Shown here: positions 1 to 64,000 of the stretch, one piece after another | Position numbering within the stretch: the stretch's first letter is position 1 | How the letters are laid out: the number at the start of each line of letters is the position of its first letter | Virus record (IMG/VR): IMGVR_UViG_3300033068_001989 | Span: 64,001-128,000 of that record | From: a virus | Taxonomy: Duplodnaviria > Caudoviricetes | Reading direction: 5' to 3' (one strand) | DNA length: 64,000 bases | Made by a program: the position numbers and the translations under genes | Notes under the pieces: model-generated | Told to the model about the DNA's origin: nothing | Database searches by the model: none | What the model saw: only the letters and a program-made list of their open reading frames with translations

Positions 1-1443
1 TTGTATCTGTTCATTAAAATATGGAGAATCTATAGAATCTAAAAATTGTTTTTCCTCGAAAGTTTCAATTGGCCAATTATTCCAGTATGGTTTCTTACCT
101 GCACTTCCGTCAGCTATATCGCTAAGTTTAGTTGTAAGGAAAAGATTTCTTTCATCAAGACCTGGAAATTTTTTAGCTAGATATGAATCCTGATAAACTC
201 TCCATTCAGGATAATCCCATGTGTATTTATTAACCTTAGGTATCGGAGCATTGTTAAGAAAAACCACATCATTGAAATTGGTAAAATTCCACCCGGTCGC
301 ACCTGCATGTTTGGAACTACCATAAACGTGAGGTTGATCATAATTAAAGGTAGCAAGATCGTTATAACAAAGAACCCATAAAGAATTCTCATATAATTTA
401 AGATTTTTTTGTTTGGTGTTATGCTTTATTAATTTGATATCTAATACATTATTGTTCTGTATATAAGTTTGTGATGAGTGAGGGAGAGAAGTCCCATCAG
501 TAAATTGTGTCCATGTTGAACCGTTGAAGTGCCAAAGACCAGTACCCTCATTTAATTCACCGTCACCTATACTACAAAAAACATGCCCATTAGGTCTTGC
601 AACAACTTTAGTTATTGGTCCAGGTGATATTATTCCGGTGTCAGTGGAATAGAAATTCCAGAATTTCTTACCGTTGAAAAAGGAAAGACCTATATCAGTT
701 CCTATCCATAGATTACCGTCCTCATCAAGATCTATAGAATAGATATTATCCGAGATTATCTCCGAAGTTTTTGTATTATAAACCTCAGCCTGCTCTATAA
801 TCTGACCACCACCATTCAGATATTGGACTTCCTGTGATCCCTCCGGTATTGAAAATAGACCCTCTGATGTCGCTACATAATAAAAATACTCCTTACCTGA
901 ATATCCCTTAGCTTTTATGTCGTATATATGTGGCCAATTATATCCAGGAACTACTTCATTCCATTTATCTATCTCCTTAAAATATCTAAAAAGTCTCCCT
1001 CCTGTTACCCCATTTACCTCAGTATATCCAGTTGTACCTGTACCACCTATACCATTCAGTGGGGTAGAAAAAGCAAGAACGTCGTCACCAAACGGACACG
1101 AATAAACTAGAGATATTTCTTGAGGTTCGTTAAATATACCAAGGTCTGAAAAATTCCAGGACTTTCCCTTTGAAACGTCATTCGTATCTAGATTGAAAAC
1201 AGCAAATTCATTAAGACCCGCAGTTGGTCCCTGTGCAACTCCTGCCCATAAAATATCCTCATTGTCAATGTCTATACTTCTAGTATCTAGAAAATATGGA
1301 AATCCACTAGGAACAGCGGAATTATTATGATCATAATATTCCCACGATTCACCATTAAATTTTCTAATATCCTGACCGCATCCCCATACATAGAATTCGC
1401 TATCTATAGCTATTTGATTCATTATTAAACCGTAACTTGCCAT
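1..1443 (-). CDS. Beta-propeller (Reg_prop-like repeat) protein, probably a tail/baseplate appendage; runs off the left edge, not in the ORF track
   Basis: ATG at 1443 (MASYGLIMNQIAIDSEFYVWGCGQDIRKFNGESW...). Segments translated by hand in this frame, including the last codons at the edge (..FEEKQFLDSIDSPYFNEQIQ), are open. Contains propeller blades such as SEIISDNIYSIDLDEDGNLWIGTDIGLSFFNG. Confidence 0.7.
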   Translation of the reverse strand, partial: MASYGLIMNQIAIDSEFYVWGCGQDIRKFNGESWEYYDHNNSAVPSGFPYFLDTRSIDIDNEDILWAGVAQGPTAGLNEFAVFNLDTNDVSKGKSWNFSDLGIFNEPQEISLVYSCPFGDDVLAFSTPLNGIGGTGTTGYTEVNGVTGGRLFRYFKEIDKWNEVVPGYNWPHIYDIKAKGYSGKEYFYYVATSEGLFSIPEGSQEVQYLNGGGQIIEQAEVYNTKTSEIISDNIYSIDLDEDGNLWIGTDIGLSFFNGKKFWNFYSTDTGIISPGPITKVVARPNGHVFCSIGDGELNEGTGLWHFNGSTWTQFTDGTSLPHSSQTYIQNNNVLDIKLIKHNTKQKNLKLYENSLWVLCYNDLATFNYDQPHVYGSSKHAGATGWNFTNFNDVVFLNNAPIPKVNKYTWDYPEWRVYQDSYLAKKFPGLDERNLFLTTKLSDIADGSAGKKPYWNNWPIETFEEKQFLDSIDSPYFNEQIQ

Positions 1444-1463
1444 TTATTTAATTTTTATTAATT

Positions 1464-3344
1464 TTATAAAGATCCACCAATTTTCCAACCTCTAAAATAA
1501 TTGGTATGTGAAGAGGAAGGAACTGTTATTTTTGAAGGTAATCCGGTCCAAGATTCCATATCACTACCTTCCTTATTAACATCAGATGCAAGATTAATCC
1601 CAGGAAATTCAATACCTTCTGATTTTACGATATTTATGAAGTTAGTCATCTTATCACCCCACATTATCTCGATTGAGTGTATGTATTTATTACCGTACGT
1701 TGCACTTGTTAATGGATCCTTTATAGACATCTTAATACCTCCAAAATTTTTATTCGAATATAAATTTTCTTCTCCACCGTCGTAATACGGTCTTAAATCA
1801 TCATTGTCCTCGAATATTATATTATTTGATAGCCCACCGGGTTGTGATGCTATTCCGGAATTCATTAAATATGCTATACCTTTTTCCCCACCAAATGATG
1901 TATCTTTTGCACATATTAGATACTGATCAGGGCTATTTCCCTTCTCTCCCCATTCAGAAAGTATGAATTGAAAATTAGAAATTTGAGATCCTGCTGAATC
2001 CCTAAGTATTAATCTTACATCAACGTGATAATCACTAACAAGATCATAAATTTCCTTAAGCATCGAGCCGGAAGGTATACAAACACCATGATAATATTCT
2101 ATAGGATATACATAGCCATCTTCTGCCCACCATCCACCATCCCACGCATATCCGCTATAGTTTTTCTTAAACCCTATTCCGGATGCAAGATCAGCAAATG
2201 GTGGACGTATGAAATAACCGAATGGCGAAATACCAACATAAGTCTTCATATATCCGCCATTCTCTATAAATTTACTTGAACCGGAAAGATAATACTCATT
2301 AGAAACAAAATCATTAATAGCATCACTATTCCATTTTCTTAATCCATCTATTAAATCAGTAAAAGTAATCCCTGATGTATTATCAGTTATATAAAATCTA
2401 CTATCAAATTTTGATGATATGTCGTTTGGAATTATATAATTTCCTGTCATTATTCTGTCCATCGATGAATAACCTCCAGTAACGCCAGCAGAAAGAAGGG
2501 AATTACCAGTAAGAATCATATTAGTCTTTATTGGGCTATAATTCCTAGATATATCTGGGCTATTAACCCATAGATAAACAGCTTCCTGTGTAGAGTGAAA
2601 GCTTATATTATCCCATTTTGGTGAATATGGTCCAAGATCTATCTTAAGAATTATACTATTTCCGGGTAGACCTATTCCTGCTGTCCTCAGAGCAAGCGTA
2701 GAAACATTATAATATTTTCCTGCTGTAGCATAGGTTCCAGGTGACCAATAATTAACTTCCTCCTCAACCCCAATTTTTCTAAAATTTATTCCTCTATTTA
2801 TTACCGAAGCGTTACCAGCAACAGATGTGGAATCGAGGCTAACATTAGAGAGGTATGTTGAATCAGGAGCTCCTATGTAGGTTCCGGTCAATGTATACCA
2901 ATCGGTACATAAATATGTCACTGATGATAATAAAGGGCCAGACGTAGCACCTAATTGTGGGATATTCCAAGAATATGATGAATATCCACTGCTCACGCTC
3001 CCAGTAGCTGAATATGTTATCGAGCTGCTCATCCTACTAACGGGGGGATCGTAAATAACAACACCAGGTCCCTGCGTTATTTCTATAGCAGGAGAGAAAA
3101 TTTCGGGATAAACGACTATTATATTCGATTTAAAAGCTTCAGCGGTTATACCACCGGCACCAGTTATAACTAATCCTGTACTATACCCAGAATAATTAAC
3201 ACCATAATACTTAACAGAAGGTCCATAAGCAGCACCTGTGCTTGGTGTTCCACCTTGGAATACCCATTCTCTGGATATCGCACCAGTGCTAAGATCGTAA
3301 TAATATATGGAATCCCCCTGATTTATACCTAATTGTCCTGACAT
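1464..3344 (-). CDS. Putative tail/baseplate-associated protein with N-terminal PKD/Ig-like domains
   Basis: PKD-like motif YYDLSTGAISREWVFQGGTPS; G/S/T/Y-rich; preceded by GATATATA late motif; structural gene context. Confidence 0.5.
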   Translation of the reverse strand: MSGQLGINQGDSIYYYDLSTGAISREWVFQGGTPSTGAAYGPSVKYYGVNYSGYSTGLVITGAGGITAEAFKSNIIVVYPEIFSPAIEITQGPGVVIYDPPVSRMSSSITYSATGSVSSGYSSYSWNIPQLGATSGPLLSSVTYLCTDWYTLTGTYIGAPDSTYLSNVSLDSTSVAGNASVINRGINFRKIGVEEEVNYWSPGTYATAGKYYNVSTLALRTAGIGLPGNSIILKIDLGPYSPKWDNISFHSTQEAVYLWVNSPDISRNYSPIKTNMILTGNSLLSAGVTGGYSSMDRIMTGNYIIPNDISSKFDSRFYITDNTSGITFTDLIDGLRKWNSDAINDFVSNEYYLSGSSKFIENGGYMKTYVGISPFGYFIRPPFADLASGIGFKKNYSGYAWDGGWWAEDGYVYPIEYYHGVCIPSGSMLKEIYDLVSDYHVDVRLILRDSAGSQISNFQFILSEWGEKGNSPDQYLICAKDTSFGGEKGIAYLMNSGIASQPGGLSNNIIFEDNDDLRPYYDGGEENLYSNKNFGGIKMSIKDPLTSATYGNKYIHSIEIMWGDKMTNFINIVKSEGIEFPGINLASDVNKEGSDMESWTGLPSKITVPSSSHTNYFRGWKIGGSL

Positions 3345-3364
3345 CTAACTATTTTTATTCAGAA

Positions 3365-3372
3365 TATATATC
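3365..3372 (-). promoter_or_regulatory. Putative late promoter GATATATA (representative copy)
   Basis: Same 8-mer at 12810, 16226, 28513, 30364, 37338, 41165, 44831, 47604, 55397, 59109 and 61243, each just upstream of a minus-strand gene. Confidence 0.75.
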
Positions 3373-3393
3373 TAAATAAAATAGGTACAAAAA

Positions 3394-4356
3394 CTATTGG
3401 TTATTTCTTTTGCCCTTGGCGTATAATATTGCTTGCACGTAATTATAAGTATTGTGCTTATCGTCAATTTTACTAAAGTCCTCGCCCCATGGTGATTTAT
3501 TTATAAATTCACCCTTATAGAAAAATTTGCCACCTCCATTATCAACAACACCAGCATTGTGCATTATCTTGTGTCTTTTCCATTCAGTTGTTCCGTAGAA
3601 AGACCCCCAGCTAAAACCAAGCTCTTCCGATATTCTAACCTGATTACCTCTTTTAAGTCCACACCATAAAACAGCCCACATGTCTGCACACCATTTTTGG
3701 ATTGGATTATAAGAGACGAGATGTGATTCATCTAATATTGACCTCTCAGAATCTTCTCTCTCGCTCATATATTTATATAAATCCAGCGAAATGAATTCAA
3801 CTTCCTTCCAAAATTCACTATCTATACCTTTCATTAGATATTGAGCCCCCCCTGAATTTTTATTATTATCGGATACAAGATCAGGATCAATACCTGCAAT
3901 ATTACACATTTCAATGAAAAGATCTTCAGATTTTGATTTTATATAATCGGATCCTATATAAGAAACAGTATCGCTAAGATACCAGATATTATCATTTGTT
4001 AGCTTGTCAAAATCTGGGAGTTCTCTAAATATTATATCAGAATCATGATAAAATATATTTTCATTAGATAATTCCGGATAAGCAGCAAAATGCTTGGAGA
4101 GTATATTTGGTCTAATTACTGGGATATATCCATAATCATTCATTTTATCTTTCTTGTAGAAAAATACTCTAACATACGGATATCTTCCAGCAAGATCCAT
4201 ACCCTCAGCAGAAGGAACACTTTCATAGCCAAAAACTATTTCTATCCAGTTTGGGTTTATTCCATTTTTTATAGCATTATTTATGAAAACCTCAACCTGC
4301 CAATGAAAATAAGGAACATCGGGTTGGGCACAAATAAAAACAACTTTATTCTGCAT
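3394..4356 (-). CDS. GT-A fold glycosyltransferase resembling peptidyl-Ser/Hyp O-glycosyltransferases (SGT1/HPAT-like)
   Basis: YFHWQ near the N terminus, YIPVIRP, DxD motif IFYHDSDIIFR, WCADMWAV and a C-terminal IMHN, in the order recalled for SGT1/HPAT (YFDWQ..Y.xINKP..DxD..W.xEMY..I.HY). Confidence 0.6.
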   Translation of the reverse strand: MQNKVVFICAQPDVPYFHWQVEVFINNAIKNGINPNWIEIVFGYESVPSAEGMDLAGRYPYVRVFFYKKDKMNDYGYIPVIRPNILSKHFAAYPELSNENIFYHDSDIIFRELPDFDKLTNDNIWYLSDTVSYIGSDYIKSKSEDLFIEMCNIAGIDPDLVSDNNKNSGGAQYLMKGIDSEFWKEVEFISLDLYKYMSEREDSERSILDESHLVSYNPIQKWCADMWAVLWCGLKRGNQVRISEELGFSWGSFYGTTEWKRHKIMHNAGVVDNGGGKFFYKGEFINKSPWGEDFSKIDDKHNTYNYVQAILYAKGKRNNQ

Positions 4357-4373
4357 AATCTATATTTTATAGA

Positions 4374-4401
4374 TTATACATTAATAATAAATTAATGTTC
4401 C
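4374..4401 (-). promoter_or_regulatory. Putative ECF-type promoter GGAAC-N17-GTATAA (representative copy)
   Basis: Related bipartite motifs at 16220, 32368, 46539, 56294, 61863 and 63156. Confidence 0.65.
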
Positions 4402-4403
4402 GT

Positions 4404-5324
4404 TTAAATAGTACATTCGACATAATCATTAAATACAGCTTGAACATTAAGATAAATATTAAATGGAGTAGCCGAGATGGTACCATAATTATAGCAGCCA
4501 GGTCCTAGGTATGATCCGCCACACGAACCGGAAGTAATAGTAGGAGGAAGAGTATCCCCGCAATAGTAGAAGTCATTAAGACATCCGTCGGTTGAAGATG
4601 AACCTCTAGAAAAAGTTAAAGGTATCAATGTTCCATTTCTCAGTACACCGACTAAAAGAGTAGAACCGATAAGGAATGCGGTGGATGCCTTTAATGTCAT
4701 CGTTGTTGTTAGAGAACCAGAATATATCGAGGTCCAGTTTGAACCGCCATCCTCACTAGTAACTATCTCAATATCATTCAATCCAGCAGATACACTTCCG
4801 CTTCTTTTAGCGAAGAAGCTAATTAGTGCAGTGGTTGGACAAGGAGAATCATACGTAAGATTAACAGTGTCCCAATACCAAACATCAGTTCCATCCGAAT
4901 AATAACCAGCACCTGCTATCAGACTACAACCAACAGGATATGTCTGGTCAAAAAGCAATGAACCGTTCCATTGGTAGTTACCTGGTGAAGCATAATAATT
5001 ATCACAAGCGGCTTGAGTATCAAATTCGTCAAAGCCGTACAGAATATTTACACACGAGGAAGTTGTTGTAGTTGTCGTCGTACTGGTCGTAGTTGTAGTT
5101 ATTCCGGATATACTTAAAAATATTTCGCTTGTACAGTTTACATTATTAGATTTTACCTTAATTGTTGTGGCAGCATTAGGTACAAGTGTAGAATTATATC
5201 CGCTAATAAGTGAAGCTCTAGATACTCCGGTTTGAAATGGAGAAGCATACGAATCAACATTTGAATATAGATCGAATGGTCCAGTATCTAATCCTGGTGA
5301 TGTCAATGTTATTGTTACTGTCAT
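4404..5324 (-). CDS. Putative virion appendage protein: Ig-like N-domain, Thr-rich linker, Cys-rich C-region with Asp-box
   Basis: ITTTTTSTTTTTTTSS linker; TSEDGGSNW Asp-box; many Cys; directly downstream of a large baseplate gene. Confidence 0.5.
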   Translation of the reverse strand: MTVTITLTSPGLDTGPFDLYSNVDSYASPFQTGVSRASLISGYNSTLVPNAATTIKVKSNNVNCTSEIFLSISGITTTTTSTTTTTTTSSCVNILYGFDEFDTQAACDNYYASPGNYQWNGSLLFDQTYPVGCSLIAGAGYYSDGTDVWYWDTVNLTYDSPCPTTALISFFAKRSGSVSAGLNDIEIVTSEDGGSNWTSIYSGSLTTTMTLKASTAFLIGSTLLVGVLRNGTLIPLTFSRGSSSTDGCLNDFYYCGDTLPPTITSGSCGGSYLGPGCYNYGTISATPFNIYLNVQAVFNDYVECTI

Positions 5325-5333
5325 TTTTTATCT

Positions 5334-8300
5334 TTAAGTTATTGTTATAGTATAATTATATTGGGCATTTCCAGGAGTCACATTAAGGATAGCTTCATAA
5401 TTAGGTGAATTAAATGTGAAATTAACAGGGCCAACAGTAGAACCAGCAGTTAATCTTGCTTGTCTAGAAGTATTAATTCCACTTCCTGGTGTAAATACAA
5501 TTTTAAATGTACCGGTACTAGGAACACTAAAAGTATTATTCATCGGTAAATACACAAAAGTATTATTAGGTATTGATGCATATCCAGTTGAATAATCATT
5601 ATAAGGTACACTATTTATAAATATTGTCCATGTACCAGCTATTAGTGACCCACTATTATTGGTTACTGTAAATGATCCATAAGGATTAATAGTTGTTGTT
5701 GTTGTTGTACTAGATGTTGTTGTTGTACTCGTTGTTGTTGTTGGCGGAACATAAACTACCGCGCTACCACTAGGTAAGCTACAGTCAAAAGGCGAGAATG
5801 TCGTAGTTGTTGTAGTTGTTGTCGTAGGAGCTAATGTTGTTGTAGTAGTTGTACTTGTAGTACTGGTTGTTGTAGTACTGGTTGTTGTAGTACTAGTAGT
5901 TGTTGTACTAGTAGTTGTTGTAACAGGAGCACCACCAGTATATCCAAACTCAGCTAAAAGAAGTCCGCTTCCACCAATCAATGAAGGTGGCGGGTAATGT
6001 GGACCATTAACAAGCCCAATGTTAGCGATATCAACATTTATTGGACCAGTTGTTGTTAGTAACGATCCAGCATCGTCAGGTATCACTCTATAATAAAAAT
6101 TTGTTATGTTTGGATCTCCGTTATTAAGTTGTTCCGCTGCACTAGATAGTGTCAATTGATTATTAAAGGGACCAGTAACTCCATAAAAAACTAATGTTTC
6201 TGGGAATGGATATGTCTCATTCCCTGTTGAAATTGATAGATTGTCAAACCTGAGGAGCGAATGCAACTCGTATCCACCTAGCCAGTCATTATTGAATTCA
6301 TAATCGTACCAAGAGTGTGCATAGCCATCGTCCCATGTACTTTCGTTGAATATCTCCCAATTTAATCTTTTGGTCCCCCAATATTTCAGATTTGGATTTG
6401 GGTAATTTTCCATTTCCTCCTCCCAATAAACATAATAATCAATAGGATTAACACCACCTGTTAATGCAGGGGTAATGGATAACAAATCAATAGATCCGCT
6501 TTCCTCAGCTCTTAATTCAATCCCATTCTGATCTGCACCAAGTTCACTCGGTGCATATATCGTGATTGTAACAGGATCAGCTTGTGGATTTTCACATGAA
6601 GCAAAATAATCAGGATAAGTTCTAAGTGAGTTCACAGAAGATGTTATTTCGTTTGCAGTATTATATAAACTATCTCCAGTTTGACTATATCCAATCAATC
6701 TATTATTAACGTATATCGACAAACTTCCACCACCTAAAACCTTTTGTGAATTGTATATTGACGTATCAACATATAGTTTTTTAGGAGATGTTGTTTGAAG
6801 CAGAACTCCGCTCCATGAAAATTCAAGGGTAATTGGTATATTGAACGAATAAGAATCTATAATTGTTGCTGGCCATCTACCGTTAATCTGAGATATACTT
6901 CCAGTTATTGTTACATAATCATCATCATTAAGATCATGAGGTAAAGTTGTAGTAATCACAGAATATCCATATTGTCCGCTAATACCAGAGATTTCGAAAG
7001 ATTCAATACTAGAAACATTAAGGGTTATCTGGGTAATTGTTATATCTCCATATGCTCCCACCGATGGCTCCGTTGTTCTAACATAAAGATCCTGTCCGTC
7101 GTCAGCCTTATTTCCATATGTTGCAAAATCCAATATCTCGGACGGAATCGTTTTTTTGACTTCGTCTATGGTTGATCCTTCTGCGGGATACTCCCACATC
7201 GAATCATATTCTTTCCATTCTCTATCGACATTTTCCCATAGATAATTTTCAACCTCCCTGTATCTAGTCCAGGAATCAATATCAACAGTTTTAGGATCTA
7301 CGAAAATTGAAGCATTCTTAATAACGCTGGTCTTCGCATTAAAGGCATCATACGTGTTGCATATGACCTGATATTCACCAGTGTAAGGTAAGAAGTGCGC
7401 TAGCTTATAATAGTCCACTATAGATCCTCTAAATTCGAAATGATAAGGTGTACCTGGTTGGGTTGCTGACTTATTAAGTATCCACTCGATTTCCATCATG
7501 TTGGAGAAATCAACATTTTTCCAATTTAGCATCGTATAATTCTGAACAGTGGAAAAAAGCTCGTTCTCGCCGAATGTTCCACTAGTTGAGTCATCTAATG
7601 CAACGTCATATTCACCACTACTATAATAAACAGTTGTAACCGTACCAAATATACCACTAGACTTAACCTTAACCCTATCACCAGGTCTGTACGTAGGAAC
7701 TAATAGAGCATCCCAGTTTATATTTAATTCGTTCCATTCCCATCTATCAGGAGTTAGCTCCAGTATAACTGGCATACCAACAGGGGTATTGTAAATTTTT
7801 CCTGTTACTGGATCAGTATATGCAGGAGGATCAAATCTACCATCACCAAGTTCTAATATCTTTCCATTCTGTTTAAGATCATAGAAATTAGCAATAGCAG
7901 ACAATAACGAATCATTCTGTGCTGGCGTGTAAATCTGCTGAGAATCGAGAGGATTTATTATGTTGCCAAGATCTGATATCGTAGACTGAATTATTTCTAT
8001 GGTACCAGATAACAAAGAAGGGTTATAGTTGGAATAATAATGTATTATCCCCGATGTTTCTGGAGCTATATACCACTCCAAAGAATTACCACCAGTTGCT
8101 CCGTTATTAATTATTCCAGTTGGTACATTATTTTCCCATTGTGAAGGACTACCAGGGAATCCAGAAAAAGATGTAATTGAAAAATCAATTCCATATCCCG
8201 AAGGATCGTTGACATTAAATGTATACGTTTTTCCTGCCTCTAGCTTTAAAATTGGATTATCACCAGTAATTCCATATGGTATATCACCAGAAAAACTAAC

Positions 8301-10142
8301 AGCACTTCCAGTACCACCAGGAAAGGTAACATCAAGTGAATATGAATTGTTATATGAACTAGGTGTCTGTATATAATTAGGATTTGGTCTTACGTTAAAA
8401 TTTCTAAGATCCTCTATAAATCCAAAATCTGGATTTGGGAAAAATTCAAAATCATACCCTATGTTTATATCAGATCTAATCATCTGATCAGTCCATGACT
8501 TGGTGTTCTGGATCATAAAATAAACACCCTCACCGGTTATGTCTATTATTCTTGCATTTAATGGAAGATAATCTCTCTTAAGTCTTTCCTTTAATGCAAA
8601 TATCTTTATAAGAACCTCCTCTTGTGTAAACTTAAATGCATCAACAACTACTGGATATCCATATTCATCAGTGTCATCAGTAACCTTATTCAAATCATAA
8701 TAAAGACCAAATAATGATGTTTTCTTTATCGATTTACTAGGAAGCTGTGAATTTTCGGATGTTACGTTAAGAACATAATTTCCCTTATTATCAGGTCCGT
8801 ATGTCTGTGTAAGTTTATATTTTCCAGAATTCTCATTATCTAAAACATCACCAATATTATAAGACTGTGAATATCCATTGGCAGCTTGCTGTGTTTTTAT
8901 TTTATTAAGGAATGTCTGATTTTGTTGTAATGGTGATTCTAATCTTAGATTTTTATAATTCAGATTAAGCCAATACTCCTTTATTCTCATATCTTGGTAC
9001 CCAAAGAACTTAAGTGCATTAATAAGTCCCTTGTAACTACCTATGTACGGAAATATATCATCACCAGCTATAAGTAGTTCTTTCCTTTTCTCGTTAATTT
9101 CAAGAAAATTAGGAACTGGTTCAGCTGGATCGTGATCCCTCAATATTATCGAATCCGAATTATAGAAGGATCTTCCGATATTTTCGAGTAAAACTTTAAA
9201 TCTTTCGTCCTCTGCTATAGTTTGACCATAGAAGTCGATTTCTATAACTTTTTGCGGTGTTCCTGTTGTTATATCCTCAACTATAAGTTTTCTCTCGTAA
9301 ACATTCTCAAGATCGTCAGAAGAGTTTAACGCAACGTTTATTGCTATTGCATCAGAAGTTACATTTTCACTGACAATAAACCCATGGTCATAATAATCAG
9401 TTACATCGGAATCAATAGGGATAAGTATATTAGGATAGCTAACTATTAATGGTTGACCGTCTCCTCCATCCAGCTGATTTTCTATAACATATGTAAATAT
9501 AATCTCAGATACATCCACATCCCCATAATTATCATTATACCATCTAGTTCTCCATTTCGCACCAGTAGAACCTATATTGGACGTATGTGGTAAACCATAT
9601 TCAGGACCACTATTGGTTATAAATTCTTGTACTATAAAAACCTGCTCATTCTCGTAAAGCCCAGTAGATATGGGATCGAAGTAAATATTACCTTTAAAAT
9701 AACCACCAGGTCTATTCTCATAGCTAGTTTCGAAATACACCTTTGTGTCATAGCTTATTATACTCTGACCAAGAAAATTACTTTTAGGAAGTGTAAGTGA
9801 GAAAGTTGAACCTATATTGTATACCAGAGATATTTTACCTTTAAAATTGGTATTAGCTGTTGGAATATAACCATTAAGATAAACTGTTGCACCCTTATCT
9901 ATGAAATCATTCACATCTATACACCAAGCATAAAGATTAGTACTAGTCGCATCCGAAATATTAAAGGTAAGGATATAATCATCATTAGATTCGGTCCATT
10001 CAAAATATCCGGGAGTGCTCGCAGAACTACCCATTATATACGAGGATTTGACATCAAGAGGGGTTGGCCCAGTTGGTCCTATATAATCGAAATTTAATGG
10101 ATTACCACTTTTATTGTAAAAATTGAGATTTAGATTTGCCAT
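5334..10142 (-). CDS. Large baseplate wedge protein (gp7-like region) with SH3-like/Ig-like modules and a mucin-like Thr-rich C-terminal region
   Basis: FPYIGSYKGLINALKFFGY resembles the gp7/P2-I type motif; follows gp25 and gp6; long T/S runs near the C terminus. Confidence 0.55.
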   Translation of the reverse strand: MANLNLNFYNKSGNPLNFDYIGPTGPTPLDVKSSYIMGSSASTPGYFEWTESNDDYILTFNISDATSTNLYAWCIDVNDFIDKGATVYLNGYIPTANTNFKGKISLVYNIGSTFSLTLPKSNFLGQSIISYDTKVYFETSYENRPGGYFKGNIYFDPISTGLYENEQVFIVQEFITNSGPEYGLPHTSNIGSTGAKWRTRWYNDNYGDVDVSEIIFTYVIENQLDGGDGQPLIVSYPNILIPIDSDVTDYYDHGFIVSENVTSDAIAINVALNSSDDLENVYERKLIVEDITTGTPQKVIEIDFYGQTIAEDERFKVLLENIGRSFYNSDSIILRDHDPAEPVPNFLEINEKRKELLIAGDDIFPYIGSYKGLINALKFFGYQDMRIKEYWLNLNYKNLRLESPLQQNQTFLNKIKTQQAANGYSQSYNIGDVLDNENSGKYKLTQTYGPDNKGNYVLNVTSENSQLPSKSIKKTSLFGLYYDLNKVTDDTDEYGYPVVVDAFKFTQEEVLIKIFALKERLKRDYLPLNARIIDITGEGVYFMIQNTKSWTDQMIRSDINIGYDFEFFPNPDFGFIEDLRNFNVRPNPNYIQTPSSYNNSYSLDVTFPGGTGSAVSFSGDIPYGITGDNPILKLEAGKTYTFNVNDPSGYGIDFSITSFSGFPGSPSQWENNVPTGIINNGATGGNSLEWYIAPETSGIIHYYSNYNPSLLSGTIEIIQSTISDLGNIINPLDSQQIYTPAQNDSLLSAIANFYDLKQNGKILELGDGRFDPPAYTDPVTGKIYNTPVGMPVILELTPDRWEWNELNINWDALLVPTYRPGDRVKVKSSGIFGTVTTVYYSSGEYDVALDDSTSGTFGENELFSTVQNYTMLNWKNVDFSNMMEIEWILNKSATQPGTPYHFEFRGSIVDYYKLAHFLPYTGEYQVICNTYDAFNAKTSVIKNASIFVDPKTVDIDSWTRYREVENYLWENVDREWKEYDSMWEYPAEGSTIDEVKKTIPSEILDFATYGNKADDGQDLYVRTTEPSVGAYGDITITQITLNVSSIESFEISGISGQYGYSVITTTLPHDLNDDDYVTITGSISQINGRWPATIIDSYSFNIPITLEFSWSGVLLQTTSPKKLYVDTSIYNSQKVLGGGSLSIYVNNRLIGYSQTGDSLYNTANEITSSVNSLRTYPDYFASCENPQADPVTITIYAPSELGADQNGIELRAEESGSIDLLSITPALTGGVNPIDYYVYWEEEMENYPNPNLKYWGTKRLNWEIFNESTWDDGYAHSWYDYEFNNDWLGGYELHSLLRFDNLSISTGNETYPFPETLVFYGVTGPFNNQLTLSSAAEQLNNGDPNITNFYYRVIPDDAGSLLTTTGPINVDIANIGLVNGPHYPPPSLIGGSGLLLAEFGYTGGAPVTTTTSTTTTSTTTTSTTTTSTTSTTTTTTLAPTTTTTTTTTFSPFDCSLPSGSAVVYVPPTTTTSTTTTSSTTTTTTINPYGSFTVTNNSGSLIAGTWTIFINSVPYNDYSTGYASIPNNTFVYLPMNNTFSVPSTGTFKIVFTPGSGINTSRQARLTAGSTVGPVNFTFNSPNYEAILNVTPGNAQYNYTITIT
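5690..5925 (-). repeat. Low-complexity ACA/ACT/AGT (Thr/Ser) coding tracts
   Basis: Runs of GTT/GTA triplets on the + strand encode VTTTTSTTTTSTTTTSTTTTSTTSTTTTTTLAPTTTTTTTTT and PPTTTTSTTTTSSTTTTTT. Confidence 0.9.
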
Positions 10143-10148
10143 TTTAAA

Positions 10149-10679
10149 TTAGAAAACTCTTTTATTGTTTCTTTTAACTGTGTAATTAACGAAGTTTTTT
10201 ATTCCCTTCGTTGATTCTATTAACCCATAAACTACTCTTTCAAAATAGCTAAGGATTCCTTCTTTTATTGGATCCTTGTATATAATATTGGATAAACTTC
10301 TTCTAAGAATTTGGTCCTTATAATTAAATCCATTATACAAATTATCATTTTGTGAATCCCTAATATCATATAGGTTCTGATCCTGATCAAAATCATAATA
10401 TCTTCTCTCCACATTTTCTTTAGGCATATCCTTCATTATTTTCTTATAATCAGCGGAAGAAGAACACGGACCGAACATATATGAACCGTTAGCATTTGTT
10501 GTAATAGCTCGATATCCAGAGCATCCTATATTATAAGCACGATTAGTAGCAAGTTCTATTGTCGTATATAGATCTTTCGAATTATAGAAGGTAGTATTGG
10601 TTGTTTTTGGTGTTACTGTTTTAACCGTATAATTAACACTAAGATCCTGATCTGGAAAAAAAGGTGAATATGATTGCAT
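10149..10679 (-). CDS. Hypothetical baseplate-cluster protein with a small Cys-pair domain
   Basis: LYTTIELATNRAYNIGCSGY...YMFGPC resembles DUF3721-type small domains; lies between gp6 and the gp7-like gene. Confidence 0.4.
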   Translation of the reverse strand: MQSYSPFFPDQDLSVNYTVKTVTPKTTNTTFYNSKDLYTTIELATNRAYNIGCSGYRAITTNANGSYMFGPCSSSADYKKIMKDMPKENVERRYYDFDQDQNLYDIRDSQNDNLYNGFNYKDQILRRSLSNIIYKDPIKEGILSYFERVVYGLIESTKGIKNFVNYTVKRNNKRVF

Positions 10680-10684
10680 TATTG

Positions 10685-12409
10685 TTATTTATTTTGTGCT
10701 GCTAGTTGACTTTTAAGCTCCATCGTTAAACCACTTCTAAAATTTTTAGGTACTATAGAAGAAACTGTTACATTTAGAGGACCTGGTTTACCTGCTACTA
10801 TACTATCAGTAAAGAATGTTCCATTTCTATCAGACCATCCACCTCTAAGTATAACTAGCTCGTTTCTTCCTATTAATATATCACCAAAACTATCCATTCC
10901 TATAACCTCAGAGTATTGCGCATCACTAACATTAGGGAGATTCTTAATCAATAATTGATTTTCCTCATTTTTTTGCCCGATAAAAAATAAAGAAACCGAA
11001 TCAACGCCCTCTATTCCTTCAACTATTGCTATAAGATCGGATTTTGGGATTTTGTCTCTTCTTTTATTACCTAACATGTAATCAGAAAATCTTTTTCTGA
11101 TTGCTTGTTTTATAGTCTCAGGATCATTACCCTCGAATATAGATACCACTACATTAACAACATATTTAGCTATAATAGGTTCGACTATCTTAACAACAGT
11201 AGTAGCTATCATCGATCCTGAATCCTGTATAAGATTTATTATTTTTGTTTTTTGTTGTGTGGTTAAAAGAAAATCTGCATCGGGAACACTAAAATAATCC
11301 TCATTTGTTGTTAGATTTAGAGTTATATCTGGCACCAAATAAAGATATACTATATTATCGTCGTCTAAATAATCATCATCGAAAGTTGAAAATGCTTGTA
11401 TCTGTGAGAATACACCAAATTTACTTAGAAATATTTCATAATTTTCAGGATTTGCAAATACAAAAGATCTACTCGTCTTCGGAGCAACCAATCTTATAAG
11501 AGCTATACTTTCAGGGTTCGTACCGAATGTTGGATCAATATTATTTTTAATGTCTATATATAGGTTCAAATCAACCTCCCCACCAAAGAGATCAGTCCCT
11601 GTTGTTACAAATTTGTATGTAAGCGGGGTTTCTTTTGTTGAATTTGCATTACCACTTATACCACTGGTTTGTAAATATTCTATTCTTATAACAGATCCAC
11701 TAGGAGGAACCATACCAAAATTTGAATTACCAAAATAGAGGTCTATACCTTCCTGAATACCGCTTCTAACTAGATATCCCTTACCATTCAAGGGTATATC
11801 ATAAAGAGAATCATATCTTTTCCATTTTTCCTCATTTACATATACATCAATATAGAATTGGTCTATAAAAGCTCCAGATGTAGATGGAAGATTATAACTC
11901 TGTAGAGCTATACCAGTTCCAGTAACAACAGCGGTCTCGAAATTTCCCTGTACTAGCTTAGTAGCTAACGAATTTCCTCTTACTAATGGTATAGTAACTT
12001 CATTGCTTCCAAATCTAAGTGAATAAATCTTACCATTCTGTAAGCATCTTATCTGTGAATTATTCTTTATTATAACGGCACCTCCGGAAACATCACCTTC
12101 CCTAGTATTCCATGATATAGAAACCTCACCTTGAGCTGCTGATGCTCTCCCTGGATCATAACCTGCAATTCTAGCTAAGCTTCTTACCGAATAGTCTCTC
12201 GTTGCTTCCTGAATATTTAATTCAGTTATCGAATCCTCTATAAAATATAGTATAAGCTGGGAAAGATTTTGCAAAACGAAAAGTATCTGCCCCCATGCAG
12301 AAGCAACAGTAAAAACATTTGCTGTCTGATTATATGTAGTTTGAAGAAAAGAAAAGGTATCACCTAATAATCCATCAATAAGTATATTATTTTTTTTAAA
12401 TATATTCAT
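10685..12409 (-). CDS. gp6: Baseplate wedge subunit, T4 gp6 / baseplate J-like
   Basis: SVRSLARIAGYDP, LYFGNSNFGMVPPSGSVIRIEY, PESIALIRLVAP; follows gp25. Confidence 0.8.
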   Translation of the reverse strand: MNIFKKNNILIDGLLGDTFSFLQTTYNQTANVFTVASAWGQILFVLQNLSQLILYFIEDSITELNIQEATRDYSVRSLARIAGYDPGRASAAQGEVSISWNTREGDVSGGAVIIKNNSQIRCLQNGKIYSLRFGSNEVTIPLVRGNSLATKLVQGNFETAVVTGTGIALQSYNLPSTSGAFIDQFYIDVYVNEEKWKRYDSLYDIPLNGKGYLVRSGIQEGIDLYFGNSNFGMVPPSGSVIRIEYLQTSGISGNANSTKETPLTYKFVTTGTDLFGGEVDLNLYIDIKNNIDPTFGTNPESIALIRLVAPKTSRSFVFANPENYEIFLSKFGVFSQIQAFSTFDDDYLDDDNIVYLYLVPDITLNLTTNEDYFSVPDADFLLTTQQKTKIINLIQDSGSMIATTVVKIVEPIIAKYVVNVVVSIFEGNDPETIKQAIRKRFSDYMLGNKRRDKIPKSDLIAIVEGIEGVDSVSLFFIGQKNEENQLLIKNLPNVSDAQYSEVIGMDSFGDILIGRNELVILRGGWSDRNGTFFTDSIVAGKPGPLNVTVSSIVPKNFRSGLTMELKSQLAAQNK

Positions 12410-12418
12410 TTCTTTTTG

Positions 12419-12790
12419 TTATGTTAATTTTAGGGTAACTAATGGACTTAGTCCACCATCAGATTGTATATTAAAATCTAGTGTTGCTATATCTCTTTGA
12501 GTTCCAACATAAAATTTCAATTCATAGGTTCCACCTAATGCTGCAAAAAGAGGAACATAAACCTTAAGATTAAGATCAAGTTCCTTTTTTATGCTATATT
12601 CGGAAAGCTCTAAATTGAAAATAAGATCCTCTAAATTTAAACCAAATTTGGGATCACCTAATACTTCGCCCTTATTAGTAAGGAGAAGCATTTTAAGTTG
12701 ACCAGTACAGATCTCGATTGGATCTGATACCTCTAATTGATAAGGATTGTACTTTGGATCGTTCGGATCTCTATTATAAATTTCTCTCAT
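12419..12790 (-). CDS. gp25: Baseplate wedge subunit gp25-like
   Basis: LLLTNKGEVLGDPKFGLNLEDLIF motif; typical size. Confidence 0.85.
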   Translation of the reverse strand: MREIYNRDPNDPKYNPYQLEVSDPIEICTGQLKMLLLTNKGEVLGDPKFGLNLEDLIFNLELSEYSIKKELDLNLKVYVPLFAALGGTYELKFYVGTQRDIATLDFNIQSDGGLSPLVTLKLT

Positions 12791-12821
12791 AGGGAATTTT
12801 AATTCCCTTTATATATCGAGA

Positions 12822-13610
12822 TTAATTCCATTGTAAGAAATAGGACGGAGTATTTTCTCCATTGATCATATCCATGACCTCTTGGAGCTCGGTATTACCC
12901 TGTGTTCCTATCTCGGAAGCGTTTATAGTAACACCACCAGGAAGATTATAAGTGAACACGCTAAGCATCTGGGAAAGCGCTATTTTTGATTTAGCTATGC
13001 AATATCTCACAAAAAGTTCATCGTCGAAAAGATATTCATCAGGAATAGCTACGTGACATCTAACAGAAACGTCCATACCACCAACACCAAATCCCTGAGC
13101 AAGCTGACCGTTTTGTCCACCTTTCCCTGATCTATTTGGATCTCTACCTAGTATAGTTAATGCTTTTGTGTTTTTATTATACTTGTATGCAAATGTATTT
13201 AACATATATGCTTTTGCAAGATCGAAATATGAATACATAACGGTCCTATAAACCATATTATCTCCCATGAACGGGGAAAGTAATAATTCAGAACCAAGTA
13301 ATTTTGAATCTCCAAAATCTCTATCGGGTGTACCTGATATTCCAGACCCACCAAGTTCTCTAACCTCATATACTCCAATTATAGAAGGCGGAAGTACTAT
13401 TTGTCTAGTTCTTTTGAATTCAGGATGTGCAAATATGCTATTAGCTATAACAAAAACTCTATCTTCCACAGCATACTGATAATTATCATAAAACCAAGCC
13501 TTAGCTCTTTTTATGATTCTTTCCATCTCTGTTGCATTCAAGCTATACGGTAATGCGCAGCTAAAATTTAATGCATCTTCAATTTCTTGTACTAGTTCTT
13601 CTTGTGTCAT
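12822..13610 (-). CDS. gp13: Neck (head-tail adaptor) protein, T4 gp13-like
   Basis: C-terminal YCIAKSKIALSQMLSVFTYNLPGGVTINASEIGTQG typical of the gp13 family. Confidence 0.7.
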   Translation of the reverse strand: MTQEELVQEIEDALNFSCALPYSLNATEMERIIKRAKAWFYDNYQYAVEDRVFVIANSIFAHPEFKRTRQIVLPPSIIGVYEVRELGGSGISGTPDRDFGDSKLLGSELLLSPFMGDNMVYRTVMYSYFDLAKAYMLNTFAYKYNKNTKALTILGRDPNRSGKGGQNGQLAQGFGVGGMDVSVRCHVAIPDEYLFDDELFVRYCIAKSKIALSQMLSVFTYNLPGGVTINASEIGTQGNTELQEVMDMINGENTPSYFLQWN

Positions 13611-13625
13611 GTTATGATTTTATTT

Positions 13626-15032
13626 TTAGTAGTTCATATTTCCAAATTTAGAACCACCATATTGATCATTAAGATTCTTAAGTCTGCTATCAGTAACAAA
13701 TCTAACCATCCTAACATCCTCTGGAGCTTTTACTTTCATAGTTTCTTTGCTTACCTCAGAATTATCACCAAGTATTCCTCCTCTAAAAACACCACCAACT
13801 ATCTTACAGTTTATGTTTTTATTTTCACAATCTATAAAGCAATCTTTAAGTTCATTACTAAAATCAACTATAGTAGCCTTTACTTTGGAAGAGATTATTT
13901 TGGTACCACCGAAGATAAATGAATCCTCAACGCAAGATTTTTTTATGGAACAGTTATAAATGTTACAATCTCTAACTGTTGCATTTTTTATATCGCATAA
14001 TATAAGATCAACCCCGCTTATCTCGAATGCTCCTCTACTTCTAGCTTCTTTAACTTGACATCTACCAGTAGTTGTATCATAGTTAAAGTAACAAGAAGTT
14101 ATATTTCCATCTACAATAAGATCAAATATCTTATCTCTTATTGAAAAGAAGTACGTTTTAACATTCTCGTCCCATCCCTTAAGGTCTATAAAAATATGAA
14201 AGTCGGGATAGTTTCTAAAAAATATATCAGGATCACTAAAAGATCTAACAACCTTAGAATACTTATTCATCATTGTCTGAAGTGTAGCAAGATCCTGTTT
14301 GTTATATCCTGAGATTCTTCCGCTTAGTATATCATAAAGATAAAGAACTATATAATCTATTATCTCTCTTATATCTTTAATTTTTTTCTGATAATCTCTA
14401 TTACCAAGATATCTGAATTCTATATAACCCTTCGGTATTTTAGTAAAATTTACTCCATAGTATTTGTCCTCAGGTACTTTGTACATTTTAGGGTCTATGG
14501 TAGTGATGTTCTCTAGTATAGAGAATCTATTTCTAGGAAGTACTTTTTTAACAGATTTGGCATAGACGTTCTTTTCTCTTGATCCAAACTTAGAATATAT
14601 TAGGCCTTCGTCCAGGCCTAATACAAACTTAAGTTTATCTATTGTCTCAATTTTATTCTTTACGTCTCTTCTGTTTTTATCGAAGCTAACAGAAAACTGG
14701 AATGCACATCTATCATTAGTCCATCCGTTTTCATCTATCCATTTTAATATCTTTATTAAAATTGGAATTGCCTCCATATATGGAAGTGGTCCAGTAATTA
14801 ATTCAACCATCTTATTACCACCAGAATAATCAGGTTCTAATTTGAAGTTGTTTGAGTCTACTGGAGTTTTTGAGTGATATTTTTCAGAAACTACAACTTT
14901 TTTTTTGACAAGCTGGGATAATGCTTCGGCAGCCTTACCTTTTAAAAGGTCGGTATAAAATTCAAATTCAAATCCTATTACTGAGGAGCTGAGAGCATTA
15001 AGCTTATCAAAATGTGTTCTATTATCCGGCAT
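13626..15032 (-). CDS. Amidoligase_2 (COOH-NH2 ligase)-like protein with C-terminal beta-helix-like region
   Basis: IGFEFEF, PDYSGG..VELITGPL, KYYGVNF, YIEFRYLG; the usual CGxHxH motif reads CAFQFS. Confidence 0.6.
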   Translation of the reverse strand: MPDNRTHFDKLNALSSSVIGFEFEFYTDLLKGKAAEALSQLVKKKVVVSEKYHSKTPVDSNNFKLEPDYSGGNKMVELITGPLPYMEAIPILIKILKWIDENGWTNDRCAFQFSVSFDKNRRDVKNKIETIDKLKFVLGLDEGLIYSKFGSREKNVYAKSVKKVLPRNRFSILENITTIDPKMYKVPEDKYYGVNFTKIPKGYIEFRYLGNRDYQKKIKDIREIIDYIVLYLYDILSGRISGYNKQDLATLQTMMNKYSKVVRSFSDPDIFFRNYPDFHIFIDLKGWDENVKTYFFSIRDKIFDLIVDGNITSCYFNYDTTTGRCQVKEARSRGAFEISGVDLILCDIKNATVRDCNIYNCSIKKSCVEDSFIFGGTKIISSKVKATIVDFSNELKDCFIDCENKNINCKIVGGVFRGGILGDNSEVSKETMKVKAPEDVRMVRFVTDSRLKNLNDQYGGSKFGNMNY

Positions 15033-16182
15033 CTACTACTTTAACGAATATTTTTCCCGAGATTGTTTCAACCTCGTAGGCAATAACAGTAACATCGTCT
15101 CCGACTCTTATATTATTTCCTTTCTTACCCAGTTTATCCTGAGGTATTAATGCTAAAAGTCCAAGACCCTGTATTTCTACTAAGGCACCATTCTTTCTTT
15201 TGTGTTTAACCTTTGCTTCCATAGGTTCAACAGTTCCTTCGTTTACTTGTGACTCAAGATCCTGTATAATGACATTTCTCTCCAATGGTTGGTCCAGAGT
15301 AAGTGTCAATCTATTATTATCCTTTATCTCCTTAACATAGAATTCAATTTCTATTCCAGGAGAAAGAGTACCTAAACTATTACCTTCGGCAAATTCAGTT
15401 TTATGTATAAGTCCAGTGTAAACATCATCCCATTCAACAAAAACCCCAAAATCGCTGGTTCCTGTAACATATCCCTTATATTTCTTAGTAAGATCAAGTT
15501 CTTGTATTTTAGAATCCATGATTCTGTTAAGATATTTCTTATATGAAACAATAAAGATATCTTTGGCTTCAACATATCCTTCAATCATAACGTGCATTTC
15601 CTTACCTATATAAGATTCGAAATCTGTTATTTTATTTGCAGCTGCTAATGATCCAGGCATAAAACATTTAATCCCTGACAATTCAGCAATATAACCACCT
15701 TTGTTGATACTAACAATCTTAACAAGATAAGCATTGCTTTCCTTCTTAATTTGTTCAAATAGCTCAGCTCTAAGGCTATGTATATAATATTCAATTATAG
15801 AACCAGAGTAGCTTCCATTCATTTTTCTAACTCTAGCCTTAAGTTCCTCGCCTGGATAAAAACCTATTCCTGTTATATTCAATTTCTCTGCATCTCTTCT
15901 TTCTCTTTTGAGATCGATGTAGATTGTTTGTCCAGAATCGGTTTGGGCTAAAGCTTCGTCAGCTTTAACACTTATGATTGTACACGTATAAACTCCTCCA
16001 TCAGAAAGATCCTTAGATCCTCCCTCAAACTTGTCATTACTTGCAAAATAAAGTTCCGCTAGCTCCTCAGCGTAAGGTTCATGGCAATATATTTTAGATC
16101 CTGCCGGGGATTTGACTTTAGAATTGATAGATAAACCATTAGGTATGTCCCATTCAAAATTTTCTAAGTAATCGAGATTCAT
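15022..16182 (-). CDS. rpsA: Ribosomal protein S1-like protein (multiple S1 OB domains)
   Basis: NKGGYIAELSGIKCFMPGSL, GTSDFGVFVEWDDVYTGLIHKTE and NGALVEIQGLGLLALIP are three clear S1 repeats, plus a degenerate N-terminal one. Confidence 0.75.
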   Translation of the reverse strand: MNLDYLENFEWDIPNGLSINSKVKSPAGSKIYCHEPYAEELAELYFASNDKFEGGSKDLSDGGVYTCTIISVKADEALAQTDSGQTIYIDLKRERRDAEKLNITGIGFYPGEELKARVRKMNGSYSGSIIEYYIHSLRAELFEQIKKESNAYLVKIVSINKGGYIAELSGIKCFMPGSLAAANKITDFESYIGKEMHVMIEGYVEAKDIFIVSYKKYLNRIMDSKIQELDLTKKYKGYVTGTSDFGVFVEWDDVYTGLIHKTEFAEGNSLGTLSPGIEIEFYVKEIKDNNRLTLTLDQPLERNVIIQDLESQVNEGTVEPMEAKVKHKRKNGALVEIQGLGLLALIPQDKLGKKGNNIRVGDDVTVIAYEVETISGKIFVKVVDAG

Positions 16183-16265
16183 TTTTTTTAAGTTTTAGAT
16201 GATTATACTTTACTATTAATTATACTATATATCACATCTTTAGTTCCTTTAAATTGCAGTATTTT

Positions 16266-18020
16266 TTAGTAAACTAATGGAACGAATCCAATCATAGGAA
16301 TAGGTCCATTTGGACCCGGAATACCACCACGATAAATAAATTTTAATTCCAATAAATGCATAGAAAAAGAATAAGCAAGAGCTGATGCTACCATTTTAGC
16401 TGCAACACTCTTTTCATAAGGTTTATTAAATTTTTTCCCTGTATTGAAAGATCTTTTTATATTATTACCGAGCATAGTCTGACTCCCATAATATATGGGT
16501 ACGTAAAGTCCACCTTGTGGGGGAGAAAATAGTGCGGGAGGAGCTCCAGGTTCATTAGTTAGAGGTTTCTGTGCACAGGATTTCCAATAGTCAATAACTC
16601 CTTTAGCCATCACATTATATGCATCCTCCGGTTTATCCGGGTCCTCATTTTTTCTTGCTGCTTCCGCTATTTCGTTTATCCATCTTATCTTGAGTTCTCT
16701 ATATCTTTCCTCCTCCTGTGAATACTCGTTTATCTTATTGAAATCGTGTCGTGCTTTTATCCATCTAAGATTAAAAGTATTTCCACCAAAAAAATTATTA
16801 AAAGTATTGCTATAACTAGAGCTGAATATACTTTTTTTGGAATTCTTAGAGAACAATCCAACAATCTCATCGGCATATTGATAATTATCATCAAATTCCA
16901 ATTCTGTCTGATTTATTAAAGTGTCGGAATAATTTTGCTCCTTTAACATAGCTCTAAGATATCCACCATCATATTTAGAATATGTGAAATGTGTTATAAA
17001 ATTAGCAGTTAAATAATCAGGTATTTTATTTGGGTTACTTAGATGCTGATCCTGAAGAAGTTGATATGTTATATTAACAGAAGGTAAATTATCGGATATT
17101 TCTTTTATTGATATCTTTCTATTAACAGTACTTGGCATTAATTCCTTAATGAAGTTTCTATTGTACTTTTTATTAAAATAAGATACCATTATTTTCTGAA
17201 CCCCAGCAGGAGAAGACGTGACTGATAATACCCTTCCGTCTATAATATCACCCTTCCAATATCCATCATTATCGCTTCTCGATAATCTTCCCTTGTAGGT
17301 GTCACTTTTCTCATCGGTATTATCGATATTGATATCTCCACTAGTCTTATTGAAAGCATCAGACGACAGATAATTATACGTTTCGGTTTTATCTCTATAT
17401 TTAGCGTATCCTCTTACAACATCTCCAGGCTGGAGAGGTCTTGATGTTTCAATCTTTAATAGATTAATAACTTCGTCCATTATTAAATTTCCCCAATCAG
17501 AATAAGATCCGGTTCTTAAAGAATACATCCACTGAAGATATGATCCACTACCATCAAATTGATGAAGAATCTTTCTTGCTATCTCTGTTACTGCCTGCTT
17601 TTTATCGGCTGGAAAATTTGGATATTGTGAAAAGAATTGTGAATAAACGAAAGGTGGTATTGTTTCCTTATTTTCTTCAGCCCAATCTCTAAAGTCAAGG
17701 TCAACCTGGTCCGCAGCTCCTGACACGTCAATTACTGGCGGTTGTACATCAAGGTCAGCATACTCTGGGCTTGTCTTTTTTTCCTCAAATGTTAAATCTC
17801 CATTCTCATACAATATTTTAAATCCCTTCTTAAACCCATTAAACATGATATCATCCTTACCTTTTATGTGGGTTTCGTTATAAGGTGATGCTGCTTTACC
17901 TACAGTCGCAGAAATATATTCCTTTCTAAGAAAATCTGCCATTTCCTCGTAGGATCCAATAGACTGAGATGTTAATTTATCACTAACATTAGTTATGAAT
18001 GTTCCCCAATCTGCTGCCAT
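16266..18020 (-). CDS. Hypothetical protein downstream of the spike gene, probably virion-associated
   Basis: Long ORF, 3 nt after the spike gene; no recognised domain. Confidence 0.45.
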   Translation of the reverse strand: MAADWGTFITNVSDKLTSQSIGSYEEMADFLRKEYISATVGKAASPYNETHIKGKDDIMFNGFKKGFKILYENGDLTFEEKKTSPEYADLDVQPPVIDVSGAADQVDLDFRDWAEENKETIPPFVYSQFFSQYPNFPADKKQAVTEIARKILHQFDGSGSYLQWMYSLRTGSYSDWGNLIMDEVINLLKIETSRPLQPGDVVRGYAKYRDKTETYNYLSSDAFNKTSGDINIDNTDEKSDTYKGRLSRSDNDGYWKGDIIDGRVLSVTSSPAGVQKIMVSYFNKKYNRNFIKELMPSTVNRKISIKEISDNLPSVNITYQLLQDQHLSNPNKIPDYLTANFITHFTYSKYDGGYLRAMLKEQNYSDTLINQTELEFDDNYQYADEIVGLFSKNSKKSIFSSSYSNTFNNFFGGNTFNLRWIKARHDFNKINEYSQEEERYRELKIRWINEIAEAARKNEDPDKPEDAYNVMAKGVIDYWKSCAQKPLTNEPGAPPALFSPPQGGLYVPIYYGSQTMLGNNIKRSFNTGKKFNKPYEKSVAAKMVASALAYSFSMHLLELKFIYRGGIPGPNGPIPMIGFVPLVY

Positions 18021-18023
18021 TAT

Positions 18024-18701
18024 TTATTTAGTTTTTGATACTTGGCTTAGATGTTGTGCATCTGTCATCGGTACAATTGGTGTTCCTGAAGGACCAACAC
18101 CGGTTGGGTGTGTATGTGAATTAAAATATGTTAGAAATGTGCTTCCTTTAACCAATTTTTCTACTGCGCCCTCGCCTAACTCGATATTATTACATTTAAC
18201 TATGACCTTGCTCTGCTCCATTCTTATCTCGTCCTCTCCCATCTTAACAAGTATTCTAAGCTCGCCACCATTTTGTGTATCTAATTGTACTTTAGCATCG
18301 CCCAAAGATATAACAAGCCCATTTTTTCTGGTGTATATTATCTTCAATGTTCCTGGCAGTGCTTCGCCATCATAGAGTAAAGCTTGTGTTCCTTCATATG
18401 AATTTTCTTCCTGCAACTCTTTTGCAAGATCCGGAGCTTGCTCCTTGATATAATCATATGTTATCTTATAGTAATTCTCCTCTTCGAAATGTACAGAAAC
18501 AACTGATCCCAATCTGGGTATAGATATATTACCTCCGCCATATTGAGAGCCAAAAGAAAGTCCAGAATTTTGCTCAGCCCATGGTATGTTTTCAACAGCA
18601 AGATCATCAAATAATCCAAAAACTGCAACTCTTGCTCTCCCTTGTTTAAGTGGGTCATTAATATCTACTATTTCACCAAGGTAGGTTTTTTCACTAGGCA
18701 T
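18024..18701 (-). CDS. gp5: Baseplate central spike, gp5 OB-fold / P2 gpV-like
   Basis: YLGEIVDINDPLKQGRARV..IPWA..IPRLGSVVSVHF OB-fold; C-terminal HTH (HxH) metal-binding tip; no lysozyme domain. Confidence 0.8.
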   Translation of the reverse strand: MPSEKTYLGEIVDINDPLKQGRARVAVFGLFDDLAVENIPWAEQNSGLSFGSQYGGGNISIPRLGSVVSVHFEEENYYKITYDYIKEQAPDLAKELQEENSYEGTQALLYDGEALPGTLKIIYTRKNGLVISLGDAKVQLDTQNGGELRILVKMGEDEIRMEQSKVIVKCNNIELGEGAVEKLVKGSTFLTYFNSHTHPTGVGPSGTPIVPMTDAQHLSQVSKTK

Positions 18702-18703
18702 AA

Positions 18704-21085
18704 TTATACAAAATCATTTTTATCGGAATTAAATCCATCAGTACTTATATTATATTTATCTGTCGGTTTTAGGTTCCCAAGGTTTAATGGTTTTTCAACA
18801 GAAAAATCACCGCTTGTTGGCGGATATACTTTATCCATATCTCCTCTTGATATAGTATTAGTGTTAATTGGAGGACTATTATATACGCTTCCAGGCTGCT
18901 GCTGGAAATTGCTATTTGTATTTATTTGCTGTCCATTATCAGAAACTACTCCTTGATTTGGATAGACATTCTCGTTTACACCACTATAGACTCTAGCAGG
19001 AGAACCAAGATCAAGACCCGGCGAAGTTGGATACTCGTCACCCATCGGAGCAGTGTATATTCTATCTGGCACACCTAAATCAGGACCAGGTGAGGTTGGA
19101 TACTCGTCACCTCCAGGAGCAGGGTATATTCTAGAGGGAGCACCTAAATCAGGACCAGGTGAGGTCGGATACTCGTCGCCTCCTGGAGCAGGATAAACAC
19201 GATCGGGAGTACCAAGATCAGGACCAGGTGAGGTTGGATACTCGTCACCTCCTGGAGCAGGATAAATACGATCGGGAGCACCAAGATCAGGACCAGGTGA
19301 GGTTGGATACTCGTCACCACTAGGAGCAGGGTATATTCTATCGGGTACACCTAAATCAGGACCTGGCGAAGTTGGATATTCATCACCACCTGGAGCAGGA
19401 TAAACTCTATCGGGTACACCTAAATCAGGACCTGGTGAAGTTGGATACTCGTCACCTCCTGGAGCAGGATAAACCCTGCTAGGTAAACCTAGATCAGGAC
19501 CTGGAGAAGTTGGATATACATCTCCACCTGGAGCAGGATAAACTCTATCGGGTACACCTAAATCAGGACCTGGAGAAGTTGGATATGAATCCCCACCAGG
19601 AGTGGAATAAACTCTATTTGGTGGTCCTCCTAATCCCATACTTTGTGGATTTGGTAGGGTAGTTTTACTCAATCCTATATTGGCACCTCCTAATTGGGAA
19701 AGAAAATCTTGAGCACTATTAAATGAAAGATTTGATAACAATTGGCTAGGATTGAAACTGTAAGCATTACCAAGAACAGCCTTATCTAAACCTGCTACAT
19801 TTTTTGCTAAATTTGCTACTCCCTCATTTATAAGATCGTTCAATGAATTACTAACAAAATTAGTTAATAATTCACCGCCTAAACTTAATATGTCATTTCT
19901 ATCATCCGTTGGATTAGCCTGAACCGATGATCTAGCACCATCCCAGCTGTCACCCAATACCAATGGCTTACCATCAAGTCTTATGTTCGGGTATTGATTT
20001 CTCATTCTTACTCTACCCACATGAATTTTAAATTTCTGTGATTCTGGAGTTGCTGATCCAGATGCACTACCAGCAGAAAGTTCACTTTGTATAGGTGTAC
20101 TCTCGCTAAAATCAAACTCACAATTCTTACATTCGAATACAAGCATAGGTTTTATGCCAGATTGATCTTGCTGATCCTTTAGTAGTGAAAAATCATTATC
20201 AAGTCCAGCCTGATTGAATATATTACCAACAAAAGAATTGAAAGAACTAGCAGGATTAATACTACTTGAACTTCCACTACTGAAATTACCATTTTGCTGA
20301 CTCGCAACATCCGATGCTGCAGCAATGCTGCTTCCTGGATTATTACCAGAACCAAGAAGTGTTGATAGATTATCTATTGTAGTTAAAGCTGTAGATGAAC
20401 CCAATAGTCTAGACGTTTTAAAAAAGTTTCTTATCTCAGAAACAAATATGTACATAGTAAACTTTCTAAGATTTCTAGGTACCAATTCCCTCATGAAATC
20501 ATAATCAAATGTTGCTTGATTATAAAGATCTGCAAGAGCAGTTACTCTAAGGTTCATAGACTCCAGAGTATTAAATGTTAATGTCTTTCCCGCCGTTCTC
20601 TGTACATTGAAAGTTGAAGCTGCTTCTGTCTGTGTTTGATATCCACCTCTTGGAACCTTCATAAGTTCATCCAATCCACTTATAGACTGTATGAACCATG
20701 GAGAATTCGTTAAGAGGTCGTTAAAGGTTACTTTAAATTGTCTAAGCATGTCTGCTCTTTTCCCACCATAAGGAAAACTGATTTCTCTCTCCGTTAAATA
20801 ACCAACAGCGCTATAGTAGCTAATAGCTCTCTGTGTTCTAAATTCATATTGTGGTTGACCAAAGGGATTAGTAGCAAAAAAACTATTTCCCGCGCCTATC
20901 TCATAATTAGTATCTCTAAATAAAGGACTTGGTGGTAATCCATCCTCAGGATTTATTGGCAATGTACCGAAATCTATAACAATCTTGAAACCAAGATATG
21001 TTGGATCTTCGTATTGCCCCTGTTTAGAAAGTTTAAATCCTTTAAGAAATAGACTCCTTTGTTTATCTGTTGCTCCTAATGACAT
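18704..21085 (-). CDS. Putative tail-tube/baseplate protein with C-terminal 23-aa Pro/Gly repeats
   Basis: N-half FIQSISGLD..LTFNTLES..FTMYIFVSE looks tail-tube-like (weak); sits between hub and spike genes. Confidence 0.45.
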   Translation of the reverse strand: MSLGATDKQRSLFLKGFKLSKQGQYEDPTYLGFKIVIDFGTLPINPEDGLPPSPLFRDTNYEIGAGNSFFATNPFGQPQYEFRTQRAISYYSAVGYLTEREISFPYGGKRADMLRQFKVTFNDLLTNSPWFIQSISGLDELMKVPRGGYQTQTEAASTFNVQRTAGKTLTFNTLESMNLRVTALADLYNQATFDYDFMRELVPRNLRKFTMYIFVSEIRNFFKTSRLLGSSTALTTIDNLSTLLGSGNNPGSSIAAASDVASQQNGNFSSGSSSSINPASSFNSFVGNIFNQAGLDNDFSLLKDQQDQSGIKPMLVFECKNCEFDFSESTPIQSELSAGSASGSATPESQKFKIHVGRVRMRNQYPNIRLDGKPLVLGDSWDGARSSVQANPTDDRNDILSLGGELLTNFVSNSLNDLINEGVANLAKNVAGLDKAVLGNAYSFNPSQLLSNLSFNSAQDFLSQLGGANIGLSKTTLPNPQSMGLGGPPNRVYSTPGGDSYPTSPGPDLGVPDRVYPAPGGDVYPTSPGPDLGLPSRVYPAPGGDEYPTSPGPDLGVPDRVYPAPGGDEYPTSPGPDLGVPDRIYPAPSGDEYPTSPGPDLGAPDRIYPAPGGDEYPTSPGPDLGTPDRVYPAPGGDEYPTSPGPDLGAPSRIYPAPGGDEYPTSPGPDLGVPDRIYTAPMGDEYPTSPGLDLGSPARVYSGVNENVYPNQGVVSDNGQQINTNSNFQQQPGSVYNSPPINTNTISRGDMDKVYPPTSGDFSVEKPLNLGNLKPTDKYNISTDGFNSDKNDFV
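19000..19621 (-). repeat. 69-bp coding tandem repeat, about 9 copies (PDRVYPAPGGDEYPTSPGPDLGV)
   Basis: CAGGACC recurs every 69 nt; variation is mostly at synonymous positions. Confidence 0.95.
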
Positions 21086-21101
21086 TATATTATGTTATTT
21101 T

Positions 21102-22643
21102 TTATTTATTAAGTACACTATTAGGGAAGGATCTCGGGGTTGCACCTGATGAATTAGCTTGCCAAGTCCTCTTGCACAATATCAATTTCTCCCTCATAGC
21201 ACCAGTAGGTGTCCAATATACCTCCATACCCATAACAACATAATTACCAGAAAGGAATGAATCCAGTGTTGGTTGATTTGTGTTATTTGCTTTATTGTTT
21301 GGTGTCTGTCCGACATTTTGTTGTCTGTTACCTCCCTTAGTAACATAAATTGCAACAGGTATAACTTGACCTCTTATTATACCAGGATAATAAGATGATA
21401 ATTCAACCTCTAATGTTAATTTAGTTACATCGTTAATATTTATCAAATTTTGATACTTTGAATGTAGATAATTCTGGTGAACCCCAGATCCATCAGCAAA
21501 TCTATCAAGAACACCAAGCCATTCAGTTCTGGTTTCGTCCTTATATGAATCACTTCTTACTCTACCCTTCTGTAACATGGTTCCAGTTGAAACGTTATCT
21601 GTTGTTATTGATTCTATATCATACTTTACATACTTTTTCTTTGGCTCCCCTGGTTGTTCTATATCATCATAAAATCCTATATTCGTTATATAGCCCATAT
21701 TATTTGAGTTATCACCAGCTCTTGATGTAAGCGTATAGCCATTTATAAAAAATGGGGTTATACCAGATCCCATATAGTTAGTCAGTACTAAAGGGACCGA
21801 TGTCATCTTCGGAGTTGCAGTTCCAGGTATAGCAGCATCGGTTTTTGGATTTTTCGTTCCGTATCCAGGAGTAAAATAACCAACCTCTGTTGACTGGCCT
21901 TCGAAAGCAAATTGGGTTCCTAGATTTACAAAATTCAAATTATAATATGAATCAATCCAACAGTCATAGAAACTAGTCTCATCATCTTTATATGCTCTAA
22001 CCGATACCTCCTGTATAAAGTCATAATACGAATAGTTTGGACATATCCAAGACATTATATCGTTTGTTGATTTATCGTTCGTAGAAAAGCCTAAATTGAT
22101 GTCCTGCGACACTTCTAATAATGCATCTATGGATGGCATATTCGGAAATGCCTTTATTCTCTGTTTATATAGTCCAGGAATGTAGCATTCAGCAACAACA
22201 TTAAATCTAAAATTTTCGCCTTCCGGATCGCTACCATTCTCTGAATATGCGCTTGATACATCACCAACGACATTCAATATTAAAAAATCCATTCTGAAAG
22301 GCTTATAGTAGTTATCTGTAGATCTTATATAAACAGAAACTATATCACCATCTTTAGGATAATTTACAGACATAAATATTGTATCAGCAGCGGAAAAAGT
22401 AAATCTAACAACAGGAAGAAATCCAGAAAGATCAAGATTGAAATTTCTCATAAATCTTGAAACGTTATATCCGTTTATTGAAACATAAGGGGAATTTAGA
22501 CCCGTCGATTTCTCCTCAGATGCTCCGGTCTCTCTAAGTACATTAGCATCGCTAGATCCATTAGCATTATCAACCTTAACCAATTCATCAAGCTTAATGT
22601 TATTTATAGCTATCGAATTTATCTTTATATCCTTTTCAGTCAT
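21102..22643 (-). CDS. Putative baseplate hub protein (gp27/gpD-like)
   Basis: C-terminal LDSFLSGNYVVMGMEVYW..REKLILCKR; position between the gp53-like and spike genes. Confidence 0.5.
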   Translation of the reverse strand: MTEKDIKINSIAINNIKLDELVKVDNANGSSDANVLRETGASEEKSTGLNSPYVSINGYNVSRFMRNFNLDLSGFLPVVRFTFSAADTIFMSVNYPKDGDIVSVYIRSTDNYYKPFRMDFLILNVVGDVSSAYSENGSDPEGENFRFNVVAECYIPGLYKQRIKAFPNMPSIDALLEVSQDINLGFSTNDKSTNDIMSWICPNYSYYDFIQEVSVRAYKDDETSFYDCWIDSYYNLNFVNLGTQFAFEGQSTEVGYFTPGYGTKNPKTDAAIPGTATPKMTSVPLVLTNYMGSGITPFFINGYTLTSRAGDNSNNMGYITNIGFYDDIEQPGEPKKKYVKYDIESITTDNVSTGTMLQKGRVRSDSYKDETRTEWLGVLDRFADGSGVHQNYLHSKYQNLININDVTKLTLEVELSSYYPGIIRGQVIPVAIYVTKGGNRQQNVGQTPNNKANNTNQPTLDSFLSGNYVVMGMEVYWTPTGAMREKLILCKRTWQANSSGATPRSFPNSVLNK

Positions 22644-22645
22644 TA

Positions 22646-23239
22646 TTAATCAATAGGTTTATTAAATCCACCTCCACCTGCACTAGGTGCAAATATTAGG
22701 AATCCATTTTCTTTCATTATGGTTTTATCGTCAGGTTGCATCACATTAGGAGGTAAAACAATATTTGGTTGATTTTTAACTTTCTGTTCAAGGAATTTTC
22801 TTCTAGCGTCACTTACCTTAAATTTTTTGCTCTCCTGATTTTTTTTAAATACTGTATTCTGATTCGTGTTTGTATTATTGTTAGCTGAAGCTTGAGATTG
22901 ACTTATAATTTTTTTACTATTAAAAGAATCATCGATCGATTTAGAATTTGGTATAAGAAGAATATTTCCCTCCATTACTGCAAATGGATTACTTATACTA
23001 TTGAACTTCAAAAGTGATCCTACTCTTCCGTGATCTCCATATTTTATAGCAGCTATTAAATCAGGTCTCATCTGATAATATTCAGTAACAACAAAAAAAT
23101 CATCAAGAGCAATTCCACTATTATAATCAACAGAGGACTGTGTAAGGTTCCATATACCATATCCAGGTTTATTGTTAATTGGATCTGGATTGAATATGCT
23201 TTTATTTTTCGATATGGTATCTATAAGAAAATTTGACAT
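22646..23239 (-). CDS. gp53: Baseplate wedge gp53/LysM-like protein
   Basis: MRPDLIAAIKYGD..LLKFNSISNPFAVMEGNILLIP. Confidence 0.7.
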   Translation of the reverse strand: MSNFLIDTISKNKSIFNPDPINNKPGYGIWNLTQSSVDYNSGIALDDFFVVTEYYQMRPDLIAAIKYGDHGRVGSLLKFNSISNPFAVMEGNILLIPNSKSIDDSFNSKKIISQSQASANNNTNTNQNTVFKKNQESKKFKVSDARRKFLEQKVKNQPNIVLPPNVMQPDDKTIMKENGFLIFAPSAGGGGFNKPID

Positions 23240-23254
23240 TTTATATATTTTATT

Positions 23255-25102
23255 TTATCTTCCAGGTGAAGCCTGATTGTTTGCTGATGTACCATACGAT
23301 TCCTGGTTGAAAACACTAGTAACAGCATTCTTAAGTGTTTTACCATCAACAGTAGCAATAGCATCATATGACTGTGCATTAGCTGTTGTTGGCATTGATG
23401 ATTGATACAACCTACCGTCACCTCTATTAAAAATACTTTCTATCTCGCCTCTTTCTCTATCCCTACCATGCTTTAATGTGAATACCGCTTTAAGCGAAGT
23501 TGGGAAATCATCAGGACCAAGAGCCTCACCGAAATCAATTTTAACACCCTCGCATATAAGATTTCCAATCATTGCTATGGGATTACATGGATTACCTACA
23601 ACTAAATGCCATTCCCCTATGGGTGCACCAGTTAAAAGACTGGCAGGAAATTGATATGCTTCAAAAAAAGAAGGAGTAAGTGCTGTCTTCAGTAATCTAC
23701 CAGCGGAAGACCCAAACAATTCCTTCATTTCTTTAACAGCTGCACCAAGATTACCACTAGCCTGTTTGGTTATTACATTCATAGAATTCTTTAACTCATC
23801 AGCATCACCAAAAGATCCCTTATTAGGATCACCTGCTGCAGTCTTTGCACTGTCTACTGGATTAACCAATTGTTCAGCATAATCTATTATAAATTGAATT
23901 GGATCCTTATAGAACATTTCTAGACCTTTATTTCCACCAGGGAATCCAAAAGCTGGGAAATTTGAATTATATCTAAAATCCGGAGTTAAGAAAGAACCGT
24001 AATTTGTACCTATACTAAGAAGATTACCCATTATATCAAGCATGGATGCTTTTGTATTAACCTCTCCAACTGATGTTAGATCATATTCAAATGTAACTGA
24101 TATAGATCCAGAGTTCCCCCAGCTGAATGGTAGACCAACACCTCTAAAATGTGTAGAGCTAACAACGTCAACAGATGTCCAGATGTATTCACTGAAAAGA
24201 CCAGCACCCTTGCTAGGATCCTTCATCATATCCCTCATCTTCATATATTTAGTATTCTCAAGACTCGTATTATTAGGATCCGAAGCTATCGCAACAGCAT
24301 TAGCTATAGCCTTTATGTTTTTTGCAGCTTCACCATCACCTATTCCATTTAATACATCACCAAGTATTCTGGATGTATCATCAAGAAATCCCTGAGACAT
24401 AGATTGCTGTATTAAAGTTGGATCTTGTTCCTTATTTGTCCATTTTATACCAGTACTAAATGATAAGAGTTCGCTTAATTTATTACCAGTATTTCCACCA
24501 AACCAAGTTACCGCTTGTGCAACAGGTCTACCAACACCTTCAACGTTATAAGCTCCGGAAGATTTAAGTGCACCTGGAACAGATAGATTATCCAGAACAG
24601 GAGTCGGGAATCTTCTTAAAGTTATCATATAGTTATTAGGAATAGTTGCGTAGTATTTGCAGAATAGGAAGTCTTTCCAATAATATGGAGCTGCCATACC
24701 ACCAACTATGCTTTTCTCAAAAGCTGATGTGAATCCATTCAATATACTATCACAGTTAGCAACTATAGCTTCAAGTGCAAATGTTTCTCTAACCAGATGC
24801 CCAGCTGATGGGTTCTTCGATTTTCTGGATGATATTGATCTATTATACTCTCTGTTTTCAGATCTATAATAGGCATCGATAAAATTGTTTTCGTGATTAC
24901 CAAGCGAATAGAATAGAAATTGTCCGTATTTACCGGGTCTTCTTTTTCCTGCTTCATAGAATAGGGTTCTTGCTGTTGGCCCTTTAAATACATTACTGGA
25001 ACCTATGTTACTCCATCTCTGTACAAGGTCATTTATTATTCCCTTGCCTCTTAATTCCTCAAGAGAAGGAGCACTAGTACCATCATTAATTGTTGTAGGC
25101 AT
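23255..25102 (-). CDS. Putative baseplate/tail-tube initiator (gp48/gp54-like) structural protein
   Basis: C-terminal HLVVGNP..MIGNLICEGVKIDFG..DDFPTSLKAVFTLKH is tube-initiator-like; directly upstream of the gp53-like gene. Confidence 0.45.
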   Translation of the reverse strand: MPTTINDGTSAPSLEELRGKGIINDLVQRWSNIGSSNVFKGPTARTLFYEAGKRRPGKYGQFLFYSLGNHENNFIDAYYRSENREYNRSISSRKSKNPSAGHLVRETFALEAIVANCDSILNGFTSAFEKSIVGGMAAPYYWKDFLFCKYYATIPNNYMITLRRFPTPVLDNLSVPGALKSSGAYNVEGVGRPVAQAVTWFGGNTGNKLSELLSFSTGIKWTNKEQDPTLIQQSMSQGFLDDTSRILGDVLNGIGDGEAAKNIKAIANAVAIASDPNNTSLENTKYMKMRDMMKDPSKGAGLFSEYIWTSVDVVSSTHFRGVGLPFSWGNSGSISVTFEYDLTSVGEVNTKASMLDIMGNLLSIGTNYGSFLTPDFRYNSNFPAFGFPGGNKGLEMFYKDPIQFIIDYAEQLVNPVDSAKTAAGDPNKGSFGDADELKNSMNVITKQASGNLGAAVKEMKELFGSSAGRLLKTALTPSFFEAYQFPASLLTGAPIGEWHLVVGNPCNPIAMIGNLICEGVKIDFGEALGPDDFPTSLKAVFTLKHGRDRERGEIESIFNRGDGRLYQSSMPTTANAQSYDAIATVDGKTLKNAVTSVFNQESYGTSANNQASPGR

Positions 25103-25119
25103 TATTCATAATCTTTTTT

Positions 25120-25464
25120 TTAAAGATCGTGAATAGTATATTGTATTTCCTCAGGATGTTCGTCCAATAGATTCTCAAGATTTTCAGTAAAATCTTGATT
25201 TATATTCTTATAGCACACAAGTATACCATCACACTTTGTACTATATATTCCTTGTAGTATTTTCTTTCGAATAGTGTAGTTTATTACAAACTCAGATTCT
25301 CTAGTTAGATTATCAAGTTCATATCCCAGATCTCTTATTATTTTGGAGATATCCACGACATAAAAATCAGAACCTACAGTGGATCTCTTTTTTGCCTCCT
25401 TGGGAGAATATTTAGATAGATAGATTTTTACTTTAATCTCTTGCATTATTATCATTTGATTCAA
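25120..25464 (-). CDS. Hypothetical protein
   Basis: ORF in an operon-like run; start may be one of the later Met codons. Confidence 0.5.
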   Translation of the reverse strand: MNQMIIMQEIKVKIYLSKYSPKEAKKRSTVGSDFYVVDISKIIRDLGYELDNLTRESEFVINYTIRKKILQGIYSTKCDGILVCYKNINQDFTENLENLLDEHPEEIQYTIHDL

Positions 25465-25723
25465 AACTATCCCAATCTTTCTTCATTAGCATAGATTGGA
25501 AGGAAGAATACTCAGATTCTTGCTGTCTATATATGAAGAAATCATTTTCAGATTCCGTTTTATTTTCTTTTTGTATCTGATCATTCTTAACCATTTGAAG
25601 ATGTAGTCTATGCTTATTTTTTCCATCCTCTAGTTTTCCTTTATTATCAAATATATCTTTCTTTTCTACGTTTAATAATCCCATAGATCTTAAAATCTGT
25701 CTTCTCTGTCTTCTATTACTCAT
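25433..25723 (-). CDS. Hypothetical basic protein
   Basis: MSNRRQRRQILR N terminus; closely spaced with neighbours. Confidence 0.55.
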   Translation of the reverse strand: MSNRRQRRQILRSMGLLNVEKKDIFDNKGKLEDGKNKHRLHLQMVKNDQIQKENKTESENDFFIYRQQESEYSSFQSMLMKKDWDSFESNDNNARD

Positions 25724-25734
25724 AAATATAAATA

Positions 25735-26319
25735 TTAAAGTTCAACGTCCTTAAATCCACTCTCTGCTCCAAAAACTGAATCCTCTCTATTATATAAATC
25801 CATACCAACGACAAACTTAAATAATTTTAGAAAAAGCCCAGGAATAAATATATCCTTTGCCTTAACAACGTCATTCGCTGGGATAAAGTGAAAAATTGCT
25901 TCACTTTCCTGCTTAGATCCATCACCTTCTGCCTTTCCTTTTTCGATACCAGTAACATCAACGGCGAAAGCAGGATATTCTTTATCAACGAATTTGTTGC
26001 CAGATACTGTTCCAAGAAAATACCATTTATTATTATCAGAAACATCATAACCAGATTCCTCTAATAATTCTCTCTTAGCAGTTGCCAAGTAATCAGGATC
26101 TTCCTCATCGCAAGTTCCAGTTATTAAACTTTGCGTATTTCCACCATCCCTAAAAAGATTTTTTTCTTTAAGTACACCTATCATTAGTGGTAGTCCCTGA
26201 TCGTCGCTTATAAAAGGTAATATCATCACGGTTTCAACCCTAGAAACGATACCAGGTTTATCCTCTCTTTCAACAACGTCAAATTTGGGTGTTTCTAGTA
26301 GTATTTTTTCCTTATTCAT
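25735..26319 (-). CDS. Nudix hydrolase
   Basis: Nudix box GTCDEEDPDYLATAKRELLEESG. Confidence 0.8.
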   Translation of the reverse strand: MNKEKILLETPKFDVVEREDKPGIVSRVETVMILPFISDDQGLPLMIGVLKEKNLFRDGGNTQSLITGTCDEEDPDYLATAKRELLEESGYDVSDNNKWYFLGTVSGNKFVDKEYPAFAVDVTGIEKGKAEGDGSKQESEAIFHFIPANDVVKAKDIFIPGLFLKLFKFVVGMDLYNREDSVFGAESGFKDVEL

Positions 26320-26965
26320 TATTATCTTTTTTATTTGATTGTGACTTATTAACTTTTACTGTCTCCTTTTTCTCAGAAACATAATACGTCTTTTTTATTG
26401 AATCCGCAAGTGATGCTTTTATATCATCTATATCAACACCAGAAAGAACGAAATCTATTATATCTTTTTCTGCATCCTCGAAAGAACTTGACAAAACACC
26501 ATAAAGTTCCTTAGATGGTAAATTGAGTTTAAGTTTTATCGAAACCTCAACCGAATTTTTTTTCTGCTTCTTGAGCAACTTATATATCGGAGATTCGTCA
26601 GATTCACTTTTGACTGGAATTTCATCATAAACAATTGACGTTACACTGGAAGGTTTTGGAATCTCTGTGAATTCCGCGCTTATACCAAGGTCTTGTTTTG
26701 GTGGTGCTGGGTAATACATTAGAAATTCATCAATAAGATTGACATTCATCCTCTTTCCGCTAGTAAATTCAATAAAATAGGAATCGCCAGAATGTGCAAC
26801 ATTCTTATATGTCTCAATCGCTCCGATATCATCACCTTTAATCCATTGGAATTCCATATTTTTATAAGTATCTATTACTTCATCGATACTATTAATTTCA
26901 GCTAGATTCATTCTTTTTGGTTTTTTATTTTTTGAAGAAAAAAATTTTTTAATACTTGATATCAT
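26312..26965 (-). CDS. Hypothetical protein
   Basis: 217-aa ORF overlapping the Nudix start by 8 nt. Confidence 0.55.
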   Translation of the reverse strand: MISSIKKFFSSKNKKPKRMNLAEINSIDEVIDTYKNMEFQWIKGDDIGAIETYKNVAHSGDSYFIEFTSGKRMNVNLIDEFLMYYPAPPKQDLGISAEFTEIPKPSSVTSIVYDEIPVKSESDESPIYKLLKKQKKNSVEVSIKLKLNLPSKELYGVLSSSFEDAEKDIIDFVLSGVDIDDIKASLADSIKKTYYVSEKKETVKVNKSQSNKKDNNE

Positions 26966-27073
26966 TTATTTAGATTTTTTTCCTTTTCAGTTTATTTGGA
27001 CCCTCCAAATACAAAAAGTCCATTACATAAACATTGTAGATTACATAATGGAGTTTTGTTTCGTTATTTGTTG

Positions 27074-28036
27074 TTAATTTACTAAGTTTTCAGGAAATAT
27101 TTTTCTTATCTTATCCTCTGATGTGAATGTATTTATTATATTCTTAAGATCCTTTAATTTTTTACCATCCTCGATTCTCAACATCTTCATTTCTGAACTT
27201 AGATTTTGATCATTTCCGGATTTGAAGTTTTTTGACGTTTGTTCAAAATGGTTATAGATATTATCTCTATCTTCATTATTATCAACGCCTAATGATTTCT
27301 TAAGCAAGTAATACAGTCTGTGATTTTTCTTAACATCCGCTAAATCTGATTCGTCCTCAAGATTGGGTAAATCGTCATTATAGAAATAAAAATTATGCTT
27401 ACCGTTTTTACTCTTTATCTCAACCGATGGAGATGATTCGGCATTATTTTTATACATTTTAAAATCCCCAATAAGTTGCTTATCTGATTTTTTGTTTACG
27501 TCTATTGAAATGTTATTATCCAATACAACCTCATATTCATTATCACCATCCAACTTCTTAACATCAACAACCTCACATGGGATTCCTATTATATCCATTA
27601 TATGATATACATCATCCTTTATTGTATCTATTATATCGCCGGAATATAATTTATCCCTCATCTTGCTATCATAGAGAGATTCTATAAAATCCTCAATATT
27701 AGCTCTATTGACATCAGAACTTAACCATTCGCTTTCACCAGGGATTGAAATTTTACATACAGAATCAGAGTCATCGCTAATCTTACAATGATCTTTAGGT
27801 ATCCACAAATCCTTAATTTTTCTACCCTTGTAATTATGAAACGATAATCTAATATTTTTCGGTGAATCTTTTGTTAATAATATTCTCCCAAATGGCGGAG
27901 TGTCATTTTCAGAATCAAATTTTTCAGCCTCTAATTCATATCCATTATCAGATAACGAATTAACTCCCGGAATTTCATCATATATTTGTAGACTTTCCTC
28001 GTTTAAGATAAAATCTTTAAATTTTAAAATCTTCAT
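27074..28036 (-). CDS. Putative internal head protein
   Basis: N terminus MKILKFKDFILNEES resembles T4 capsid-targeting sequences (MKTYQEFIAE) with an LNE cleavage site. Confidence 0.5.
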   Translation of the reverse strand: MKILKFKDFILNEESLQIYDEIPGVNSLSDNGYELEAEKFDSENDTPPFGRILLTKDSPKNIRLSFHNYKGRKIKDLWIPKDHCKISDDSDSVCKISIPGESEWLSSDVNRANIEDFIESLYDSKMRDKLYSGDIIDTIKDDVYHIMDIIGIPCEVVDVKKLDGDNEYEVVLDNNISIDVNKKSDKQLIGDFKMYKNNAESSPSVEIKSKNGKHNFYFYNDDLPNLEDESDLADVKKNHRLYYLLKKSLGVDNNEDRDNIYNHFEQTSKNFKSGNDQNLSSEMKMLRIEDGKKLKDLKNIINTFTSEDKIRKIFPENLVN

Positions 28037-28046
28037 ATATTATCAA

Positions 28047-28493
28047 TTATGATCCGAAGACCACAGTTATTTTAAAATTTCTTGGCTCCGTTGATTTATT
28101 CATATCAATTTCAACAGATTTAGGGTATGAAGGTATAAGAACGTCATTCTTATCGACCAATATCTGATTATAATCTATTGTTCTACCAGGTATCAGATCT
28201 ATATCAAATTCCTTCGAATCGTTTGGATAATCATCAACCTCGAAATCAAGTTCCATCGAATTAACAACTATATCCATACTATCTATACCTGATTTTTTTA
28301 TGACAAGATTAACGGAATAATCTATAAAAATCTTAGCATCTGAAATATCCTCATATTCTTCAGGTCTGTTCTGTATGTCTATATCAGTATATCCGAGTTC
28401 TATTCCAAAAGTATAATCATTGGTATTGGTTGGCTTCTTGCTATCGGTAAAAGCAGAATAATCATAAATTCTTCCCTCGTTGATTCTTTTCAT
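28047..28493 (-). CDS. Hypothetical acidic protein, possible head protein (start revised from 28523)
   Basis: GATATATA late motif overlaps the longest-ORF start, favouring the MKRINEG start at 28493. Confidence 0.5.
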   Translation of the reverse strand: MKRINEGRIYDYSAFTDSKKPTNTNDYTFGIELGYTDIDIQNRPEEYEDISDAKIFIDYSVNLVIKKSGIDSMDIVVNSMELDFEVDDYPNDSKEFDIDLIPGRTIDYNQILVDKNDVLIPSYPKSVEIDMNKSTEPRNFKITVVFGS

Positions 28494-28578
28494 TTCTAGA
28501 AATCTTTTAGTGTATATATCCATTTCGAAAAAATTACAATGTAAATATATAGAGCGATCAAACTTTTAATAGTTAAAG

Positions 28579-29304
28579 ATGAAAAACCTAAGCACGATTT
28601 GGTTCATTAAGGAACCAATAGACATAGAGCATAAAGAATATGTTCTCCTAGATTACTTAAAATCAATAAGTAAAAATATAAATTCGAAAAACTGCTACCC
28701 TATATTAAGGGCAGTTTCCAAAATAGTTAAATCTCTTAACGAGTTTAAGAAAAATAATAAAATAGGGACTGGAATAATTTCACAGTTATCAGAGGAGGAA
28801 AGGAAATATATAGAAAATTTCAATTTTGAGAAATTAGAAAAGCAAAAAAAGGATTCAATATTAGCAATAATAGAATCATCACTGGAAATACTATATGAAT
28901 ATTCAGAGATATTTTTAGATATGCTTAAGGATGAGGAATCAAAAATTAAAATATTCAAGGTACAATCAAAATTCAATTCAGAGAAGATAGAACCAGCAAA
29001 TTCTGGTATATTAATAATAAGAAATATGGTAACAGATAAAATAATACCATATTATTGGCAAGGTTCAGTTACACTGAAGACGGACCATGGTAATAAGCAG
29101 ATCTGTGTTCTCAAGAAGATAATTTTAAAAAATTCAAGATATTCGATGAATTATGAATTCATATATCACGAAATATTGGACGAATTCTCAATAGAAAAAA
29201 ATGTATCACCCGAACTATTTGTTATTGAAATATACGAGGACTTTGACGAAGATTCTGACATATATAGGTTGGCAAAAGAAAAATTCATAGAAACAATTAC
29301 ATAA
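28579..29304 (+). CDS. Hypothetical protein; the only convincing plus-strand gene
   Basis: 241 aa, fills a gap between minus-strand genes; ends at a bidirectional terminator. Confidence 0.7.
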   Translation: MKNLSTIWFIKEPIDIEHKEYVLLDYLKSISKNINSKNCYPILRAVSKIVKSLNEFKKNNKIGTGIISQLSEEERKYIENFNFEKLEKQKKDSILAIIESSLEILYEYSEIFLDMLKDEESKIKIFKVQSKFNSEKIEPANSGILIIRNMVTDKIIPYYWQGSVTLKTDHGNKQICVLKKIILKNSRYSMNYEFIYHEILDEFSIEKNVSPELFVIEIYEDFDEDSDIYRLAKEKFIETIT

Positions 29305-29334
29305 AAAAAAGAGAGCTATTAGCTCTCTTTTTTT
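29303..29334. terminator. Bidirectional intrinsic terminator
   Basis: A8-GAGAGCT-att-AGCTCTC-T7 between convergent genes. Confidence 0.85.
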
Positions 29335-29349
29335 ATTCTATATGTTATA

Positions 29350-29685
29350 TTAGAAATCAGATAATTTTTTAATGATATTGTCACTGGTATCGGATTCGCT
29401 AGTATTAAAAGCAGTACCAAAGGATCCAGCATCTGCCATACCCTGTTTTCCGTCAATATCGATTCTGTATCCAGGAACGTTTATCTTAGATTGGTGTCCA
29501 AATACTGCATCAGCATATCCAACGAAATCATATCTGGCTTCCCTTTTTATTTTAGATAAACCTGTAGCATCCTCTCTGTCCTCTTGATTTGCAGGTGCGA
29601 AGGGTTTGTATTTATCATCATGTACCTTTGTTAAAAATTTATCAAAGTCAAGTATATCTCTTTTGCTTACGTCTTTTTGATTCAT
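29350..29685 (-). CDS. Small putative head protein
   Basis: ILDFDKF and C-terminal IIKKLSDF resemble the targeting-like motif of neighbours. Confidence 0.45.
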   Translation of the reverse strand: MNQKDVSKRDILDFDKFLTKVHDDKYKPFAPANQEDREDATGLSKIKREARYDFVGYADAVFGHQSKINVPGYRIDIDGKQGMADAGSFGTAFNTSESDTSDNIIKKLSDF

Positions 29686-29696
29686 AGCTTATATTT

Positions 29697-30344
29697 TTAT
29701 TTTACTATTGCTGCTGTATTATTACCACCTAATAATCCACCCATTATGTTACTAATGAAAGATCCGCTATCTCCTTTTTTATCACCAGATACAGCCTTAT
29801 CCCCAGCAGCCTTAGTTAGTGCATTACTAAAATGAGCTTTATCTTTACTATTGAGAGATGATATGATATCACCACCTATATTATCATCACCAAATAATTC
29901 AAAAAGGAATTTTTCAATTCTCTCTCTTCCTGTTGCTTTATCCTGTATTGTATTTACAAGGGTTCTTAATATTATACTGGTAGGCTTTAATCCAATTCCT
30001 TTTGCTATCCCATCGAATCCCTTTCTCTCTAATGTAAATTGTATAGCTTCTGCGATTTTAGGAATGAAAAATTTCATATTATTATTGTCACCACTGAGTA
30101 TACCTGGCCACTCTTTCATATCTATGCTAGAAACTACTTGTTGTACAAATTCGGATGCAATAGTTTCCTCCTCTATTCCAAGCTTTTCTAAGAGCATTGA
30201 AGTAAATTTTTGTTTTACTGTATCGATAAACCCATCTCCTAGATATCCTATGGTTTTACCAAGCAAGCCCATTATATCAAAATCCTCATGGATTTGATCT
30301 TCGTTTGAAGAAAATGCATCAAAGTTTTTAACTATTCTTGTCAT
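29697..30344 (-). CDS. Putative internal head protein (start revised from 30374)
   Basis: GATATATA overlaps the longest-ORF start; MTRIVKNFDAFSSNE fits the targeting motif. Confidence 0.5.
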   Translation of the reverse strand: MTRIVKNFDAFSSNEDQIHEDFDIMGLLGKTIGYLGDGFIDTVKQKFTSMLLEKLGIEEETIASEFVQQVVSSIDMKEWPGILSGDNNNMKFFIPKIAEAIQFTLERKGFDGIAKGIGLKPTSIILRTLVNTIQDKATGRERIEKFLFELFGDDNIGGDIISSLNSKDKAHFSNALTKAAGDKAVSGDKKGDSGSFISNIMGGLLGGNNTAAIVK

Positions 30345-30395
30345 TCTTACATTTTTATTTATGTATATATCCAAGAAGTTTCAGATTAATAAAGA

Positions 30396-31802
30396 TTATG
30401 CTCTAGATAGAAATAAATCGACAGCTTTTTGTCTATATGCTAATTTATCTTCCTTTATTTCCGGATTCTTTAATGCTTCTTTTTTTCTATCGACTATCGA
30501 ACTTGGAAGCATAGGACCAAAGGTGTCCTTAAGTATCTTCTTATCTGTTCTCCATTCCAGCGGTAAATGCATAGCAAATCTAATTATATCATTATTAAGA
30601 AATGGAGATCTTAGTTCGAGCGTATGCGCCATCGACATCTTATCCAATCTTGGTAGGTGATAAAAACTAAGCTCTTGGAAGATATCGGATTTCTGTGAAT
30701 CATATTCATGTATTCTTGAATATCCACCAAAAAGCTCATCCGAACCATCGCCGCTTATCACTATTCGATAATCGGTATTTTTACGAATCGTTTCGAAAAG
30801 ATGATACTGGGGAATAACCGATCCAAGGTCTATAGGTGATTCGTTCCATTTGGCGTATATAAGCGCATTCTTTTCCGAATCCATATCATAGTCTAGGAAA
30901 TTTGTAGAAGTCTCTAAATGAGCTTCTAAATCATTAACAAAGGGGGTTTCTCCGTTCTCTATACTAAACCATTTAACATCAGATCCAGATTCCTTAAGTA
31001 TCGCAGCAATTATAGCAGAATCAAGTCCACCGGAAACAAGTATCGATATTGGATAATTTCTAGAAACTAGTCTATTATTAACACTTTCGAACATCTTATC
31101 CCATAGCCAATCCTTATGTGTTTCATAATCCTCGCCAACTAGTTCTGGTATTGGTGTGTTCCATATTCTATAATATTCAGAATATGTTTGTTCAAACATT
31201 GGGGAGCTCATGTTCCATGAATATATTGTATTCGGGAGTAATCTTTTTATATTACTATAAGCAGTTCTGTTATCTGTATTATAACCAAATTTTCTGACAG
31301 AGCTTATGAACTTATCGTCAATCTTTGAATTATCTGTATACAATCCCTTTATTTCAGAACATACCTCACCAAGTTCATTCTTATATAGACACTTCTTACC
31401 AAGTGGATCGGTAAATGATATTACCTGTTTTGTCGAAGTGCTATATAAAACTATAGACCAGAATCCGTCCCATGTGCAAATATGTGGAATATACATTGCA
31501 GAAAAGAATTCTAGATTGACTCCGCCTAATTTAGAAAAAAGATTACATAAATATTCGGTATCCGAAGAAAATAGATTTTGATCATAATTAAATATCTCAC
31601 CATTAAACATCATATAGATGTCCTTAGCGACATTAATCGGTTGCCCCCAATCATCACCATCCAAAGTTTGAATTGGTAATCTATGATGACATAAAGTTAC
31701 ATTATCAAAGGTCTCGCTTTGAACCTCTATACCTCTATGTTTTATTGAATCAAGTATTTCCGGATTTTTCTTAGCACCGGTTGTTAGTAATATACCGCAC
31801 AT
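30396..31802 (-). CDS. asnB: Asparagine synthetase B-like Ntn amidotransferase / ATP-pyrophosphatase
   Basis: MCGIL N-terminal Cys, HRG, HHRL, FNGEIFN, SGGLDS, SGDGSDELFGGY, DKMSMAHTLELRSPFL. Confidence 0.85.
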   Translation of the reverse strand: MCGILLTTGAKKNPEILDSIKHRGIEVQSETFDNVTLCHHRLPIQTLDGDDWGQPINVAKDIYMMFNGEIFNYDQNLFSSDTEYLCNLFSKLGGVNLEFFSAMYIPHICTWDGFWSIVLYSTSTKQVISFTDPLGKKCLYKNELGEVCSEIKGLYTDNSKIDDKFISSVRKFGYNTDNRTAYSNIKRLLPNTIYSWNMSSPMFEQTYSEYYRIWNTPIPELVGEDYETHKDWLWDKMFESVNNRLVSRNYPISILVSGGLDSAIIAAILKESGSDVKWFSIENGETPFVNDLEAHLETSTNFLDYDMDSEKNALIYAKWNESPIDLGSVIPQYHLFETIRKNTDYRIVISGDGSDELFGGYSRIHEYDSQKSDIFQELSFYHLPRLDKMSMAHTLELRSPFLNNDIIRFAMHLPLEWRTDKKILKDTFGPMLPSSIVDRKKEALKNPEIKEDKLAYRQKAVDLFLSRA

Positions 31803-31804
31803 AA

Positions 31805-32362
31805 TTATATTTGATTTATTAGTTTTATTAATTCATCCACGCTTCCATCAGTGAAGTCGTTCTGGAATATTCTTATATTATCAAAGCCAAGTTCTACAAA
31901 CTTATAGATAACAAACTCGAATGAAGATCTCTCGGAATTATCAAGTTCTGCATAATCCCATTGGTCCTTATTTCTATCGGATTTATCAGGATTGTTACCA
32001 TTTATATAAATCACAGAAGTTTCAGACATTAGATTTTTATCCTTTATGAATTCTATTTGTTTTATAACATCATCCTTGGTTATTCTATTCTCAGAAAGAC
32101 CCCAAGCAAGAACAGTTAATATACCTCTATCGTGAATAAAGTCCGGGATCGTTCCCTTTAGATCCTTAGCTATCTGCATTATCATAAGTTCCTTGCCCAT
32201 TGAGAATGAATGTGCTTCTCTATTATCCTTGCTTCTCAATTCAAGTAAGTTGAAATAGCTACCAAAATCAAACTGAAATCTTGGAAGATTCAATTTTGAT
32301 TCCATTTCTTTGGAAAGATATGTCTTTCCTGAATTTCTAGGTCCTTCAAATACGTATATCAT
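31805..32362 (-). CDS. Thymidylate/dNMP kinase-like P-loop kinase
   Basis: IYVFEGPRNSGKT P-loop; IHDRG motif. Confidence 0.7.
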   Translation of the reverse strand: MIYVFEGPRNSGKTYLSKEMESKLNLPRFQFDFGSYFNLLELRSKDNREAHSFSMGKELMIMQIAKDLKGTIPDFIHDRGILTVLAWGLSENRITKDDVIKQIEFIKDKNLMSETSVIYINGNNPDKSDRNKDQWDYAELDNSERSSFEFVIYKFVELGFDNIRIFQNDFTDGSVDELIKLINQI

Positions 32363-32413
32363 AAATATTATAGATGAAAAAAATAATTTAATTTCGACCC
32401 TATAAAATTACAC

Positions 32414-32447
32414 AAAAAAAGAAGGATATTTAAAATCCTTCTTTTTT
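32414..32447 (-). terminator. Intrinsic terminator
   Basis: A7-GAAGGAT-loop-ATCCTTC-T6 after the 839-aa gene. Confidence 0.75.
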
Positions 32448-32465
32448 ATTAAAAATAATTATTTA

Positions 32466-34985
32466 TTACTTTACTTCAACACATTTTAATGGTGATTTTT
32501 GTGGGAAATCTTTAAATTCAACAGTATTAATTCTTTTACAGAGATTTGAAACTGCTGGATATATCGTTTTAGTAATTCTTCTAAGGTTCAGAACAACTAT
32601 ACCCTTGGATGCCATCATACCGGTACCTGGTTTAAGCCTAATTAATGGGACCAAAGAAGAAAGAGCTTTTTCTTCAGTATAGCCATCGTTATTTTTTTTA
32701 TTTAATATTGATACAATCTCAGATCTTTTTGGATTGATTAATGTATCCTTACTAAATGTTAATATCTCTCCGTCACCTGCTTGATCCTGCATCAATCTAT
32801 CATCAGCTACTCTCTGACAAATATCTTCAGTTAGAATATTATCAGATACCCATTTAATACAAGGAACGTATTTTTTCTTATCCATATCATACGTTACACA
32901 ATTTGATATTGAAACTAGAAGGGTATTTAATAATAAAAATTCATAATATCCCATATCAGGATTAGATGAATCCACATCCAATGCAATTTCAAATGCTCTT
33001 TTAATATCACCCTTCATATTTTCCATGGATATAAAAGGAACCTCTTTATTTGTTAAAATAGTACTTATTCTATTTGCTATGTTTTTAAACTTAGCTTTAT
33101 TTGAAAGTCCAGATATAAACCCACTTAATTCTTTATATTTTTTTTCATGGTTAATATACCCAAGTGTACTAAACTGTAATGCATTATTTTTAAAGAAAAG
33201 GTAGACGTCGTCCTTCTCGTCAACTTTCTCAAATTTTGGCCAGTTAGAAGGTGATTTTAATGAGGTGTCCTTTCTATTTATTCTATATAAACCACCATCA
33301 TTAAAGAAGTATCCATAATCATTAGGTGAAGAAGCTACATCCTCTAATGCTTTCATCCAAGCTTTGATAAACTTGGGATTGTACGAAGGCTTAAGTGATC
33401 CGTCGGTTCTAGTAAAGTTCGTTCCCTCAACATCGATCTTATAAACGCTTCTAAGCTTTTCTGCAAGTTTATTAGCATCAACAGATTTTGTTTCTTCTGA
33501 GTCCCCGTCTTCCTCTCCCTCCTTTGGTTCAGATTTACTCTTATTCTGGGAAAGAGGCTCGCTAGAAATTGTTTCTTTATACTGAGCATCGAGTTCCTTC
33601 TCGAAATCATCATTATTGATTGTTATCTTCTTATTTTCATTTATTTCAGATCCCTTAATAAAATCATCAAATGAAAAAACAGTTGATACACTTTCGTTCA
33701 TTTTAACCTTAGCAACATCGAGTGCTTTATGTATTATTTTTTTATTCTCATCAGAAACCCAATCAGAAGCAAGTATATCAGAAAGCAATGCCTGATCAAT
33801 TTCGCCATTAACATTCTTATTTCCCTCCATTTTCTGTATAGTCGAGATAACAGATTTTGTAGCTGGTCCATACTTACCGTTAGGACCACCTTTAGATTTT
33901 ATTAATTTACCTGCTGCTGGTATACCATCACAAAGAGCTTTTTGTATTGCGAATATTAACCCGCTATCCTTAAATTTATCATCAGCATCAGTATTACCTC
34001 TACTTATAGGAAATAAAGTTTTATTGAAAATTTCTTCCTTCTCCTTATGTTCATCCTTTATAGTAACAAGTGCTGTTGAATATTGTGAATCTGCTCTAGT
34101 CTTTAATAATTTAGCCTCATCGCAAAGTGTATTTACATCACCATAAGCTCCATTAAGTTCCTCGTCATTCTGTATATTTGTAAGTGATTTATCTATTGCA
34201 GCATTTGAAGCTTTAATATACTCTAATCTATACTTATCAACTTGTTTTTCGAGATCATCTAAAGCCTTCTTATCTTTCTCACCAAATGCACCCTTAGAAG
34301 TATCTAAAGATTTTCTTTTCTCATCAAGATCAACAAAAGTAGTCTGCCAATCTCTTCCATATCCATTCTTAGATGTTTTTCCATTCGACGAAAGTATAAG
34401 ATTTGCTAATATTTTTCTAAGATCATCAACTCTACCTTTATATCCAGTGAATATACCGGCCTCGTTTAGCATATCTAATTCCCCATTAAAATAGTAAGAC
34501 TCTGCAATTCCATTTTTTGAATCGTTCTCCTCCTTGGCAGATTTTGCAAGTTGTTCAGTTCTTCTTTGTTTAACCTGAGCACCAGCTTTCATATAATCTA
34601 GTATGAACTTCTCGTTTGCTTTGTTTACTTTACATGCACTTATTAAAGCTTCTGTATATTTCTCAAGTGCTTGTAAATATAAATTTTTTGACTCCGCATA
34701 TGCTGGAGTTTTAACCCCGCTTTCGGCAGAATCGTTTCTAAGTACAGCAACTAAAGATTCTATCGTATCCGCAGAAATTATAGGTGATAGTTTTTCTCTA
34801 CTACCCTCAGGATTTCTTTCTCTTGATGGTGCTATATCAAAAACAACCCTCTGATATATGTCGAGACAAGCATCAGATATTGTTCTTAATACATTATCAA
34901 CAGCTTCATTTTCAAACAGTTTTCCAGATATACTATTTTCGTATATAGCTCTAGCCACCGGATTATTTTTTAAATATTGATTCAT
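32466..34985 (-). CDS. Large coiled-coil putative internal virion protein with a peptidoglycan-binding (PGBD-like) module
   Basis: AIQKAL..NGKYGPATKSVISTIQK..VNGEID; several x-N-E/S sites (LNEA, MNES, INEN). Confidence 0.5.
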   Translation of the reverse strand: MNQYLKNNPVARAIYENSISGKLFENEAVDNVLRTISDACLDIYQRVVFDIAPSRERNPEGSREKLSPIISADTIESLVAVLRNDSAESGVKTPAYAESKNLYLQALEKYTEALISACKVNKANEKFILDYMKAGAQVKQRRTEQLAKSAKEENDSKNGIAESYYFNGELDMLNEAGIFTGYKGRVDDLRKILANLILSSNGKTSKNGYGRDWQTTFVDLDEKRKSLDTSKGAFGEKDKKALDDLEKQVDKYRLEYIKASNAAIDKSLTNIQNDEELNGAYGDVNTLCDEAKLLKTRADSQYSTALVTIKDEHKEKEEIFNKTLFPISRGNTDADDKFKDSGLIFAIQKALCDGIPAAGKLIKSKGGPNGKYGPATKSVISTIQKMEGNKNVNGEIDQALLSDILASDWVSDENKKIIHKALDVAKVKMNESVSTVFSFDDFIKGSEINENKKITINNDDFEKELDAQYKETISSEPLSQNKSKSEPKEGEEDGDSEETKSVDANKLAEKLRSVYKIDVEGTNFTRTDGSLKPSYNPKFIKAWMKALEDVASSPNDYGYFFNDGGLYRINRKDTSLKSPSNWPKFEKVDEKDDVYLFFKNNALQFSTLGYINHEKKYKELSGFISGLSNKAKFKNIANRISTILTNKEVPFISMENMKGDIKRAFEIALDVDSSNPDMGYYEFLLLNTLLVSISNCVTYDMDKKKYVPCIKWVSDNILTEDICQRVADDRLMQDQAGDGEILTFSKDTLINPKRSEIVSILNKKNNDGYTEEKALSSLVPLIRLKPGTGMMASKGIVVLNLRRITKTIYPAVSNLCKRINTVEFKDFPQKSPLKCVEVK

Positions 34986-34997
34986 ATCTTTATTAGT

Positions 34998-35258
34998 TTA
35001 TGTTGTAGTAGGCGTAGCTACCGTTTTTGGTTGTTTTTTAATTTCAGCAGAAAGAGCTTTCATCGTATTAGATATCTTAATATGAACTGCTGCTTGCTGA
35101 TCCAGACTCGCTGCTTCAGAAGCAGGATCTCCCTCTTTCTTAATAGATTTTGCATCAGTTAGTTCGTCAAAATTTTGAGATAACTGTAATCTTAATTGCT
35201 GTATCTTTGTTGCCTCGGATTCATCCTCTAGCAGTCTAAATGAATTAAATGTTATCAT
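34998..35258 (-). CDS. Small putative internal head protein
   Basis: MITFNSFRLLEDESE N terminus; ATGA overlap with the upstream gene. Confidence 0.5.
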   Translation of the reverse strand: MITFNSFRLLEDESEATKIQQLRLQLSQNFDELTDAKSIKKEGDPASEAASLDQQAAVHIKISNTMKALSAEIKKQPKTVATPTTT

Positions 35259-36157
35259 CTTCTAACAACAGTTATTTTTCCTCTAAGATCTCTAATCTTA
35301 TCCATATACTTTTCACGTATCTCCTTAAGTTTAGCTGCTGCACTCTCCTTGGTTGCACCAACACCCTGTTTTTTAGCTATCAGCTCATTGAGAGCATCTC
35401 TTTCAACATCCATTTGTACATAAAGATCATTTCTTTTTCTTATAAGAAAAGAAACTAATTCTCTAACATCACCCTTATCCATAGTTCTAGCATTTTTTGC
35501 AAAATCTGTTATGGACATATTTAAAAACTGTTCCATTTGAGAATCACTTAATCCCGTGGATCCTCCACCAGAAACTGTAGAATTTGGTTCATTTTCTTTA
35601 CCTCTTCCAGTACCACTTATAAGATCACCATACAACTTTCTAAATTCAGAATCCTTTTCCTTAGCCTTTATAACAGTTGCTTTGTATTTATTATATAGGG
35701 ATTTACCTAAAGTTGCATCTGCTAGATTCTTTGCTCTTTTGTACATATCCTCTGCAACTTCAGCATCAACCTTTGTTTTATTGAATTCCCAATATTTCTT
35801 AAGCTTAGTATCGCCATTAATTTCTTGCTTTACCTTGCTCATTATCATATCTATTCTCTTCGCATGTGCTTTCTCGCCAGCTTCTAGAGCATGATTATTT
35901 TTATCTATGAATTTCTCAATTCTTTTAAGCTCAGCAGGATCACTTTTAGTTTGACCTTTTTCGAGATCAAGCTTATCTAATTCGCTTTGTAGCTTCTCCC
36001 ATTCATCAACATAATCGCTCTCGGCAGATCTGTATTCTTCTATTATATCATCGATTTTACCTATAGGTCCACCAAATTTACTACTAAACCAGTTTTTTAC
36101 TTTGTCTATTATACTAGCTTCGTTAATTTGATCCCAATCTTTAAATTTTAAAGTCAT
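35255..36157 (-). CDS. Coiled-coil putative internal head protein (paralog of 36161-37336)
   Basis: MTLKFKDWDQINEAS; shares KQxxNGxxxxKxY..ExAExxYKxAK with its neighbour. Confidence 0.55.
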   Translation of the reverse strand: MTLKFKDWDQINEASIIDKVKNWFSSKFGGPIGKIDDIIEEYRSAESDYVDEWEKLQSELDKLDLEKGQTKSDPAELKRIEKFIDKNNHALEAGEKAHAKRIDMIMSKVKQEINGDTKLKKYWEFNKTKVDAEVAEDMYKRAKNLADATLGKSLYNKYKATVIKAKEKDSEFRKLYGDLISGTGRGKENEPNSTVSGGGSTGLSDSQMEQFLNMSITDFAKNARTMDKGDVRELVSFLIRKRNDLYVQMDVERDALNELIAKKQGVGATKESAAAKLKEIREKYMDKIRDLRGKITVVRR

Positions 36158-36160
36158 TGC

Positions 36161-37336
36161 TTATTTATTTATTTTTTCCTTTAGTTTATCTATAATACCT
36201 GTTGTTAATACACCAGATTTACCTATACCTACCGTTGAAAATGCATCTCTAAATGCCTTTAATACCTCACCTTTTATCTGTTTAGCATTACCCGCACCTT
36301 TATTGATTTTATCTATAGCATCTTTAAATTCCTTATTATTTCCAAGGGATTTTTCAATTTCAGCTGCGTTCTTTCCTAGATTTCTAAATGTTGAAAGAAG
36401 TTCCTTCTTATAATCAAGAGCAGTTGCCATTTCTATAAGATCAAGTTTTGCATTTTCTAGATATCTCTCGGTTAGAGGCTTAGTTGATTTTTTTATCTTA
36501 TTGGAAATTTGATTTAGTTTTCTCTCCATGTCAGATTTAATATCTGCTATTTCTTTCTCGAGTTCATTTTTTCTTTTAATTATATCGCCACCCTTTCTTC
36601 TAGATATAATCTTTTTCTCCTTCTCAGCATCAAACGAAACCTCAGCTTTTACTTCCTTAGGTTCCTTATCCTCCTCCTTCTTCATTTGTTCCTCTATCTC
36701 CCTAGCTTTAGCTTCTGCTTCTTCTCTGGCTTTAGCAACTTTCTCCTCATAGGATTTTAATGCTGTCTGATCCTCAGATCTTTCTTTTGCTAGTTTATAT
36801 TCAAGCTCAGCCATTTCTATTTCATTCTCTGCATAACACGATTCCAGATATTCCTTTCTTCTAGAATTTCCATTAACTATTTGCTTTGCAACATCCCTTG
36901 CTTTTTTAAGCTTAAGATTCTGTGCTTTCTCGTATGCATCAAACTCATTAGTTTTAGCTTCTCTCTCCTTAGCTATTGCATCGATTTTTTCTTTATTACC
37001 TTCCTTTGCTAATTGATCTATTTGTTCATCAAATTTAGCTATGGTTTTTCTTAAATCGCTAGCTTTCTGTATAAGATCAAGTTCCAATGAAAGAACTATT
37101 CTTACTGCTTCGTCTATCATACCGACACCAGAAAATGATCCAAGAAGGAATTTAGAGAGTTTATTTGTTAAAAAATTAGCTATTCTTCCTTCGTTTATAG
37201 GAGATATTATTTCTGGGATTTCGATTGATCTTAATTCTTTAAGAAATGATGGGTCAAGATTCTCTATCAAGCCTTCATATTGTTCAAAATCCTCAAAAGA
37301 TGGAATACTTTTCATAAATTGATTTATTTTTATCAT
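36161..37336 (-). CDS. Coiled-coil putative internal head protein (true start likely 37315)
   Basis: MKSIPSFEDF..PINEG; late motif at 37338-37345; first gene after the capsid terminator. Confidence 0.55.
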   Translation of the reverse strand: MIKINQFMKSIPSFEDFEQYEGLIENLDPSFLKELRSIEIPEIISPINEGRIANFLTNKLSKFLLGSFSGVGMIDEAVRIVLSLELDLIQKASDLRKTIAKFDEQIDQLAKEGNKEKIDAIAKEREAKTNEFDAYEKAQNLKLKKARDVAKQIVNGNSRRKEYLESCYAENEIEMAELEYKLAKERSEDQTALKSYEEKVAKAREEAEAKAREIEEQMKKEEDKEPKEVKAEVSFDAEKEKKIISRRKGGDIIKRKNELEKEIADIKSDMERKLNQISNKIKKSTKPLTERYLENAKLDLIEMATALDYKKELLSTFRNLGKNAAEIEKSLGNNKEFKDAIDKINKGAGNAKQIKGEVLKAFRDAFSTVGIGKSGVLTTGIIDKLKEKINK

Positions 37337-37378
37337 CTATATATCACAGATGTGATTTTTTATTTAAGCTCAACCCAC

Positions 37379-37410
37379 AAAAAAAGTCCCAGTAATTACT
37401 GGGACTTTTT
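37379..37410 (-). terminator. Intrinsic terminator after the major capsid gene
   Basis: AAAAAGTCCCAGTA-at-TACTGGGACTTTTT perfect inverted repeat. Confidence 0.85.
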
Positions 37411-37431
37411 GGTATATTTGCTAATCTAAGA

Positions 37432-39162
37432 TTATGCTAAACCACCAGCAGGTACGTTAACATAGAATGTTAAGTACATAGTTTCAGGTAAGAAACCAGC
37501 TTCTACTAATGCATATCTAGATTTAACTGCGATCTTAGGTGACATTGTACCTTCAGAGATTGTCTGAATAGACTCTGCCATCATGTAAGGCATGAATTTT
37601 AATCCTGGTTCGTCATCACCACCTTTTCTTCCAATTAATACTCTCGTATCGTTGTAGTTCATGTTTTGATCTACATATACTGTCATACCAGCAAGAGAAC
37701 CTACAGGGTATAAAGTACCGTTATTTTGAGTTAATGTGTTAGAGAACGGTGCGAAAGTGAACTGAGAAATATCTTGAAGTGCACTTGCTACTGCAGCGTT
37801 AGTAACGATGAAGTTAGCAGGACCTCTTCTACCTCTATTAGCTACTACGTTTGCAGCTGCAAGGATTCTAGAGAATAATCTTCTTTGAAGAGTTGATAAG
37901 TTCTCATATCCACCTGAAGCAGGACCAGCAGGGATTGGCATAGTAACGTTAGCGTCTACTTTATTAATATAAGCAGCAGTTGTACTAGCACCACCGTTTA
38001 TAATAAGGTTTAAGTTTAAGTTTTGTTGTTCAACAGAGTTGAATTGAACGTGGTTAGACCAACCTAAAGCGAATGCTCTTGCTAAGATGTGTTTGTTAAT
38101 AGCTTGAGATACTTCATTAACCAATGCGTTCTCGATCATTGAGATAACGTCGATACCGAATTGTTTGTTAAGATCTTGTATTTGCTCTGTTGTAACAGAA
38201 GCAGCTACTTGGAATGTCTCAGCTTCAACGAATTTAGTGAAAGTTGAAAGACCCATTGAGTTGAAGTATGTAGACTCACCAACACCTCTTAACATTGGGT
38301 TGTAAGTTTTAGTACCATCAACATAAGGACCTTGCCAAGCTTGATCATTAGCGAAACCAGCACCAGAGAATCCTTGGATATGATCTTCTAAAGCTTTAAC
38401 TAATTGAGCAGCATAACCGTTTGGTGAGTAAGAAGCTCCAGTTGATAAAGCAGGACCAACAATACCAAAGTTTGTAAGTGCAGTTGGAGTACCGTTGATA
38501 TAGTTATTGATGTTTGATCCAGCAGCCATACCAGTTACTTGGAAGATTGGGAAACCATCAATTCTAGAAAGACCTACGAATGTTAAGTTTAATGTTCCAA
38601 TATTACCAGTAGCACCAACAGTTGGGAATGAAGCTGCAGTAGCACCTGTAGCACCTGTAGCACCAGATCCGGTATAAACTGGGAATTTAATCATTGTTGG
38701 AGCAGTAGCTAACTGATCAGCAGCTGTTGTAGCAGCACCAGCACCAAGTTTACCACCAGCATAAACGTAATCTAAGTAAGATAAGATACCAGTAGGACCT
38801 GACATAGGGATAACTGGAACGATATCAAAACCGATAGTTTTTGCAGCAACTTGAATTGCTAAAGGCAATAATGATGGGAATTTATCTCCAGATCCTTGCC
38901 ATTGTGTGTTATAGAAACCAGCATTAGCTTGAGTAGATAATGATGTACCACCCATATTCATTCCTGGATAAGCAGGAGGCGCAACGTTACCCATACCATT
39001 AACAACACCTAAAGAGTTATAAGCTCCAGCAGACTCGTTTAATGAGTGATAGTGGCAATATTTAGTTAACCACCCTTTTTTTCCTTCATCTGTGATACCA
39101 GCTTTACTTTCAATAAGCGGTGACCATGTATCGTAGATTTCTTGTTCGTTAATCAATTTCAT
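37432..39162 (-). CDS. gp23: Major capsid protein, T4 gp23-like
   Basis: DIVPVIPMSGPTG, TTEQIQDL, NRGRRGPANFIV, FMPYM..TMSPKIAVKSRYAL; strong codon bias; N-terminal LNE/S cleavage site. Confidence 0.92.
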   Translation of the reverse strand: MKLINEQEIYDTWSPLIESKAGITDEGKKGWLTKYCHYHSLNESAGAYNSLGVVNGMGNVAPPAYPGMNMGGTSLSTQANAGFYNTQWQGSGDKFPSLLPLAIQVAAKTIGFDIVPVIPMSGPTGILSYLDYVYAGGKLGAGAATTAADQLATAPTMIKFPVYTGSGATGATGATAASFPTVGATGNIGTLNLTFVGLSRIDGFPIFQVTGMAAGSNINNYINGTPTALTNFGIVGPALSTGASYSPNGYAAQLVKALEDHIQGFSGAGFANDQAWQGPYVDGTKTYNPMLRGVGESTYFNSMGLSTFTKFVEAETFQVAASVTTEQIQDLNKQFGIDVISMIENALVNEVSQAINKHILARAFALGWSNHVQFNSVEQQNLNLNLIINGGASTTAAYINKVDANVTMPIPAGPASGGYENLSTLQRRLFSRILAAANVVANRGRRGPANFIVTNAAVASALQDISQFTFAPFSNTLTQNNGTLYPVGSLAGMTVYVDQNMNYNDTRVLIGRKGGDDEPGLKFMPYMMAESIQTISEGTMSPKIAVKSRYALVEAGFLPETMYLTFYVNVPAGGLA

Positions 39163-39179
39163 GATTTATTTACTTTTTT

Positions 39180-41150
39180 TTATCTTGTTTGAAATTTTTT
39201 CTCTAATGCAGAAGCAATAGCATTCATATATTCGTTAGAATATCCTTGTGATTGCGTTTGTGCATTAGGCATTGCGATATTCTCGCTCTCATCTAATTTT
39301 TGAACTCCAACAGTAGCAGCTCCTAGTTGACGTGTTGACCAGAAGTTTTTCACTTGGTAAGGTGTATCTAATCTATAGAAGTTACTCTGAGCAATAATAG
39401 ATTGCTTGTGTCCCTCGCTAAGTGATTCCCAAACTTGAGTGTATTCTTCAGGCATTGTATCAATAAAATTAAGACCTGTTTTGTTTTTGTTCTCGTTTTC
39501 GTTAAGAACTTCATCTGCCTTTTGTGTGTTGGCTGTTTGCTTCATTGACGCAGAAGCTTCGTTTATATTTGATTCAGTTTTTTGTGTTTTAACTGATTCT
39601 ATCAAACTATCTATACTTGTTGTAAGATCTGTATAATCTCCAGCGAATCCTGATTCGTTTAATCCAGCTGAAGCTGAAAGATCTACATTTTCTCTTAATG
39701 AATCTGTAGCTTTGTGTTTAGTTGTGTTAACTGTTTCAGCTATATATTCTGTGTAAGAGATTGATTTTTTTAATTTTTCTGCTAAGTAATCAGAATAATC
39801 TAAACCTTTATTAACATTTTCTGCTAAGTAATCCGAATATTGTATATTCTTATTAAGACCTTCTGCAAGGTATTCTGAATATTCTATACCATCATTTAAT
39901 TTTTCCGCAAGATATTCAGAGTAAGCTATTCCCTTATCTAAGTTCTCACCAAGATATTCAGAATAAGAAATTCCTTTATCTAAGTTTTCTGCTAGATATT
40001 CAGAGTATTGAATATTCTGATCAAGCTTCTCAGCAAGATATTTTGTATATTCTATTCCTTTGTCTGCAGACTCAGCAACATATTCAGAATAAGAAATTCC
40101 TTTATCTACATTTTCAGCTAGATACTTAGAATAAGAAATATTTTTATCTAAATTCTCAGCAAGATATTTACTATAGTTTATACTTTCGTCTAAGTTTTCA
40201 GCTAAGTATTCACCATATTTAATAGCATTGTCTAAATTCTCAGCTAAATACTCTGAGTATTTTTCTAGTTTAGCAACTCTTTCTTCAAGGTTTGAATTTT
40301 TATCTTCAAAGCTAGATTCTGTTAATACTTGCTTTTGTTCTTTAATTTCTGCAATTTTAGAATTCATAGATTCCATTTCTTTTTTCAAGAAAACGGAATA
40401 TTGATTTAATTCTTCTGCAGTCACAAATTCATTATTCTCCATGAGGATCGTCTTATTTTTATCTGATTTTGATACGAGGTTGTTAAATTCTTCGTTATTT
40501 TCAACTTTATATATCTTCACATCTGAATCATTTTTTAGACCTAATGATTCATTTACACATAGAAGATCGTTGGTAACACTTTTATTTCTCATTTCGAAGA
40601 AATCATCAAAATGATAACCAGCGCTTTCGTATACTCTTTCTAATTGGGCATCCTGAAATCCAGGATCTGCAACTAGATCGTAAGTGAATATTTTTTTAAT
40701 TTGAACTTTCTTATCGTTACCAACAGAACCAGCAGCTCTAGAAGAAATTGAAAGAGGAACTCCAGCATCAACAAGATTTTTAGCTATCTGTCCCATAGGA
40801 GTATCTAAAAGTCTAACTTTGATTTTGATCTCTCTCCCACCTTTATCATAATCAAGCTTTTCTATTATATGAGAAATATTCTTAAGCGAAACATCAAACT
40901 TTTCAGGGTGATCTAATTCGCCAACTAATCTTCTCTGAGCTATTTTCTCATTAAGATAGTTTAAGTGTGGAAGGTATTCGGCTTCTTCGTAAATTCTATT
41001 GTTGTTGTTCTCTTTACCGAAAACAGCAGCAGTACCTTCTAAGACATAATCATTGTTATCGGTCTTTGATGATTCAAGAACCGATGATTGTCTCTCTAGG
41101 ATGAAAACCAATTCTTCGTTTAAATTTTTAGTTGTTGGCATTTTATACAT
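39180..41150 (-). CDS. gp21: Prohead protease (gp21-like) fused to a scaffold/core (gp22-like) region
   Basis: NNNNRIY, GELDHP, ISSRAAG, YDLVADPGF, followed by 14-aa coiled-coil repeats; directly upstream of the capsid gene. Confidence 0.85.
   Translation of the reverse strand: MYKMPTTKNLNEELVFILERQSSVLESSKTDNNDYVLEGTAAVFGKENNNNRIYEEAEYLPHLNYLNEKIAQRRLVGELDHPEKFDVSLKNISHIIEKLDYDKGGREIKIKVRLLDTPMGQIAKNLVDAGVPLSISSRAAGSVGNDKKVQIKKIFTYDLVADPGFQDAQLERVYESAGYHFDDFFEMRNKSVTNDLLCVNESLGLKNDSDVKIYKVENNEEFNNLVSKSDKNKTILMENNEFVTAEELNQYSVFLKKEMESMNSKIAEIKEQKQVLTESSFEDKNSNLEERVAKLEKYSEYLAENLDNAIKYGEYLAENLDESINYSKYLAENLDKNISYSKYLAENVDKGISYSEYVAESADKGIEYTKYLAEKLDQNIQYSEYLAENLDKGISYSEYLGENLDKGIAYSEYLAEKLNDGIEYSEYLAEGLNKNIQYSDYLAENVNKGLDYSDYLAEKLKKSISYTEYIAETVNTTKHKATDSLRENVDLSASAGLNESGFAGDYTDLTTSIDSLIESVKTQKTESNINEASASMKQTANTQKADEVLNENENKNKTGLNFIDTMPEEYTQVWESLSEGHKQSIIAQSNFYRLDTPYQVKNFWSTRQLGAATVGVQKLDESENIAMPNAQTQSQGYSNEYMNAIASALEKKFQTR
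39725..40259 (-). repeat. 42-bp (14-aa) coding repeat, about 13 copies (YSEYLAENLDKGIS)
   Basis: Seen directly in the translation. Confidence 0.92.
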
Positions 41151-41209
41151 ATTTTTATGTTACTTATATATCGATTGATATATTGATATTTTTTCGATTT
41201 ATTGGTGAA

Positions 41210-43990
41210 TTATTGAAATTTTATTCTATCTTCCACTTCTTTAGCGAATTTTTTAGCGATTTGGAATGCTTCTCCGTCACGAACTTCATAGGTTTTCGTT
41301 GTATTAAACATAGGTGCATACCTATTTTTAAGTTTAACCTTTATGACCTCACCCTGTCCATTCATGAATGTTTTAGCAAGTGTTACTGCTTTCCATGTAG
41401 GTATTCCAAGAACTTCCTTCTCTTTATCAGTAAGGAATTCATCAACTATGTTTATACCACCTTTAAAGTTCTTATCTCTTATAACTGTAGCATTTTTTCT
41501 GTTTTTAATACTGATATCATCAGGATCAGCAGTAATGAAGTAATCATCCTTATTTGGAGTATTTTCATCATCACTATCTTCAGTATCAGAAGATCCATTA
41601 TCGGCATTATCATTATCTTCAGGATTGGTTTTTCTTCCACCTTCCTCTTTATTATCTGAATCTTCCTTCTTAACCTCCTCCTTGAATTCGTAGACACCTC
41701 TTCTAGGATCTATAAGAGTCTCGTCTGTACTTACACCAACCTCTATACTCGAGCCTAAATTAGCATCATAATCATCCGGACCTATAATAAAATATTTATA
41801 AGCTGCCGGAGTATATTGTCTATCATCCGGATTTGCATACTCCATATCAGTTACTGAATAAACCGCAACTTTAGCTGGGCCTGCAGCCTCCTCATTAGTT
41901 AGAGTTAATGTATCCGAAGATTCTTTTGATTTACCGCTATCTTCAGTTTCTTCGTCTCCGTCTTTCTCATTCAATCTAGAATATTCAGGATACTTACCTA
42001 TAGTATTTATATACTCAAGTACATCCTCAAATTCAGAAAATTTATGTATAACAGATCCTCTTTTAGAAGATTCGTTTATCATTGGGGTTAACCAAAGTTC
42101 TCTATTGTTTTCTGAATCATTTACTCCAGATTCACCAGTTCCACCAGATTGTTCCTTATTTTTCTTCTCTGCCGACTTATCCTTCGTATTTTTATTTTCT
42201 TTTTTCTCTGGTTTTACGTTGTTTATCTTATTGTTTCCACTTGCAAACATCTCCGCTATATCATCACTAGACTTTGATCCAAGTTCCTCGTCGGTAAGAA
42301 GTTTACCTGAAACATTCACATAATCCTTTTGTGTTGTTTGGTAGTAATATTCATATGTTTCAGGAGCATCACCATCGGATATTATATATTGTTCAGAAGC
42401 TTCGTTATAATATTCTAGCAAAACTGACCAGTCACATATACCCATGAAATTAAAACTAGTAGCTATATCTTCAGGCTGATCAACATAAGCTACCTTAACA
42501 TCCATATCTTCATTATCTAGAATCCTTCTTAATCCAGAAAGACCACTTTGAGCGTTTATTGGTCCATTCTTTATAGAGATCAACGTAACAGCATGATCAG
42601 AAAGACCTTTCTGATATTCCTTGGAGTTTATAGCAGTTAATATAAATATTGAATCCCCGCTATTTCCTTTACCTACCTTAAATAATTCAGCAGTTGTTCT
42701 TGTATCATTACTATAAAGAAAACTTGCAGCTATACCAAGACCTGTACCAGCAGGTTGTTTCCAACATATTGTTATTGAAGTACCATCTTTTATCTTTCCC
42801 GGATCAAATTCCTTTCCTCCTTTACCTGATGCGATTGTATCCTCTATCTCATCCCATTTAGGTGCCTGATTGTCACTAAACCAATTCCATGTTGATCCTA
42901 TAGCATCAATAGCTAATAGTGCTTGACCTACAAAAGGAACTAATCTAGCACCACCCTTAGAAACACCTCTACTTAATCCAGTTCTAAATGCAGTTACTAT
43001 CTTAGGTAGAGAAGCTTTACCTAAAACAGCAGCTTTACCTGCTCCTTTTACTCCTCTAACTATAGACTTACCAACAACTACAGTATCTTTAAATTTAAGA
43101 AGATCTACTAGACCACTTCCTAAGACTTTTACTTTTTTAACTCCACCTGATGCAACATTTTTAAGAAATTGTCCAGATTTTGCAAGTAGACCAGTAGCTT
43201 TAGCACCTTCTGTAGCAACAGTAGCTGCTGGTGCAAGACCTCTTATTGATTTTAAAGCTGCTCCTGCAGCAACACCATATCCAACTCTTCTTAATACCGC
43301 CCACGTTACACCTATACCAGCTCCAATAGCTGCGTATTCACCTGCAGTTTTTAGTATACCTTCAACCAATTCTTTCATTGTAGTATCAGGATCAACTGGT
43401 CCTCCAGGGAGTGATTCCTTAATTGATATAACTTTAACCTTAGAATCATCTGATCCAGGAAGAGCAACCATCTTAAATGCTTTGAGCGTTTCGTCAACAT
43501 TTATTTTTGTTTCTGGGTCCTCCATACTGACAAATACAGCTTTTTCCTCACCAGTAGGTAAATCTGCATCCACAGAATTTATATTCTTAAGTTTACCATC
43601 AGCTTTAAGTTTATTATAAGCATAATGAAATTTTATACCAATTTTAGCTTCAGCCGATATTGGTTCGTCTGCTTCATTTAAACTATCATATTCATCAAAA
43701 GATAAAACATCAGATTCATTCAAATTGTTATGAAATCTATAAGATCCTACATTTTCCTTTATGAGATCAGTCAAACTGTTTCCATATCTACTAGTTTCTT
43801 CAGAATCAGCAACCCATTGTCTTTTATTAGCATCCATCCATTTTTTAAACTCCGAAGATTCTGCCCACCATTGAAAATCATCAAATGTTTTTTCCTGTGG
43901 ATTTAATTCAGAAATATCGGTAGGTATGCTTATCATTGGAAAATCGTCGCCAATGTTATATTTCCCATTTTTGGGTAAAAATATATTCAT
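41210..43990 (-). CDS. Large putative internal/ejection protein with a Gly/Ala-rich hydrophobic segment
   Basis: LNES/LNEA/INES sites; AAIGAGIGVTWAVL..RLVPFVGQALLAIDAIG segment. Confidence 0.45.
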   Translation of the reverse strand: MNIFLPKNGKYNIGDDFPMISIPTDISELNPQEKTFDDFQWWAESSEFKKWMDANKRQWVADSEETSRYGNSLTDLIKENVGSYRFHNNLNESDVLSFDEYDSLNEADEPISAEAKIGIKFHYAYNKLKADGKLKNINSVDADLPTGEEKAVFVSMEDPETKINVDETLKAFKMVALPGSDDSKVKVISIKESLPGGPVDPDTTMKELVEGILKTAGEYAAIGAGIGVTWAVLRRVGYGVAAGAALKSIRGLAPAATVATEGAKATGLLAKSGQFLKNVASGGVKKVKVLGSGLVDLLKFKDTVVVGKSIVRGVKGAGKAAVLGKASLPKIVTAFRTGLSRGVSKGGARLVPFVGQALLAIDAIGSTWNWFSDNQAPKWDEIEDTIASGKGGKEFDPGKIKDGTSITICWKQPAGTGLGIAASFLYSNDTRTTAELFKVGKGNSGDSIFILTAINSKEYQKGLSDHAVTLISIKNGPINAQSGLSGLRRILDNEDMDVKVAYVDQPEDIATSFNFMGICDWSVLLEYYNEASEQYIISDGDAPETYEYYYQTTQKDYVNVSGKLLTDEELGSKSSDDIAEMFASGNNKINNVKPEKKENKNTKDKSAEKKNKEQSGGTGESGVNDSENNRELWLTPMINESSKRGSVIHKFSEFEDVLEYINTIGKYPEYSRLNEKDGDEETEDSGKSKESSDTLTLTNEEAAGPAKVAVYSVTDMEYANPDDRQYTPAAYKYFIIGPDDYDANLGSSIEVGVSTDETLIDPRRGVYEFKEEVKKEDSDNKEEGGRKTNPEDNDNADNGSSDTEDSDDENTPNKDDYFITADPDDISIKNRKNATVIRDKNFKGGINIVDEFLTDKEKEVLGIPTWKAVTLAKTFMNGQGEVIKVKLKNRYAPMFNTTKTYEVRDGEAFQIAKKFAKEVEDRIKFQ

Positions 43991-43998
43991 AATATAAA

Positions 43999-44814
43999 TT
44001 ATTTTTCTGTGTAAATTTTATCGTATGATTTAGATATAGTATCTATTAATTTCTCTATATATCCATCATTTCTTAGTTTTTTGAACACGAGATTCCCTAT
44101 AGACATCTCGCCGTCTTTGGAAAGACTTTCTTTCCTCATTTTTTGTATCTTATCTTTAAGTTTAAGGCATCTTTTATATAATGACTTGGCATTACTCGGG
44201 GGATCTGATTGATCCTTTAATTTCACATCTAAAGAATCAATCTCATTCGAAATTGAATCATATTTTTTAGATACGTCCATCTCGTCTATAGTCGGCGGAT
44301 CAAAAACAGGTTTTCTTACCCATTTATTATTCAACAACGAAAAGAGACCAGTGGAATCATGAACCTCATTCTCACTCTGGAGATATAGTTCTGTATCATA
44401 TCCTCTAATAGAAATATTATGTCTAAGATTCCATATGAATCTTACCCCGTCTATAGCGGCTTTTAGTATTTTTGGATTCTCGTCATCTATACCATCAAGA
44501 TTCACGATAACATGAACATCCAGATCCGAGAAATTGGTGTAGTTGTAATTAGATAAAGATCCGGTTAATTGGACATCCTTTATTACTCTCCCTTTTAGAA
44601 GTTCAGGGAATTTTTCGTAGAAATCATTAGCGATTCTTAAAAGTTTTCTTCTAACCCGCTGATCGAATACCCACTCGATGTTTCCATCATCATCCTTCTT
44701 TTTTTTCCAAAAGATAGGATTTAGCTCGTCATGATAAAATGCTCCAATCTCCTTCTCGGTGATTAGATCATTCACATTATGTACGAATAAATTAAAATTA
44801 AATACCTTGTTCAC
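43999..44814 (-). CDS. Pol-beta-superfamily nucleotidyltransferase
   Basis: LTGSLSNYNYTNFSDLDVHV (GS..DxD) and a third acidic residue in DTELY; GTG start. Confidence 0.75.
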   Translation of the reverse strand: MNKVFNFNLFVHNVNDLITEKEIGAFYHDELNPIFWKKKKDDDGNIEWVFDQRVRRKLLRIANDFYEKFPELLKGRVIKDVQLTGSLSNYNYTNFSDLDVHVIVNLDGIDDENPKILKAAIDGVRFIWNLRHNISIRGYDTELYLQSENEVHDSTGLFSLLNNKWVRKPVFDPPTIDEMDVSKKYDSISNEIDSLDVKLKDQSDPPSNAKSLYKRCLKLKDKIQKMRKESLSKDGEMSIGNLVFKKLRNDGYIEKLIDTISKSYDKIYTEK

Positions 44815-44851
44815 AAAAAAAGCTTTCCTCTATATATCAAAGGAAAGCTTT
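44815..44851 (-). terminator. Intrinsic terminator with the late promoter motif in its loop
   Basis: Minus strand AAGCTTTCCT-tTGATATATAg-AGGAAAGCTT-TTTTT, directly followed by the GTG start. Confidence 0.7.
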
Positions 44852-44870
44852 AAAGTATTTAACTAATATT

Positions 44871-45569
44871 CTAGAAGCAGACTTTCTCAAGAACCTCCAT
44901 GACGGTTCTTACGTCTATTTCACAATAATCTTTTATTTCATCATATGCCTGATTATCCCAAAAGTATCCATTAACTTTAGAGCCATCCATATTTTCTTTA
45001 GGTGATTTAACACCAAGAGAACAAGAAAGAAGATCAAGGCTTAGATATTTTTGTTGCGTCCAGCTACCAAAAGCAAAGACATCTGAGGTATCAATATATG
45101 GTATTTCCCATGGCTTTTTATCCCACACTTGTAGATTCGCTGATGGATTTATACCATTATAAACCATCCTTTTACCTAAACATGGAACGTCAAAACCTTT
45201 TATATTATGTCCACATAATTTCCAATTTTTTGCCATTGCATTATTGAAAACCTTGTTACTTTTTTCTAAAATATCTATCTCGTCGGTACCGTAAAAAGAT
45301 TTAAAAACTTTTTCACCATTGCTAAAGGAACCAAAAGAAACGCAAACAACTCTGGAAAATTCAGGCTCTAAGGATGCCTTAGCTAGATAAACATCACCAT
45401 CGCTCCAGTGTGATATTTCAGGATTAGCCCCTCTATAATAGATAGCTCTCTTTTTCCATAACTCTGCAAGTCTTGGATTCTTTCTTTCAAGTGTCATAAA
45501 ATCCTTCTCTGAGCAAACAGTTTCGACATCAAAATAAAGATAGGTTTCAATAGTTTCTAATTTGAACAT
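44871..45569 (-). CDS. DEDD 3'-5' exonuclease, PolB-exo-like (start revised from 45587)
   Basis: ExoI FDVET, ExoII HNIKGFD, ExoIII YCEID. Confidence 0.8.
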   Translation of the reverse strand: MFKLETIETYLYFDVETVCSEKDFMTLERKNPRLAELWKKRAIYYRGANPEISHWSDGDVYLAKASLEPEFSRVVCVSFGSFSNGEKVFKSFYGTDEIDILEKSNKVFNNAMAKNWKLCGHNIKGFDVPCLGKRMVYNGINPSANLQVWDKKPWEIPYIDTSDVFAFGSWTQQKYLSLDLLSCSLGVKSPKENMDGSKVNGYFWDNQAYDEIKDYCEIDVRTVMEVLEKVCF

Positions 45570-45584
45570 AATTATAATTTTATA

Positions 45585-45592
45585 CAAATATA
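45585..45592 (-). promoter_or_regulatory. Bacteroidota-type -7 element TAnnTTTG (also at 52041-52048)
   Basis: TATATTTG upstream of the exonuclease and TATTTTTG upstream of the ligase. Confidence 0.4.
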
Positions 45593-45616
45593 ATCAAATA
45601 TTACGGAATAAAAAAA

Positions 45617-46522
45617 TTATTTCTTTGAAATTTTATTAATAACTGTCGGGGGTAACCCTCTATGTGATTTTAAATATTCAAGATAACAAAGTTCCTTGTT
45701 TGGTGAATCTATTATAACATCAATGTCAAGTCCAAAAGTTGGAATTCTCATTGTTAATAAATCAGTACAAGTAGGGGAGAGAGCTTTACCGTTATTATCA
45801 ACATCTGCTGCTTCTGAATGAAAGAAGAAAGGTTTAGTATTTACCTTCCATGTTGATGCTGCAAGAAACATAGCCTCTCTTATAGATAATCCACCATCAT
45901 TGAACTGATGTGGTAATATTCTAAAGCATAGAGGTATCCCTGTTTCATAATAAACACCGGATAGAAGATCGGTTATTGAAAAAAGACTGGGTTTCTCGTC
46001 ATTAGTGACTGTTAATCTCTGAATTGTAGAATTTTTGAGTTTAGAGACCATCGAGCAGAATTCCTTCATTGTTTTTTTTCTGTTACCGTAGGCTGATCCT
46101 ATCCTTATAACTATCGAAGGTCCATTCATACCGATTACACCAAGAACATCGGAAAGCTTATTAAGTAGCTTTATAGTTTTTATTCTAATATCCTCGATTT
46201 GACTTCCTAGAAAATAATCCTTACCTATAAATATAACAACTCTCATCGAGTTTTTATTTATCAGTGAATTTATATCATTAATTTTTTCAGAGAGAAGAGG
46301 ATTTTCCTCCTCTATTAAATCGTCATCAAGGAAATCCTGAGTTATATCAAGCTCACTAAGATTTAAACAAACTATCTTAGATGATATCTTGGAATTTATT
46401 ATACATAAAGCCAAGATAAGATCAAGTATATCATCATATGAACATACTTGCTTATCTATTGTTATTGATTTCTTGGGAATCCCAAGATACGATATATTTG
46501 TTTGATTGTGTCCGAATATCAT
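45617..46522 (-). CDS. UvsE/UVDE-like TIM-barrel protein, apparently degenerate
   Basis: RLTVTNDEK, GIPLCF..HQFNDGGLS, AASTW..PFFFHSE match the UvsE layout; several expected His/Glu/Asp ligands are replaced. Confidence 0.6.
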   Translation of the reverse strand: MIFGHNQTNISYLGIPKKSITIDKQVCSYDDILDLILALCIINSKISSKIVCLNLSELDITQDFLDDDLIEEENPLLSEKINDINSLINKNSMRVVIFIGKDYFLGSQIEDIRIKTIKLLNKLSDVLGVIGMNGPSIVIRIGSAYGNRKKTMKEFCSMVSKLKNSTIQRLTVTNDEKPSLFSITDLLSGVYYETGIPLCFRILPHQFNDGGLSIREAMFLAASTWKVNTKPFFFHSEAADVDNNGKALSPTCTDLLTMRIPTFGLDIDVIIDSPNKELCYLEYLKSHRGLPPTVINKISKK

Positions 46523-46568
46523 CTATAGGGTTTCTTATTTGTACTATAAATGATTGAATTGGTTTCTC

Positions 46569-47048
46569 TTAATTGTTTGTCTCCTGTCCTAATTCACTAG
46601 CGCTATAGACAGTTTTTGAATTATATACTGATCCAGGTAGCTCACTTGCTTTGCTTTTAGATATGGTTTCCATGTTCCCGTGATTCCCACCTTCTGCAAA
46701 TTTTATGCAATCTGATTTTATTTCTATTACCTTCTTGCTTTTCTTTCCTTTAATATAGGATTGTATAAAATATCTATACTGTTTATTGTCAGGATTTCTG
46801 AAGCATCTAACTATAACACCTATAACTTTTTTCTTTGAATCGATAGGCTGAGATTCTACAACATCTCCTATTTGAAATTCAGAACCTTCAACTGTTCTAT
46901 CCACATTTGGATCCGGTCCAACTGATACAGAAAGGTCACCATAAGGTTTATAGCTAACTTTCATAACACCATTACCACTTCCGAGACCATACGTATCACC
47001 AAATACGCCACCATCAAGATATTCGTTTATGTCCTTAATATATTTCAT
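46569..47048 (-). CDS. Hypothetical protein with targeting-like N terminus and SH3/KOW-like module
   Basis: MKYIKDINEY; FQIGDVVES..VIGVIVR. Confidence 0.5.
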   Translation of the reverse strand: MKYIKDINEYLDGGVFGDTYGLGSGNGVMKVSYKPYGDLSVSVGPDPNVDRTVEGSEFQIGDVVESQPIDSKKKVIGVIVRCFRNPDNKQYRYFIQSYIKGKKSKKVIEIKSDCIKFAEGGNHGNMETISKSKASELPGSVYNSKTVYSASELGQETNN

Positions 47049-47062
47049 TTAGAATTATTATT

Positions 47063-47599
47063 TTATTTCTGATTTTTTTGGATATTTATAACATCCCTTA
47101 TCTTAGCAGCAAGCTCAAATTTCTCATCAGAAAGTGCTTTTTTTAGCATTTTATCAAGTGCATCAGATTCTGTTGTTTCCTCCTCTGGTTGATTTTTTAT
47201 ATTATTAGCTATTAGATACATCCTCTGAGGTGAATATATTACTTCCAACGTTGGGTCTAGAACCATCTCACCCATTATATCTTCCCCTTCCTCCTCCATT
47301 TCTTCCTTTATCTCGTTGAGATATTCCTCAGTCCATAATGGGTTATCCCAAAATATCATCCAATAACCATATATTAATTCAGGTATGTTATTTTCAATAA
47401 CATATTTAAGGAGACTCTTTAATTCATTCTTAAGATCATTCTTGGTAATGCCATCAGCAAAAGCCTTTCTCTTAACTCCTGGTATAACAGATACCCCGTC
47501 ACCAACTCCATGTTTAAAACATTTATTGACATCAAATATAACATCCCAGTCCATTCCTGAAATAACCTTGTCTATGACTCTATCAGTTTCCTTTTTCAT
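47063..47599 (-). CDS. Protein with C-terminal UVR (UvrB/UvrC) motif
   Basis: LDKMLKKALSDEKFELAAKIRDVI. Confidence 0.65.
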   Translation of the reverse strand: MKKETDRVIDKVISGMDWDVIFDVNKCFKHGVGDGVSVIPGVKRKAFADGITKNDLKNELKSLLKYVIENNIPELIYGYWMIFWDNPLWTEEYLNEIKEEMEEEGEDIMGEMVLDPTLEVIYSPQRMYLIANNIKNQPEEETTESDALDKMLKKALSDEKFELAAKIRDVINIQKNQK

Positions 47600-47610
47600 T
47601 CTTTATATAT

Positions 47611-48033
47611 CTATTTTTTTAAACCTAACTGATCAGAAACATCTAGCATCCAGTCGTTATATTTATCAGGATAGAATTCTTTCAGCTGTGAAAGATCTCT
47701 CCTGGATATCTTGTATCTATCACAAATAAAATTTTCAATTTCGCTATAATCAGAAACTTTTGTTTTTTTTCCAGTAGTTTCTTTTTTTATTGTCTTTGTG
47801 TATATCCAAGCGGGAGGTTTAGAAAATCTATTAGATAAAGTATCTCTCCACCAATCAACAACAAAATGAGGGGTTACTCTCATTTTGTTAAATTGATTAG
47901 CTTGTACGGGAAATTGTATAGACATTATTCTATTGATCATAAAGAAATTACGAACCTTGTCATTTTTACCTACAGAATCCCACGTTCTTTGATTTTTTGA
48001 AAATATATTTTTTACTATATCGAAAAGTTCCAT
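47611..48033 (-). CDS. Possible clamp loader small subunit (gp62-like)
   Basis: MELFDIVKNI..FFMINRIMS resembles gp62-family N termini; near gp44. Confidence 0.45.
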   Translation of the reverse strand: MELFDIVKNIFSKNQRTWDSVGKNDKVRNFFMINRIMSIQFPVQANQFNKMRVTPHFVVDWWRDTLSNRFSKPPAWIYTKTIKKETTGKKTKVSDYSEIENFICDRYKISRRDLSQLKEFYPDKYNDWMLDVSDQLGLKK

Positions 48034-48035
48034 TA

Positions 48036-49190
48036 TTATAAGTATGAAAAAGGATCAAATCCCTTTGGTTGGTATCCAGTTGTTATCCATTCGCTTCCCT
48101 CTAATATTTTTATTCTATCCAGGGTAACAGCTTTCTTCTCCATCTCGAGTCCTCTTGTTATTTCCTGTGAAGCACCCTTTATTACGAAAGGTGGTATGAC
48201 CTTATAATTTAGCCACATAAGAATAAGATTTCTTTCTAGATTATGAGAAACCTTTTTTCTATTTTCGGTTGTATCGACATCCTTAGTTGTTCTTAATATC
48301 AATCCACTTATCCAATTAAGGAATTCCGTGTTTTTAATTAACGAATCAAAAGGAACACCGAACCATTCAGTTTCCAATAATGAAGCATAAATCTTCTTAG
48401 CTTTACTGTCAGTAAATCTAACTAATTTATCTTGTCCATCTTTATTTTTAACCATATATTCCCAAACACTCGGAACGGAATCACCATCATCACCGATTAG
48501 GATCTTATGGAATATAAAAGAATAGCTATCAATCTCTTCGACCTTCACTTTTTTAAGAAACTCTTTAAATTTATCCTTCTCTGGAGATATTGCCGATGAC
48601 ATGTTGAATATACTCATTCCAACAGAATCATTTTTATTTAGCCACAATTCCTCCCATTTCTGATGAACAGATAACATATTCTTTTTTGAATTTGTGTTCC
48701 ATACAGCGGTCCATGCTTTATCGTTCATTCTTGCTAATTGGTGCATATCGTGATCACCACTAATTATGATACAATTTTCACCATTCAAATTGAAATAATC
48801 GGACCAGAACATTAGTAGATCATCTCCTTCAGCACCTTCAACTCTAGAAAATATGAATCCCATTTTCTCTAATTGTTCACCGAATGCTGTCATCAATTCG
48901 AAAAATATCGTCCAGTCCACCGTCTCATCCTTCACTCTTCCAGATTTATAGCCACCGTTTTCTATCTCGACATCCTTTCTCCAGCTCCGACTATCAGCGG
49001 TAAATACCATTCTCCCACCTTGTGGAAGCATCTTAAGTGAAGAACATAAATCAGTAGAAACTTTTCTTATAAAAGCTGCCTGCTCAGATTTCTCCTTCAG
49101 AACCTTTCCTGGGTCCATATTTCCATATCCTGCAAATACCCCGAAAGTTTTATGGAAATGATGATTCCCGTCTATACATACATTTATCAT
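48036..49190 (-). CDS. rnh: RNase H / 5'-3' flap exonuclease (T4 rnh-like)
   Basis: CIDGN, DSRSWRK..YKSGR, EGDD, SGDHD, GDDGDSVP. Confidence 0.85.
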   Translation of the reverse strand: MINVCIDGNHHFHKTFGVFAGYGNMDPGKVLKEKSEQAAFIRKVSTDLCSSLKMLPQGGRMVFTADSRSWRKDVEIENGGYKSGRVKDETVDWTIFFELMTAFGEQLEKMGFIFSRVEGAEGDDLLMFWSDYFNLNGENCIIISGDHDMHQLARMNDKAWTAVWNTNSKKNMLSVHQKWEELWLNKNDSVGMSIFNMSSAISPEKDKFKEFLKKVKVEEIDSYSFIFHKILIGDDGDSVPSVWEYMVKNKDGQDKLVRFTDSKAKKIYASLLETEWFGVPFDSLIKNTEFLNWISGLILRTTKDVDTTENRKKVSHNLERNLILMWLNYKVIPPFVIKGASQEITRGLEMEKKAVTLDRIKILEGSEWITTGYQPKGFDPFSYL

Positions 49191-49205
49191 TATTAATATT
49201 TTAAA

Positions 49206-49727
49206 TTAATTAGAGAGATTAATCCACTCCATTGCTCCATCTATAATAAAATTTGGATCAGTTATTCTATGATCGAAATCGGTAAAGTTTTCAAAATCAT
49301 TCTCATCAGAAGCTAATCTTCTATCAACGATGTCAGCATCTTTTCGTTTAAGTAATCTTTCTCTTCTAACTTCAAAAGGTATATCGATATAAACTATAAA
49401 AGATTCTTTCCTATCCTCCGTTTTTAATTTACCTATACCTCCCGGTGTCATTATGAACAGATTTGATTTTTCAAATTCTTCAATTGATGTACCATAGAAC
49501 CATCCATTAAACATTACATATTCATATAGGAGTTTCTTCTCTATAAAATTATGTATAGCAGAATCCAAACTTATAAAATGATAATCGATACCATTAACCT
49601 CACCATCTCTTGGTGGTCTTGTCGTATGCGATACACAATATTTGAATCCATAATTTTCCATCTGTTGTCTAGCATGATCTTTTCCTGAACCTGCTTTTCC
49701 AACCAATATAATTCTTTTATTACTCAT
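49206..49727 (-). CDS. gmk: Guanylate kinase
   Basis: GKAGSGKD, VSHTTRPPRDGEVNGIDYHFI, WFYGT. Confidence 0.88.
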   Translation of the reverse strand: MSNKRIILVGKAGSGKDHARQQMENYGFKYCVSHTTRPPRDGEVNGIDYHFISLDSAIHNFIEKKLLYEYVMFNGWFYGTSIEEFEKSNLFIMTPGGIGKLKTEDRKESFIVYIDIPFEVRRERLLKRKDADIVDRRLASDENDFENFTDFDHRITDPNFIIDGAMEWINLSN

Positions 49728-50671
49728 TATTCAATAAGTTTTTGGATCTGAAAAAATAACGAAAGCAATGATACCATTGGATCAATTACTTGGGTTCTTT
49801 GTGCCTGGTGTTCAGCAACGAGAACTATCACTGCTGGAATAATCTTTGATAAATCAGATCTATTATTTATTATCCAGTTTATAAACTCATCTCCTAATGC
49901 AGACATGACATCATCAGTTTTACCCTGATATTCACCAACTATTGTCTGATAATTCTTAACCGGATCCTTAGATGTAACTAGGAGATTGTATAAATTCTCA
50001 TAAGACCACCCAAACTCTTTAACCCTAGCTGAATCTATATTTTTAACACCTTCTATCATCCAGGCTTGTATCTTGTTTAATGCAGCTCTAAAATCTGGAT
50101 AATAACTTTTCTGAAATTCTGACAAAGCTTCATTTTCTATAGTCACCCCAATTTTACCAAGGATGAAATTTACTCTGGTAGCCCATTCAGCTTTAAGACT
50201 CTCATCCTCCTCTGTACTTATTGGGTTGAAGTCAATAACCTCAAATCTACTCTGAATAGCATCAGGAACCTTATTTATATAGTTACATGTGGCTATAAAC
50301 CTTGTATTCGAAGCATATTTTTCCACCGTACCTCTTAGTGCTTTATAGAATTGATCCGATGCACCATCAAACTCATCTAATACAACAACTTTCTTCGACG
50401 ATTTTCCATCCATAACGGATATAGTCGAACAAAAGTCAGTTATTTTTGTTCTGATTGTTTCAACTGAACTTTCATCGGAAACATTTATAAATAAATGGGG
50501 AAACGGTGCTGCTAATATCTTTGCTAATGTCGTTTTTCCACAACCAGGAGATCCGCTAAGTAAAACGTTTTGTCCTAAACCATTCTCAAAAACTTTGGAA
50601 ATTCTTGAGGGCAATATCATATGCTCCAGCTTTTTGGGTCTGAGCTTCTCTGTTAATAATTCTTGTATCAT
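49727..50671 (-). CDS. gp44: Clamp loader ATPase subunit (T4 gp44 / RFC small subunit)
   Basis: TEKLRP, GSPGCGKTT, VVVLDEFD, RFIATCN, AIQSRF. Confidence 0.9.
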   Translation of the reverse strand: MIQELLTEKLRPKKLEHMILPSRISKVFENGLGQNVLLSGSPGCGKTTLAKILAAPFPHLFINVSDESSVETIRTKITDFCSTISVMDGKSSKKVVVLDEFDGASDQFYKALRGTVEKYASNTRFIATCNYINKVPDAIQSRFEVIDFNPISTEEDESLKAEWATRVNFILGKIGVTIENEALSEFQKSYYPDFRAALNKIQAWMIEGVKNIDSARVKEFGWSYENLYNLLVTSKDPVKNYQTIVGEYQGKTDDVMSALGDEFINWIINNRSDLSKIIPAVIVLVAEHQAQRTQVIDPMVSLLSLFFQIQKLIE

Positions 50672-50680
50672 TTATATTAA

Positions 50681-52018
50681 TTAAAATTTAGTACTTAAAT
50701 CGTCAGCAGTATCCTTATCATTTCTTATCTCAATGAATCTAGGTAAAAATAAAGAACGGTTGCCATGCTTATCCTCTATTGTAACATTATATTGTACTGC
50801 AACTATTTTACCGATATGCTGATCTGGAGTTTCGCTTAATATCTTAAGATCGTTATCGGTAAAACCTGATCCAACCTTAACATTAAGTGTTCCTGATGAA
50901 TCAGTACATATAAAACCACCAATATACCCTTCTCTTTTTCCTTCCCCTGGATACCATCCACTAACAATTAAATCACAATCATTAACTTCCTTAAGTTTTA
51001 TCCAAGTCTTTGATCTTTTGCATTCATAGATGGAATTATTTTTACATATAACTCCCTCACCTCCATCAGAAACTATTTGCTTATAAATCTCTGCAACATC
51101 CGATGAATTATCTAATTCCCACATCCTTGCGAGTACAACCGGGCTATTATCAGGAAGAAATGATAATACTCTCTCTAGAGTTGATCTTCTTGTAAGATAA
51201 TCAAGAACACCAGAACCATGATTTAATGTCATAACTTCCTCAAAATCAAAAACATTAAAAAGCATATCATTATCTATATCCTTAGGAGCAGTCCCTCTTA
51301 GTATCTGGGTAACCTTCCCGCTAACAGATTTTCTATTGAGGTCAGTTAGTTCACCGTCAAAAAACCAATCACCAAGTATTCCTTGTCCACTATTGATCAT
51401 TGCAGTTTTTAGAGAAAATGATATACGAGAAAGACAGGTTGCATCTAATTCATTGAAAGCCCTAGTGAAGTATGTTATTTCGCCGGATTTGCATATTGCA
51501 ATAACCCTGACTCCATCATATTTTTCCTCACAATATATCTTTTTCCAATTTTCTATAACCTCGTGGTCGTCAGTAGCTAGCATAACAGAGGGATCAGGTA
51601 TAAGCTCATATCCTAGAGCTTTGTTTATAAGCTTAGCTCCAATTCCTATATTCATCCTTTTTGTTATGATTTTCATAAGAACCGATCTTAATTCCAAATC
51701 TTCCTCTGGGTTGTCGCTAATCTTAGTGGATATTAAATTGCAAGCTCTGCTTCTAAGATTATCATTGGCTGCAGAAGCATTTTTAAGCTCCTCTAATAGC
51801 AATCTAAAATCTTCCCATAGGTTAGGATTACTTTCTAATAAAACCTCATTATACGAGATCTTATGAAGTTTTGTTGTTACGAAAGGATTGAAGCAAACAT
51901 CAAGTATGTACTTAAGTTTATCATCAATATTGGATTTTATCAAATCCTGTTTGGATTTCTGCGAGCCGTTTCCGGTTAACAATTCAAGTTCTCTAAAGAG
52001 TCTTAATTTCTCTATCAT
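50681..52018 (-). CDS. lig: ATP-dependent DNA ligase (start revised from 52081)
   Basis: EEKYDGVR, FDGEL, VFDF, EGVICK, WIKLK, VGSGF, LFLPRF; the upstream in-frame extension crosses intergenic AT-rich DNA. Confidence 0.92.
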   Translation of the reverse strand: MIEKLRLFRELELLTGNGSQKSKQDLIKSNIDDKLKYILDVCFNPFVTTKLHKISYNEVLLESNPNLWEDFRLLLEELKNASAANDNLRSRACNLISTKISDNPEEDLELRSVLMKIITKRMNIGIGAKLINKALGYELIPDPSVMLATDDHEVIENWKKIYCEEKYDGVRVIAICKSGEITYFTRAFNELDATCLSRISFSLKTAMINSGQGILGDWFFDGELTDLNRKSVSGKVTQILRGTAPKDIDNDMLFNVFDFEEVMTLNHGSGVLDYLTRRSTLERVLSFLPDNSPVVLARMWELDNSSDVAEIYKQIVSDGGEGVICKNNSIYECKRSKTWIKLKEVNDCDLIVSGWYPGEGKREGYIGGFICTDSSGTLNVKVGSGFTDNDLKILSETPDQHIGKIVAVQYNVTIEDKHGNRSLFLPRFIEIRNDKDTADDLSTKF

Positions 52019-52081
52019 TCTTAATAATTTTAATTTTCTACAAAAATAAATAAAATATACGATTAAAAAAAATAAAGCCAC

Positions 52082-52113
52082 AAAAAAAAAGGATATTTTA
52101 AAAATATCCTTTT
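52082..52113 (-). terminator. Intrinsic terminator after the portal genes
   Basis: A9-GGATATTT-loop-AAATATCC-TTTT. Confidence 0.75.
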
Positions 52114-52116
52114 AGA

Positions 52117-53754
52117 TTATAAAGTTACCTGTGGTGTCTCCTCCGCCCCTTCCGCTGGAGGGGTTTCTTTAGATTCTTCTGGCGTAGTTTCTCCCTCAGG
52201 AGGAGCGGAAGCTGCTCCAGCTTTTTCTTCAGCCTTTTTATATTGTTCGTTAAGCTTTAATTGATCCGGTGACATACCAATGAATCTTTGTATAAGGAAG
52301 TCGTTATCGAAATATGGAACATCCTCCTCTCCTGCCTTAACCTTAAGGTCAGCAAGCGAAGTTACAAATTCACTTTTCTTTTTAAGATTTGTCATTTCAA
52401 CCTGATCTTCAAACTCAAGATCTCTATTAAAATCAAGTCCTATATTAGCTTTAAAGTTTCTATCCTTAGCCAATTCTGGATAATCCAGACACATCTGTAT
52501 ATAAAGAGGTTTTACTAATATCTCCTGGAATATGGATCTAAGTCTTCTTAGAAATTTTTCGAATCTTATTTCGTCTCTCTCCAATTGATCTATCGCTATC
52601 TGATAATTAGCAGGTGTTCCGTTCTTTGCAGCAAATCTTGCATATGGTATTTTCGAATCCATTTTTAACTTATTGAAGAAATAAAGAACGTTATCCATAA
52701 CGTTAAAATCAGGACCGGAAGGATTTAGTGAAGATATCTCAGGTGAAACTCCGTTTTGTTCAGGAAATAAATAATTTTTATAAAACTGAACTTTAGGTCT
52801 ACCGTTTACTGTAAGTTCGCCCGAAGAATCATTAATACTGATTTCCTCCTTGTAATTCGACATAAGCTGTCCTAAGGTTTGCATTGCTTTTTGGGGTGAC
52901 TGAGTACCAATAGGAATGATGAATTTCATTCTATAGCTAGCATTCATAACATTCCATATAACTCTAGAATTCTCCATGATTCTAAGTATATTGTATGATC
53001 TAACTAATCTTTCAACATAACTTGTCCTTGATATTGTATTTCCCTTAGCATAAGATATGTAAATTATCTGTTCATTGGTAAGTTTCCTAAACATCTGGGG
53101 ATTATTAGGATACTGAAGCCAAAATTGCTTATATTCATTTTCACCAACCTTCTCAACAACAGGTTCAAGAGATACTGCATCCAATTCTTTAAATCCTATT
53201 ATTTCCTTACCTTTGCTATCATATATTATTTCAAACGCTAGAAATCCATCTATAATAAACTGTCTAAAATATTGCCAACCCAAAACAGTATTTTGAAATT
53301 GAAATATGTTATACAATCTATTGAAATGTGAACTTATCTTTTCTTTTATATTATCTTTAAGATCTATATTAGAAAAAGATGGCTGAGCAAAATAATTTCT
53401 ATCATCATAAACTATTGCTTCGTCAGTAATGATATCCAATATGAATTCAATCTCACCATTTATTGAGAACTTTCTAAGATAATTTCTCTTCTCAATATAC
53501 GATTTATCAAAATATGCTATATATTTTCTTACTTTAGTATCATGATACGATGCAGTCCACTGAAAAGCACTATCCTTAGTATAACCAGTGCCCTCCTGAT
53601 TGAAAAAAGCTCCCTCAGTTCTACCGATGGCCTGAGAGTTTCTAACAATCATATCATCGTATTGCATACCAAATTTGGATATATTACCCAAATTCTTCAA
53701 TATGTTACCCAATGCCGCTTGATTGGGTTTTAAAAAGTCTAAAAATCCTGCCAT
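52117..53754 (-). CDS. gp20: Portal protein, T4 gp20-like (copy 2)
   Basis: EIEFILDIITDEAIV, FRQFIIDG, LRIMENSRVIW, QLERDEIRFEKFLRRLRSIF. Confidence 0.88.
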   Translation of the reverse strand: MAGFLDFLKPNQAALGNILKNLGNISKFGMQYDDMIVRNSQAIGRTEGAFFNQEGTGYTKDSAFQWTASYHDTKVRKYIAYFDKSYIEKRNYLRKFSINGEIEFILDIITDEAIVYDDRNYFAQPSFSNIDLKDNIKEKISSHFNRLYNIFQFQNTVLGWQYFRQFIIDGFLAFEIIYDSKGKEIIGFKELDAVSLEPVVEKVGENEYKQFWLQYPNNPQMFRKLTNEQIIYISYAKGNTISRTSYVERLVRSYNILRIMENSRVIWNVMNASYRMKFIIPIGTQSPQKAMQTLGQLMSNYKEEISINDSSGELTVNGRPKVQFYKNYLFPEQNGVSPEISSLNPSGPDFNVMDNVLYFFNKLKMDSKIPYARFAAKNGTPANYQIAIDQLERDEIRFEKFLRRLRSIFQEILVKPLYIQMCLDYPELAKDRNFKANIGLDFNRDLEFEDQVEMTNLKKKSEFVTSLADLKVKAGEEDVPYFDNDFLIQRFIGMSPDQLKLNEQYKKAEEKAGAASAPPEGETTPEESKETPPAEGAEETPQVTL

Positions 53755-53758
53755 GTTA

Positions 53759-55375
53759 TTATAGTGTTACTTGTGGTGCTTCTTCCCCGCCTTCTTCTTT
53801 CTTAGACTCTTTCCCTCCTGCTGCCTTTTCAGTTTTCGCTTTCTCCTTCGCCTTTCTTTCTTTGGCCTCTTTGTTAGCTATTATATCCTGTTTAGACATA
53901 CCTAAATACTCCTCTATAAGAAATGCATTGGAAAAAAATGGTTTACCGTCATCATTCATTAGACCACCAAGACTAGAGATTGTTTCCTTTCTCTGTACCA
54001 TCTTACCTATTTCCTGATTTTCTTTAAACGGATTGTCAGACCAGTAATTAAGTCCCAATTGACTTTTGAATAGAAAATCTTTTTCAAGATATGGATATTT
54101 ATTAACCATCTGTAGCCACATAGGTTTAACTAATATTTCCTGGAATACGGATCTAAGTCTAGATATAAATTTATAGAATCTTATTTCCTCTTTATCTAAT
54201 CCCTCTGCTCCATTTGAATATGGTGATGTGCTACCTCCGTCAGGATTATGAAACCTCGATGGTGGAACCTTAGATTCCAATATAAATTTATCAAAGAAAT
54301 ATGTTAATGGAGCAGGGTCATTCAAATTTGGTCCCTCTGTATTTATTGGCTCGATAGTCGGTGTTCCGTTAACACCAGAAGGCATAAGATAATTCTTATA
54401 GAACTGTATCTTTGGTCTACCGTCAACAGTAAGCTCGCCGCTTTCATCATTTAACTGTATGTCTTCCTTATATACGCTCATAAGTTCCCCCAATGTTTGC
54501 ATACCTTTTTGTTGAGATTTTGTACCTATAGGAACAGTCATTTTAAGTTTAAATGAAGCATTCATAACAGACCATATAACTCTAGTATATTCTATTATCC
54601 TCAATATATTATAAGGTCTTATAAGTCTCTCGATATAACTAACCCTTGATATTGAATTACCCTTGGCGTATGATATGTATATTATTTGGGGATCATATAG
54701 TACCCTTTTCTTCTTTGGGTCCTGAGGGTATTGTGTCCAAGTACTAACAAAGCTTCCATCCAATTGCTTCTCCACACTAGGAATAAGAGTTATCGGATCA
54801 AGTTCCTTAAAACCGACTATCTTCTTACCACTGTCATCATATACGATTTCAAATGCTAGAAATCCGTCTATAATAAACTGTCTAAAATATTGCCATGCTG
54901 TTATATCATCAGAAAATCCCCATATATCATACAGATTCTTATATACATCATATAGCTCATCCTTTACCTTCTCGTTTACGTCAGTAAGATCTATAAAATC
55001 CGGATATGCAAAAAAATTAGCGGGATCGTAAGTTATTGCTTCATCACATATTGTATCAAGAACCCATTCAACCTCAGGATTAAGAGAGAACATTCTTAAA
55101 AATTCTCGCTTACCTTTATAATCCTTATCGAAGTATCCTATGAATTGTCTGGATGTTACATCTTGCTTAGCAAGAGCCCATAGCATGCTTTCGTCCTCTA
55201 CGTTCGATTTATTCTTATTAAGAAAAGCTGCTTCGGTTACACCGACAGCCTGTGAATTTCTTATAACCATGTCATCATACTTCATACCAAAAGTACTAAG
55301 CTTTTTGACCGACTCACGTATTCTCTGTATTACCGGAGATTCCGATGGTTTATTATTATCTACAAAACCTGCCAT
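53759..55375 (-). CDS. gp20: Portal protein, T4 gp20-like (copy 1)
   Basis: PEVEWVLDTICDEAI, FRQFIIDG, SKVPPSRF, DKEEIRFYKFISRLRSVF. Confidence 0.88.
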   Translation of the reverse strand: MAGFVDNNKPSESPVIQRIRESVKKLSTFGMKYDDMVIRNSQAVGVTEAAFLNKNKSNVEDESMLWALAKQDVTSRQFIGYFDKDYKGKREFLRMFSLNPEVEWVLDTICDEAITYDPANFFAYPDFIDLTDVNEKVKDELYDVYKNLYDIWGFSDDITAWQYFRQFIIDGFLAFEIVYDDSGKKIVGFKELDPITLIPSVEKQLDGSFVSTWTQYPQDPKKKRVLYDPQIIYISYAKGNSISRVSYIERLIRPYNILRIIEYTRVIWSVMNASFKLKMTVPIGTKSQQKGMQTLGELMSVYKEDIQLNDESGELTVDGRPKIQFYKNYLMPSGVNGTPTIEPINTEGPNLNDPAPLTYFFDKFILESKVPPSRFHNPDGGSTSPYSNGAEGLDKEEIRFYKFISRLRSVFQEILVKPMWLQMVNKYPYLEKDFLFKSQLGLNYWSDNPFKENQEIGKMVQRKETISSLGGLMNDDGKPFFSNAFLIEEYLGMSKQDIIANKEAKERKAKEKAKTEKAAGGKESKKEEGGEEAPQVTL

Positions 55376-55414
55376 TTAATTTATTTTTTTGATATTTATA
55401 TATCGAGATTAATG

Positions 55415-55900
55415 CTATCTACTCTTGAATAAAAAATTTTCGTCAATAACTCCAAATCTATATCCTCTCTTATCTGCCCATTCCTTAGCTGCTTTGAATT
55501 TTGCTTGGTTGGTTATCCATATTTGCATATTTCTGTTATATGACTTAAGCTTAGCTAAAGTCATAACACCTTCCATTATGGGTTTAATCGTTTGTTTTTC
55601 TGGTTTTATCTCTATTATCCATTCCTGTTCACTATTATCTTCCTTTAGGACCTTTATATAAAAATCAACATTATAGTTATGGTCTTTTTTATCAAGAGGA
55701 TTGTAATATGGTATAACAACCGGTTCAGAGCTCCATTTTAATATGGATTCATTTGTGTCACAGTATGTACAAAACCTATATTCCCAGGAAGATCTATAGA
55801 TAATATTATGTATATCACCTATATACTTATCAGGATTCTTAGGATCATATTTACCAGATTTATATTCACCATTAGGTTTTATCTTCTTGATATCTGGCAT
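55415..55900 (-). CDS. gp4: Head completion protein gp4 (TnsA-like nuclease fold)
   Basis: GKYDPKNPDKYIGD, IYRSSWE, KWSSEPVVIPY, IEIKP, NQAKFKAA. Confidence 0.88.
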   Translation of the reverse strand: MPDIKKIKPNGEYKSGKYDPKNPDKYIGDIHNIIYRSSWEYRFCTYCDTNESILKWSSEPVVIPYYNPLDKKDHNYNVDFYIKVLKEDNSEQEWIIEIKPEKQTIKPIMEGVMTLAKLKSYNRNMQIWITNQAKFKAAKEWADKRGYRFGVIDENFLFKSR

Positions 55901-55903
55901 AGT

Positions 55904-56263
55904 CTAGATGTTATATGAATTATCATCACCAGTTATATAACTAAATGGGATCGTTACCGGATTTTTTGGTGGATGTAATTTCTTCCATCCTTTGGCAAAT
56001 CCATGCTTAGCTATCTGTGTAAAATAAGCAAATGGATTGTTAGATTTTTCCGGATTGAATCTATTCCAATATTTACATAAATCTTCCATAGCAAAAGCCA
56101 TGCAATCCTCTCTATCCTCAGGATCCTTGTATGACATTTTCTTAGATATACCTTCAATCATAAGATTGAACATATCTATAGTTGCTGGCGTTAATTTTCC
56201 AGCATTCTTCGATTCAATAACAGCTGCCATTAGCTCGCTATTCTTTACATAAACTTTTGCCAT
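55904..56263 (-). CDS. gp55: Late-transcription sigma factor, T4 gp55-like (short)
   Basis: YVKNSEL, YKDPEDREDC, RFNPEKSNNPFAYFTQI. Confidence 0.8.
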   Translation of the reverse strand: MAKVYVKNSELMAAVIESKNAGKLTPATIDMFNLMIEGISKKMSYKDPEDREDCMAFAMEDLCKYWNRFNPEKSNNPFAYFTQIAKHGFAKGWKKLHPPKNPVTIPFSYITGDDNSYNI

Positions 56264-56326
56264 TAATATTTTATTATATTTGGGTATTTAGTATTTTAGT
56301 TATAAAATACTAAAAGATTTCATCAC

Positions 56327-56362
56327 AAAAAAAAGAATGCAGTAAAAAATACTACATTCTTC
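56327..56362 (-). terminator. Intrinsic terminator
   Basis: Minus strand AAGAATGTAGTA-loop-TACTGCATTCTT-T run (one G:U pair). Confidence 0.8.
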
Positions 56363-56366
56363 TTAA

Positions 56367-56528
56367 TTATTGTTTATCTTCACCGGAGTCATCGTTTTCT
56401 TCGTCGTTAAGATCCTCCGTTTTACCGGTAGGTGCCTTTGCGAATTTACCCTTCATGGATTGAATAAAAGATTTACCAGGTTTATTTTGATTTTCACCTT
56501 TAGGTGCGAAATAGAAGTTGCGACTTAG
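56367..56528 (-). CDS. -1 frame C-terminal extension (53 codons) of the 853-aa protein
   Basis: After GTA AAA AAA AAC TAA the -1 frame reads LSRNFYFAPKGENQNKPGKSFIQSMKGKFAKAPTGKTEDLNDEENDDSGEDKQ*. Confidence 0.65.
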   Translation of the reverse strand, partial: LSRNFYFAPKGENQNKPGKSFIQSMKGKFAKAPTGKTEDLNDEENDDSGEDKQ

Positions 56529-59086
56529 TTTTTTTTTACTTCCTCGGATTCATCAATATTGTATCCAGATTTATAAACTTTAGAATCCTTAGCATCGGAT
56601 GCATCGAATTTTAAAACCCCATTCTTGTCACCAGGAGCAGAACTAAGATTATTTTTCCCTAATTCCTTACCGTTTTGTTTATTACTATTACCAGGTGCTT
56701 CCGCTAGATTTTTCTTAGTGTTAGCATTTTTACCTTTATTCATTTCATCGTTACCAGGAGCATCAGAAAAATCAGGGTCGGTAGAACCGTTTGTTAATTT
56801 AGATTTACCTTTTTTATCTGGTGCATCAGCTAATGATTTATTTTTTACATTAACCTGTGGAGCTTTTTTATCGTTACCTGGAGCTTTAGAATAATTAGTT
56901 TTAGGTGTTGAATTCTTTAAATCTGCCTTACCCTCATTCATTGTTCTATTATATCCATGTAAAGAATCACCGTCCATGTCTATCTTTTCGTTATCGTTAC
57001 CTGGGGCTTTAGAAAATCCATGCATTCCAGCAAGTTTTTTTAACATTTTCTTTTGCTCGCTTTCAGGTAAATCCGACTTATTGAGGTTATTAGATTCTTT
57101 AACCTCACCAGAATCGTCATTGTTATCATCAGCAGCTTCAGCATTATCATCAGCAGCTTTATTTAGTGCTTCGTCAAGATCAGCAAGCTCGTTTATCTGA
57201 TGATCTGCAGTTTTTCCACTATCTAAAAGAATAGTGTATCTACCAGATGATCCATCAATAGATATTACTTTACCTGTTTCTCCTGATTCTTTAACTTTAA
57301 CAAAAGATCCTATATTAAATTTCTGATCCTCGAATAAATCAGAATTTGGTAATAATGTTATATTCTCTTCTACTTTCTGTATTTCGATATTTATCTGATT
57401 CCATTTAGTTTTAAGAGTTTGTAGTTCTTTCTCCAACATTGAATGAGCAACATTTATCTCCTTTGAATTCTTATATAAAGGATTAGATTCCATAAGTGTT
57501 TCAACCTTATTAATCTCACCTTCAATTTTAGAAATATTTTCAAGAATCTTATTTCTATCATTAATCATAACAGATTTAATTTTAGATTCTCCATCAAGAA
57601 ATTCTGTTAAACCTTCTGAAATATCATATCTCATAAAGTTCTTAACAAGTGATACTGCTTGAGATCCATTAACTTCATATAGCGAATTTTCTCTCATAGC
57701 CTCATTTATTTTCTGAAGATATATCTGTCCGTTCCATTTGAAAAGGTTAATAGCAAGGCCTTCATATACATTAGATGTTATAGATTTAGCAAAATCCAAT
57801 TCAACAACATTAGAATAGTTTGTATAAAGTGTCATAATATCACCTACAACCTCAGATTCATTAACACCAAAGTATGACGAAGATTCCAATCCTATTATTT
57901 TAGCTAATCCAATAGAATCACCAAATCTAAGTTTATCCTTACCTAGATAAACAGATACATTATCGTTCTCTTCAACTAATGTAACTATTTTTTTACCGAG
58001 CTTAATTGAAATACCAGATTCGTTTATTTTAACGTGAGATTTCATCGTCGTTAGTGCAAGTCTTAGGTAATTTTCAGAAAGATTAGAATATTCGGATTTT
58101 GGTAATTTTCTTAGTGTATCTGATGTTGCTTCAAATATACATCCACCAATGAAGAAGAATGTTCTTCCACCCTCGAAAAGTACAGGAGAATAAACTTTAG
58201 AAACAGTAGATTCACCCTGAGCATTAACAGGAATTTCTAATTTTCTGCTATCTGTGCTTTCCTGTATATTAAGAAAATTTATAAGATTTTTAATAACTGG
58301 ATTGAAGCTAAATTTAGAAATATTTCTTACCAATAATCCATTAGATTTATTTTCAGAAACCAACCAAGAATTAAGTGTTTCTGAAAGTTCAGAATAGAAA
58401 GAAGCGCTTCCGCTATTCTTAATAGATTCCAAGACATTAGCAACCTCAATTTCTCTAGAGAATGATTTTGCTTTCTCTTTCAGTTCCTCTGCAATAGGTG
58501 CTATTGAAGAATCCCAAGAGAATGAAGCAAGTTCATTAACAAAGTTATTTATAAGTGAAAATTCAGGAACATTTTTATTATCCAATAGATATTGATACTG
58601 CTCGCATACCATTTTTGCTTTAGGGTAAGTATAAATGGATGACTCCTTTATCTTCTCTATAGCATTTCTAATACCAAGATTTTTTACTCCTTGGGATTCG
58701 ATAAACGATTTTGCAGCGGGATCAGAAGTTTCAAGATTTGCTATACTCTCATATAAAGAATTCTCATTATCTTTATTTTCTTTTGGCTTATCTGAATAAG
58801 ATCCAGAATTGCTTGATGTAGATTTTCCTAAACCTCCCCAAGATTCCATAAGTGAAGCAGCAGCTTTTTTAGAGATCTCTGACTCTTCTCTTTTTATTAA
58901 ATCCATATGATTTTGTATATTATTTCCAGCATTATCTAAATCCAGGGATGCATTATGTTCATTAATTAAAACTGTCATGCTTTCTTTAGAAACTGAACCT
59001 CCATTAAGGAAGCTTTCACATAAAGCTTTTACCTCAGGTGATTTTGTTATTTCTTTTACTTTTTTAACTTGATCTATAAAGTCCAT
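56525..59086 (-). CDS. Large putative prohead core / internal head protein with SH3-like module and xxAPG repeats
   Basis: Many (L/I/V/M)-x-E(S) sites; FNIGSFVKVKESGETGKV; late motif upstream; adjacent to head genes. Confidence 0.5.
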   Translation of the reverse strand: MDFIDQVKKVKEITKSPEVKALCESFLNGGSVSKESMTVLINEHNASLDLDNAGNNIQNHMDLIKREESEISKKAAASLMESWGGLGKSTSSNSGSYSDKPKENKDNENSLYESIANLETSDPAAKSFIESQGVKNLGIRNAIEKIKESSIYTYPKAKMVCEQYQYLLDNKNVPEFSLINNFVNELASFSWDSSIAPIAEELKEKAKSFSREIEVANVLESIKNSGSASFYSELSETLNSWLVSENKSNGLLVRNISKFSFNPVIKNLINFLNIQESTDSRKLEIPVNAQGESTVSKVYSPVLFEGGRTFFFIGGCIFEATSDTLRKLPKSEYSNLSENYLRLALTTMKSHVKINESGISIKLGKKIVTLVEENDNVSVYLGKDKLRFGDSIGLAKIIGLESSSYFGVNESEVVGDIMTLYTNYSNVVELDFAKSITSNVYEGLAINLFKWNGQIYLQKINEAMRENSLYEVNGSQAVSLVKNFMRYDISEGLTEFLDGESKIKSVMINDRNKILENISKIEGEINKVETLMESNPLYKNSKEINVAHSMLEKELQTLKTKWNQINIEIQKVEENITLLPNSDLFEDQKFNIGSFVKVKESGETGKVISIDGSSGRYTILLDSGKTADHQINELADLDEALNKAADDNAEAADDNNDDSGEVKESNNLNKSDLPESEQKKMLKKLAGMHGFSKAPGNDNEKIDMDGDSLHGYNRTMNEGKADLKNSTPKTNYSKAPGNDKKAPQVNVKNKSLADAPDKKGKSKLTNGSTDPDFSDAPGNDEMNKGKNANTKKNLAEAPGNSNKQNGKELGKNNLSSAPGDKNGVLKFDASDAKDSKVYKSGYNIDESEEVKKN

Positions 59087-59168
59087 GGTTTACTTTTTTT
59101 TTATTGATTATATATCCATACAAGGACAAGAAACTTTTTACTATATATTTTATAAATGAAATATTTTA

Positions 59169-59654
59169 TTATCTACCTATTAATATCTCCAATTTTATCT
59201 GAAAATCACTATGAGGATTATTAAATATTATACCTCCATTGTTTAGATATTCATTAGGTTTTGATAAATTCCATCCATCATAGGAGGAATCTGTAGAATA
59301 TTGTTTAGCACCAGAGAGTACCATTAATTCACCCATGTTCATGGTTTGCCCCTTATATACCCAGGTTAGATACTTATTAGATTCAACCATATTATCAGGG
59401 AATTTTGCTTTTATTGCAATAAAGCTAACATATCCCATGGTATCTCCAACATCGCTCTGGCTTAACAAGAAAGATTCACCACCATTTAGGGAAACTCTGC
59501 TTTTCGAAAACGATTCAACACCTATAAGTAGGTCATTCATAGAAAGATATTTTGGTGGAGATGATCTTTTTCCGTCATCAAGTACAAGATTATCTCTATA
59601 AAATCTAAATCCCTCCGGCGTGTCATACGGACACTCTACTGGTCTTGTTGCCAT
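59169..59654 (-). CDS. Putative structural beta-sandwich protein (paralog of 59656-60345)
   Basis: Shared W.Y....MG.xMxLxGA..GW..NGGxIFxNP....KLxI pattern. Confidence 0.55.
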   Translation of the reverse strand: MATRPVECPYDTPEGFRFYRDNLVLDDGKRSSPPKYLSMNDLLIGVESFSKSRVSLNGGESFLLSQSDVGDTMGYVSFIAIKAKFPDNMVESNKYLTWVYKGQTMNMGELMVLSGAKQYSTDSSYDGWNLSKPNEYLNNGGIIFNNPHSDFQIKLEILIGR

Positions 59655-59655
59655 A

Positions 59656-60345
59656 TTAGTTTGCTGTTATTATTGTCAATTTTACAACCATGCTTGTTGG
59701 ATTGGTAAATATAAAACCACCATTAGCACTATTTGGTAAATCGTTATGATTATAGGTACTAAAAGGATCTATATCCCATCCCTTCCAATTATAGCCATTC
59801 TTTATTGCTCCTGTGAGTATCATAAAATCTCCCATAACATTTCGTTGCGAAGCTAGATAATCCCACAATAAAACTTTATCGTCATCATTAGCCTCTGGTA
59901 AATATTCGGCCTTTGCTATTAACATAGATATTTCACCATTGGTATTTGTGAATGATCCAGGATCAAGATTGAAAGAAGTTGTTGGGTTTATTATTATCGT
60001 TTGTTTTTGATAATTAGAAAAACTCTGCAACGGATGGAAAAAATCAGCAACATCAAGAAAGTCCAAAACTTGAGATTGGTAGACAACATCAAAAGATTCC
60101 TTTATAAATTTTACACCTACAGGTTCATTAAATCTTTGGAAGGTTGCTTCTATCGACTTAAATTGACTCTTTATTAATGCAATATTTTTATAATCCGTCT
60201 TAAAAGATCCTGTTGCACCGTTATCTGGGGATTGATTGGGACCTATTGGAAAATTTGAACCACCGCCTGATATCTCATTTCCACCAGGATATGCTGCAGA
60301 TCCTCCGTCGTAGTTATTTATGCTTGGAGCTTCTAAGTCTTTCAC
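59656..60345 (-). CDS. Putative structural beta-sandwich protein (paralog of 59169-59654)
   Basis: LLWDY..VMGDFMILTGA..KGWD..NGGFIFTNPTSMVVKLTII. Confidence 0.55.
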   Translation of the reverse strand: MKDLEAPSINNYDGGSAAYPGGNEISGGGSNFPIGPNQSPDNGATGSFKTDYKNIALIKSQFKSIEATFQRFNEPVGVKFIKESFDVVYQSQVLDFLDVADFFHPLQSFSNYQKQTIIINPTTSFNLDPGSFTNTNGEISMLIAKAEYLPEANDDDKVLLWDYLASQRNVMGDFMILTGAIKNGYNWKGWDIDPFSTYNHNDLPNSANGGFIFTNPTSMVVKLTIITAN

Positions 60346-60359
60346 TATTATTTATTATT

Positions 60360-60971
60360 TTATCTTATCCTAGTAGGATCACTCTCAGGGGTTTCCGTAT
60401 ATACCAGATCCCTAAGATTTGTTATATTTTCTTTTGCTGGTGGATTTACCTCCACATTTACTTCCTCATAAATAGAATTATCAGGTTCAAGTTCCGCCGA
60501 TTCATCAGCAGGCAATTCGATAGAATCGATAGCTTCTGGTTTTATATAATCAACTAGGGATTTTATAAAACCTAATGATACAAGCGGAAGTATTGCTCCA
60601 CTTATTATAGATAGTATTCTTTTCTGATATATTGGATCATCATCAACCAAACCAAATAATTCTATCCACTGTTCAAAATTATTTAGATGTGTATATGCAT
60701 AAAAAGTATTACCCATTGCTTGAACCAGAGTTAATGTTATGAAAAGACACCATACTATAACCTTGTTCATTTTTTCAAGGACTATTAGAGAAGCAAGAGA
60801 TGCAGCTGCACCAATTTCAAACGCTAATGCTAACGATATAGCAAGCCAATCTGGATTTGATAATCTAAAAAAATCTATAACATGTATAGTTGATATAACT
60901 GAAACAATAAGATATAAAGCCACGAAAGTGGATATAACAAATCCATTTATCAATTTATTTTTATCTAACAT
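60360..60971 (-). CDS. Four-TM membrane protein with acidic C-terminal tail
   Basis: Four hydrophobic segments within about the first 140 residues. Confidence 0.65.
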   Translation of the reverse strand: MLDKNKLINGFVISTFVALYLIVSVISTIHVIDFFRLSNPDWLAISLALAFEIGAAASLASLIVLEKMNKVIVWCLFITLTLVQAMGNTFYAYTHLNNFEQWIELFGLVDDDPIYQKRILSIISGAILPLVSLGFIKSLVDYIKPEAIDSIELPADESAELEPDNSIYEEVNVEVNPPAKENITNLRDLVYTETPESDPTRIR

Positions 60972-60975
60972 ATTT

Positions 60976-61215
60976 TTATTTTTCCAATTTTGATATTTCC
61001 TTATCTATTTCCTTCTGTCTATTAACATCCAGAATTTTTCTATCCGTAGATTGAATCATTCTTTTTTCGACTCTAAGCCCTTCCAATTTTATTTCTTTTT
61101 TTATATCTTTTTTCATAGATACAATAGCGGATCCATTTCCGCACGATTTAAAATAGATAAGCAATAAAATAATTATTATTATCTTATTTCCGTGTTCATT
61201 TAAAAATTTATTCAT
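60976..61215 (-). CDS. Small membrane-anchored/lipoprotein-like coiled-coil protein
   Basis: KIIIIILLLIYFKSC followed by a charged helical region. Confidence 0.55.
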   Translation of the reverse strand: MNKFLNEHGNKIIIIILLLIYFKSCGNGSAIVSMKKDIKKEIKLEGLRVEKRMIQSTDRKILDVNRQKEIDKEISKLEK

Positions 61216-61255
61216 CTTTGTATTTTTTAAAAGTTTATTTCTTATATATCCGAAA

Positions 61256-61308
61256 AAATAAACACAAAAAAAAAGCTAGACGAATCTAGCTTTTTTTGTG
61301 TTTATTTG
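61256..61308 (-). terminator. Long intrinsic terminator
   Basis: AAATAAACAC-A run-GCTAGA-cgaa-TCTAGC-T run-GTGTTTATTT. Confidence 0.85.
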
Positions 61309-61310
61309 AT

Positions 61311-61841
61311 TTATCCTAGAGATATACCTTGCATAGCAGCATTAAGTTGTGCCTCAATGTCCTTGATTTCCGAAGCATCTTTCTTAGCATCAGATAAAGC
61401 CTGATCAAAAGCCTTATACAAAGAGATAAATTCAGATGCACTAGCTAACCCAACACCTTTAGATTTAGAGATAAAATAATGACTAGCCTCTAAAGGTAGA
61501 GCACCAAGATAAATAACATCATCCTTGATACCTTCCTTCTCGATCTTAACTATCTCCTTGTTGATTTGAATAATACCTAAAGCTTCAGTAGAAGCCCATT
61601 CGGCTTTATTATTCACAAAATCTTTATATAGAGAGAAAATCTCTTTATTACAAGAAACAGCATAAACCTTCGTTCTAATCTCAGATTTTTTATTCTCTAG
61701 CTTTTCTGTTAATTCACTAATTAATGCATCGTCTAGTGTACTAACAAAATCGGTATCATTGAAATCTACTGAAGATGATGCATCCGGACCTACGTTTGTT
61801 GGCTCGATTTTTTCAGATTCTTTTTTAATGTTTTTTGACAT
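61311..61841 (-). CDS. Hypothetical protein
   Basis: Own promoter-like motif upstream and terminator downstream. Confidence 0.6.
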   Translation of the reverse strand: MSKNIKKESEKIEPTNVGPDASSSVDFNDTDFVSTLDDALISELTEKLENKKSEIRTKVYAVSCNKEIFSLYKDFVNNKAEWASTEALGIIQINKEIVKIEKEGIKDDVIYLGALPLEASHYFISKSKGVGLASASEFISLYKAFDQALSDAKKDASEIKDIEAQLNAAMQGISLG

Positions 61842-61888
61842 AATATTATTTATATTTTATATTTTTAGTTTATTTTTATTTTTTGTTT

Positions 61889-62701
61889 CTATGCTAGATC
61901 GAAAATATCAAGATTATTACATCTATTCTGATCTAAATATGCTCTCAAAGGATCTCTTAGATCTTTTGCTGGATATATTTTTGGTTCTGCGTCTGGTCCT
62001 ATGTGACATAGAAATCCGCTCTCAGTCTCTATTCCTAGTTCATCTTCCAATATTAATCTATATAGAGATATCTGTATAGAATATTCATTATGATGATTTT
62101 CATAAAATGAATTGAAAGGTCTAAGTAGCTTCTTATATTTCCCCTTCGGATGATTATCGTCCTTAAATTCACCATTTGTCTTCCAGTCACCAAGTATAAA
62201 AAGAACCTTATTTCTTTTAGAGTCCCAAAAAAGGAAAGGCTGATCTATAGTACCGGCTAATCTCCATTTTCTAGAAAAAATTCTAAGTTCCGATTTAAGT
62301 GGTACAAGAGAATGGAATTTTCTATTATATAGATCCATAAATTTATCAACTCTAGTTCTATATTCAGTACCTATCTCTGGTAATTCTGGATTCAGTCCGC
62401 TCCAAAAATCTTCTATAAATTTATGAACCTTAGTTCCAAGATCATTAGCAACGTCCCCCTTCTTCTTCCATTCCTCCAATATAACCGATTGATCAACTCC
62501 CTGGTCTCTAGCTTTCCTTTTTGACCAATATTCCTTATCAAATGGTGTTTTAAAATTCTTAATGTATGTAGTTACAGAATCAAATTTTACACCATTATAC
62601 CTATATACATGGCTGGGTTCGTCGAAATTAAAATTACGATCGTCAAAAAATCTTAGCTTTTCATTTATTTCTTTCTTTGCTCTCTCTATAGATTCTATCA
62701 T
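61889..62701 (-). CDS. PD-(D/E)XK exonuclease (Cas4-like/RecB-like family)
   Basis: FDEPSHVY, SVTT, GTKVH, SELRI, AGTIDQ, DWKT, YSIQISLY. Confidence 0.8.
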   Translation of the reverse strand: MIESIERAKKEINEKLRFFDDRNFNFDEPSHVYRYNGVKFDSVTTYIKNFKTPFDKEYWSKRKARDQGVDQSVILEEWKKKGDVANDLGTKVHKFIEDFWSGLNPELPEIGTEYRTRVDKFMDLYNRKFHSLVPLKSELRIFSRKWRLAGTIDQPFLFWDSKRNKVLFILGDWKTNGEFKDDNHPKGKYKKLLRPFNSFYENHHNEYSIQISLYRLILEDELGIETESGFLCHIGPDAEPKIYPAKDLRDPLRAYLDQNRCNNLDIFDLA

Positions 62702-63141
62702 TGAATAGGCAATATATTAGATATCCATTCCCATTTATATATAATAAATGATATTAATGAGATTTCAAAAATGAATCTAAATATCCAGAGCCAGCTAATT
62801 TCTCTAAATACAAACTGATAAACAACAAGATAAGATTCCTCATTAGTACCCTTAACTGGTTCTATCCATACAGTAAGTAATTCCTCAAGATTTAAAGATT
62901 TTAAGTACTCATTTATCGGTTTTATCTCATTCAGTACAAATGATGGCCTTGCTTCCTTTGGTAGATCATTCGACATCAAAACCTCGGGTGGCAAATTTAT
63001 AACAGTATACATTCTATTAAGATAATCTCTCCTTAAATTCCTCCTGCTCCATAGTGGAGAATTAAGCTCCTCCGCTTTTATCTGTTTGGTATATTCCCTA
63101 TATAGGGATATCTCCTTCAGTACTCTCGGTAATTTAAACAT
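62698..63141 (-). CDS. Hypothetical protein with C-terminal TM segment
   Basis: WLWIFRFIFEISLISFIIY; ATGA overlap with the nuclease gene. Confidence 0.55.
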   Translation of the reverse strand: MFKLPRVLKEISLYREYTKQIKAEELNSPLWSRRNLRRDYLNRMYTVINLPPEVLMSNDLPKEARPSFVLNEIKPINEYLKSLNLEELLTVWIEPVKGTNEESYLVVYQFVFREISWLWIFRFIFEISLISFIIYKWEWISNILPIQ

Positions 63142-63189
63142 AATATTTTATTATTTTATACAGCAAAAAGAATCAAAGTTTCTCTAAGT

Positions 63190-63840
63190 CTATTTCTTGC
63201 ATTTTCCTCTTCCTTTACCGGTAATAACCTCAACTGCTTCATTACCAATATTTTTTGTTATTTTACTTCTTGCTCTTCTTATTCTAGTAGCAACAGATCT
63301 TTTCTTAAGACCGTATTTCTCAGCGATATCCTTATATTTCATATTATTGATTTCCCTATCAATCATTATATTCTTATATAAGTCAGGTAGTCCCTCTATT
63401 TCACCAATAACCGATTCATAGATTTCCTCAAATCTGCTGGTTTCATTAAAGAATGAATTAGACTGATCCTCTTCCATGCTGTAGATACCACCGATATCAC
63501 CGATTTCATTATTGGAAGAAAAGAATTCCATTTCCAAACTTGTTCTCGCATTATATTTTTTTTCCTCCTTCATTAATAAAAGAGTTTCATTCCTTGCTAT
63601 ATTATAACACCAGGTAGAAAAATTACCTCTCTCCTCGTTATACTGCTCTATCTTCTGCCATATTTTTGACATGGTATTAAGAAAGGCATCCTCAGCTAAT
63701 GAAGGGTCTTTAACTATTAGAAAACAATGATTCAATATTCCGGGCTTTAATCTTTCAAATAGATTCTTAAATGACTTATCAGTTCTACACTTTATAAATT
63801 CCGATGCTAATTTTTGTATATTTTTTTCCTTCCCTTGCAT
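63190..63840 (-). CDS. ECF-type sigma-70 factor
   Basis: Region 2 AEDAFLNTMSKIW..FSTWCYNIARN; region 4 LPDLYK..MKYKDIAEKYG..SVATRIRRAR. Confidence 0.85.
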   Translation of the reverse strand: MQGKEKNIQKLASEFIKCRTDKSFKNLFERLKPGILNHCFLIVKDPSLAEDAFLNTMSKIWQKIEQYNEERGNFSTWCYNIARNETLLLMKEEKKYNARTSLEMEFFSSNNEIGDIGGIYSMEEDQSNSFFNETSRFEEIYESVIGEIEGLPDLYKNIMIDREINNMKYKDIAEKYGLKKRSVATRIRRARSKITKNIGNEAVEVITGKGRGKCKK

Positions 63841-63841
63841 A

Positions 63842-64000
63842 TTATTGTTTTTTTCTTAAGATTTCTATCCCTGCCTCTGCAAGAAAAGCTATTGATTCTG
63901 GTTTTCTATAAATTTCTGAAAATACTACTCTTTTAATACCGGATTGTATTATTAATTTAGAGCATTCGTAACAAGGAGATAATGTTACATATAATGTTGA
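63842..64000 (-). CDS. dCMP deaminase, C-terminal part (runs off the right edge)
   Basis: STLYVTLSPCYECSKLIIQSGIKRVVF (PCxxC zinc motif). Confidence 0.85.
   Translation of the reverse strand, partial: STLYVTLSPCYECSKLIIQSGIKRVVFSEIYRKPESIAFLAEAGIEILRKKQ

Follow-up and report, generated by a model that had tools for sequence, protein, structure and literature searches.

Why should a phage keep a putative glycosyltransferase gene among the genes for its baseplate, directly behind two genes whose products carry long runs of threonine and serine? The window analysed here, to which no near-identical DNA was found among deposited phages, is a stretch of 64,000 nt (positions 64,001-128,000) from the 207,751-bp virus record IMGVR_UViG_3300033068_001989. 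The 320-aa protein P0001 carries the motifs YFHWQ, YIPVIRP, YHDSD, WCADMW and IMHN in the order given in an earlier note on this DNA, and both genes that the note placed directly upstream of it do carry Thr/Ser runs, all on the same strand in the order P0003, P0002, P0001 and P0004 (Table 1). An open reading frame at 10685-12409 matches the baseplate wedge families PHROGs 219 and 6, that at 12419-12790 matches a wedge subunit, and that at 18024-18701 matches a baseplate hub; as judged from such matches, the surroundings of P0001 are a baseplate module. The Thr-run module or modules and the enzyme gene form an optional cassette of ~2.5 kb (window 3394-5930). We propose, with a probability of roughly 0.7, that P0001 O-glycosylates consecutive Thr residues and some Ser residues of the phage's own virion proteins, namely P0002 and the stalk of P0003, which could thereby become mucin-like stalks.

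Table 1. Features of the glycosyltransferase locus, in window coordinates.
Feature	Position	Strand	Remark
P0001 gene	3394..4356	(-)	320 aa, putative GT-A glycosyltransferase; PHROG 4417
P0002 gene	4404..5324	(-)	306-aa stalk protein, presumed acceptor
P0003 gene	5334..10142	(-)	1602-aa baseplate-associated protein
P0004 gene	1464..3344	(-)	626 aa; downstream edge of cassette
Thr/Ser run of P0002, residues 71-93	5046..5114	(-)	
First Thr/Ser run of P0003, residues 1405-1448	5799..5930	(-)	
Second Thr/Ser run of P0003, residues 1465-1487	5682..5750	(-)	
Distal C-terminal domain of P0003, 115 aa	5337..5681	(-)	At end of Thr stalk; putative domain
Promoter-like element GGAAC-N17-GTATAAT	4373..4401	(-)	In 47-nt gap before P0001 gene
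GATATATA	3372-3365	(-)	28 nt upstream of P0004 gene

No open reading frame in the 64-kb window other than P0002 and P0003 has a tract of this kind (at least 12 Ser/Thr in 15 residues), and the same holds, at a threshold of at least 11 in 15, for the entire record (558 six-frame open reading frames of at least 50 aa). The runs of P0002 and P0003 are encoded by a mixture of synonymous codons (ACA, ACT, ACC, ACG, AGT and TCN), which shows that they are maintained as protein sequence and do not represent a DNA microsatellite. In P0002, a conserved 72-aa Fn3-like N-terminal domain is followed by the run, which largely coincides with the low-confidence segment 74-88 of the structure model, and then by a variable beta-sandwich C-terminal part. 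P0003 has a core that is common to all relatives (residues 1 to ~1403), and all residues past 1404 constitute an optional Thr-stalk module, the first run beginning at the point where the orthologues of enzyme-less phages stop.

P0001 is a soluble, single-domain protein with a Rossmann-like alpha/beta/alpha GT-A fold, and its three-dimensional structure is GT8-like. The closest folds are retaining GT-A enzymes of families GT8, GT77 and GT24, at sequence identities of only 6-11%; among them are glycogenin, LgtC, AgtA, the catalytic domain of UGGT, LARGE1 and GlyE, the last of which belongs to the serine-rich-repeat adhesin pathway. D105 and D107 (HDSD) and H266 (HNAG) are invariant across 57 diverse sequences of the family and are presumably equivalent in space to the GT8 metal site; in many retaining GT-A enzymes, a C-terminal His is the third ligand beside the DxD metal-binding motif. 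P0001 is most likely a soluble, cytoplasmic and metal-dependent GT-A glycosyltransferase from an uncharacterised family, and its predicted fold suggests retention of configuration. For this family, sequence searches gave 3507 hits with clustering at 90%; at 50% identity there are 824 clusters. P0001 matches PHROG 4417 over its full length (E 3.3e-64, residues 7-312 on profile positions 3-290 of 293), which PHROGs list as function unknown. A Pfam search with P0001 returned no family at E up to 1, Glyco_transf_8 (CAZy GT8) included; the same model matched none of the 57 family members, and the P0001 sequence matched no PDB chain. Matches between the family profile and TAL-effector repeats in the PDB, no stretch of which passed, are regarded as spurious. 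We found nothing on this family in the literature on poly-threonine, glycosylated capsids or tails, and virion glycosylation. The family profile gave a match to GNPTAB in the PDB that was below significance. We regard it as very unlikely that the group transferred to the Thr runs is other than a plain sugar, whether a sugar-1-phosphate (phosphoglycosylation, Stealth/GNPT-like) or a nucleotidyl group.

The motifs had been compared in the earlier note with those of the plant and algal SGT1 and HPAT enzymes, a comparison that did not survive at the profile level. The Pfam HPAT model PF23452 matched neither P0001 nor its relatives, save one of the 57 at E 0.23; it matched 0/10 distant relatives and, in five bacterial genomes, none of the genes homologous to P0001. 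Membership in the HPAT family (GT95) was rejected at the HMM level, and the sole lead in its direction is a language-model (Atlas) neighbour cluster of viral proteins, 10% of which carry PF23452. The plant enzymes are membrane-anchored, reside in the secretory pathway and act on Hyp or Ser, whereas P0001 is soluble and its tracts consist of Thr. The likeness is conceptual, in that plant HPAT and SGT1 likewise glycosylate the hydroxyls of repetitive, extended structural proteins. No GT95 or GT96 enzyme was among the structures matched by P0001 in a library of solved structures. GT95 has been predicted to be GT-A-like by a published classifier, and GT96, for which its authors note that there is no crystal structure, to have a novel fold (PMC8476585).

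The presence of the enzyme is coupled to that of the tracts within the lineage of this phage. An extended P0003 orthologue with Thr tracts occurs in 22/22 relatives with the enzyme, as opposed to 0/19 of the full-length P0003 orthologues without it. Most of the enzyme-less orthologues stop at the point that corresponds to P0003 residue ~1403, and in most of these cases the very next gene after the short orthologue is the P0004 homologue. On a tree of the 1380 common residues, obtained by a quick tree search, the tract state changed at least four times, each change being matched by the enzyme. The coupling of enzyme homologues to Thr-rich genes also extends across the family: in a set of 72 non-identical IMG/VR loci, the gene immediately upstream (-1) of the enzyme carried a tract in 53/71 cases, the other 18/71 being below the tract threshold, compared with 8/493 genes at rank 4 or beyond (Fisher p 6e-50, a value that overstates independence because the compared loci are related).

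Bacterial homologues with two domains cluster with LanB, LanC, a C39-ABC exporter and a radical SAM enzyme in lanthipeptide clusters, and at least 6/32 of these two-domain loci have Thr-run precursor peptides with a GG leader nearby. The enzyme domain is also found fused to radical SAM/SPASM, methyltransferase and further glycosyltransferase domains. We know of no product of the bacterial two-domain clusters. The adjoining genes, the GG-leader peptides and the radical SAM/SPASM fusions are reminiscent of RiPP-tailoring glycosyltransferases, from which the phage enzyme differs by its single domain and by its presumed substrates, which are large virion proteins and not exported peptides. In the remaining 26/32 bacterial loci, no peptide with a Thr run was seen within 8 kb, so Thr runs may not serve as acceptors in every case. 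This absence of Thr runs from most bacterial loci would be compatible with a target other than protein, such as a polysaccharide of the host envelope, teichoic acid, a lipid or the phage's DNA, the enzyme merely riding with Thr-linker fibre modules in a mobile accessory cassette. Modular fibre proteins commonly have Thr-rich linkers, and the known roles of glycosyltransferases from phages include DNA glucosylation and serotype conversion (summarised in PMC12619734). However, the bacterial homologues are situated in peptide-modification clusters and not in polysaccharide clusters.

The arrangement in siphophages also argues against a non-protein target. Their Thr runs do not link parts of a fibre but form short tails at the C-termini of the major tail protein and a likely capsid protein, and the enzyme gene is placed either between the tail-tube and tail-chaperone genes or directly 3' of a likely capsid gene. 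Among homologues of the Enterococcus phiFL1A tail tube, poly-Thr C-terminal tails were present in 9/9 loci with the enzyme and in 0/11 without it. The tail-tube proteins are otherwise 65-88% identical, and Thr tails and enzyme were lost together. In these phiFL1-type phages two proteins have such tails, namely the tail tube and a head-gene-block product of ~325-331 aa, probably the capsid protein. A DNA- or polysaccharide-acting enzyme is quite unlikely, given where the gene lies and that the Thr tails are lost together with it.

The pair of enzyme and tract was also found in VPE25, Lacticaseibacillus phage R9.1, Clostridium phage phiCTP1, Lactobacillus phage Iacchus, Staphylococcus phage RQ1 and Chryseobacterium phage MA9V-3, and the carriers as a whole include phages of Enterococcus, Staphylococcus, Lactobacillus, Lactococcus, Clostridium and Chryseobacterium as well as large aquatic phages. 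This distribution bears on whether P0001 places the first sugar on the Thr runs or only elongates a glycan that the host or another phage enzyme had put there. AgtA, UGGT, LARGE1, GlyE and XXYLT1, which are among the closest folds, all elongate an existing glycan, and the best-matching folds mostly extend glycans or lipo-oligosaccharides and do not start a glycan on a peptide, with glycogenin as an exception. Elongation could also be in keeping with the two GT2 genes at other sites in the 207.7-kb record and with the frequent fusion of the domain to a second glycosyltransferase domain. Yet five complete phage genomes carrying the enzyme contain no GT2-type or GT4-type gene, so the enzyme can be the only phage-borne transferase and hence the initiating one. 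A shared host enzyme initiating on cytoplasmic poly-Thr is also unlikely because the hosts span Bacteroidota and Firmicutes, and the strict coupling between enzyme and tract is explained most simply if the enzyme itself recognises the tract. We consider it unlikely that the enzyme is confined to elongation.

O-glycosylation of the virion Thr tracts, as compared across these sequences, is a well-supported reading, and the central proposal of the earlier note, a protein-acting glycosyltransferase directed at these tracts, is strongly supported by the fold, by the order of the genes, by the way in which enzyme and tracts occur or are missing together in several unrelated phage lineages, and by the bacterial relatives in peptide-modification clusters, with the acceptor being assigned by association. 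P0001 would move a sugar from a nucleotide-sugar to the Thr and Ser hydroxyls, one acceptor being the optional C-terminal stalk of P0003 and the other P0002, where the run connects the Fn3-like domain with the beta-sandwich part. The sugars might make the runs stiff, hydrophilic and protease-resistant, and the resulting mucin-like stalks might keep the small distal domains off the baseplate.

Mycobacteriophage glycosyltransferases reportedly modify the structural proteins of their own phages, with the glycans said to be located on C-terminal extensions of the capsid and tail-tube subunits (Freeman et al. 2023, as summarised in PMC12619734); in the literature searched, phage-particle glycosylation was demonstrated for mycobacteriophages only. 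The system described here resembles theirs in the combination of a phage-encoded glycosyltransferase with Ser/Thr-rich presumed acceptor segments on structural proteins, seen here from the genes alone, and the Firmicutes carriers share the layout, their Thr tails being borne by the tail tube and by a likely capsid or head protein. Unlike the mycobacteriophage system, it occurs in Bacteroidota-type jumbo phages and Firmicutes phages, apparently uses a single enzyme without a Pfam model in place of a set of enzymes, and would have as its acceptor a nearly pure Thr run, which in the window forms internal stalks of baseplate-associated proteins. We give an even chance to the broader idea that a bare Thr run could be a portable, genetically encoded tag for glycosylation, recognised by a single family of small soluble enzymes, the pair being used by phages of at least two phyla (Bacteroidota and Firmicutes) and by bacterial peptide-natural-product clusters. 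If the tag is indeed read in this way, cytoplasmic mucin-type virion glycosylation would be widespread in phages and not a peculiarity of mycobacteriophages. If the Thr runs are glycosylated by the enzyme, many therapeutic and dairy phages would bear an unrecognised sugar coat, which could influence how stable they are, how they adsorb, how the immune system recognises them and how their structures are determined, and the tag and the enzyme would also make a compact two-part tool to glycosylate any protein in bacteria. Because cultivable carriers exist, the hypothesis is directly testable.

The enzyme gene might also have a promoter of its own. The -10 part of the element in the gap before the P0001 gene looks like the sigma-70 type, and a GAAAC/GGAAC...TATAAT pattern is found upstream of the enzyme gene in most relatives of the jumbo lineage. 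The motif that the earlier note had read as 'ECF-type' has only four occurrences on the coding strand of the record.

Judged from sequence, the window holds a candidate cassette for virion O-glycosylation that is well supported and relies on a GT-A family not yet characterised. The arrangement described in the earlier note, a DxD-type ORF encoding a 320-residue protein (P0001, hereafter the enzyme) with all the quoted motifs, downstream of two Thr/Ser-run proteins (P0002 and P0003), was confirmed. Nearly all genes lie on the minus strand, and baseplate wedge and hub genes are found further upstream of the P0003 gene. The Thr/Ser runs cover residues 71–93 of P0002 and residues 1405–1448 and 1465–1487 of P0003 and are encoded by mixed synonymous codons. 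No other ORF in the window carries such a tract (at least 12 Ser/Thr in 15 residues), nor does any in the whole record at the slightly looser threshold of at least 11 in 15. The record is a linear IMG/VR sequence of 207,751 bp with 34% G+C, estimated to be 73% complete, and because the contigs of relatives reach ~430 kb, it can be assigned to a jumbo-phage lineage. Two GT2-type glycosyltransferase genes elsewhere in the record might extend the glycan or serve another target.

Coordinates of the features discussed (positions in the window unless prefixed; L plus number, a fetched locus; G000:C1, the contig of the same phage record)
Feature	Position	Strand	Remark
ORF running off the window end	1-1443	-	481 aa seen; Reg_prop beta-propeller repeat match; probably a further protein of the distal tail or fibre
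P0004	1464-3344	-	626 aa; downstream of the P0001 gene
GATATATA copies	3365-3372, 12810-12817, 16226-16233 and others	-	putative promoter element
P0001	3394-4356	-	320 aa; the enzyme
Candidate cassette	3394-5930		original finding, 3394-5925
AT-rich palindrome	4352-4372	-	AATCTATA AAA TATAGATT
P0002	4404-5324	-	306 aa; directly upstream of the P0001 gene
P0003	5334-10142	-	1602 aa; upstream of the P0001 gene
ORF among baseplate genes	13626-15032	-	468 aa; weak Amidoligase_2 match (E 3e-4, just under cut-off)
ORF within baseplate/tail block	15022-16182	-	386 aa; S1 RNA-binding domain (E 1e-11) and weaker S1/OB-like matches
Two GT2-type genes	G000:C1:163102-163479 (L167), G000:C1:15635-15910 (L168)		open frames of 233 and 419 aa
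RQ1 major tail protein	L087:7223-7925		two overlapping ORFs
Precursor-like Thr-run ORF	L199:2253-2498		13 consecutive Thr in the core
Precursor-like Thr-run ORF	L190:7280-7549	-
Precursor-like Thr-run ORF	L216:7608-7856
Precursor-like Thr-run ORF	L219:7615-7863
Precursor-like Thr-run ORF	L227:3948-4175

Searches with the enzyme gave no match in Pfam or among PDB sequences; its full-length match was to PHROG 4417, a group of unknown function (E 3e-64). The family is large (3507 matches in 90% clusters; 824 clusters at 50% identity), and all 57 members aligned retain D105 and D107 (HDSD), Q220, H266 (HNAG) and K281. AlphaFold2 modelled the enzyme with very high confidence (pLDDT 97, pTM 0.93); the first strand of the model starts at residue 5, so a membrane anchor is absent. 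The nearest solved structures, with Foldseek in agreement, are retaining GT-A glycosyltransferases (match values in brackets): AgtA of GT77 (14.8), glycogenin (14.6), LgtC (14.3), the UGGT catalytic domain (14.3), the WbbM C-terminal domain (13.8), LARGE1 (13.4) and GlyE (13.4). By its predicted fold, the enzyme is thus a GT-A glycosyltransferase and probably a retaining one. The SGT1/HPAT-like assignment proposed earlier was not supported, as the Pfam HPAT model gave no match and neither GT95 nor GT96 was among the solved-structure matches, Foldseek included; the sole lead towards HPAT was an Atlas neighbour cluster with Pfam HPAT on 10% of its members.

The expected co-occurrence of enzyme homologues with genes for Thr runs was borne out among 80 fetched IMG/VR loci encoding relatives 39–92% identical to the enzyme. 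A same-strand ORF with a Thr/Ser tract was present in 66 of them, usually the gene ending 4–80 nt before the enzyme gene. When genes were counted by position relative to the enzyme gene in the 72 non-identical loci, the tract occurred in 53/71 genes (75%) at rank -1, in 18% at rank -2, and in 8/493 (1.6%) at rank 4 or further; among all downstream genes, three of 435 had one. The carriers span 131 to 2231 residues, implying that the common element is the tract and not one particular protein.

Gain and loss of tract and enzyme are also coupled. We collected 59 loci of this phage's lineage anchored on the baseplate wedge gene, in which the P0003 orthologue of all 22 enzyme-bearing loci was lengthened, to 1546–1839 residues, by Thr runs and a variable C-terminal domain, and all 19 full-length orthologues from loci lacking the enzyme were free of tracts. 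The tract-free orthologues mostly have ~1386–1417 residues, and their alignment stops at about P0003 residue 1401–1404, just ahead of the first run; a subgroup of 1720 residues has a different, tract-free extension. Tracts occurred without the enzyme in two loci, both cut off before the expected position of its gene. A maximum-likelihood tree, built quickly from the 1380 residues common to P0003 orthologues, requires the tract state to have changed four times or more, with the enzyme state changing in step on each occasion, and the sister loci L131 and L133 differ in both. Since a P0004 homologue directly follows the short P0003 orthologue in most enzyme-less relatives, the cassette can be delimited as the enzyme gene, the Thr stalk together with the domain at its distal end, and at most one P0002-like gene, a unit that in the window coincides nearly exactly with the original finding.

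The same association was found in an unrelated lineage, represented by 20 loci encoding homologues of the Enterococcus phage phiFL1A major tail protein. The enzyme gene directly follows the tail gene in nine, and in all nine a poly-Thr tail forms the C-terminus both of the tail protein and of a protein of ~325–331 residues from the head gene block, probably the capsid protein; in the 11 enzyme-less loci, the tail proteins are 65–88% identical and invariably without poly-Thr tails. This layout recurs in other deposited phages, with Thr tails on the major tail protein (VPE25 and Staphylococcus phage RQ1), on the tail tube and a small head protein (phiCTP1), or on two small proteins (Iacchus). 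In R9.1 a clear run ends the major tail protein and a shorter one the product of the probable capsid gene that precedes the enzyme gene, and Chryseobacterium phage MA9V-3 has runs in two genes upstream of the enzyme. Five of these complete genomes contain no GT2-type or GT4-type genes, so the enzyme can be the sole phage-borne transferase. For the RQ1 major tail protein, the annotation gives two overlapping ORFs meeting inside the poly-Thr run; either a sequencing error within the repeat or a programmed frameshift yielding tailed and untailed forms could explain this.

An independent line of evidence comes from bacteria. In longer homologues the domain is fused to Glyco_transf_7C, GT2, GT6, GT25 (a weak, sub-threshold match) or GT32, or to methyltransferase or radical SAM/SPASM domains. 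The two-domain form in Chitinophaga, Pedobacter, Sphingobacterium and Mucilaginibacter adjoins genes for lantibiotic dehydratase, LanC-like proteins, C39-peptidase ABC exporters and radical SAM proteins. These loci encode no large Thr-tract proteins; within 8 kb, at least six of the 32 inspected have a small precursor-like ORF with a Gly-Gly leader end and a Thr run in the core. Five from lanthipeptide-type clusters of Bacteroidota are tabulated; three precursor-like ORFs share the leader MKKK.K..ELK.QSF.TEL...TAKGG, and a KITTTT motif is common to three cores. Such precursors point to peptide hydroxyls as the acceptor, and the loci also show that bacterial homologues do not always have a long Thr run nearby.

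At least 381 proteins, P0002 among them, form a family with a conserved 72-residue N-terminal domain (P0002 residues 1–72; MTV.ITLT..G.DTGPFDLYS...), directly followed by the Thr run and then by unrelated, often Cys-ended C-terminal parts (aligned sets of 18 and 44 sequences). The P0002 model has an Fn3-like sandwich as the N-domain, low confidence over the run, and a beta-rich C-terminal part including a sandwich domain at residues ~163–298. The family looks like modular stalked decoration proteins, and we infer that the N-domain anchors P0002 to the particle while a glycosylated stalk displays the variable domain. The candidate cassette is a functional analogue of the mycobacteriophage virion glycosylation system as summarised in PMC12619734; the enzyme described here has no named family and a far wider host range.

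A GGAAC-N17-GTATAAT element, for which the ECF-type label of the earlier note found no support, precedes the enzyme gene, and a GAAAC/GGAAC...TATAAT pattern occupies the same place in most jumbo-lineage relatives. The motif GATATATA shows a strong strand bias in the whole record, with 42 copies on the coding strand and four on the opposite one. A gene starts within 90 nt downstream of 27 of the 42, mostly at 9–30 nt for those in the window. Its distribution looks like that of a real promoter element and fits a phage late promoter. Taken as the late motif that the earlier note had placed at the surrounding structural genes, GATATATA stands before P0004 and the gp25-like gene, but not directly before P0003 or P0002. 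The AT-rich palindrome ends at the A of the enzyme ATG and overlaps the end of the GTATAAT box, and could mask the translation start of the enzyme on read-through transcripts.

Follow-up and report, generated by a model that had tools for sequence, protein, structure and literature searches.

Tandem, diverged portal genes in a clade of huge phages suggest a gateway ring built from two different subunits

The portal locus and its gene neighbourhood

The locus lies in a 64,000-nucleotide stretch of a tailed-phage genome (the window; positions 64,001–128,000 of IMG/VR record IMGVR_UViG_3300033068_001989, referred to here as G000). It carries two adjacent genes for T4 gp20-type portal proteins, designated A and B. 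The genes, their neighbours and the associated sequence elements are listed below in window coordinates; all are on the minus strand.

55904–56263, minus strand: gp55-like late sigma factor (phrog_234, E = 4.9e-15; Sigma70_r2, 23.4 bits, just below the cut-off of 24)
55415–55900, minus strand: gp4-like head-completion protein with a TnsA-like endonuclease N-terminal domain, directly upstream of A (phrog_218, E = 2.6e-48; PF08722, E = 9.8e-19)
55393–55400, minus strand: TATAAATA, motif match to the T4 late-promoter consensus, 17 nt before the ATG of A; candidate promoter
53759–55375, minus strand: portal paralog A, upstream copy, T4 gp20-type, 538 aa (ORF; PF07230; phrog_213)
53762–53791, minus strand: C-terminal decapeptide of A in the sequence, ending in PQVTL-COOH, after a low-complexity Lys/Glu/Gly linker
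53755–53758, minus strand: spacer of 4 nt (TAAC) in the sequence between the stop codon of A and the ATG of B
52117–53754, minus strand: portal paralog B, downstream copy, T4 gp20-type, 545 aa (ORF; PF07230; phrog_213)
52120–52149, minus strand: C-terminal decapeptide of B in the sequence, ending in PQVTL-COOH, after a low-complexity Pro/Glu/Ala/Gly linker
50681–52081, minus strand: ATP-dependent DNA ligase, directly downstream of B, at the end of the portal pair (phrog_114, E = 1.9e-77; PF01068)
37432–39162, minus strand: major capsid protein, gp23-like, 576 aa (PF07068 at G000:101489-102877, E = 1.2e-40)

The positions, lengths, strand and 4-nt gap of the two portal ORFs are exactly those of a first-pass annotation made from the letters alone. 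Its description of the two proteins as collinear along their length, with shared sequence blocks, an MAGF start and a PQVTL end, was recovered by BLASTP (48% identical and 68% positive positions in an end-to-end alignment that has 13 gap columns) and from the sequences themselves. The gp20-like identity that it gave to both copies is confirmed by strong matches to the Pfam family Portal_T4 (PF07230, cut-off 22.9 bits), with E = 1.7e-56 and 192.2 bits for A (model positions 9–430 of 433) and E = 2.4e-67 and 228 bits for B (model positions 4–431), as well as by matches to the phrog_213 portal family (E = 2.8e-54 and 4.9e-68, respectively). The whole 207,751-bp record contains exactly two portal matches, the full-length genes A and B, and thus departs from the one portal gene per genome of the canonical homododecameric portal. 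Orthologs of A (65–97% identity) and of B (64–96% identity) were each found in at least 80 IMG/VR loci; a megablast search of GenBank phages with the portal locus gave no match.

The surroundings are those of a T4-like morphogenesis region. The gp55-like and gp4-like genes lie directly upstream of the pair, and the large terminase, the sheath and two tube genes follow in T4 order ∼12 kb upstream. The large terminase (G000:135994-137820) was located by a PHROG search; a Pfam search of the genomes with Terminase_6C gave no match. The gp23-like major capsid gene is present as one full-length copy in the record. Two further tandem paralog pairs (G000:157148-159152 and G000:160530-162040) were considered as co-duplicated neck proteins and rejected: they have no family match and are missing from the complete relative G002 and from the outgroups, and are thus taken to be accessory genes.

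The first-pass annotation also placed the pair behind one late motif. The octamer TATAAATA does precede A and no late motif was found in the sequence upstream of B, but the octamer occurs 16 times in the window against 16.2 expected by chance, and it lies within 60 nt upstream of A in only seven of 78 related genomes. It is therefore listed as a candidate promoter and was dropped as a shared control element.

Retention, age and selection

Two tandem portal ORFs are present in 154 of 162 loci, the eight single-portal loci being three that end at a contig edge (L021, L145 and L148) and five outgroup records. In 78 distinct related genomes both genes are full length and in the same order, with a gap of 4–26 nt. 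These 78 take in complete genomes of 319–435 kb, and the two complete genomes with direct terminal repeats (DTRs), G001 (430,120 bp) and G002 (434,509 bp), have exactly two portals each. The first-pass annotation had named a single copy in close relatives as evidence against its proposal; among members with enough contig, both genes are always present and loss of either copy was never seen. Within each genome A and B are 47–54% identical. Near-identical DNA was found in runs from 12 studies of river, lake, groundwater and wastewater, and the A–B junction is spanned by one contig from a run that is probably DNA. The earlier judgement that the copies are intact, diverged and no assembly artefact is upheld by the 78 genomes, the complete DTR genomes and this level of identity.

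A phylogeny of both copies resolves them into sister clades, with 100% support for A, 100% for B and 99% for A and B together. The single-copy portals branch outside this group, namely those of LR756500, of relatives 64% identical to it, of LR756502 and of LR756501. The stems of the A and B subtrees, which are mirror images, measure 0.44 and 0.46. The tree shows a single old tandem duplication at the base of the clade, after the lineage had parted from huge phages with one portal (e.g. LR756500). The clade consists of uncultured huge phages of ∼320–435 kb from fresh water and wastewater, and the pair is kept in every member examined. The tail-tube gene is also tandemly duplicated, exactly in the two-portal clade, and is single in LR756500, LR756502, LR756501, LR745206 and the Lak megaphages.

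The estimated ω is ∼0.02–0.03 for A and B alike in all unsaturated comparisons, and the dN/dS check called for at the outset thus detects relaxed selection on neither copy. The mean pairwise distances of the two copies are 0.241 and 0.238 (r = 0.96), and similar numbers of sites are conserved in one copy only (83 in A and 87 in B). These estimates show equally strong purifying selection on A and B and an equal rate of change. The partial correlation of A with B given gp4 and ligase is 0.77, compared with 0.30 for A–gp4 and B–ligase, a statistic that is inflated by shared ancestry. We conclude from sequence that A and B are paralogs and that both encode functional portal proteins of the T4 gp20 type.

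With 4 nt between A and B there is no space for a promoter or terminator between them, and the gap of at most 26 nt throughout the 78 genomes is a better argument for co-transcription than the late motif. Pieces of both genes occur in contigs X19 and X20 from two metatranscriptome libraries. These are assembled contigs, none of those listed is an RNA contig across the A–B junction and DNA carry-over is possible, so that transcription is not proven by them.

Fold, fixed differences and C-terminal peptides

In a Foldseek search, the AF2 model of A scored best against the T4 gp20 chains 9mkb, 6uzc, 9lu7 and 3ja7 (E = 1.6e-15 to 1.5e-11, probability 1.00, TM ∼0.5), with other phage portals next. 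B matches the T4 gp20 structures 3ja7, 6uzc and 9lu6 by phmmer (E = 2e-19), and in its AF2 model the helices and strands follow one another as they do in A. Both proteins are thus predicted to contain wing, stem, clip, tunnel loop and crown in the order of a portal fold. The confidence of the monomer models is moderate (pLDDT 60.5 and 58.5) and is low in the clip and tunnel loop, as is usual in monomer models of ring proteins. A complex prediction for A(85–505) with B(85–510), run with alignments, gave a score of 0.03 against a mark of 0.32 and is counted on neither side.

T4 gp20 (PF07230; 3JA7, 6UZC, 9MKB, 9LU6/9LU7) belongs to the same family by sequence and fold and has the same domain order, but it is encoded by one gene rather than by two full-length paralogs, and its identity to A and B is only ∼15–17%. 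An extra conserved N-terminal motif, the low-complexity C-terminal linkers and the shared ..PxVTL end further distinguish the pair. T4 and each of the 1,324 GenBank phage records in which a match was detectable have a single full-length portal gene. Two places match in LR756501 and LR756503 alone, and the second of them is a 101-aa fragment; that of LR756501, an ORF covering only the last 58 model positions, was rejected as a second portal. The nearest sequence relatives (34–44% identity) are LR756500, LR756502, LR756501, LR745206 and the Prevotella Lak megaphages, which also have very large genomes. The LR756500 group and the Lak megaphages share the MAGF/MASY start and the GMxYDDMxxRN block with A and B, but have one portal and lack the ..VTL C-terminus.

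In T4 the stem, clip and tunnel loop form subunit–subunit contacts and line the DNA channel. Of the 28 sites at which A and B are each fixed for a different residue, 20 fall in B residues 248–392, which comprise stem a5, the clip, stem a7 and the tunnel loop (Fisher p = 0.0015 relative to sites fixed for the same residue and 4e-7 relative to all columns). The clip β-sheet and tunnel loops of T4 are inter-subunit contacts (PMC4493910). The fixed differences are conservative (M/F, W/Y, V/I, S/N and D/E), and no charge-swap signature that would exclude homomers was found among them. The clip-tip block that aligns with T4 N291–K296, a terminase contact, is conserved in both copies.

The C-termini behave differently from the cores. 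The last five residues of A and B are the same within a genome in 28 of the 78, compared with a mean of 5.4 and a maximum of 12 on shuffling, an excess inflated by shared ancestry, and the shared suffixes extend to up to 10 aa. Among about 12 independent contrasts there are ∼8–9 in which B changed the same way as A, and none in which it changed the opposite way. Codon identity in the shared tips is 110/177 against 66 expected (core, 0.52 against 0.47). By these comparisons the ..PxVTL peptides of A and B evolve in concert, while the cores stay at 47–54% identity. The ..VTL motif has been lost from A in ∼3 changes (30 genomes) and from B in ∼7 changes (eight genomes). The idea that at least one copy always keeps it was dropped: only one of the 78 genomes lacks it in both copies, against 3.1 expected if losses were independent, but the difference is not significant.

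Assembly of the portal

To our knowledge, the portal in every studied system is a ring of twelve identical subunits, and a lexical search of open-access papers found no published two-gene, paralogous or heteromeric portal in a tailed phage or herpesvirus. The tandem, diverged genes described here suggest a gateway ring of two different subunits rather than one. The first-pass annotation had put forward either a heteromeric (6+6) portal or a second specialized vertex; the data are consistent with this proposal, and of the two options the former seems to us the more likely. A and B would be transcribed together and are probably translationally coupled, so that the proteins would be made together in similar amounts. 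They would then most likely co-assemble into one mixed dodecamer, for example an alternating A6B6 ring, which would have sixfold rather than twelvefold symmetry. We favour this mixed A/B ring and give it about an even chance. A and B are alike in the clip tip, which faces the terminase and neck, in the N-terminal motif and in their C-terminal docking peptide, as expected if the two occupied equivalent positions in the ring.

When a homo-oligomeric ring protein has co-expressed paralogs, these as a rule go on co-assembling, and often the heteromer becomes obligate; the proteasome, CCT and the V-ATPase c-ring are examples. The route proposed here, from duplication of a ring gene through co-assembly to both copies being indispensable, would be that of proteasome α/β, CCT, MCM2-7 and the V-ATPase c-ring Vma3/11/16. 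These eukaryotic hetero-rings have no homology to portals, and co-assembly is established there and proposed here. Like such paralogs, A and B are co-inherited under purifying selection and, from their spacing, appear to be co-expressed. T4 gp23/gp24 and the tandem tail-tube paralogs of other phages provide a precedent for structural paralogs at fixed, distinct positions in one assembly, but these positions differ in the lattice (hexamer and pentamer, or bulk and terminal rings), whereas portal subunits close into one ring at a single vertex. More tentatively, and at somewhat less than an even chance, the ring may be an obligate alternating A6B6, which would make it the first heteromeric portal of tailed phages and herpesviruses. 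Its sixfold symmetry would match the tail directly and, with the tube duplication on the same stem branch, the whole conduit from portal to tube might be built of paired subunits.

The main competitor, which we consider rather unlikely, is that A and B form two separate homododecamers, A12 and B12, with different jobs, for instance a ring for prohead nucleation or DNA entry with a stacked or second ring, portals at two vertices, or portals of alternative particles or conditions. All solved portals are homo-oligomers (e.g. T4 3JA7, 6UZC and 9MKB), every domain and the clip tip are kept in both copies, and 48% identity reached over a long period leaves room for interfaces insulated from each other. 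The tunnel-loop and channel sites fixed differently in A and B, where the changes are conservative and include no homomer-excluding charge swap, could likewise reflect different roles in DNA gating. Full-length folds, retention, a single duplication, equal constraint and close spacing fit two homomeric rings equally well, and rings sharing capsid, terminase and scaffold would also predict the clustering of differences, clip-tip conservation, C-terminal concert and rate covariation. The tight co-expression suggested by a 4–26 nt gap in every genome would, however, make mixing hard to avoid during assembly. Specialization is usually asymmetric, whereas A and B have diverged with perfect symmetry, at the same rate and under the same constraint. 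The N- and C-terminal partner-binding motifs are the same in both copies, and the incomplete record, in the regions examined, has only a single full-length gene for the major capsid protein and a single one for the large terminase.

It is improbable that one copy has left the portal role for that of an assembly factor or scaffold nucleator, or serves as a decoy or shield against portal-sensing host defences, being in either case absent from the mature vertex or minor there. Some bacterial Avs-type defence proteins recognize phage portal proteins, which would allow a conflict-related role, and the ..VTL motif can be lost from either copy. Neither, however, has lost a domain, evolves under relaxed constraint or at an accelerated rate, or has diverged asymmetrically from the single-copy outgroups; both keep the clip-tip, stem and tunnel-loop architecture, and a decoy would not need ω ∼0.02 over its whole length. 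Mis-assembly of two strains, or a recent redundant duplicate on its way to loss, has in its favour only that two portal genes are generally rare, and is refuted by the arrangement in 78 genomes from many samples (complete DTR genomes included), the DNA from 12 studies, the bridged junction, the 47–54% identity in every genome, the strong purifying selection on both copies and the lack of any observed loss.

The portal nucleates head assembly, serves the packaging motor as both docking site and sensor, and sits at the long-debated mismatches of twelvefold with fivefold and sixfold symmetry. A two-gene portal that occurs naturally, is widespread and is stably inherited would offer a new way into the questions of portal assembly, motor and symmetry mismatch. 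The clade is common in the freshwater, groundwater and wastewater data of the 12 studies, and any of its pairs is open to study by co-expression and cryo-EM without culture of the phage. A mixed A/B ring, if true, would clearly illustrate, in a virus, how gene duplication makes a homomeric ring more complex.

Tandem portal genes and their genomic setting

The genes for A, the upstream portal paralog, and B, the downstream one, both of the T4 gp20 type, lie in tandem with 4 nt between the stop codon of A and the ATG of B.

Portal and associated structural genes
Window 53759-55375, minus strand: portal A (538 aa)
Window 52117-53754, minus strand: portal B (545 aa)
Window 37432-39162: gp23-like capsid gene
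G000:C1:131400-131975 and 131990-132544 in the window's whole record (= L166:5400-6544 in an IMG/VR locus covering part of it; ~3.4 kb past the window end): gp19-like tail-tube pair (191 and 184 aa)

The two products align end to end with 48% identity, 68% positives and 13 gap columns, and have an MAGF start and a PQVTL end in common. Both match Pfam Portal_T4 (E = 1.7e-56 for A and 2.4e-67 for B) and, also strongly, PHROG 213. T4 gp20 structures are matched by B at the sequence level and T4 gp20 chains are the top structural matches of an AlphaFold2 model of A; in the AlphaFold2 model of B, helices and strands follow one another as in that of A. The first-pass annotation had described collinear ORFs of 538 and 545 aa, 4 nt apart and running from MAGF to PQVTL. 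The coordinates, the alignment and the family matches bear this out, and the observation of two tandem portal genes is correct.

The window spans bases 64001-128000 of an IMG/VR virus record of 207,751 bp in which A and B are the only portal matches; GC content is ~33%. Close relatives with terminal repeats are complete at 430,120 and 434,509 bp and further ones at 319-349 kb; the virus therefore belongs among the huge phages. Runs from rivers, fresh water, groundwater and wastewater (12 studies) contain DNA nearly identical to it. A cultured relative was not found in GenBank, where the nearest records are uncultured huge phages, including LR756500 (44% portal identity), and Lak megaphages (36%).

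The gene order is T4-like: gp55-like late sigma factor, gp4-like head-completion protein, A, B, DNA ligase, clamp loader and guanylate kinase, with the large terminase, sheath and two tube genes ~12 kb upstream, again in T4 order. The gp4-like protein (window 55415-55900, minus strand) carries a TnsA-like endonuclease N-terminal domain (PF08722, E = 1e-18), which fits the view of T4 gp4 as a nuclease in published work cited in PMC7824862. Three genes that are unusual for a phage, encoding a UvdE-type UV endonuclease, a protein with a UvrB/UvrC-motif C-terminus and the guanylate kinase (window 45617-46522, 47063-47599 and 49206-49727, minus strand), lie in the replication block downstream of the portals.

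Further paralogs were seen. Adjacent ORFs at window 59169-59654 and 59656-60345 (minus strand) encode products of 161 and 229 aa that show weak paralogy (28% identity across 163 aa, E = 7e-11); the 229 aa ORF, the one searched, has no PHROG match. Three homing-endonuclease-like genes of phrog_314 (G000:C1:869-1543, 176205-176852 and 177127-177777) are 57-65% identical. Two tandem paralog pairs without a family match (G000:C1:157148-159152 and 160530-162040) are present in the complete relative G001 and absent from a second one, G002, and from the single-portal outgroups, and are therefore accessory genes. Both complete relatives carry a second, short gp23-like ORF (G001:C1:73823-74635 and G002:C1:87367-88128; ~300 aa, E = 1e-12) at a long distance from the main capsid gene. 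This ORF could encode a vertex (gp24-like) paralog or a protein of the fragment type; the window's own record, which is incomplete, showed no such ORF.

Duplication history and conservation of the pair

In IMG/VR, orthologs of A occur at 65-97% identity in at least 80 loci and those of B at 64-96% in at least 80, and for the most part the two share a contig. Two tandem portal ORFs are present in 154 of 162 loci; of the other eight, three are truncated by the end of the contig and five are records of outgroups. Both genes are full length in 78 distinct genomes, with A always upstream of B and a gap of 4-26 nt, a spacer too short to accommodate separate control. An assembly artefact, already doubted in the first-pass annotation, is thus excluded, and close relatives do not carry one copy only. 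None of 1,324 GenBank phage records with a portal match contains two full-length copies. In the outgroup LR756501, a 101 aa ORF (LR756501.1:15166-15351, minus strand) aligns with no more than the final 58 positions of the portal model.

Trees were calculated with FastTree for all 156 distinct proteins and with an IQ-TREE mixture model for a subset. A and B are each monophyletic (100% support) within a joint clade (99%). Outside this clade lie the single-copy portals of LR756500, of relatives 64% identical to it, and of LR756502 and LR756501. The same three sub-clades recur in both subtrees, on stems of 0.44 and 0.46. The tree shape and outgroup placement indicate that the gene was duplicated once, at the base of the clade, and that the two copies have been inherited strictly together since then; both are old and diverged. 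Synonymous sites are saturated in most genome pairs, and all unsaturated comparisons give an omega of ~0.02-0.03 for A and for B (0.022 and 0.037, respectively, for the window against the related locus L084), such that neither copy is under relaxed selection. Mean protein distances are 0.241 for A and 0.238 for B (r = 0.96), and A-B identity is 47-54% within every genome.

Among the 62 genomes with gp4, A, B and ligase, pairwise distances of A and B correlate with r = 0.955 (0.82-0.87 for other neighbouring pairs); the partial r given gp4 and ligase is 0.77, compared with 0.30 for both A-gp4 and B-ligase. Since the pairs are non-independent and paralogs have constraints in common, this covariation is supportive only.

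The tail-tube paralogs, 56-58% identical, directly follow the large terminase and a 1,115 aa sheath gene. Two tube genes occur in 8/8 dual-portal genomes tested and one in 6/6 single-portal outgroups tested. A small tree places the tube duplication after the split of the LR756500 lineage, with the 191 aa copy on the longer branch. The stem branch concerned is also that of the portal duplication. This being a single event on one branch, the coincidence is no more than suggestive.

Fixed differences, C-termini and expression

Alignment columns of the 78 A/B pairs, classed at 90% conservation, comprise 161 in which both copies are fixed for one residue (fixed-and-same), 28 in which they are fixed for different residues, 83 conserved in A only and 87 in B only. 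With domain borders carried over from T4 (PMC4493910) via the B-gp20 alignment, 20 of the 28 fixed differences fall within B residues 248-392, a stretch that covers stem a5, clip, stem a7 and tunnel loop (Fisher p = 0.0015 when compared with fixed-and-same sites, 4e-7 when compared with all columns). In T4 the clip β-sheet is common to neighbouring subunits, and the tunnel loops touch neighbours and gate DNA (PMC4493910). The fixed substitutions are conservative (M/F, W/Y, V/I, S/N, D/E). Both A and B keep the clip-tip block, which aligns with the residues that contact terminase in T4, and the N-terminal MAGF...GMxYDDMxxRNSQAxG block, the latter shared with the single-copy outgroups.

At the end of both proteins, a low-complexity linker of ~40 residues, whose composition differs between A and B, leads into ..GEE(E/K)(A/P)P(E/Q/A)VT(L/I); the LR756500 portal, unlike A and B, has no ..VT(L/I) motif. 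The last five residues are identical between A and B within 28 of 78 genomes (shuffle mean 5.4, maximum 12), and common suffixes reach ten residues. On a tree of the cores only, the A variant changes in ~12 independent contrasts; B changes the same way in ~8-9 and never oppositely. Codons are identical at 110 of 177 positions in shared tips (66 expected from codon usage), against 0.52 at same-residue core positions (0.47 expected). The tips have therefore been homogenised and the cores have remained distinct; the probable mechanism is gene conversion in short tracts whose fixation selection permits. The motif can be lost from either copy (~3 changes for A, ~7 for B); its loss from both is rare, a rarity that is not significant. 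Because the T4 portal C-terminus lies in the crown, we read the peptide as a putative docking element, by which A and B would bind a common partner within the head.

Of the single late motif claimed for the pair, TATAAATA is present 17 nt before A in this phage; it is neither conserved in relatives nor above chance frequency. Many relatives carry a ..ATCGAAATTAA.. block ~35-45 nt upstream of the A ATG (equivalent to window 55376-55435), without the T4 late consensus; the block could represent either the end of gp4 or a promoter element specific to the clade. A wastewater metatranscriptome contains 100%-identical contigs in A and in B, and a river metatranscriptome covers most of both genes of a ~92%-identical relative; DNA carry-over is possible in both.

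Possible arrangements of the two portals

A and B would be made together and co-assemble. By default, paralogs of a homomeric ring that are expressed together also assemble together, the A/B divergence is perfectly symmetric, and the clip tip, N-terminal block and C-terminal peptide are alike, with the differences placed where subunits touch each other and DNA. For these reasons we favour a mixed A/B ring, for example an alternating A6B6, as first proposed from the sequence, and give it about an even chance. Two separate homododecamers with different roles are a serious rival, possible but less probable. That one copy has taken a non-portal role is unlikely. The open-access papers searched, among them a jumbo-phage comparative review, gave no account of a phage with two portal genes or of a portal that is heteromeric. 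Judged from their sequences, A and B are two functional portal paralogs, kept together by strong selection since one old duplication, and the mixed ring is the arrangement in which we would tentatively place them.

Follow-up and report, generated by a model that had tools for sequence, protein, structure and literature searches.

An A9 run conserved at the end of an uncharacterised giant-phage gene as a probable programmed recoding site

Programmed transcriptional slippage on runs of nine A or T is known from dnaX of Thermus thermophilus (tau/gamma), from IS elements, from mxiE of Shigella and from mapW of S. aureus (PMC5009743, PMC1088944). Also, -1 C-terminal extensions of structural proteins have been described for gene 10A/10B of T7/T3, for Lactobacillus phage A2 and the Listeria phages A118/A500, and as additions of Ig-like domains (PMC5009743). 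The recoding principle is already known, and the giant-phage gene described here is a new instance of it. We analysed a window of 64,000 nucleotides (positions 64,001 to 128,000 of the virus record IMGVR_UViG_3300033068_001989) and propose, with a probability of roughly 55%, that its A9 run at 56529-56537 serves for programmed recoding and gives rise to two protein isoforms, mainly through slippage of RNA polymerase.

All the features of this locus lie on the minus strand. The main ORF (P0001; 56525-59086), read from the sequence and modelled with AlphaFold2, encodes the short isoform of 853 aa and ends in GAA GTA AAA AAA AAC TAA, with the position and the letters that a first-pass annotation had given. 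The A9 run forms the shift site (GTA AAA AAA AAC; 56529-56537) and the 0-frame stop TAA lies directly 3' of the latter (56525-56527), both being recognised from the sequence and from relatives. The same annotation had pointed to a slippery heptamer, and we found both A_AAA_AAA and A_AAA_AAC in 0-frame phase within the run. It was also right that the -1 frame stays open for 53 codons past the run (56367-56528, with its TAA at 56367-56369); this extension is identified by ORF reading, by its dN/dS and by the lack of a start codon. Its translation, KKK-LSRNFYFAPKGE...FAKAPTGK...GEDKQ, has an acidic end and would bring the long isoform to about 906 aa. As had been noticed, the stem-loop stands 2 nt past the stop of the extension and there is none after the first stop; by hairpin reading it is an intrinsic terminator with a 15-pair stem, a 5-nt loop and a T tract (56320-56364, the stem-loop from 56364 to 56330), which closes the transcription unit before a gp55-like late sigma gene. 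Relatives, too, show homologous hairpins past the extension.

AlphaFold2 predicts a folded core at about residues 110-650 of P0001, composed of helical domains, a beta domain, a helical hairpin (491-580) and an SH3-like domain (592-636), with pLDDT around 80; after residue 653 the pLDDT falls below 50, and from about this residue the model suggests a disordered tail rich in Lys, Asn and Asp. A motif scan found six short Phi-x-x-A-P motifs in this disordered part (residues 691-814, 56624-57016), spaced about 20 residues apart: FSKAPGND, YSKAPGND, LADAPDKK, FSDAPGND, LAEAPGNS and LSSAPGDK. Two further copies are encoded in the -1 tail, as the first-pass annotation had claimed. Elsewhere in the main protein, the first 650 residues contain just one other AP dipeptide, and a scan of every frame of the 208-kb contig found the motif nowhere else. 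The tail probably serves to add copies of a short docking motif to a disordered arm. We also considered the NFYFAP segment as a PIP-box or clamp-binding element, a reading that we dropped for its misfit with the spacing that we take such a motif to have.

The label of head protein, given to the 853-aa product by that annotation, did not find support in any of the searches. PHROGs gave 0 matches, and Pfam returned sub-threshold matches only for the protein (MSSS SH3, E = 0.005) and no family for the extension alone. Among structures, BFVD yielded only uncharacterised phage proteins, e.g. from Tenacibaculum phage PTm1, a Foldseek search of the PDB gave nothing at E <= 0.001, a wide VIA-align search matched the helical hairpin 491-580 and nothing else, and the only match in the ESM Atlas was one viral cluster without a name. 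The neighbouring genes encode portal, head-closure and late sigma proteins, and the first two of these neighbours are the sole link of the 853-aa protein to the head.

Comparison with relatives was restricted to contigs reaching the junction, 99 in all, and A9 or A10 was found there in 73/73 contigs from IMG/VR and 26/26 from other metagenomes. A run of less than nine never occurs among them, while 46 junction sequences are distinct and protein identity to P0001 goes from 96% down to 39%. A chance arrangement is ruled out by its recurrence in all the related contigs that extend this far. The codon 5' of the run may be GTA, TTA, CTA, CAA, GAA, TCA or GGA, its final base being always A; this constant A is not a matter of codon bias, because genome-wide usage is 29% for GTA, 48% for TTA plus CTA and 67% for AAA. 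In homologs the run is retained along with the stop and the -1 ORF; they are not continuous sequences devoid of a slippery site, in agreement with what the first-pass annotation expected of a real shift. According to Baranov et al. (2005), functional slippage is recognised by a conserved ORF organisation together with a conserved 9A run in non-identical homologs, and both are present here. In homologs from Lak megaphages and LR756500.1 (22-24% identity) we found no A run and no -1 ORF at the C-termini, so that the site is confined to two freshwater clades. The second of these (31% identity) has the same site, A9-G-TAA, but attaches another extension, likewise conserved: this is a helical module of about 80 residues, quite unlike the 53-residue tail.

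Three architectures of the gene exist within the clade: the tail may lie out of frame, be fused in frame, or form an ORF of its own. The fused lineage (L066, L170, L171 and L172), a narrow sample of four distinct but closely related sequences of one lineage with 81-97% identity to P0109, carries the tail in frame and retains A9 with differing flanks; one extra A, or a -1 shift, would there hit a stop within 1-3 codons, in a mirror arrangement. Two other sequences (L055 and L061) are without the adjacent stop.

A trivial explanation would be that the true run is A10 in a continuous ORF, as some sequencing chemistries err on homopolymers, or that a fixed frameshift mutation left a dead C-terminal remnant, for which the relatives with the tail in frame could be taken as a hint. 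We consider this almost certainly wrong. An independent study of groundwater yielded a DNA assembly that matches the window over 56097-56932 with 0 differences and 0 gaps; it gives A9, not the A10 that would have refuted the first-pass annotation. The homopolymer error that this annotation had kept as an alternative is ruled out by the A10 relatives (CAA AAA AAA AAG TAA), in which the upstream frame is shifted and a -1 shift is still required. The same shift is needed in 92 of the 99 contigs, from many studies, and the fused forms differ outside the run and not in its length. Over this deep divergence, 43 sequences give the tail a dN/dS of 0.215 when it is read in the -1 frame and of 1.31 and 1.61 when it is read in the other two, which excludes a dead remnant; judged by these ratios, purifying selection acts on the tail only as a -1-frame product, and its variation has a 3-nt periodicity. 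It is also very improbable that the tail is translated by itself, as a small protein with its own start or through reinitiation, or that it never becomes joined to the 853-aa protein. Such a case is suggested by a sub-lineage (L069, L070 and L076) where about 60 nt separate a double stop from the tail module, which there possesses an ATG. However, the conserved NFYFAP segment is not preceded by an ATG, GTG or TTG in any of the 46 canonical junctions, and in all 46 the -1 frame is open for only 9-45 nt upstream of the junction; as far as can be read from them, these junctions show that there is no route into the tail frame other than recoding. Natural in-frame fusions occur, and the tail extends the motif series of the main protein itself. 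We rejected stop-codon readthrough and an alternative genetic code too: the tail is read in frame -1, and code 11 gives a coding density of 93% for the genome, in which TAA, TAG and TGA all serve as stops.

Taken together, the A9 DNA and the conserved run, stop and -1 ORF bear out the earlier proposal of two isoforms through a -1 change at the run, be it ribosomal or transcriptional. Ribosomal -1 frameshifting on an unedited A9 mRNA is plausible, if somewhat unlikely as the main route, and is compatible with polymerase slippage. It might proceed by a tandem slip on A_AAA_AAA or A_AAA_AAC, or as a "shifty stop", where the P-site tRNA would move from AAC to AAA while the slow UAA waits in the A site, CUA being read next. 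The heptamer is correctly phased; any A9 contains such an in-phase heptamer, so that a ribosomal route has to be reckoned with. The stop (TAA or TAG) stands next to the run in 62/73 contigs from IMG/VR, and a stop 3' of the shift site is a known stimulator with which RNA structure becomes unneeded (Weiss et al., 1987; examples in PMC5009743). The -1-frame codon that overlaps it is NTA in 43/43 sequences, the following codon always starts with A or G, and Ser is encoded by AGY in 38/43 vs 26% genome-wide; these overlapping codons reveal selection on the 0-frame stop at the 3' end of the run, and this stop could act as stimulator in place of an RNA structure. Selection on this stop is predicted by the "shifty stop" and not needed by slippage; alternatively, the stop would spare the short form a 23-residue junk tail. 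Heptamers of relatives include A_AAA_AAG and A_AAA_AAU, and the first of these, the most shift-prone in E. coli, is found in 27/73 IMG/VR contigs (15/46 distinct junction sequences), but the commonest form here is A_AAA_AAC, a weak shifter in E. coli. A river metatranscriptome contig of 2720 nt from a relative about 93% identical covers run, stop and most of the tail without any indel, and the A9 consensus of this RNA library speaks for a ribosomal event; A10 transcripts, if they exist, would be a minority, and minority run lengths are invisible in an assembled contig. Two further RNA runs have no coverage of the site, which bears on neither reading.

The length of the run speaks for the polymerase. 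Six A's plus one base would suffice for the ribosome, yet fewer than nine are not seen in any of the 99 contigs. We compared the A runs in 214 genes of the genome with 200 synonymous-codon shuffles: runs of at least 7 are not depleted (142 observed vs 145 expected), whereas only 24 runs of at least 8 were observed vs 53 expected and 5 of at least 9 vs 18.8, with 0/200 shuffles as low in both cases. This depletion from 8 A's up, which counts against ribosomal frameshifting and favours the polymerase, begins at the run length reported for transcriptional slippage (PMC1088944, PMC5009743) and points to slippage on homopolymers as a true burden for the phage. Against the polymerase, four further A9 runs are tolerated inside genes of this genome. 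The other in-gene A9 of the window, used as control (14898-14906, encoding VKKKV), is broken by AAG or AAC in 5/5 relatives, although the place stays lysine-rich (KKK in four, NKK in one). By comparison with relatives and shuffles, the length of the run at the shift site is shown to be under specific selection. The small hairpins suggested by the first-pass annotation (AAGT/ACTT and CACC/GGTG) are not conserved, AAGC replacing AAGT in many relatives. RNAalifold on 33 sequences gave 0 conserved pairs in 100 nt downstream and 70 nt upstream, no conserved pseudoknot, upstream nascent-RNA hairpin or SD-like stimulator was found, and a single-sequence fold around the site gave z = 0.05; a GAGGA upstream of the run is limited to close relatives. 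The lack of conserved structure or SD-like element around the site favours the polymerase over the ribosome, as do the free choice of C, G or T after the run and the A9 retained with differing flanks in relatives with the tail in frame. This fused lineage holds its A9 without an adjacent stop, and L055 and L061 lack that stop too, which argues against the ribosomal route.

In the reading that we prefer, standard decoding would stop at the TAA right after the run and give the 853-aa form, while a bacterial-type RNA polymerase would slip on the nine-base homopolymer so that a share of mRNAs carried A10. By ordinary translation, these mRNAs would be read straight into the tail to give the form of about 906 aa, possibly with some contribution of ribosomal -1 slips. 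The ratio between the isoforms is something that we only infer. In the architecture with the tail in frame, slippage would instead yield the short form. A wider proposal, which we make tentatively and with doubts that slightly outweigh our confidence, is that A9 is a fixed-ratio isoform switch operated by slippage of the host RNA polymerase throughout a clade of uncultured freshwater giant phages (about 290-435 kb) with its three architectures, the sister clade attaching another module. If true, it would constitute a clear case of clade-wide programmed transcriptional slippage in a gene of double-stranded DNA phages, with a site older than the module attached to it.

Nearly all database entries of the protein end in KKN or KKK. 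Gene callers cut it short in all of the about 100 assemblies, and in consequence the long isoform and its tail are absent from protein databases for a group of giant phages that is widespread in freshwater. The family constitutes a natural recoding experiment, as C, G or T follows the run, the stop is adjacent or not, the tail is out of frame, in frame or separate, and two unrelated extensions are attached. This natural variation may be used to separate polymerase slippage from "shifty-stop" ribosomal frameshifting. Furthermore, the Phi-x-x-A-P repeats in a disordered arm look like a multivalent docking device whose copy number would be set by recoding, and the docking-motif reading offers a way into the role of this abundant, uncharacterised protein.

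Among the known systems, the locus shares with the 9A/9T class a run of 9-10 A or T in a coding region for which RNA structure is unneeded, nearby stops in the alternative frame, two products with a common N-terminus, and the conservation of both the ORF organisation and the 9A run among homologs. As in dnaX of Thermus thermophilus, mirror arrangements exist among relatives, the shift giving either the long or the short form (PMC5009743, PMC1088944). It differs from this class in that the gene is an uncharacterised phage gene and not a clamp-loader or transposase gene, in that slippage at the RNA level is here putative, and in that the 0-frame stop is kept immediately next to the run. With the T7/T3 10A/10B type it has in common a -1 shift where the gene ends, a C-terminal extension that a fraction of the molecules would gain, and relatives with the extension in or out of frame (PMC5009743), but a long homopolymer replaces the G_GUU_UUC-type site, a short disordered tail with motifs replaces the Ig-like domain, and the protein is no recognised capsid or tail protein. 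Finally, dnaX of E. coli and IS1/IS911-type elements use the same in-phase heptamers (A_AAA_AAG, A_AAA_AAC) and make a pair of products in fixed ratio; in contrast to them, the phage site has no upstream SD-like element and no downstream stem-loop or pseudoknot, and its run goes three bases beyond what the heptamer needs.

The gene of the 853-aa protein P0001 (56525-59086, minus strand) ends in GAA GTA AAA AAA AAC TAA, with a run of nine A (A9) at 56529-56537 and the 0-frame stop TAA at 56525-56527. Reading in the -1 frame from within the run gives KKK-LSRNFYFAPKGE...FAKAPTGK and then an acidic end, with no stop for 53 codons past the run until a TAA at 56367-56369, just as the first-pass annotation had it in coordinates and translation. 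The stop of this extension is followed after 2 nt by a 15-pair stem-loop and T tract (56364-56330, minus strand), and no terminator was found after the first stop, in agreement with the placement proposed earlier. In the AlphaFold2 model, P0001 has a disordered tail from about residue 653 on, which holds six Phi-x-x-A-P motifs (such as FSKAPGND) at residues 691-814. The extension contributes two more, and when the whole contig (207,751 bp) was translated in all six frames the motif turned up in this gene and its extension only, which upholds the earlier view of the latter as two further copies of the protein's own repeat. Another A9 lies at 59094-59102 in the untranslated leader, 7 nt 5' of the ATG of the gene (...CAATAAAAAAAAAGTAAACCATG).

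A homopolymer sequencing error had been considered as an alternative, but DNA assembled from groundwater in a different study matches 56097-56932 without a single difference or gap. Also, a river metatranscriptome library yields a 2720-nt contig (depth 27), from a relative about 93% identical, that is free of indels over 56389-59100, a stretch that takes in the run, the stop and the greater part of the tail. The relatives of the IMG/VR viral contig of the window are complete phage genomes of 290-435 kb. Those with A10 have the upstream frame offset (CAA AAA AAA AAG TAA), so that a -1 shift is still needed, which rules out a miscounted homopolymer. That artefact or decay explains the junction is extremely improbable.

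Protein search retrieved 287 relatives. In about 110 of the best 120, the C-terminus is KKN or KKK, so that these proteins are called as stopping directly after the run. At the DNA level, the junction is reached by 73 of 79 IMG/VR contigs, all 73 with A9 or A10. The comparison of homologs suggested by the first-pass annotation found the run, the stop and the -1 ORF kept in 62/73, in a canonical form where A9 or A10 precedes C, G or T, next comes TAA or TAG, and a -1 ORF of 50-77 codons follows. Other contigs carry A10-GCT-TAA (2/73), A9-CCCA and a stop in the 0 frame 35 nt later (2/73), the tail in frame (4/73) or the tail as a separate ORF (3/73). Among JGI, ENA and NCBI metagenome contigs reaching the junction A9 is present in 26/26, three more in-frame forms included. 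Distinct junction sequences amount to 46, with identity to P0001 from 96% down to 39%; in the more distant Lak megaphage homologs the site is absent. An A9 run followed by C is likewise present in relatives of 856 aa (L003, L004).

The comparison of these sequences indicates that the tail is translated, and solely by a change of frame. For the -1 frame its dN/dS is 0.215, versus 1.31 and 1.61 for the remaining two frames (36 gapless codons, 43 sequences), which also hold 2-4 stops; third codon positions of the -1 frame are the most variable. Expression of the tail separately from the 853-aa protein is very unlikely; going upstream from the site, the -1 frame is closed after 9-45 nt in 46/46 junctions, in none of them does an ATG, GTG or TTG lie between that closure and the site, and in most of them no start codon precedes the conserved NFYFAP segment. 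Natural in-frame fusions among relatives (..KKNPSRNFYFAPK..) show that the tail belongs to the 853-aa protein. In one sub-lineage (L069:4270-4560, also L070 and L076, with a 931-aa form, P0118) the main ORF ends in ...STMNNEE TAA TAA and the tail is carried about 60 nt later by a small ORF that has an ATG of its own (MSSNKILDFFSYINEENADVKKN-LSRNFYFAPK...), A9 being kept in frame. The gap starts right after a GAA codon and stop and ends at another GAA, a layout that also recalls the take-off and landing pair known from translational bypassing in T4 gene 60; it is simpler to take the tail as an ordinary separate ORF.

In a sister clade, which shares 31% identity with P0001 and whose members share 41-75% with one another, the site is kept as xCA AAA AAA AAG TAA (L161:3480-3745; also L162-L167). 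Its -1 extension of about 80 codons is conserved, differs from that of P0001 (EGIGNRLSF.LDDLKDCLGKLKELETS...NNFP) and ends just before the gp55-like gene; it matches no Pfam family and is probably helical.

Beyond coding, two features of the site are under selection, the run length and the adjacent 0-frame stop. The codon before the run varies (Val, Leu, Gln, Glu, Ser, Gly) with a third base that is always A, and both Lys codons are invariably AAA; genome-wide usage is 67% for AAA, 29% for GTA and 48% for TTA plus CTA. In the -1 frame, the first codon reads NTA in 43/43 sequences and the following one starts with A or G, and Ser is encoded by AGY in 38/43 versus a genome-wide usage of 26%. As a control for run length we used the other in-gene A9 of the window (14898-14906, in the gene 13626-15032, minus strand), GTC AAA AAA AAA GTT, which encodes VKKKV at codon 43 and where either alternative frame runs into a stop after a few codons. 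In each of the five relatives examined an AAG or AAC interrupts it, the site being still lysine-rich (KKK in four, NKK in one), and thus this run appears recent and unselected. Against synonymous-codon shuffles (n=200) of the 214 genes of the contig, in mRNA sense, runs of at least 7 A were not depleted (142 observed, 145 expected), whereas those of at least 8 (24 versus 53) and at least 9 (5 versus 18.8) were depleted 2.2-fold and 3.8-fold, with 0/200 shuffles as low in each case. Runs of at least 9 on the contig are mostly intergenic, in terminator tails.

The small downstream hairpins noted earlier did not hold up, as RNAalifold on 33 sequences gave no conserved pairs within 100 nt downstream or 70 nt upstream, and the local fold is no stabler than shuffles (z = 0.05). 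Since the upstream GAGGA is, moreover, restricted to close relatives, the classical heptamer-plus-structure signal is absent, and two known mechanisms remain: slippage of RNA polymerase and a ribosomal 'shifty stop' slip. We favour, with a probability of roughly 0.55, that RNA polymerase would slip on the A9 run to give one extra A. In no contig does the run fall below 9, though six A's plus one base are enough for a ribosomal slip, which speaks for the polymerase and against the ribosome. Also in favour of the polymerase are the depletion in genes of runs of at least 8 and at least 9 but not at least 7, which matches the length threshold reported for bacterial transcriptional slippage (PMC1088944; PMC5009743), and the base after the run, freely variable among C, G or T. 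In the same sense, the in-frame lineage retains A9 with varied flanks in a mirror arrangement, where one extra A would end translation after 1-3 codons (KKKP-stop or KKKPQS-stop), resembling that described for dnaX among bacteria (PMC5009743). Ribosomal -1 frameshifting is a possible explanation that we hold more tentatively, favoured by the conserved adjacent 0-frame stop, the heptamer in the right phase and the A9 consensus of the RNA library (an assembled contig). Polymerase slippage and ribosomal frameshifting may also act together.

The label 'head protein' given at first finds no backing, since the 853-aa protein had no matches in PHROGs and sub-threshold ones only in Pfam, and the matches in structure searches were generic helical hairpins and uncharacterised proteins from other large phages; an Atlas search returned one unnamed viral cluster. 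In the direction of transcription, a short gp55-like late sigma gene (119 aa), a head-closure gene, two tandem portal paralogues (these adjoining genes at 52117-56263) and a DNA ligase lie downstream, and unknowns and an exonuclease upstream. In some relatives a peptidoglycan-binding domain (PF01471) is inserted near the N-terminus, after residue ~105 in one sub-lineage (P0091, P0109, P0111, P0117 and P0118; alignment A1, columns 120-215), and the in-frame tail architecture is found in the lineage bearing it. This insertion hints that the protein may act in the cell envelope. As a working inference, the disordered arm would carry a series of short docking motifs, and recoding would set the fraction of molecules with two extra motifs and the acidic end.

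Literature searches found no description of this A9 site. It is unusual in being conserved so deeply, in having three architectures side by side around a run that stays the same, in its reuse by a sister clade for an unrelated module, and in a stop tightly conserved without any RNA structure. The site is a further example within known recoding types: by sequence features it is closest to the 9A/9T programmed transcriptional slippage of T. thermophilus dnaX, IS elements and mxiE, and by outcome it is like the extensions that -1 frameshifting adds to phage structural proteins, such as T7/T3 10A/10B and Ig-like additions.
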